From NCBI GenBank assembly GCA_048941015.1, contig JBHLNZ010000035.1:1-18283 (forward strand): a DNA stretch of 18,283 nt. The letters are read 5' to 3'. This document shows, piece after piece, positions 1 to 18,283 of this stretch (positions are counted from its first letter, which is position 1; each line of letters opens with the position of its first letter). Position numbers and translations under genes: made by a program. The notes beneath the pieces were generated by a model. The model did not search any database. It worked only from the letters and a program-made list of their open reading frames with translations, and had not been told where the DNA came from. Origin of the DNA: Promethearchaeota archaeon. GTDB taxonomy: Archaea; Asgardarchaeota; Lokiarchaeia; Sigyniarchaeales; SOKP01.

Positions 1-2
1 AA

Positions 3-626
3 CTAGAACTCAACTTTATCATCAATTTTTACGATTCGTCCGTGAGTATTAACATTATTATCACATATTAATTCAATTGCTTTTGGATAAGCTTTTTTCT
101 CCCATTCCATAATCCTTATTGCTAGCATTTTTTCACTATCATTATCATACACCGGAACAGATTTTTGAATTATTATAGGGCCATGATCAGTTTTAACATC
201 TACAAAATGTATTGTACAACCAGTAATTTTTACTCCGTAATCTAAAGCATCTCTTACAGCATGTAATCCTTTAAAAGACGGTAATAAAGAGGGATGTGTA
301 TTTAATACAAGTCCTTTAAACTTATCAATAAAAGGTTCGGAGACTAAACGAGTATATCCAGCTAAAGCAATTAAATTACATTGATATTTTGATAATATTT
401 CAATTAATTTCTGATCAAATTCTTCTCTAGTTCCTTTAAAATTATCTGATTCAACGATGTGGTAGGGAATACCTAACCGTTTTGCTCTTTCAATACAAAA
501 AGCTCCAGCTTTATTACAAATTAGAACTACTACTACTGCCTTATCTTTTAAAATACCATTTATTGTCGATTGGACTATTGCTTCAAAATTAGTTCCTCCT
601 CTAGAAGCAATAATTCCAATTTTCAT
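3..626 (-). CDS. purN: Phosphoribosylglycinamide (GAR) formyltransferase
   Basis: 207 aa. N-terminal IASRGGTNFEAI phosphate loop, LIALAGYTRLV, catalytic NTHPSLLPSFKG, GCTIHFV and DHGPII motifs. Complete ORF ending in TAG at 3-5. Confidence 0.96.
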   Translation of the reverse strand: MKIGIIASRGGTNFEAIVQSTINGILKDKAVVVVLICNKAGAFCIERAKRLGIPYHIVESDNFKGTREEFDQKLIEILSKYQCNLIALAGYTRLVSEPFIDKFKGLVLNTHPSLLPSFKGLHAVRDALDYGVKITGCTIHFVDVKTDHGPIIIQKSVPVYDNDSEKMLAIRIMEWEKKAYPKAIELICDNNVNTHGRIVKIDDKVEF

Positions 627-1089
627 TATTTCTCATCTCTAGGGTAGTTCTTTTTGGTTTTTTTTTTAAAATTAATTATAATAAGTTTAAAATTAATGAT
701 TATTTACCATATTCTTCTTAACTTAATTCATTAAGATAAATATAAATGATTTATATATATTTAAAAATAATGCACTTAAGGGATTATTTATAAATAATTA
801 TTCAAAAGCATTATTCACGAGACTATTCAAAATTGTTTTGATGAATCCGGTTTTGGATACGCGATATTAGAGGATTGATCGTTTTCACGAAAAAGCTCTA
901 AATAGTTTCCAAAATGGTATTGTAAAAATTATATATTGTTGAATTTATAAAGGAGTTTTATTTTAAATAATATTAAATCCACATAGATTATTATAAAACT
1001 TATATTTAAAACTGAAAACTGCTCAAGAATAAAGTTTATGTAATTATTTCCGACGATCCAAGCATATTTAGGTTCTCTAAATTATTTCA

Positions 1090-2265
1090 TTATTTATGCA
1101 AAAATTCAAATAAACTTCTAATTGAAGATATCGCTGATTTTACAGAGGATAAATTATTCAAACTTACTTTATTATGTTCGGACATGGTTGGGATTAATTT
1201 TATTTCGTTTAACATTAACATTTCTAATTCTTGAGTTGAGAAAACATTTACACCTCTTTGTATGAGATGAAAATATCCTGATGTCTTTTTCATGCATATT
1301 GGTTTTCCCATATATATTAAAAGAATTATAGTTCCCATTCCTTGTTGCCGATTGTGATACATAATTGCGAGATCAATCTGTTTTAAGATGCCAAAATACT
1401 GATCTGGGTTATAAAAATCGAGAAGGGGAACAAATCGATTTCCAAAAAGCTTCTCACCTTTTTCTACTATTTTTTTAATGTAATTCTTTGGTCCATAGGA
1501 AAGGGGGCAAATTATTTTAAAATTTTGTTTTTTTAAGTTAAACAAGCGGATCATTATGTCGAGATGATTATTTGTTGGATGTCCGGAATTACCTAGTAAA
1601 AATAATTTTTCTCCTTTTTTTTTAAAAATTAAATTCTTATTAAGAGAGATTTTTTCTCCATCTATCTTTTCAAAATCCACTGGATTTGGATATATAAAAG
1701 CAGAATACCATTCTGCTTTAGTTTTGAAGTATTTCTTTAATAATCTAAAATCCCCTTTAAATGGAGAAATAATATAATCAATTCTTTTTATGATTTTTTT
1801 TCTTAACTCATAGGAAAGATAATAAGAGAATCTTTTAAATATCGATTTCTTTCTGTTCTCTAATTTAATCAATAATTCTAATGTATGATTATCATATAAC
1901 TTTAAAGGAAGATATGAATATAAATCAGCACCCCAAATTATCCATAATATTTTTGCTTTTCCTCTAAAACCAAACAAAATTCCAGAGACTTCTTCTTTTA
2001 AATAATGAATAAAAATATTTTCTGCTTGTTTCATTAATTTCCTTATTGTTGCATATCTAATCGTAAAAAATTTAGTCAGAAAATTGCCCTTAAAATTAAA
2101 AATTTTAACATTACGAAATTTTTCGGGATCTATATGTATCTTTTTGTTCTTTTTCTTGATTATTATGAAAAGATGTTCTTCAATATTAAAGTGAGAATGA
2201 ATTAATTCAATAAATCCTTTTGAATAAAAATAAGACGAGTCCGTTATAAAATGCAGGTATTTCAT
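1090..2265 (-). CDS. WecF/RffT-like TDP-N-acetylfucosamine:lipid II N-acetylfucosaminyltransferase family (GT56) glycosyltransferase
   Basis: 391 aa. Family-typical motifs WIIWGADLY, LLGNSGHPTNNH, IICPLSYG and HNRQQGMGTI. Donor sugar cannot be confirmed from sequence. Confidence 0.85.
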   Translation of the reverse strand: MKYLHFITDSSYFYSKGFIELIHSHFNIEEHLFIIIKKKNKKIHIDPEKFRNVKIFNFKGNFLTKFFTIRYATIRKLMKQAENIFIHYLKEEVSGILFGFRGKAKILWIIWGADLYSYLPLKLYDNHTLELLIKLENRKKSIFKRFSYYLSYELRKKIIKRIDYIISPFKGDFRLLKKYFKTKAEWYSAFIYPNPVDFEKIDGEKISLNKNLIFKKKGEKLFLLGNSGHPTNNHLDIMIRLFNLKKQNFKIICPLSYGPKNYIKKIVEKGEKLFGNRFVPLLDFYNPDQYFGILKQIDLAIMYHNRQQGMGTIILLIYMGKPICMKKTSGYFHLIQRGVNVFSTQELEMLMLNEIKLIPTMSEHNKVSLNNLSSVKSAISSIRSLFEFLHK

Positions 2266-2472
2266 ATTCTTGAATTAATTTCTCTGAATATAATGATAAA
2301 ATTAAGTAGTTTCCTACTTAAAAATTGTGATATTATTAATAAATTATTTCTTATATTACTTAACCTTTTTTTAAATCTTTCTGAATAACCAAAATGAAAA
2401 AGTTCAAATTATTAAGTCGTCTACAACTATTTTAAATATTTCTTTAGAATATCTTTCAAAGAGTATGATTTT

Positions 2473-3972
2473 ATGAATGATGATGAAACATTCTTTGATG
2501 AAAATAAGGTTATCGATTATAGTAGCATAGATCGAAAAGCTGATGCAGGATTAAGATGGAATTCAATCTCGCTAGTATATTCAACGATAACTAAAATATT
2601 AATGATGATAATTCTTGCCCGATTATTCACACCAGGAGAATATGGTGTGATGGGGTTAATTTTAATCATCATTGGATTTGGTATGTTGTTTTCGGATATT
2701 GGTGTTTCTGGGGCGGTTGTACATTATCAGAAGGTGTCTCAACAGCAATTATCTACATTATACTGGTTATCTTTTATAATAGGATTTTCAATATTTTTAA
2801 TTCTAATTTTAATAGCACCGTTAATATCCATGTTTTATAGTGAACCCGATTTAACACTTCTCATTAGAATTACTGCAATAATATTTCTTATCACGCCTCT
2901 GGGGCAACAGTTTGAGATTTTATTTAGGAAAGAGCTTAAATTTAGATCTCTTTCATATCTTGAGATTTTTGATGCAACTATTTTACTTTTTGTTTCCACA
3001 ATATTAGCATTTTATAATTGGGGGGTTATTTCGGTCTTAATCGCCTATTTATGCAAGAGTTTTCTAAAATCTTCCATAATATTCTTTATTGGATTAAAAA
3101 TCTGGAAGCCAACATTTGAAATGAAGTTTTCTGAAATTAGCAAATTTCTATCATTTGGAATGTATCAAATGGGTGAGAGATCCCTAAACTATTTTAACTC
3201 AAATATAGATAAAATTTTAATCGGGAAATTCTTGGGAACAATTTCATTAGGTTATTATAATATAGCTTATAGTCTTATCTTATACCCGATTACTTTAATT
3301 AATCCTATTTTTACCCGCGTTTCATTTCCATATTTTTCTAAGATACAAAATAATATAAAAATTTTAAAAGAAAAGTATTTCGATCTCATAAACATCGTTA
3401 GCTTCATTAACTTTCCAATATATCTTTTATTAATAGTTATTGCACCCTATTTTGTACCTTTATTATATGGCCCGCAATGGTATCCTTCGATAATCTTAGT
3501 TCAGATTCTTTCAGTTGTGGGGATATTTAGATGTATTGGTAATCCAATCGGTTCGCTTTTACTTGCTAAAGGATATGCAAGACTAGGATTTTTATGGAAT
3601 GCTTTTGTAACAATGATATTTCCTTTTTTAGTATTACTCGGGATTTTTTTTGGGGGAATTAATGAAGTAGCTCTTTTTATAATTCTTTCTAACTTAATCT
3701 TTTTCTACTTTAATTACCGTTATCTAATAAGGAAAATATTAAATCCTTGTTTTAAGGAATTTCTAAAATCTTTTGGAATAAATCTAATATTTAGTGTTTT
3801 AGCATCATTAGTCAGTTTATTAGGAGGATTTTTCTTTCAAACACCAATAATATTTTATCAATTATTATATCATATTTTAATAGGTGGTATTTGTTACATA
3901 TGTCTGATATTTATCTTTAAGAGACAATTTCTAATGAATTTTATTAAACGATTTTTAAAAAAAAACCATTAA
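2473..3972 (+). CDS. wzx: Wzx/MOP-superfamily oligosaccharide flippase (WzxC-like)
   Basis: 499 aa with many hydrophobic helices. Motifs LARLFTPGEYG, PLGQQF..FRKELKF, LGYYNIAY, INPIFTRVSFPYFSKIQ and GNPIGSLLLAKG match the colanic-acid flippase WzxC as I recall it. Confidence 0.92.
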   Translation: MNDDETFFDENKVIDYSSIDRKADAGLRWNSISLVYSTITKILMMIILARLFTPGEYGVMGLILIIIGFGMLFSDIGVSGAVVHYQKVSQQQLSTLYWLSFIIGFSIFLILILIAPLISMFYSEPDLTLLIRITAIIFLITPLGQQFEILFRKELKFRSLSYLEIFDATILLFVSTILAFYNWGVISVLIAYLCKSFLKSSIIFFIGLKIWKPTFEMKFSEISKFLSFGMYQMGERSLNYFNSNIDKILIGKFLGTISLGYYNIAYSLILYPITLINPIFTRVSFPYFSKIQNNIKILKEKYFDLINIVSFINFPIYLLLIVIAPYFVPLLYGPQWYPSIILVQILSVVGIFRCIGNPIGSLLLAKGYARLGFLWNAFVTMIFPFLVLLGIFFGGINEVALFIILSNLIFFYFNYRYLIRKILNPCFKEFLKSFGINLIFSVLASLVSLLGGFFFQTPIIFYQLLYHILIGGICYICLIFIFKRQFLMNFIKRFLKKNH

Positions 3973-3996
3973 ATGCCTTAACTTAAGTTAGAATCT

Positions 3997-4010
3997 ATTT
4001 TATTTTTTTT
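3997..4010 (+). terminator. Putative oligo-T terminator downstream of wzx
   Basis: T-rich run about 25 nt after the wzx stop, in the convergent wzx/GT2 spacer. Weak signal in AT-rich DNA. Confidence 0.3.
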
Positions 4011-4118
4011 AAAATTGATTTGAGTCTTATAACTTTCCAAAATTAATATAAACTCTTAAAAGGTAAAAACCAAACTTATTTTTTATATTATTTAATCGAA
4101 TCGCAATTAATTTTAATT

Positions 4119-5105
4119 TTATCTACTAAAGGCTTTAAATAGTTTACTAAAATTGTTTCTTTTCAAAATCTTCATTATCTTTTCAAGTAAAATGTCTTTG
4201 ATTGTAATTATTGAATCAATTAGAGCAATACCCAGTTTAACATAATCTATTAATGAAATTCTTGAATAATTCTTAGACTTTTTAAAGTATATTACTGCTC
4301 GTTTAATATTTTTATTTCTAAGAAACGATCTTGTAATCTCTAGATAGTGTCTTTTATATATTTCTTTCTGTAAGTTTATTGGCAAATTCTTAATATCTTT
4401 TTCATATTTTTTTAAAAATTTTTCTTTTGTTACAATTAAATTTTCAGAATTAGTGATAACCACGTTATCATCAATATTTATTTTAACTAGATTCTGATTT
4501 ACATAAGCAATTTTGTATTTTTTAAAAAACCGCATTAATAATTCCCAATCTTGATGTCGCAAGAATGTGATATCAAACCCATTAAGTTCATTTAAGATTG
4601 CTCTTCTTATTAACAAAGTAGAACCTGCAGCAATAGGGTTTTCCATTAATAAAAGTTTAATTTTTAAGTTTCCATGGCTCAAGTTTAAATAGGTGGAATT
4701 CAATTTGTTATTTCTATATTTTGAATATCCGCAGTATACTGCTCCCCAAGAATTATCAAGTTTTTCTAGTAAATTTATTTGTAATTCCAGTTTTTTTTCT
4801 AAAAATTCATCATCGTCATCTAAAAAAGCAATGTATTTTGAGGACGAATATGAAATCCCTGTATTTCGTGCTACTGCAGCGTTTAAATTTGTTTTATGTT
4901 TTAAATATATTATTTTATTATTATTCCGATACTTACTCATCAATTTTTCATTAAGTTTTCTGTACTTACTTTTCTCATCATTATCATCGACCACGATTAT
5001 TTCAAGATTATCCATGGTCTGATTTAGTACAGATTTAATGGCTCTTTCTAATGTAGTATTTCTTTTGTATGTAGGGATAATTACACTAACAATAGTTTTA
5101 CTCAC
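4119..5105 (-). CDS. GT2 family glycosyltransferase (GT-A fold)
   Basis: 328 aa. VSVIIPTY, EIIVVDD, ARNTG, YIAFLDDDD (DxD) and QDWEL motifs. GTG start preceded by GGAGGA on the minus strand. Confidence 0.93.
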   Translation of the reverse strand: MSKTIVSVIIPTYKRNTTLERAIKSVLNQTMDNLEIIVVDDNDEKSKYRKLNEKLMSKYRNNNKIIYLKHKTNLNAAVARNTGISYSSSKYIAFLDDDDEFLEKKLELQINLLEKLDNSWGAVYCGYSKYRNNKLNSTYLNLSHGNLKIKLLLMENPIAAGSTLLIRRAILNELNGFDITFLRHQDWELLMRFFKKYKIAYVNQNLVKINIDDNVVITNSENLIVTKEKFLKKYEKDIKNLPINLQKEIYKRHYLEITRSFLRNKNIKRAVIYFKKSKNYSRISLIDYVKLGIALIDSIITIKDILLEKIMKILKRNNFSKLFKAFSR

Positions 5106-5111
5106 GCTAAA

Positions 5112-5117
5112 TCCTCC
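5112..5117 (-). promoter_or_regulatory. Shine-Dalgarno-like site for the GT2 gene
   Basis: Minus strand reads GC-GGAGGA-TTTAGC-GTG, 6 nt before the GTG start at 5105. Confidence 0.55.
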
Positions 5118-5335
5118 GCTATATACAAATAAACTAATAAAACTTTTTAATTTTTTGAATACAAAAGCCTAGATTATGGCAGGATTTTTTTTTTATATTA
5201 TCTAAAACATTAATATAATCTTAGATAAAGATAAACATATTATCTAATTTATTTTTTAGTAATTGTTCCTCAGTACTGCTCATAGAATTCTTAGTCTGCT
5301 TGTATCTTATAAACAAAAAATTTTAAATATCAGTT

Positions 5336-6013
5336 TTATTTAATGTTCATAAAATTAATGCTTTTTCTATTCCGATATAACCATGTCTTTTTTTTTATTA
5401 ATATCAACTTTTCTAAAATACCACCTAGCACAGTTCTTTTTAAAACTAGTATCTTTTTATATCCTAAAATAGATAAAATGGCAACTCGATGATGACCATC
5501 TAATAAATAGATCACCCCGTTTTTATTTACAACCCTCACTGGATCTATGGATGGTTCGAAACTATATTTTTTAATTGATTCAACTAAATTGAAATAATAG
5601 GAAATTCTCTGTCGAATAGCTTGTTTAATTAGATCTTCATTTTTTAGTATTGTATTCTGATTTATAAATAAATTCTTTTCCTTGAATAATTTTTCAACTG
5701 CTATATATAGAGGACCTTTAAACCATCCACCCTTTACTTTAGGAATTTTCCAAGCATTTTTATGCAAGAAAGTATTGTAGAACCAATTATAAAATAAAAT
5801 ATTTGCTTTTTCTGGCTGTTTAAGGTATACTTTAAAAAATTCATAAGGTGGAAAGTAACTGATATCTTTACCGCCAAAACCCAGCAAATCTGAAAATTCG
5901 ATATCTTTTTGGCAATTGATTTTGTTAATTTCAACCATCTTAGGTGTAAAGGCTAAGGAAACATAGAGTTTGTTAATAAAACTCTTGATTAAATGGTTTA
6001 ATTGAGTTTTCAT
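5336..6013 (-). CDS. ParB/Sulfiredoxin-fold protein with no HTH domain and an uncharacterised N-terminal region
   Basis: 225 aa. C-terminal half has LVESIKKYSFEPSIDPVRVV...IYLLDGHHRVAILSILG, the GxxRxxA nucleotide-binding signature of the ParB/Srx fold. Start overlaps the upstream stop (ATGA at 6010-6013). Confidence 0.8.
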   Translation of the reverse strand: MKTQLNHLIKSFINKLYVSLAFTPKMVEINKINCQKDIEFSDLLGFGGKDISYFPPYEFFKVYLKQPEKANILFYNWFYNTFLHKNAWKIPKVKGGWFKGPLYIAVEKLFKEKNLFINQNTILKNEDLIKQAIRQRISYYFNLVESIKKYSFEPSIDPVRVVNKNGVIYLLDGHHRVAILSILGYKKILVLKRTVLGGILEKLILIKKKTWLYRNRKSINFMNIK

Positions 6014-6678
6014 GTTTTAACATCACATCTAAGCATAGTATATCTTGAAGATTTACCCAATACAATGATTTTAAATTTTTCTCCTAGTAAAGTTTTAATG
6101 AACTGCATATTTGGCATAAGACTCCACCTATGGCCTCTAATCTTTCTTAAATAACACTTCCCCGTGATTCTTCTTAATTTAAAATTCTTTGTAATTGTCC
6201 AAAAAATGTTTGGGAAAGGTGAGATAGCCATTTCAAGAAATAAAGTTTCTTTTGTCACTTTCTTTAACGATAAAAGTGAGGAGATTAAATCAGGTACTTC
6301 AGTGACAACTGAAAAACAAAATACAATATCAAATTGCCCTAATTCACAAATTTTTAATATATCTAATTTCTTAAAATCTATTTTTAAATCTTTTATCTCA
6401 GACAAGATTCTAGCCTGATATAGTCTATCCTCTCTAATATCAATACCTGTTACTTCTAAAGCCCCATGTTTTTTAGCTTCAAAACAATGCAATCCTGAAT
6501 TACAACCTACATCTAATACTGACTTACCGCTAAGATCACCAAGATCCAATAACTTTAACCTTAAAGCAGCATCAAAATTACCAGAAGTCACTATATCATC
6601 AATAATGTGAATGGATTGATACCATTTTTGAGAAAAAGCCCATTCCTTAATTTTTTCTTTTGTCCATTTAGTTGTCAT
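6010..6678 (-). CDS. Class I SAM-dependent methyltransferase (CmoB-like / WbdD-methyltransferase-like subgroup)
   Basis: Motif I SVLDVGCNSG, motif II VTGID, and GQFDIVFCFSV. N-terminal WYQSI. The ATG at 6678 (MTTKW, with GAGGA upstream) is preferred to the TTG at 6696 in the ORF track. Confidence 0.88.
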   Translation of the reverse strand: MTTKWTKEKIKEWAFSQKWYQSIHIIDDIVTSGNFDAALRLKLLDLGDLSGKSVLDVGCNSGLHCFEAKKHGALEVTGIDIREDRLYQARILSEIKDLKIDFKKLDILKICELGQFDIVFCFSVVTEVPDLISSLLSLKKVTKETLFLEMAISPFPNIFWTITKNFKLRRITGKCYLRKIRGHRWSLMPNMQFIKTLLGEKFKIIVLGKSSRYTMLRCDVKT

Positions 6679-6829
6679 AGTTAAGATTATCCTCAATAAT
6701 TTTTAAAACAAAACTTGAACTAGAGACTCATATTCTATAATAGTAATGTTTTTTAAAAAAGATAACTAAAGTAGAGGGAGCTCGCTCATCGTAACTAAAA
6801 GAAAAAAAGATCTAGATTATAATTGTAGT

Positions 6830-8803
6830 TTATAATATCTTCCATACTAACAAATGCTGAGTTGAAAAAACGGGTTCTAATTCTGATTGGAACAATGATT
6901 GGATTAAAAGCCATTCATTACTATAATGTGGCAAATTTTCCTTTGACGAAACAATGTACTGCACATTATATTCAGATCGCACTAGATCACGATCTCTTTC
7001 AATTGTCATATTTAAGGGGATTATTTGTCTTCTTATAAGCTCTAAAGGAGATGTTTGAAAATAATAATCAACATATTCAGGGCGATATATAAAAAATCGT
7101 TGCTTAAGGATGTCGGAAAATACGAGTGAAAAGTATGTACCTTCAATAACTTCTTTTGGATTTAATAGATAATACCATAAAGCTTTGCCAATCTGTGAAC
7201 GCGCGTAAAAGGTTGGTAATAATGATATGCTAGATATTCTTTCTGCTATATATACATCAGTAACAAAGATCAATCCATCTATTTCTTCATTTTGAAAATA
7301 ATATATAATTCCGATTTCTTCGTCAGTTAAATATCTATTTTCCCATGGATAGGGGCTGCTCCTGAGACCAGCCCTATTAGTCTCTATAGTTGTTATTGAA
7401 AATATTAAAATCGAAATTGTCAATATAAGAATCCAGATCCCCTTTTTCATCTTAAGAGAATCAAGAGAAATTTTTGAAAAATTTAGAGTTCTATACTTTT
7501 TTGTTATGAAAACAAACAGAAATAAGATTAAAGAAATAAATGACAATACATAGACAAACCAAAGATCAATTTTAGTAGAAACTTCGACTTTTATAAAGGA
7601 ATACCCTATTGAAATAAATAAGAGAATAACAAGCAAAAGCCAACTTAATGTTTCAGAATAGGTTGAAATAAACTTTTTAATAAAAATTATTCCGTATACC
7701 GAGAAAATAATTAGAATTGGGAAAAAGATTACTATAGAATAAAAGGTATAAGGGAGCAGAAATGAAAAAGGAATAATAAAAAGGATTAAATAGTACTTTT
7801 GAAGAAATTGCCGATTGTAATTATGTTGAGCATTCTTTTTATCATAATGTTTTAATAATGTAGCTAGTTCATATAGCGTTATTATTACCCCTACTGGGAA
7901 AAAAATAGAAATTACTCCTAAATTCCATACATAAAACCAGCTAAGTGATATACCCATCCCGAACAATGTATTCTCATCAAAAAAAGGGGAAAATGTTTGG
8001 TCTTCATCGAGACTCGACAAGAAATCAAAACCAACTGTATTTAATAATTCTAATCCAATAAAAAACGCAATAATACTTAGCAGAAGAATTAAAAATGCAG
8101 TTAATTTGTACAGTAAATTTTTATATTTTCGAATAAATTTGTACTGTAAATTTTTAATTTTTCGGGTTAAAGCTGTAAATATCATAATTACTATTGGTAT
8201 AAATGTAGCTACCCAAAGTTTGTGCGCTAGGGCACCAATAATGAGGAGTAAAAACATAAAAGCTATGGCTTTAAATGCTTTAATCGAATTAGTTATTATT
8301 TTTATATTTAAATTCAAAGCATATATCATGAAAATTGTAATAATAACTCTGGTACTAACGGTCATAACAACATTACTAAGCATATACTGAGAAAGGATAA
8401 TAGCCGCTACAAATATAAATCGGCTCCATTCTTCTTTAAATAGTATATTTCCCAGATTGCGAGAGCTTTTATAAATGATTAAAATGAGAATAATATTGAA
8501 GGTTAATATCGCTTCAGCTATACCAAAGATGCCAAAAGAAACAAATTCTAGAAAACTCATTATAAAAGCAAGAATTAAAGGAACTCCTATAGCACGATGA
8601 GAAAAAGGATAATACCCAAAATAGGAAGCGGGATGGATTAACCATGTATTATTAGAAAATAATGCTCCGTCTCTAAGAGCATTTGCCATCCACATCACTT
8701 GAAATGCATCTACTCCAAAGATGCGTGGATATTGGGTTAATGGAAAAATGATAGCTATTAAAACAAGGCTGAAATAATAGACACGGGTTGTTTTAGATTT
8801 CAT
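6830..8803 (-). CDS. Large multi-pass membrane protein, probable GT-C-fold glycosyltransferase
   Basis: About 12-13 hydrophobic segments, a GVD acidic motif in the loop after TM1 (PRIFGVDAF), and a soluble C-terminal domain ending YNVQYIV...VFSTQHLLVWKI. This is the architecture of archaeal GT-C-like proteins. ATG at 8803 is preferred, with an alternative TTG at 8818. Confidence 0.6.
   Translation of the reverse strand: MKSKTTRVYYFSLVLIAIIFPLTQYPRIFGVDAFQVMWMANALRDGALFSNNTWLIHPASYFGYYPFSHRAIGVPLILAFIMSFLEFVSFGIFGIAEAILTFNIILILIIYKSSRNLGNILFKEEWSRFIFVAAIILSQYMLSNVVMTVSTRVIITIFMIYALNLNIKIITNSIKAFKAIAFMFLLLIIGALAHKLWVATFIPIVIMIFTALTRKIKNLQYKFIRKYKNLLYKLTAFLILLLSIIAFFIGLELLNTVGFDFLSSLDEDQTFSPFFDENTLFGMGISLSWFYVWNLGVISIFFPVGVIITLYELATLLKHYDKKNAQHNYNRQFLQKYYLILFIIPFSFLLPYTFYSIVIFFPILIIFSVYGIIFIKKFISTYSETLSWLLLVILLFISIGYSFIKVEVSTKIDLWFVYVLSFISLILFLFVFITKKYRTLNFSKISLDSLKMKKGIWILILTISILIFSITTIETNRAGLRSSPYPWENRYLTDEEIGIIYYFQNEEIDGLIFVTDVYIAERISSISLLPTFYARSQIGKALWYYLLNPKEVIEGTYFSLVFSDILKQRFFIYRPEYVDYYFQTSPLELIRRQIIPLNMTIERDRDLVRSEYNVQYIVSSKENLPHYSNEWLLIQSLFQSELEPVFSTQHLLVWKIL
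8103..8164. repeat. In-frame tandem duplication with 33-bp period
   Basis: 8103-8131 aatttgtacagtaaatttttatattttcg vs 8136-8164 aatttgtactgtaaatttttaatttttcg (26/29 identical). Encodes RKIKNLQYKFI / RKYKNLLYKLT. Confidence 0.85.
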
Positions 8804-8995
8804 AAAATTAATGATCAACTAATCTTATACAATTAGTTATTATTATTATTTATTTTAAATTTAACCTAACCTAATATCTCAATTTTCGCAAATTTGCAAT
8901 CTTGTTGTTTAATAGATAATTAAGATGGTTTATTGATTGAACAGATTGTAATATATTCTATTTTAACAACCTTTTGACAAACTAACTTCTTAGAT

Positions 8996-9440
8996 TTATT
9001 TTTTTGTGCATTTGTGTACGATTTTTTCCTGGGCTTTTATTCTGTTCCAAGTAGAATATTTTAGTGCAGTTTCTCTACCGTTCATAGCAGTTTTAACTAA
9101 TATATCTTTGTTTTCAAGGAGTTTAATTATTAATAGGATTGATTCCGAATAATTATCAAGACTAAATAAAAACCCATTTATATATTATTTAATATAATTT
9201 GAAATATCAGCAGAAATTGAACAGATTCAGATAATATTACTCCTATTATCGTTGCGGTTAAACCTTCATTTTTAGATGTCAACAAGAAAATCTTTGATTA
9301 ATTGTAATACTTATTTAATTTATTGTTGGGAATTTTTCTTAAATATTTAATAACATTATAAAGATTCCTTTTTTCACCTTTTTTTTGAGAAAGGTTTTCA
9401 TTGGACCATCTCCCTAATAAAAACGCAATTAAGCTTCTTA
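8996..9440 (-). pseudogene. Degraded C-terminal remnant of a GT4 glycosyltransferase
   Basis: Manual translation across frameshifts and stops gives KLNCVFI/GDGPMKTFLKKKVKK/NLYNVIKYLRKIPNNKLNKYYN*SKIFLLTSKNEGLTATII...NGFLFSLDN...KLLENKDILVKTAMNGRETALKYSTWNRIK..K*. These are the GT4 motifs GDGP, S-x-x-EGL and NGFL in the correct order. The N-terminal domain is absent. Confidence 0.85.
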
Positions 9441-9463
9441 ATTTATCCTGTTAATAAGGATAA

Positions 9464-10648
9464 TTATAATAATTTTTGGTATAATTCAATTAAATTTTGT
9501 GTTATGTTTCCCCATGTATACAATTTTGAATATTCAAGAATCTTTCGTGAATCCCATTCTTCTTCTAACGCTTTCAAAATATTTTTAGCAAGTTCTTTTT
9601 CATCTTTAGGTTGTGATAAAATACCATAATAAGGAGAATTAATAACATCTGGTACTCCACCTACTTTTGTACCTATAAAAGGTTTGCCGCATCCTAATGA
9701 CTCAAACATTACAGTGGGATTGCCTTCAAATAAACTTGAGGATACAAAAAAGTCACACGCTCCAAACCAATAGACTAATTCATTGTGAGGTTTTCCTCCT
9801 AAAAGTTTCACATAATCATCTAATTTATACTTTGAGATTAATTTCTTTAGATTTCCTTCTTCTGTTCCCTCACCAATAATTAGACATAAAAAATCTTTTC
9901 TATATCTGGAGAGAATATATAGCGCTTTAATTAGAATATCGTATCCTTTAACCTTCTCCAAATTACCTACAGATAATATTATTTTTTTCTGATCTAAGAG
10001 ATTTAAAATCTTTTTCGCTTTTTGTTTTTCTATATAATAAAAAATTAAGGAAGAAAATCCATTAGGAAACACATGCACTTCTTTTTTAATTCCTAATTTT
10101 ATTATACATTCTCGATTTTTTAAGCTAACTGTTATTAACTTATCTGCATTCCTAAAAACTTCTCTCATTCTATTCTTCCAATATTTATCACGAAATGGTA
10201 GATCATAAACATCATAACCATGCCCAGTAATCACTAAGGGTTTTTTGTATTTTTCCTTGACTTTTATTCCAGCATAACCAGCAGACCATCCAAAATGTGC
10301 ATGAATAATATCAAACTTGATTTTTCTCGTTTTAAGGATTTTTAAAACAGCCTTAGCATGTTTATGACCTAAAAATTTATAAAAAAAATTTAAGGGAAGG
10401 TACCATAAAGGGACAAGAATAACTTCAACATTCTCCGGTATATTAGTATAATCAATGGAATTTCTCTTGCTGTGCTTCCTTCTAGATTTGAAGAAAGGTA
10501 AAGGAATAATATTGGACAATTCAGCAATTGGTTTATAACGAACCAATACAAAAATCTTATTAAATTCCTTTGATATTATCTCGATTGGATCTTTGATAAA
10601 ACTATTATATGTATGACACAAAACTAAAAGATTTGTTTTATTCATCAT
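9464..10648 (-). CDS. GT4 family glycosyltransferase (GT-B fold)
   Basis: 394 aa. DIIHAHF, SVGNLEKVKG, IIGEG and EGNPTVMFESLGCGKP (E-x7-E) motifs, followed by TKVGGVPD. Confidence 0.94.
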   Translation of the reverse strand: MMNKTNLLVLCHTYNSFIKDPIEIISKEFNKIFVLVRYKPIAELSNIIPLPFFKSRRKHSKRNSIDYTNIPENVEVILVPLWYLPLNFFYKFLGHKHAKAVLKILKTRKIKFDIIHAHFGWSAGYAGIKVKEKYKKPLVITGHGYDVYDLPFRDKYWKNRMREVFRNADKLITVSLKNRECIIKLGIKKEVHVFPNGFSSLIFYYIEKQKAKKILNLLDQKKIILSVGNLEKVKGYDILIKALYILSRYRKDFLCLIIGEGTEEGNLKKLISKYKLDDYVKLLGGKPHNELVYWFGACDFFVSSSLFEGNPTVMFESLGCGKPFIGTKVGGVPDVINSPYYGILSQPKDEKELAKNILKALEEEWDSRKILEYSKLYTWGNITQNLIELYQKLL

Positions 10649-10851
10649 TTTTAACTTTTAATTCCTATTTCTTTTTTCTAAGGATCACACAAATAACAAA
10701 TTGAGTACCCCTTCCTAAATTCTATTATGTTTAAATTAAATTAAAATTTTATTAAAAGAGTTTTAAAATTAAAAAATTTCAGTAATCTACTCCTTTAATG
10801 CGTATATTGCGCATCTCGTATATTGAACTAAAATTTACTTATTTTCTTTTG

Positions 10852-12021
10852 TTAACTAATTTTGCTGGAATACGCTTCTATTAATTTTACTGATTCATTT
10901 TTCCAGTTTAATTTTTCCATTATTATAGACCTACTTCTTTTTGATATTTCATATTGCGTTTTTTCATTATTCGCAAGATATAATATTTTTTCACCAATTT
11001 TTTCTGGATCAAGAGGAAAGTCTATTTCAATTGCTTTTACCATCTTTATATATCGTTGTGATGATTTTAAATTAGTGAATAAAAATGGTATCCCGACTAA
11101 CATGTATTCAAATATTTTATTTGAAATCATTATGTTATTATTAGCAGTATCTTCATATAAACCAACAGCAATGTCACAATTATAAGTTAATTTTAAAAGT
11201 TCGCAATATGGGACTGCTCCTGTGAAGATAAAATGATTAGATATCTTATGCTTCTTTACCATCTCTTTTATATTGTTTAAATAATTACCACCACCGACAA
11301 TCCAAAACTCGAAATTATGATTTCTCTCCAATATTCTAACTGCTGACAATATAAATTCATCATATCCTCTATGTGTATAAACTCCTCCAGAATAGATTAT
11401 CTTAAATAATTTTTCTTTATTCGGAGATAAAGGGTGGAACTTAAGATTTTCATAATCAAAATCTTTTTTAATAAAATCTAAATCTGGTACATTCAAAATA
11501 CAAAATTGAGGTTTCTTAATTCTTCTTTTAAGAATTTTTAGTTGTAATGGACTTGCACCGATTAAAATAGTAATAAATTTGCTACAAATAAATTCTAAGA
11601 ATAAAAAACATAACCAATAGAATTTATTTAGCTTGTCTTTTGCCGCTTCTGGGAATAGTTCATGTGAGTCATAAATCAATTTAACTTTTGGAAATAATAT
11701 TTTGTATAGAACTGCTGGAGGAAGTCCCGTTAAATCATGAGCATGAATTACATCGGGAGGGGCGGTTTCTTTAATTAAATAACGAAAAGCCAAAAACCAA
11801 AATTTTAACAATGATTTTACTGTTTCACGTTTTTTTGGTTGAACTTCCATGATTTCACTATTTTTTATTCTTTTATCATTATTTATAACCCTATTATTGT
11901 CTTTAGGATCTTTACAATTAATTACTTCAATTTCATATCCATTTTGAGCTAAAGAAATTGCTTCTCTTTGAACCCTAGTATCTGAAATGAAATACTTGTA
12001 TAATATCATTTTAATAATCAT
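10852..12021 (-). CDS. GT4 family glycosyltransferase (WbuB-like subgroup)
   Basis: 389 aa. DTRVQREAISL, DVIHAHDL, IYDSHELF, IVGGG and SNKIFEYMLVGIP motifs. Confidence 0.92.
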   Translation of the reverse strand: MIIKMILYKYFISDTRVQREAISLAQNGYEIEVINCKDPKDNNRVINNDKRIKNSEIMEVQPKKRETVKSLLKFWFLAFRYLIKETAPPDVIHAHDLTGLPPAVLYKILFPKVKLIYDSHELFPEAAKDKLNKFYWLCFLFLEFICSKFITILIGASPLQLKILKRRIKKPQFCILNVPDLDFIKKDFDYENLKFHPLSPNKEKLFKIIYSGGVYTHRGYDEFILSAVRILERNHNFEFWIVGGGNYLNNIKEMVKKHKISNHFIFTGAVPYCELLKLTYNCDIAVGLYEDTANNNIMISNKIFEYMLVGIPFLFTNLKSSQRYIKMVKAIEIDFPLDPEKIGEKILYLANNEKTQYEISKRSRSIIMEKLNWKNESVKLIEAYSSKIS

Positions 12022-12183
12022 TGATTATCCACGAATATATTTTTTCTTTAGATAAATTAGTCTTCTTATTTTAATTAAAACTTTCTTTTTTGAGGTTTCA
12101 ACCAATAAATTAACATATGGTCAATATTAACAAACATTATGTAATTACATTCTCAAGATGGATAACGCAAGAGAAAACTTCTT

Positions 12184-12729
12184 TTATTTTTCAAAAATCA
12201 CAAAATGATTACAAAACAATTCAAATTTTTTGTATTTTTTTAATTTTAAATTGTATTTTTGTCCAATTTTTATAAAATCACTTTTTGATAAAATTGTTTT
12301 ATGACTCTCTCTTACAGATTTTGGAAACAAACCCAATATCTCACCACAGAAATGAATAAAATTACCAAATTTAGTAGGCGTTGTTATCACAATTCTTCCG
12401 CCACTCTTTAAGTTATTGATTGATTGCCTAATTGGATTTTCATAGTTCTTTATGTGCTCAATGAATGCTGTCATAATAACTAAATCCACTTTCTCGGGTA
12501 AATTAATTTTATCTTTTTCTAAATTTTTTGAATAAAACTCTCCTAGGGGATATTTTTTAATTAATTCTTTACATTTATAATCTAAATCTACTCCAAAATA
12601 TCTAGTTATCGCCTTATTATTAATTGCTCTAGCATCACCACATCCAATATCTAAAACTTTTCCTTTTAAATATGGTCTAACTTTATTTTCTCTTATATTT
12701 GTTAAATATTTGCTTAATTTGTAGCTCAT
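12184..12729 (-). CDS. Class I SAM-dependent methyltransferase
   Basis: 181 aa. KVLDIGCG, FGVD, FIEHI and LKSGGRIVITTP motifs. Starts 4 nt after the stop of the beta-helix gene. Confidence 0.9.
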   Translation of the reverse strand: MSYKLSKYLTNIRENKVRPYLKGKVLDIGCGDARAINNKAITRYFGVDLDYKCKELIKKYPLGEFYSKNLEKDKINLPEKVDLVIMTAFIEHIKNYENPIRQSINNLKSGGRIVITTPTKFGNFIHFCGEILGLFPKSVRESHKTILSKSDFIKIGQKYNLKLKKYKKFELFCNHFVIFEK

Positions 12730-12733
12730 ATCC

Positions 12734-13828
12734 TTATTCCTTCCTCTTCTTCAGTGATAATTTAGGGATAAAAGATTTGATGTTTTTCCTTTTAATAAAA
12801 AACATTAATTTAATTAGGATTATTGACAATAAAGCTATTATAAAAATAATAGCCGCAATTAAAAAAACATCAGGATAGTCTGTATCATCAGTAAATATTT
12901 CATAAATAGCACCATATCCATTATCCTCTAAGATATTTCCTGTAATTACATTAAAAGTGCTTTCTTCGAGATATATACCATATCTTTGGTTATAACTAGC
13001 GGAATTTTCTATTAAATTATTATAGTGAGAAGATAAAAGTCTAAATCCATGCTGATCGTTATCGTTAGCGGTGTTATTTGAAAAAGTGTTAAGATCGGAA
13101 TAGCTGAGAGTGAATCCGTTGAGATTCCGATTAGCTAGATTTTCTGTTAGAGTATTGTTATATGAAGAACTTAGGTAAAAACCGAGATAAGTATTATCAA
13201 TCACCTCATTGCCTGATATGGTATTGTTATAGGATGATTCAAGAGAAAATCCATGTCTGTTTTTTATTATGATATTTGCCGTCAAAATATTAAAATAGGA
13301 ACAATTTAACGTCAAACCATTGGTATTTCTAACCGCGGTATTAGCGATTAATGTATTATTAAAGGAATTCTTGAGGTAAAATCCGTATTGGTTATTGTAA
13401 GCGATATTATCTTCTAATCTTCCGTGCGTTACATTCTCAAAATAAAATCCATAGTAGTTATTTAATTTTCCATCGTTAACGGTTGTGTTTCTGATAATGA
13501 AATGAAGATCAGTATTCCTAATATGAACTCCATGCTCTATTGTAGCATTAATTTCATAATTTTCAATGATATAAGGATCGTTGAGACTTCCATCTCCACT
13601 CCATCCCTCACTAATTGCCTTAGCAGCAAACGTGTCATTACCATCAATAAATATTGATTCATTAAATGCCGATATCTTTGGTATCTCTGAATATTGATAA
13701 AAATTATCTTCAATAGGAGCCATATTAGCTCCTAAGAACCTAGGTGAAATGAGAAAAAGAAGGTATCCTCCAATTAGCATGCTTAAGATGAGAATAAATA
13801 AAATAACACTAGTGTTTTTATTACGCAT
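12734..13828 (-). CDS. Membrane-anchored parallel beta-helix (NosD-like / pectin-lyase-fold) surface protein
   Basis: 364 aa. N-terminal hydrophobic signal/anchor, GDGSLNDPYIIEN motif, about 8 repeats of ~22 aa of type GFxLxxSxNNTxxxN, then a C-terminal TM helix and basic tail. Many N-x-S/T sequons. Confidence 0.88.
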   Translation of the reverse strand: MRNKNTSVILFILILSMLIGGYLLFLISPRFLGANMAPIEDNFYQYSEIPKISAFNESIFIDGNDTFAAKAISEGWSGDGSLNDPYIIENYEINATIEHGVHIRNTDLHFIIRNTTVNDGKLNNYYGFYFENVTHGRLEDNIAYNNQYGFYLKNSFNNTLIANTAVRNTNGLTLNCSYFNILTANIIIKNRHGFSLESSYNNTISGNEVIDNTYLGFYLSSSYNNTLTENLANRNLNGFTLSYSDLNTFSNNTANDNDQHGFRLLSSHYNNLIENSASYNQRYGIYLEESTFNVITGNILEDNGYGAIYEIFTDDTDYPDVFLIAAIIFIIALLSIILIKLMFFIKRKNIKSFIPKLSLKKRKE

Positions 13829-13890
13829 TTTAATTCTTGTTATTTTTTAATTGATATTAAACTTATGGATGAAAATGATAAATTTTGAAA

Positions 13891-13898
13891 TATATAAA
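13891..13898 (-). promoter_or_regulatory. Candidate archaeal TATA box for the beta-helix/methyltransferase genes
   Basis: Minus strand TTTATATA about 63 nt upstream of the ATG at 13828. Low specificity in AT-rich DNA. Confidence 0.3.
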
Positions 13899-14079
13899 AA
13901 ATTCTTATTGTAATATAAATTTCATAAGTCTGAATGTTTAACCAATCTTTTGATCATCATGATCGAATATATTATGAAATTCAATTATTACTTTTATTCC
14001 CCCGGGGAATTTTTTTGAAGGAGATATTATAGCTATTGATTTATTGTTTTCACTTTTCATTATTAAAAGTCTGAAAATT

Positions 14080-14859
14080 TCAAATAAAAATTCTTAAAAT
14101 TGTGATTATTGATCTATAGAAATATTCGAATATATTGCTAAATAATCGACTTTTTCTAGTTTTTCTGGCTATAATAGGTATTTCTTTTACATTTTTCTTG
14201 CTTTGAATTGTTTTTATCAATTGTTCTTGCGTATAGGTAAATTTACTCTCAATGGGCAATTGAGCAATCTCTTTAGTGAAGGCTCGAAATCCTGTTGTTG
14301 TATCGTGTATGTTCTTTCTTAATAATAAGCAAAAAGCTTTTGCGAAAAACATATTTCCAAGTTTTTTACCAATGGATCCATTATAGACCCCCTTTCCAAA
14401 ACGTGAACCTAATACTAGATCGTATCCGTCGAGAACACTTTCAATCATCTCTGGAATATATTTAGGAGGATATTGCCCGTCAGCATCAATATGCACGATG
14501 ATATCTGCTCCTAAACCACAACAAATTTCCATCTCCTTTTTAAATGTATATGCAAGACCCTTATTACATCCATTTGAAAAGTAAAGTACTCCATTCTCCT
14601 CCGTAATCTTTATTGTCCTATCTACGCTTCCATCATCGAGAAGCATTATCTGATATATATAATTAGTATTGCCCATCACAGTTTTGATTTCATTAATAAC
14701 CGCTCCAATACTCTCTTCCTCATTATAGGCGGGTATAGTTATAACGACTTTCTTATTTGATGGGATCGAAATAAATTTATTTATAACTTTTTCTTGTTCA
14801 ATATCTTCTAGTTTAACTCGATCTTCTAAAATGATTTTTTGTGTGGACATAGTATTCAC
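14080..14859 (-). CDS. GT2 glycosyltransferase, dolichol/polyprenol-phosphate sugar synthase (DPM1-like)
   Basis: ITIPAYNEE, LLDDGSVDRT, HIDADGQY, LVLGSRF and DTTTGFRAF motifs. No C-terminal TM bundle. Start is GTG 14859 or ATG 14850. Confidence 0.9.
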   Translation of the reverse strand: MNTMSTQKIILEDRVKLEDIEQEKVINKFISIPSNKKVVITIPAYNEEESIGAVINEIKTVMGNTNYIYQIMLLDDGSVDRTIKITEENGVLYFSNGCNKGLAYTFKKEMEICCGLGADIIVHIDADGQYPPKYIPEMIESVLDGYDLVLGSRFGKGVYNGSIGKKLGNMFFAKAFCLLLRKNIHDTTTGFRAFTKEIAQLPIESKFTYTQEQLIKTIQSKKNVKEIPIIARKTRKSRLFSNIFEYFYRSIITILRIFI

Positions 14860-15022
14860 ATTGGATTTCTAAAATTAACTTATTAAAAGTCTGAATAGAA
14901 ATATTAAAAGTTACAAATATGACTAAACAACTTAATTAGTTACTTAAAATTGAATCGGCCATGGAACAATTAAGAGTAAGTATAATTAAATATTTAAAAC
15001 TTTGGGTAATTTAACAAATCCA

Positions 15023-15128
15023 ATAATACAGATTTGTGAAATGTGTGTACAGATTTGTGATTTGTGTAAAAATTTGATTTGGAATTGTGTGTAAAGATTT
15101 ATGATTTGTGTGAATAATAATTATGATT
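15023..15128. repeat. Degenerate tandem repeat, ~21-bp unit, 4-5 copies
   Basis: 15044-15064 tgtgtacagatttgtgatttg and 15088-15108 tgtgtaaagatttatgatttg are 19/21 identical. tacagatttgtga is exact at 15027 and 15048. More degenerate copies start at 15065 and 15109. Confidence 0.8.
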
Positions 15129-15291
15129 AAAATTCTTATGGTTGCCAAAAGTTTAGGGAGATTTTTAATCAGTAAGGATGTAAAAATAAAAAATGCAAAG
15201 AAATGGATAAATTGACAAAAAGGACTTTAGGTAGTTTTATGTCCCCCTTAAAAAATTGTAATTAGAACTTTCACTACTCTAATAAGAATTT

Positions 15292-15330
15292 AAAAAAAAT
15301 ATAAATTAAAAATAAAAATAAGAGAAATTT
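15292..15330 (-). terminator. Putative archaeal oligo-T terminator of the AOR operon
   Basis: Several T5-T8 tracts on the minus strand directly after the stop codon at 15338. Confidence 0.45.
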
Positions 15331-15337
15331 ACATTCT

Positions 15338-15895
15338 TTAACCTTGAGATTCTGCTATAATATCCCCAAATAATCTCTTTACTGCTTCGATCCTGGTTTC
15401 TTCTCCAATTTGTTCAACATTCTTCAATGAAATGGCTTCCTTTGGACAAACAGCTATACATTGTGGCTCTCTTTCTCCAACTTCAGGATCGATGAATTCT
15501 TCTTTCATATTTTCGCATAAATCGCAGACTAATGCTTTTTGATCTGTTATATTCAAGGTTATTACTCCAAAATCACATGCTCGAATACAAAATCCACAAC
15601 CATTGCATTTATCGTTATCCACGATAATTGAACCATTTTCATCATCCTTTTCTAAAGCTTTTTCAGGACAACTGCGAACACAGGGAGCATCTTCACATTT
15701 CTGGCAAGCGAGGGCAATATTAAACACTGGTTCTATTCGAACTCTGTGAATTCTAGTATTAATAGGATTAAACGCACCATCATGCACAAAAGAGCATACA
15801 GATTCACACGTTTCACATCCCGTACATAAATTGGGATCAACTACGATGAATTGATGCATAACTCCGCCTCTCTTCTTGGTTTTAACCTTTGACAT
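15338..15895 (-). CDS. 4x[4Fe-4S] electron-transfer subunit (DmsB/AorA-like) of the aldehyde oxidoreductase
   Basis: 185 aa. Four Cys groups: CTGCETCESVC, CQKCEDAPCVRSC, CNGCGFCIRAC and CDLC...PQCIAVC. ATG directly abuts the AOR stop (TAA-ATG), with AGGAGG upstream. Confidence 0.92.
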   Translation of the reverse strand: MSKVKTKKRGGVMHQFIVVDPNLCTGCETCESVCSFVHDGAFNPINTRIHRVRIEPVFNIALACQKCEDAPCVRSCPEKALEKDDENGSIIVDNDKCNGCGFCIRACDFGVITLNITDQKALVCDLCENMKEEFIDPEVGEREPQCIAVCPKEAISLKNVEQIGEETRIEAVKRLFGDIIAESQG

Positions 15896-17827
15896 TTACT
15901 TTTTCCCTCCTTTCTTTGGTGTTGGTTTTAAATTTCCAATTACAAAGTCTAATCCTAATTTTTTTAAAGTCTCATCGGTTGGTATTCCAGTTTCTTTATC
16001 CCATCCCCGAGCTTCGTAATATCCACTTAATAAGGTCTGATAGCCCTCTTCCTTTATAACAACACCCTTTGCTGGACCTTTTGTATGAGCCTCTTTAAAG
16101 AATCGTTCAGGTGGATGATCATCAGCTCTTGTCCATCCTTCTCGAATGTTAAAACATTTAGAAAGAGTTACAATTGAATCTCCTCTAAATAAAATAGATT
16201 CCTCTGTATGAGGGATGCCTGTTACAAGTTCATAAACTTTAGCCATTTCAGCATCATTCTCGTAAATACCTCGGGTAAATTTACATATTATATAAGAATC
16301 TATAAGAGCATAAACATCTTCAACCTCTTTTATTTTCTTTCCACGCTCAAGCGGTTTATCATATCCAAACCGATCGAAAGTTCCTTTAGCATCAAGTCCA
16401 TATGCTCCATTTCTTAAGTGGCATGCTCCTCTGATCGACACACTCTCCCCGACAGCAAATGAGTTCATACCATGGAGATCGAATGCAGGCATTTCTAAGC
16501 CCTTGATATGCATACCATAATAACTAGCATTCTTCTTTCCCATTTCTTCTAATCTTAGTCCAGCTTCTTTAGTTCCATCACCAAATATTTTTCCAGCAAA
16601 TCCTTTACCAAGGATCATTTCTTCAGTAAATCGAACTAAATTTACTGTTGATCCAAATGGTAATTTATATCCTAAATCTTTTTCTGTAATGAGTCCCTCT
16701 TCGAAGCATTCACATGCCATAGCTGCGGTGACACCGCCAGAAATAGCATCAATGCCTAAATCATCGCATAAAGTAATACATTTAAATACTGTAGGCCAAT
16801 CAGCATTACCACAAGCAGTGCCAAATCCATAGCATAATTCGACATCAACACTTGCATAGGTGTTTGGCCAATCAGGATGAGTTTTTGGAATCTTTGCAAT
16901 GTGATCGCATGCAATTGAGCATTGAGAACAAGCAACCTTTTTTACAACCCAATCAATATTAAGGCTATCTCCAGTAAATGTCCCATCATCTATTTTTTCC
17001 CATGTACCTTCTTTATGATTAAATATTGGCATCATACCGAGTTTATTATAACTTGTTAATCCCGCAGGGGTACCTAAATCTCGATATTTAGCTGTAGCAG
17101 GGCCGTTAGCAACTTTTATTAATTTTTTTGCCATTTTATAGAAATCAGCTGGTTTGGCAACTTTAGTACCTTTGGTACCTCTAAAACAGATAGCTTTTAG
17201 ATTCTTAGATCCCATTACAGCACCCATTCCAGTCCTACCTGCTTGCCTATTCCTATCATTTGTTAAACAAGCCATATGACTCATTCTTTCACCGGCAGGT
17301 CCTATTGATAGTACAGCCAAGCGTTGATCTTGAAATTCCTCTCTCAAATGTTCTTCGGTTTCCCAACATCCTTTACCAGCTAATTCAGGACATGGGACAA
17401 TATAATAATCATCATCATCAACAACCATATAGGACAATTCAGGAGCTTTTCCCTTAAAGACAATCATATTAATGCCTGCTCTACGTGCCTGTGCTCCTAC
17501 AGAACCAGAAGAAATTGCCATACCAAACATTCCTGTCAATGGAGATTTAGCAAATACGCCATACTTGGAACTAGTTGGTAAAATCGTCGTAGGAAAGGGC
17601 CCATGTGCATAAACAAAAACATTTTCAGGACTTAAAGGATCAACACCAGGAGGGCATTCATCCCATAATACTTTAGCACCGAAACCATAACCACCAATCC
17701 AGTCTCGACAAAATTCTCTTGATAATGTTGATTTCTCTATTTGACCATTTGTTAAATCAACGTCAAGTCTAACTTGAGAATATCCTTTAATTTCATCAGG
17801 CATAGGTATTTCTTTTGCTTCACTCAT
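15896..17827 (-). CDS. aor: Tungsten-containing aldehyde:ferredoxin oxidoreductase family catalytic subunit
   Basis: AKSPLTG, SIGPAGE, AGRTGMGAVMGSKNLKAI, C-x2-C-x3-C (CSQCSIAC), DDLGID pterin-binding motif, RGACH, DS-x3-CKF and YYEARGW. ATG 17827 (MSEAK) is preferred to GTG 17836. Subfamily and substrate are unknown. Confidence 0.94.
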   Translation of the reverse strand: MSEAKEIPMPDEIKGYSQVRLDVDLTNGQIEKSTLSREFCRDWIGGYGFGAKVLWDECPPGVDPLSPENVFVYAHGPFPTTILPTSSKYGVFAKSPLTGMFGMAISSGSVGAQARRAGINMIVFKGKAPELSYMVVDDDDYYIVPCPELAGKGCWETEEHLREEFQDQRLAVLSIGPAGERMSHMACLTNDRNRQAGRTGMGAVMGSKNLKAICFRGTKGTKVAKPADFYKMAKKLIKVANGPATAKYRDLGTPAGLTSYNKLGMMPIFNHKEGTWEKIDDGTFTGDSLNIDWVVKKVACSQCSIACDHIAKIPKTHPDWPNTYASVDVELCYGFGTACGNADWPTVFKCITLCDDLGIDAISGGVTAAMACECFEEGLITEKDLGYKLPFGSTVNLVRFTEEMILGKGFAGKIFGDGTKEAGLRLEEMGKKNASYYGMHIKGLEMPAFDLHGMNSFAVGESVSIRGACHLRNGAYGLDAKGTFDRFGYDKPLERGKKIKEVEDVYALIDSYIICKFTRGIYENDAEMAKVYELVTGIPHTEESILFRGDSIVTLSKCFNIREGWTRADDHPPERFFKEAHTKGPAKGVVIKEEGYQTLLSGYYEARGWDKETGIPTDETLKKLGLDFVIGNLKPTPKKGGKK

Positions 17828-18283
17828 GTTATTCACATAAAATTCTGTTATTAACTTATGATTTGATATTAATTTTTAACTTTATAACAAATTTAATATT
17901 TAGAATAAGCAATTATTTATTAGGTTTCTTGTTAATTTCCTCTGGGAGTGCCTTTTAATATCACTTACTAAATTAGCTCAGTTTATTTCAAACTCACTTT
18001 ATTTTAATTAAAAAAATATTTTTCGCTGTTTAATGTGAGAATTTTAAAAAAAAAGCACTAAATTTTTAATTAATATTATTTATTTTCTTAAATATTTTCA
18101 ATCGCAGCGTTTTATTTTATAATAAAAAATTTAATAATATTGCTTTAATTAGTTAATACCTTAAAGGTTCGTGATATTAATATAACAATCTTAATATGAA
18201 TTTAAATAATACATTAAATGGTTTTTTTTCTTTTGTTACATTCATTATAATATTGTTATTTCAGATCTCTAATGGAATTCTTT

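What the first reader, a model, noticed from the sequence alone, without database searches (positions are those of the whole stretch)
5336..6678. Coupled methyltransferase + ParB/Srx-fold pair inside a glycosylation locus: candidate glycan phospho-methyl capping module
Seen: the two genes overlap by ATGA (translational coupling) and lie between a GT-C-like gene and a GT2. The downstream protein has an intact DGHHRVA signature, only ~45 aa after it (no HTH or dimerisation domain), and no ParA lies in the window, so partitioning is unlikely. Known: the ParB/Srx fold binds nucleotides and can transfer phosphate (sulfiredoxin, and the free-serine kinases SerK and SbnI). E. coli O9a WbdD fuses a methyltransferase and a kinase to cap O-antigen with methyl-phosphate. 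This methyltransferase (YQSI...D..LRLKL...VLDVGC..G...GID...GQFDIVFCFSV) resembles my recollection of the WbdD methyltransferase domain, though also CmoB-like enzymes. Inference: a split, non-homologous WbdD analogue in which the ParB/Srx protein phosphorylates a sugar or glycan and the methyltransferase methylates it. Caveat: WbdD works with ABC exporters, whereas this locus has a Wzx flippase.
Basis: partly seen in the sequence, partly recalled or inferred. Interest (0 to 1): 0.78.

Follow-up and report, generated by a model that had tools for sequence, protein, structure and literature searches.

The report
ParB-fold protein and methyltransferase glycan module
Two overlapping genes in a sugar-chain gene cluster of a Loki-type Asgard archaeon encode a methyltransferase and its constant partner, an unannotated protein with the nucleotide-binding ParB/sulfiredoxin fold. 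The same pair recurs in sugar-chain clusters of distant bacteria, so it is a real but biochemically unknown glycan-decorating unit, and my tests weaken the idea that it makes a methyl-phosphate cap.

Summary
Genes 6010-6678(-) (class I SAM methyltransferase, 222 aa) and 5336-6013(-) (225 aa) overlap by ATGA. They lie between a GT-C-like gene and a GT2.

The 225-aa protein matches no Pfam model. It belongs to a family of about 125 sequence clusters. A confident model (pLDDT 94.6) shows a ParB/Srx core split by a roughly 90-residue helical insert. G-H-H-R is invariant. The closest solved relatives by profile are the kinases SerK and SbnI.

The pairing is not chance:
- In 26 of 34 family lineages, the same methyltransferase type sits next to it on the same strand.
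- Two proteins fuse the two domains. Others fuse the domain to GT2 or to Wzx.
- In about 900 genomes searched, the full-length methyltransferase was found only where the partner is.

Two results cut against a strict WbdD analogy. The two histidines WbdD needs to methylate phosphate are Thr-Glu here, and the Glu is invariant. Some lineages also pair the ParB-like protein with a sulfotransferase or a GT-C instead.

Best reading (0.4): an NTP-using, probably phosphorylating enzyme primes a lipid-linked glycan, and the methyltransferase depends on it. Main rival (0.3): it is a non-catalytic partner or adaptor.

This scan has already noted the same family on other DNA several times.

The parts
6010..6678 (-). 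Class I SAM-dependent methyltransferase, 222 aa (P0001), the dedicated partner of the ParB-like family
   Evidence: Pfam Methyltransf_31/25/11/9. The family alignment A4 has invariant Y20, R40, the LDxGCNSG motif, D117, E127 and E149. Model pLDDT 91.8. Fold neighbours are EvdMO1-N, CmoB-like and WbdD. hhalign to WbdD gives probability 96.3.
5336..6013 (-). Unannotated ParB/Srx-fold protein, 225 aa (P0002)
   Evidence: No Pfam hit at E<=0.01; ParBc_2 scores E 0.051. 125 representative clusters. Model pLDDT 94.6. All top Foldseek and VIA structural matches are ParB/Srx proteins. The family profile hits SerK at E 9.6e-5 and SbnI at 6.8e-4.
6010..6013 (-). ATGA overlap: stop of the methyltransferase gene and start of the ParB-like gene
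   Evidence: Read directly from the sequence and from the two translations.
5486..5497 (-). Codons of G173-H174-H175-R176, the Box II (P motif) of the ParB/Srx fold
   Evidence: G, H175 and R are in 106 of 106 family members, and H174 in 103 of 106. SerK and SbnI carry the same GHHR (alignment).
5639..5899 (-). Family-specific helical insert (residues about 39-125) between strand 1 and the Box I helix of the ParB/Srx core. It carries G45, P55, W77 and K92-x-x-G95-G96-x-x-x-G100.
   Evidence: Secondary structure of the model. Structural alignments to Srx, SerK and SbnI span 22..208 but align only 79-94 residues. Conservation counts.
5708..5740 (-). Glycine-rich loop K92..G95 G96..G100 (P/S)101 L102, a candidate second anion-binding site
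   Evidence: K in 90 of 106, G95 in 105 of 106, G96 in 106 of 106, G100 in 101 of 106. The function is inferred.
6298..6303 (-). Codons of T126-E127 of the methyltransferase, at the position of WbdD H132-H133
   Evidence: hhalign column by column. WbdD numbering was checked on the E. coli HS gene. T126 is at least 90% conserved and E127 is invariant.
4119..5105 (-). GT2 glycosyltransferase immediately downstream on the same strand
   Evidence: Pfam Glycos_transf_2, E 3.5e-34. It is 30% identical over 280 aa to the GT2 half of the GT2-ParB-like fusion P0028.
6830..8818 (-). 662-aa polytopic membrane protein upstream, GT-C-like
   Evidence: No Pfam or NCBIfam hit. The nearest ESM Atlas clusters are PMT_2/ArnT-like, score 0.98, which is a lead only. 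GT-C (PMT_2/PMT) genes also follow family members in L077 and L081.
2473..3972 (+). Wzx-type flippase of the locus
   Evidence: Pfam Polysacc_synt_3, E 6.3e-74. One family member (P0062) is fused to such a flippase.

Best explanation
The two genes form a conserved two-protein module that decorates a lipid-linked glycan unit on the cytoplasmic side, before the Wzx flippase exports it.

The 225-aa protein belongs to an unannotated branch of the ParB/Srx fold. This branch keeps the nucleotide-binding Box I and Box II (GHHR, as in the kinases SerK and SbnI) and adds a roughly 90-residue helical insert with a glycine-rich loop. I infer that it binds a nucleotide (ATP, ADP or CTP) and transfers phosphate to the glycan.

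The methyltransferase was found only together with this partner. It then methylates the primed glycan, either on the new phosphate or, as its Thr-Glu acceptor site suggests, on a nearby hydroxyl.

Shown here: the fold, the motifs, the conserved pairing and fusions, and the glycan-locus context. Inferred: nucleotide binding, phosphotransfer, the order of the two steps, and the methyl acceptor.
For: Fold and motifs.
- The model has pLDDT 94.6.
- The top Foldseek hits are all ParB/Srx-fold proteins. In the wide VIA search the ParB/Srx proteins, with sulfiredoxin first, are the matches that cover the core: Srx Z 6.3 with 87 of 89 residues aligned, SerK Z 5.3, SbnI Z 4.9.
- The best profile-to-PDB hits are SerK (9.6e-5), 1vk1 and SbnI.
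- GHHR is invariant, and Box I S146, I147 and G151 are conserved.
- In tested ParB-fold proteins the Box II arginine is needed for NTP binding, and ParB-fold fusions to SAM methyltransferases bound ATP (PMC12704722).

Coupling.
- The genes overlap by ATGA.
- 26 of 34 lineages have the same methyltransferase type adjacent on the same strand, in both orders.
- Fusions P0064 and P0054 carry methyltransferase halves 39% and 33% identical to P0001 over the full length.

Asymmetry. The full-length methyltransferase occurred only beside the partner:
- G000 alone among 361 and 400 genomes of its own phylum.
- G401 alone among 401 genomes.
- G400 and G848 among 147 genomes.
The partner, by contrast, occurs without the methyltransferase. 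This fits a partner that acts first.

Glycan context.
- Fusions to GT2 (P0027, P0028) and to Wzx (P0062).
- GT4, GT2, a PglK-like ABC flippase, CMP-sugar synthetase, epimerase and aminotransferase genes around bacterial members.
Against: - No biochemical evidence exists.
- No acidic residue is invariant. The Asp of DGHHR is G, N or D across the family, and no residue equivalent to SerK E30 is fixed.
- The structural match covers only the roughly 90-residue core at modest Z.
- The methyltransferase has Thr-Glu where WbdD has the two histidines needed for a phosphate acceptor.
- Its best fold match is a sugar O-methyltransferase.
- One lineage pairs the partner with a sulfotransferase and two with a GT-C. 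A general adaptor role explains this equally well.
Confidence: 0.4

Rival explanations
1. The ParB/Srx-like protein is a non-catalytic partner. It would be an activator or adaptor, possibly gated by a nucleotide or binding the diphosphate of the lipid carrier. Its role would be to bring small soluble transferases (this methyltransferase, or elsewhere a sulfotransferase or a GT) to the lipid-linked glycan or to the flippase. The methyltransferase would then O-methylate a sugar hydroxyl directly.
For: - The invariant residues are Gly, His, Arg and Lys (anion binding), with no fixed acid.
- The partners vary: methyltransferase, Sulfotransfer_3, GT-C, and fused GT2 or Wzx.
- Lineages without the methyltransferase are nested inside clades that have it, with at least 4 changes forced by well-supported branches.
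- The methyltransferase has an invariant Glu at the acceptor site, and its top fold hit is a sugar O-methyltransferase bound to fucose.
- Obligate activator subunits of class I methyltransferases are known. Trm112 is one, and a Trm112 complex is among the fold hits.
- ParB-fold proteins acting as scaffolds are discussed in PMC12704722.
Against: - Complete conservation of GHHR together with Box I is more typical of a working nucleotide site.
- The closest sequence relatives are true kinases.
- No prediction of contact between the two proteins was obtained.
Confidence: 0.3
2. One reading: a split, non-homologous analogue of WbdD. The ParB/Srx protein phosphorylates the glycan end, the methyltransferase methylates that phosphate, and the methyl-phosphate cap terminates or marks the chain.
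For: - The methyltransferase is homologous to the WbdD methyltransferase domain over 144 columns (probability 96.3). The equivalents of Y16 (essential), R36 and D82 are kept (PMC3482155).
- The near-invariant R212 lies just before the last strand, where WbdD has R203. This is a topological inference.
- The methyltransferase was found only with the partner.
Against: - WbdD H132 and H133 correspond to T126 and E127, and an invariant acid sits badly beside a phosphate nucleophile.
- WbdD is only rank 10 by fold.
- The locus has Wzx, not Wzm/Wzt.
- The family is fused to Wzx.
- Neither protein has a coiled-coil ruler or any other WbdD-like domain.
Confidence: 0.13
3. The partner acts on a soluble nucleotide-type molecule rather than on the glycan. 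It might make or edit the cofactor that the CmoB-like methyltransferase uses (as CmoA does for CmoB), or handle an activated sulfate or sugar nucleotide.
For: - Foldseek ranks CmoB first for the methyltransferase, TM 0.72-0.76 over the whole length.
- One lineage pairs the partner with a sulfotransferase.
- An earlier scan note, unchecked here, places the cassette in a sulfate-activation operon.
Against: - The CmoB equivalog scores are far below cut-off.
- Fusions to GT2 and Wzx point to the membrane-bound glycan.
- There is no evidence for any modified cofactor.
Confidence: 0.07
4. A DNA-directed pair (a ParB-like nuclease or clamp plus a DNA methyltransferase) from a mobile element or defence system that merely landed in the glycan locus.
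For: ParB-fold plus methyltransferase fusions are common in phages (PMC12704722). There are weak PHROG hits to ParB-like proteins, E 0.004.
Against: - No HTH or nuclease domain.
- No PADLOC hit for the partner.
- No relatives in the phage or plasmid collections.
- The methyltransferase is of the small-molecule type.
- The context in many phyla is glycan genes.
- GC content equals that of the surrounding locus.
Confidence: 0.03

Closest known systems
SerK (Thermococcus kodakarensis TK0378, PDB 5X0B) and SbnI (Staphylococcus, PDB 5UJD/5UJE), free L-serine kinases of the ParB/Srx fold
   Same: They share the ParB/Srx core, have the identical GHHR Box II motif, and lack an HTH. They are the best profile-to-PDB hits (E 9.6e-5 and 6.8e-4), with structural Z 5.3 and 4.9. 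They show that this fold can be a small-molecule kinase (PMC5120207).
   Different: Only about 60 residues align by sequence. The NCBIfam SerK model scores 15 bits against a cut-off of 380. The C-terminal domain of SerK and SbnI is absent. A roughly 90-residue insert is present here. The Asp of DGHHR is not conserved. The context is glycan assembly, not cysteine or siderophore synthesis.
Sulfiredoxin (Srx; PDB 6KY4, 1XW3)
   Same: It is the best whole-domain structural match: Z 6.3, with 87 of 89 residues aligned. It is a minimal single-domain ParB/Srx enzyme that uses ATP and has no fixed acid in Box II.
   Different: The catalytic Cys of G-C-H-R is His here. Srx has no insert. It acts on a protein sulfinic acid.
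WbdD of E. coli O9a / K. pneumoniae O3 (kinase plus methyltransferase O-antigen terminator; PDB 4AZS, 4AX8)
   Same: The logic is the same: a phosphorylating activity joined to a methyltransferase in a glycan pathway. The methyltransferase domains are homologous (probability 96.3, Z 16.6), with the Y16, R36 and D82 equivalents kept.
   Different: The WbdD kinase has a eukaryotic-type protein-kinase fold, whereas the partner here has the ParB/Srx fold. H132 and H133 are replaced by Thr-Glu. There is no coiled coil. This locus uses Wzx, not an ABC exporter. The two parts are separate proteins here.
ParB-CTPase-fold fusions to SAM-dependent methyltransferases surveyed in PMC12704722
   Same: A ParB-fold domain is joined to a class I methyltransferase. 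Those tested bound ATP through the Box II arginine.
   Different: That survey collected proteins with PF02195 at its gathering score. This family has no PF02195 hit even at E<=10, so it was presumably not included. Those fusions were read as acting on DNA or RNA and are enriched in phages. This family sits in glycan loci.
CmoB (tRNA U34 carboxymethyltransferase) and the EvdMO1 N-terminal sugar O-methyltransferase
   Same: They are the closest folds to the methyltransferase over its whole length, including the N-terminal hairpin and C-terminal sheet: TM 0.72-0.76 for CmoB, and Z 18.8 for EvdMO1-N and 17.7 for the CmoB-like 4p7c.
   Different: Only the Rossmann core matches the CmoB sequence models, at 49 bits against cut-offs of 209 and 275. 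The first roughly 100 residues of CmoB are missing. There is no tRNA or antibiotic context.

Membership tests
ParB/Srx fold (superfamily) | Core fold with the Box II G-x-x-R phosphate-binding motif | tested here: met
   Top fold matches are all ParB/Srx proteins. GHHR is invariant in 106 members.
ParB/Srx fold (superfamily) | Box I helix and loop (S-I-x-x-x-G) that contacts the base | tested here: met
   In the family, S146 is 77%, I147 87% and G151 94% conserved. P0002 itself has Ser at 151.
ParB/Srx fold (superfamily) | Match to Pfam ParBc (PF02195) at its gathering score | tested here: not met
   No PF02195 hit at E<=10; only ParBc_2 at E 0.051, 14 bits against a cut-off of 23.6.
Canonical partition ParB | HTH DNA-binding domain, C-terminal dimerisation domain, and a ParA partner | tested here: not met
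   49 residues follow GHHR, modelled as one strand and one helix. No ParA among the window ORFs scanned.
SerK/SbnI free serine kinases | Score at or above the NCBIfam SerK equivalog cut-off, and a C-terminal substrate domain | tested here: not met
   15.3 bits against 380. Alignments stop at SerK residue about 100.
SerK/SbnI free serine kinases | Catalytic acid (E30 in SerK, as in the PDB mutant titles) | tested here: inconclusive
   No fixed acid column. 97 of 106 members have some Asp or Glu within the 8 residues at the start of the Box I helix, which is not specific.
Sulfiredoxin | Catalytic Cys in G-C-H-R | tested here: not met
   The position is His174 in 103 of 106 members.
WbdD (O9a type) | Eukaryotic-type kinase domain and C-terminal coiled coil | tested here: not met
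   Neither protein has such a domain. hhalign covers WbdD residues 14-174 only.
WbdD (O9a type) | Methyltransferase residues essential for phosphate methylation: Y16, H132, H133, R203 (PMC3482155) | tested here: not met
   Y16 corresponds to Y20 and is kept. H132 and H133 correspond to T126 and E127. R203 lies outside the aligned part, and R212 is only a topological guess.
WbdD (O9a type) | Works with a Wzm/Wzt ABC exporter | tested here: not met
   The window has a Wzx-type flippase and no ABC exporter. One bacterial locus has a PglK-like ABC protein.
CmoB (tRNA cmo5U34 synthase) | Score at or above the equivalog cut-offs, with the full-length architecture | tested here: not met
   49 and 47 bits against 209 and 275; only residues 46-143 match.
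Class I SAM-dependent methyltransferases | Rossmann-like fold with the motif I glycine-rich loop and an acidic residue at the end of strand 2 | tested here: met
   Several Pfam methyltransferase models pass their cut-offs. VLDVGCNSG and D80 are conserved. Z reaches 18.8 against solved methyltransferases.

The most novel reading that the evidence does not exclude
This family would be a previously unrecognised class of glycan kinases built on the ParB/Srx fold. With its dedicated methyltransferase it would put a phosphate or methyl-phosphate on lipid-linked repeat units just before Wzx flipping. That would be a non-homologous, split counterpart of WbdD, spread by gene transfer between Asgard archaea and many bacterial phyla.
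Probability: 0.2. Interest if true: 0.8.

Novelty: new variant of a known kind. Interest (0 to 1): 0.62.

Why it matters
The ParB/Srx fold is known as a CTP-driven DNA clamp and, in three cases, as an enzyme (Srx, SerK, SbnI). A conserved branch of the fold that is wedded to a methyltransferase in surface-glycan loci would add a new role for it. It would also add a new, assayable step to glycan decoration.

The family has no Pfam or NCBIfam model. The 2025 survey of the fold collected proteins with a Pfam model that this family does not match.

For Asgard archaea, whose surface glycans are almost unstudied, the module predicts a specific modification that mass spectrometry could look for: methyl, phosphate or methyl-phosphate.

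The gene pair is patchy. It occurred in one of roughly 400 genomes in each of two phyla, so it is an accessory, probably transferred, trait that varies the cell surface.

Tried and rejected
With the single proteins P0002 and P0011 it found nothing. I replaced it with two degenerate-motif DNA scans, which sample only about a third of the family.
- The search for longer fused forms with the alignment returned nothing, which is weak evidence.
- tblastn against plasmids and phages gave no match.
- Complex prediction of the pair gave no verdict: score 0.00, controls not run. This is not evidence either way.
- P0081 (2283 aa, 10 stretches) is a repetitive CHU_C protein and was dropped as spurious.
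- PADLOC gave no hit for the partner. PHROGs gave only weak ParB-like hits.
- Rfam found nothing in the window.
- The sigma-70 and terminator scans are uninformative for an archaeon.
- The supplements of PMC12704722 held no list of the methyltransferase fusions.
- The SbnI paper was not held.
It was rerun by reference.
- I considered whether the insert has a known fold. Only weak helical matches appeared (P450 helices, Z about 4.2), which I judged to be chance.
- The family was not listed among hits to Stealth, LicD or sulfotransferase folds. That was not specifically tested.
Full report
**Observation**

The window is a whole 18.3-kb contig of a 3.6-Mb genome with GC about 27%. Other notes of this scan call the organism a Loki-type Asgard archaeon. 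One methyltransferase homologue carries the source name Promethearchaeota.

Two minus-strand ORFs match the finding exactly. P0001 is 6010-6678 (222 aa) and P0002 is 5336-6013 (225 aa). Plus-strand 6010-6013 is tcat, so the coding strand reads ATGA and the stop of the first gene overlaps the start of the second. DGHHRVA is at residues 172-178.

All large ORFs of the window were scanned. The locus, in window order:
- A WecF-like GT56.
- A Wzx flippase, on the plus strand.
- A GT2.
- The pair.
- A 662-aa membrane protein with no family hit, which is GT-C-like by language-model features only.
- Two GT4.
- A second methyltransferase.
- A NosD/beta-helix protein.
- A DPM-like GT2.
- A ferredoxin and an aldehyde:ferredoxin oxidoreductase, in DNA of higher GC.

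There is no ParA.

**The ParB-like protein**

P0002 has no Pfam hit at E<=0.01. ParBc_2 scores E 0.051 and the NCBIfam SerK model scores E 0.008, at 15 bits against a cut-off of 380.

A full HMMER search of 1.8 billion representatives found 125 clusters, mostly about 200 aa. An alignment of 72 members (A1) shows:
- Invariant: G95, G96, G173, H175, R176.
- Nearly invariant: G45, P55, W77, K92, G100, G151, H174.

The Asp of DGHHR is not conserved, and no acidic column is fixed.

The AlphaFold model is very confident, with pLDDT 94.6. All top Foldseek matches are ParB/Srx proteins: Srx, Noc, PadC, ParB, SbnI and SerK. They cover only 55-60 columns. The wide structural search gives Srx Z 6.3 (87 of 89 residues, spanning model residues 22-208), SerK 5.3, KorB 5.0, and SbnI and PadC 4.9.

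The family profile finds SerK (9.6e-5), its Pyrococcus homologue 1vk1, SbnI (6.8e-4) and then Srx (0.08) among PDB sequences.

So the protein is a ParB/Srx core whose first strand (22-28) is separated from the Box I helix (126-150) by a family-specific helical insert of about 90 residues. The insert carries GFGG, W77 and the loop K92-x-x-G-G-x-x-x-G. There is no HTH.

**The methyltransferase**

P0001 is a class I SAM enzyme. Scores for the CmoB equivalogs are far below cut-off and cover only the Rossmann core.

Its model has pLDDT 91.8. Foldseek ranks CmoB first, at TM 0.72-0.76. The Foldseek-independent search ranks the EvdMO1 N-terminal sugar O-methyltransferase first (Z 18.8), then CmoB-like 4p7c (17.7), with WbdD at rank 10 (Z 16.6, 185 residues aligned).

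Among PDB sequences, the family profile hits WbdD at E 3e-9, and this is the longest aligned span of any hit.

I fetched wbdD from E. coli HS (O9) beside wzt and aligned it to the family profile. The result was probability 96.3 over 144 columns. The residue equivalences are:

| WbdD residue | Role in WbdD | P0001 family |
|---|---|---|
| Y16 | essential for methyltransferase activity | Y20, invariant |
| R36 | binds SAM | R40, invariant |
| D82 | binds SAM | D80 |
| H132, H133 | essential for methylating phosphate | T126 (at least 90%), E127 (invariant) |

The WbdD authors found H132 and H133, together with R203, essential for methylating phosphate, and absent from sugar-hydroxyl methyltransferases (PMC3482155). 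The conservation figures come, and the WbdD numbering was checked. R203 lies beyond the aligned part. The near-invariant R212 sits just before the last strand and is only a topological candidate for its equivalent.

So the methyltransferase is a relative of the WbdD domain, but it lacks half of WbdD's phosphate-acceptor signature.

**Is the pairing real?**

Five of the representatives are fusions. P0027 and P0028 are GT2 plus the domain. P0062 is a Wzx flippase plus the domain, from a Thermodesulfobacteriota MAG. P0064 and P0054 are the domain plus a methyltransferase. The fused methyltransferase halves are 39% and 33% identical to P0001 over the full length.

In genomes, four of twelve hits are true members, and all four have the P0001-type methyltransferase adjacent:
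- A Planctomycetia genome: methyltransferase, then the domain, then GT4, GT4 and DUF354. Upstream lie a CMP-sugar synthetase, an epimerase, a HAD protein and a PglK-like ABC protein.
- A Saccharibacteria genome: GT4, then the domain, then the methyltransferase, then GT4.
- Two Kofleriaceae genomes: the domain, then the methyltransferase.

In metagenomes, 39 of 41 loci hold a member. In 26 of those 39 the methyltransferase is adjacent on the same strand, with the two domain matches less than 70 nt apart.

After clustering at 70% identity, 26 of 34 lineages have the adjacent methyltransferase.

The exceptions are informative:
- One lineage (L078, L089, L090) has a Sulfotransfer_3 gene directly downstream, followed by a polysaccharide deacetylase gene on the opposite strand.
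- Two lineages (L077; L057 and L081) are followed by a GT-C (PMT_2/PMT).
- Others sit beside GT2 or GT4.

On a tree, these lineages are nested among methyltransferase-paired ones, and well-supported branches force at least four changes.

**Phyletic pattern**

| Genomes searched | ParB-like domain | Full-length P0001-type methyltransferase |
|---|---|---|
| Own phylum (400 and 361 genomes, including G000) | only G000 | only G000 |
| Own family (134 genomes) | none | none |
| Phylum of the Planctomycetia genome (401 genomes) | only G401 | only G401 |
| Order of the Kofleriaceae genome (147 genomes) | G400, G403, G848 | G400 and G848, each next to the domain |

In G403 the methyltransferase gene is cut by the contig end.

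No genome had the full-length methyltransferase without the domain. Only three weaker, partial methyltransferase relatives stood alone. The numbers are small, but the asymmetry is consistent: the methyltransferase is never alone, while the partner sometimes is.

**How it most likely works**

What is shown:
- A ParB/Srx core with Box I and an invariant GHHR Box II.
- A conserved insert with a glycine-rich loop.
- Tight genetic coupling to a dedicated methyltransferase.
- Fusion to GT2 and Wzx.
- A glycan-locus context.

What follows from published knowledge: the Box II arginine mediates NTP binding in this fold, and ParB-fold fusions to SAM methyltransferases bound ATP (PMC12704722). SerK is a true kinase of this fold (PMC5120207).

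Inference: the protein binds a nucleotide and phosphorylates the lipid-linked unit on the cytoplasmic face. The methyltransferase, which depends on it, then methylates either the phosphate or a neighbouring hydroxyl, before Wzx flips the unit. I give this reading 0.4.

The main rival (0.3) is a non-catalytic adaptor or activator that binds a nucleotide or the carrier diphosphate. It is favoured by the lack of a fixed acid, by the change of partner to a sulfotransferase or a GT-C, and by the methyltransferase's Thr-Glu site and sugar O-methyltransferase-like fold.

**Comparison with the known, and novelty**

The protein is a member of the ParB/Srx fold. It fails the tests for canonical ParB, SerK/SbnI, Srx and Pfam ParBc. 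The pair works like WbdD only in outline. The most complete survey of the fold used PF02195 at its gathering score, which this family does not reach. Literature searches found no characterisation.

This scan has already flagged the same family on other DNA several times. Those notes are unchecked AI notes. My own tests agree with them on the fold, the glycan context and the fusions. They add the residue test against WbdD, the sulfotransferase and GT-C partners, and the phyletic asymmetry.

I class the finding as a new variant of a known kind.

Noticed in passing
window 6830-8818 (-): A 662-aa polytopic membrane protein with no Pfam or NCBIfam hit. The nearest ESM Atlas clusters are PMT_2/ArnT/STT3-like (score 0.98). 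It may be a divergent GT-C. GT-C genes also follow ParB-like family members in L077 and L081.
   Followed up: partly
L089:987-2453 (also L078, L090): In one metagenomic lineage the ParB-like gene is followed within about 30 nt by a Sulfotransfer_3 gene instead of the methyltransferase. A polysaccharide deacetylase and a formyltransferase-like gene come next.
   Followed up: partly
window 5336-6013 (-), residues 33, 101, 151: The window's own protein departs from the family at three otherwise conserved positions. It has N33 where 68% have R, P101 where 75% have S, and S151 where 94% have G in Box I. All invariant residues are intact.
   Followed up: no
window 12184-13828 (-): A second, unrelated methyltransferase (Methyltransf_23, 181 aa) lies directly downstream of a 364-aa NosD/right-handed beta-helix protein. 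That protein has a C-terminal membrane anchor and many N-x-S/T sites, so it is a possible glycosylated surface substrate.
   Followed up: no
window 1090-2265 (-): A WecF-like GT56 (TDP-Fuc4NAc:lipid II transferase family) in an archaeal locus. It scores 234 bits on NCBIfam PRK02797.1-5, below the cut-off of 457. This family is best known from the enterobacterial common antigen.
   Followed up: no
window about 15300-18283: GC rises from about 0.27 to 0.37 at the ferredoxin and aldehyde:ferredoxin oxidoreductase genes. This marks the edge of the low-GC glycan island.
   Followed up: no
L003 (G266:C123:2367-2576) and L005-L031: Other genomes of the phylum hold ORFs of 221-300 aa that match only the ParB/Srx core of the profile (positions about 130-195). 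Many are 235-263 aa, the size of SerK. They are probably SerK-like or other ParB/Srx paralogues, not this family.
   Followed up: no
L065:3-1403 (-): A family member is fused at its C-terminus to a roughly 325-residue extension with no Pfam match. This is a further, unexplained fusion partner.
   Followed up: no
window 8819-9463: A 645-bp stretch between the GT-C-like gene and the next GT4 has no ORF of 80 aa or more and no Rfam match.
   Followed up: partly
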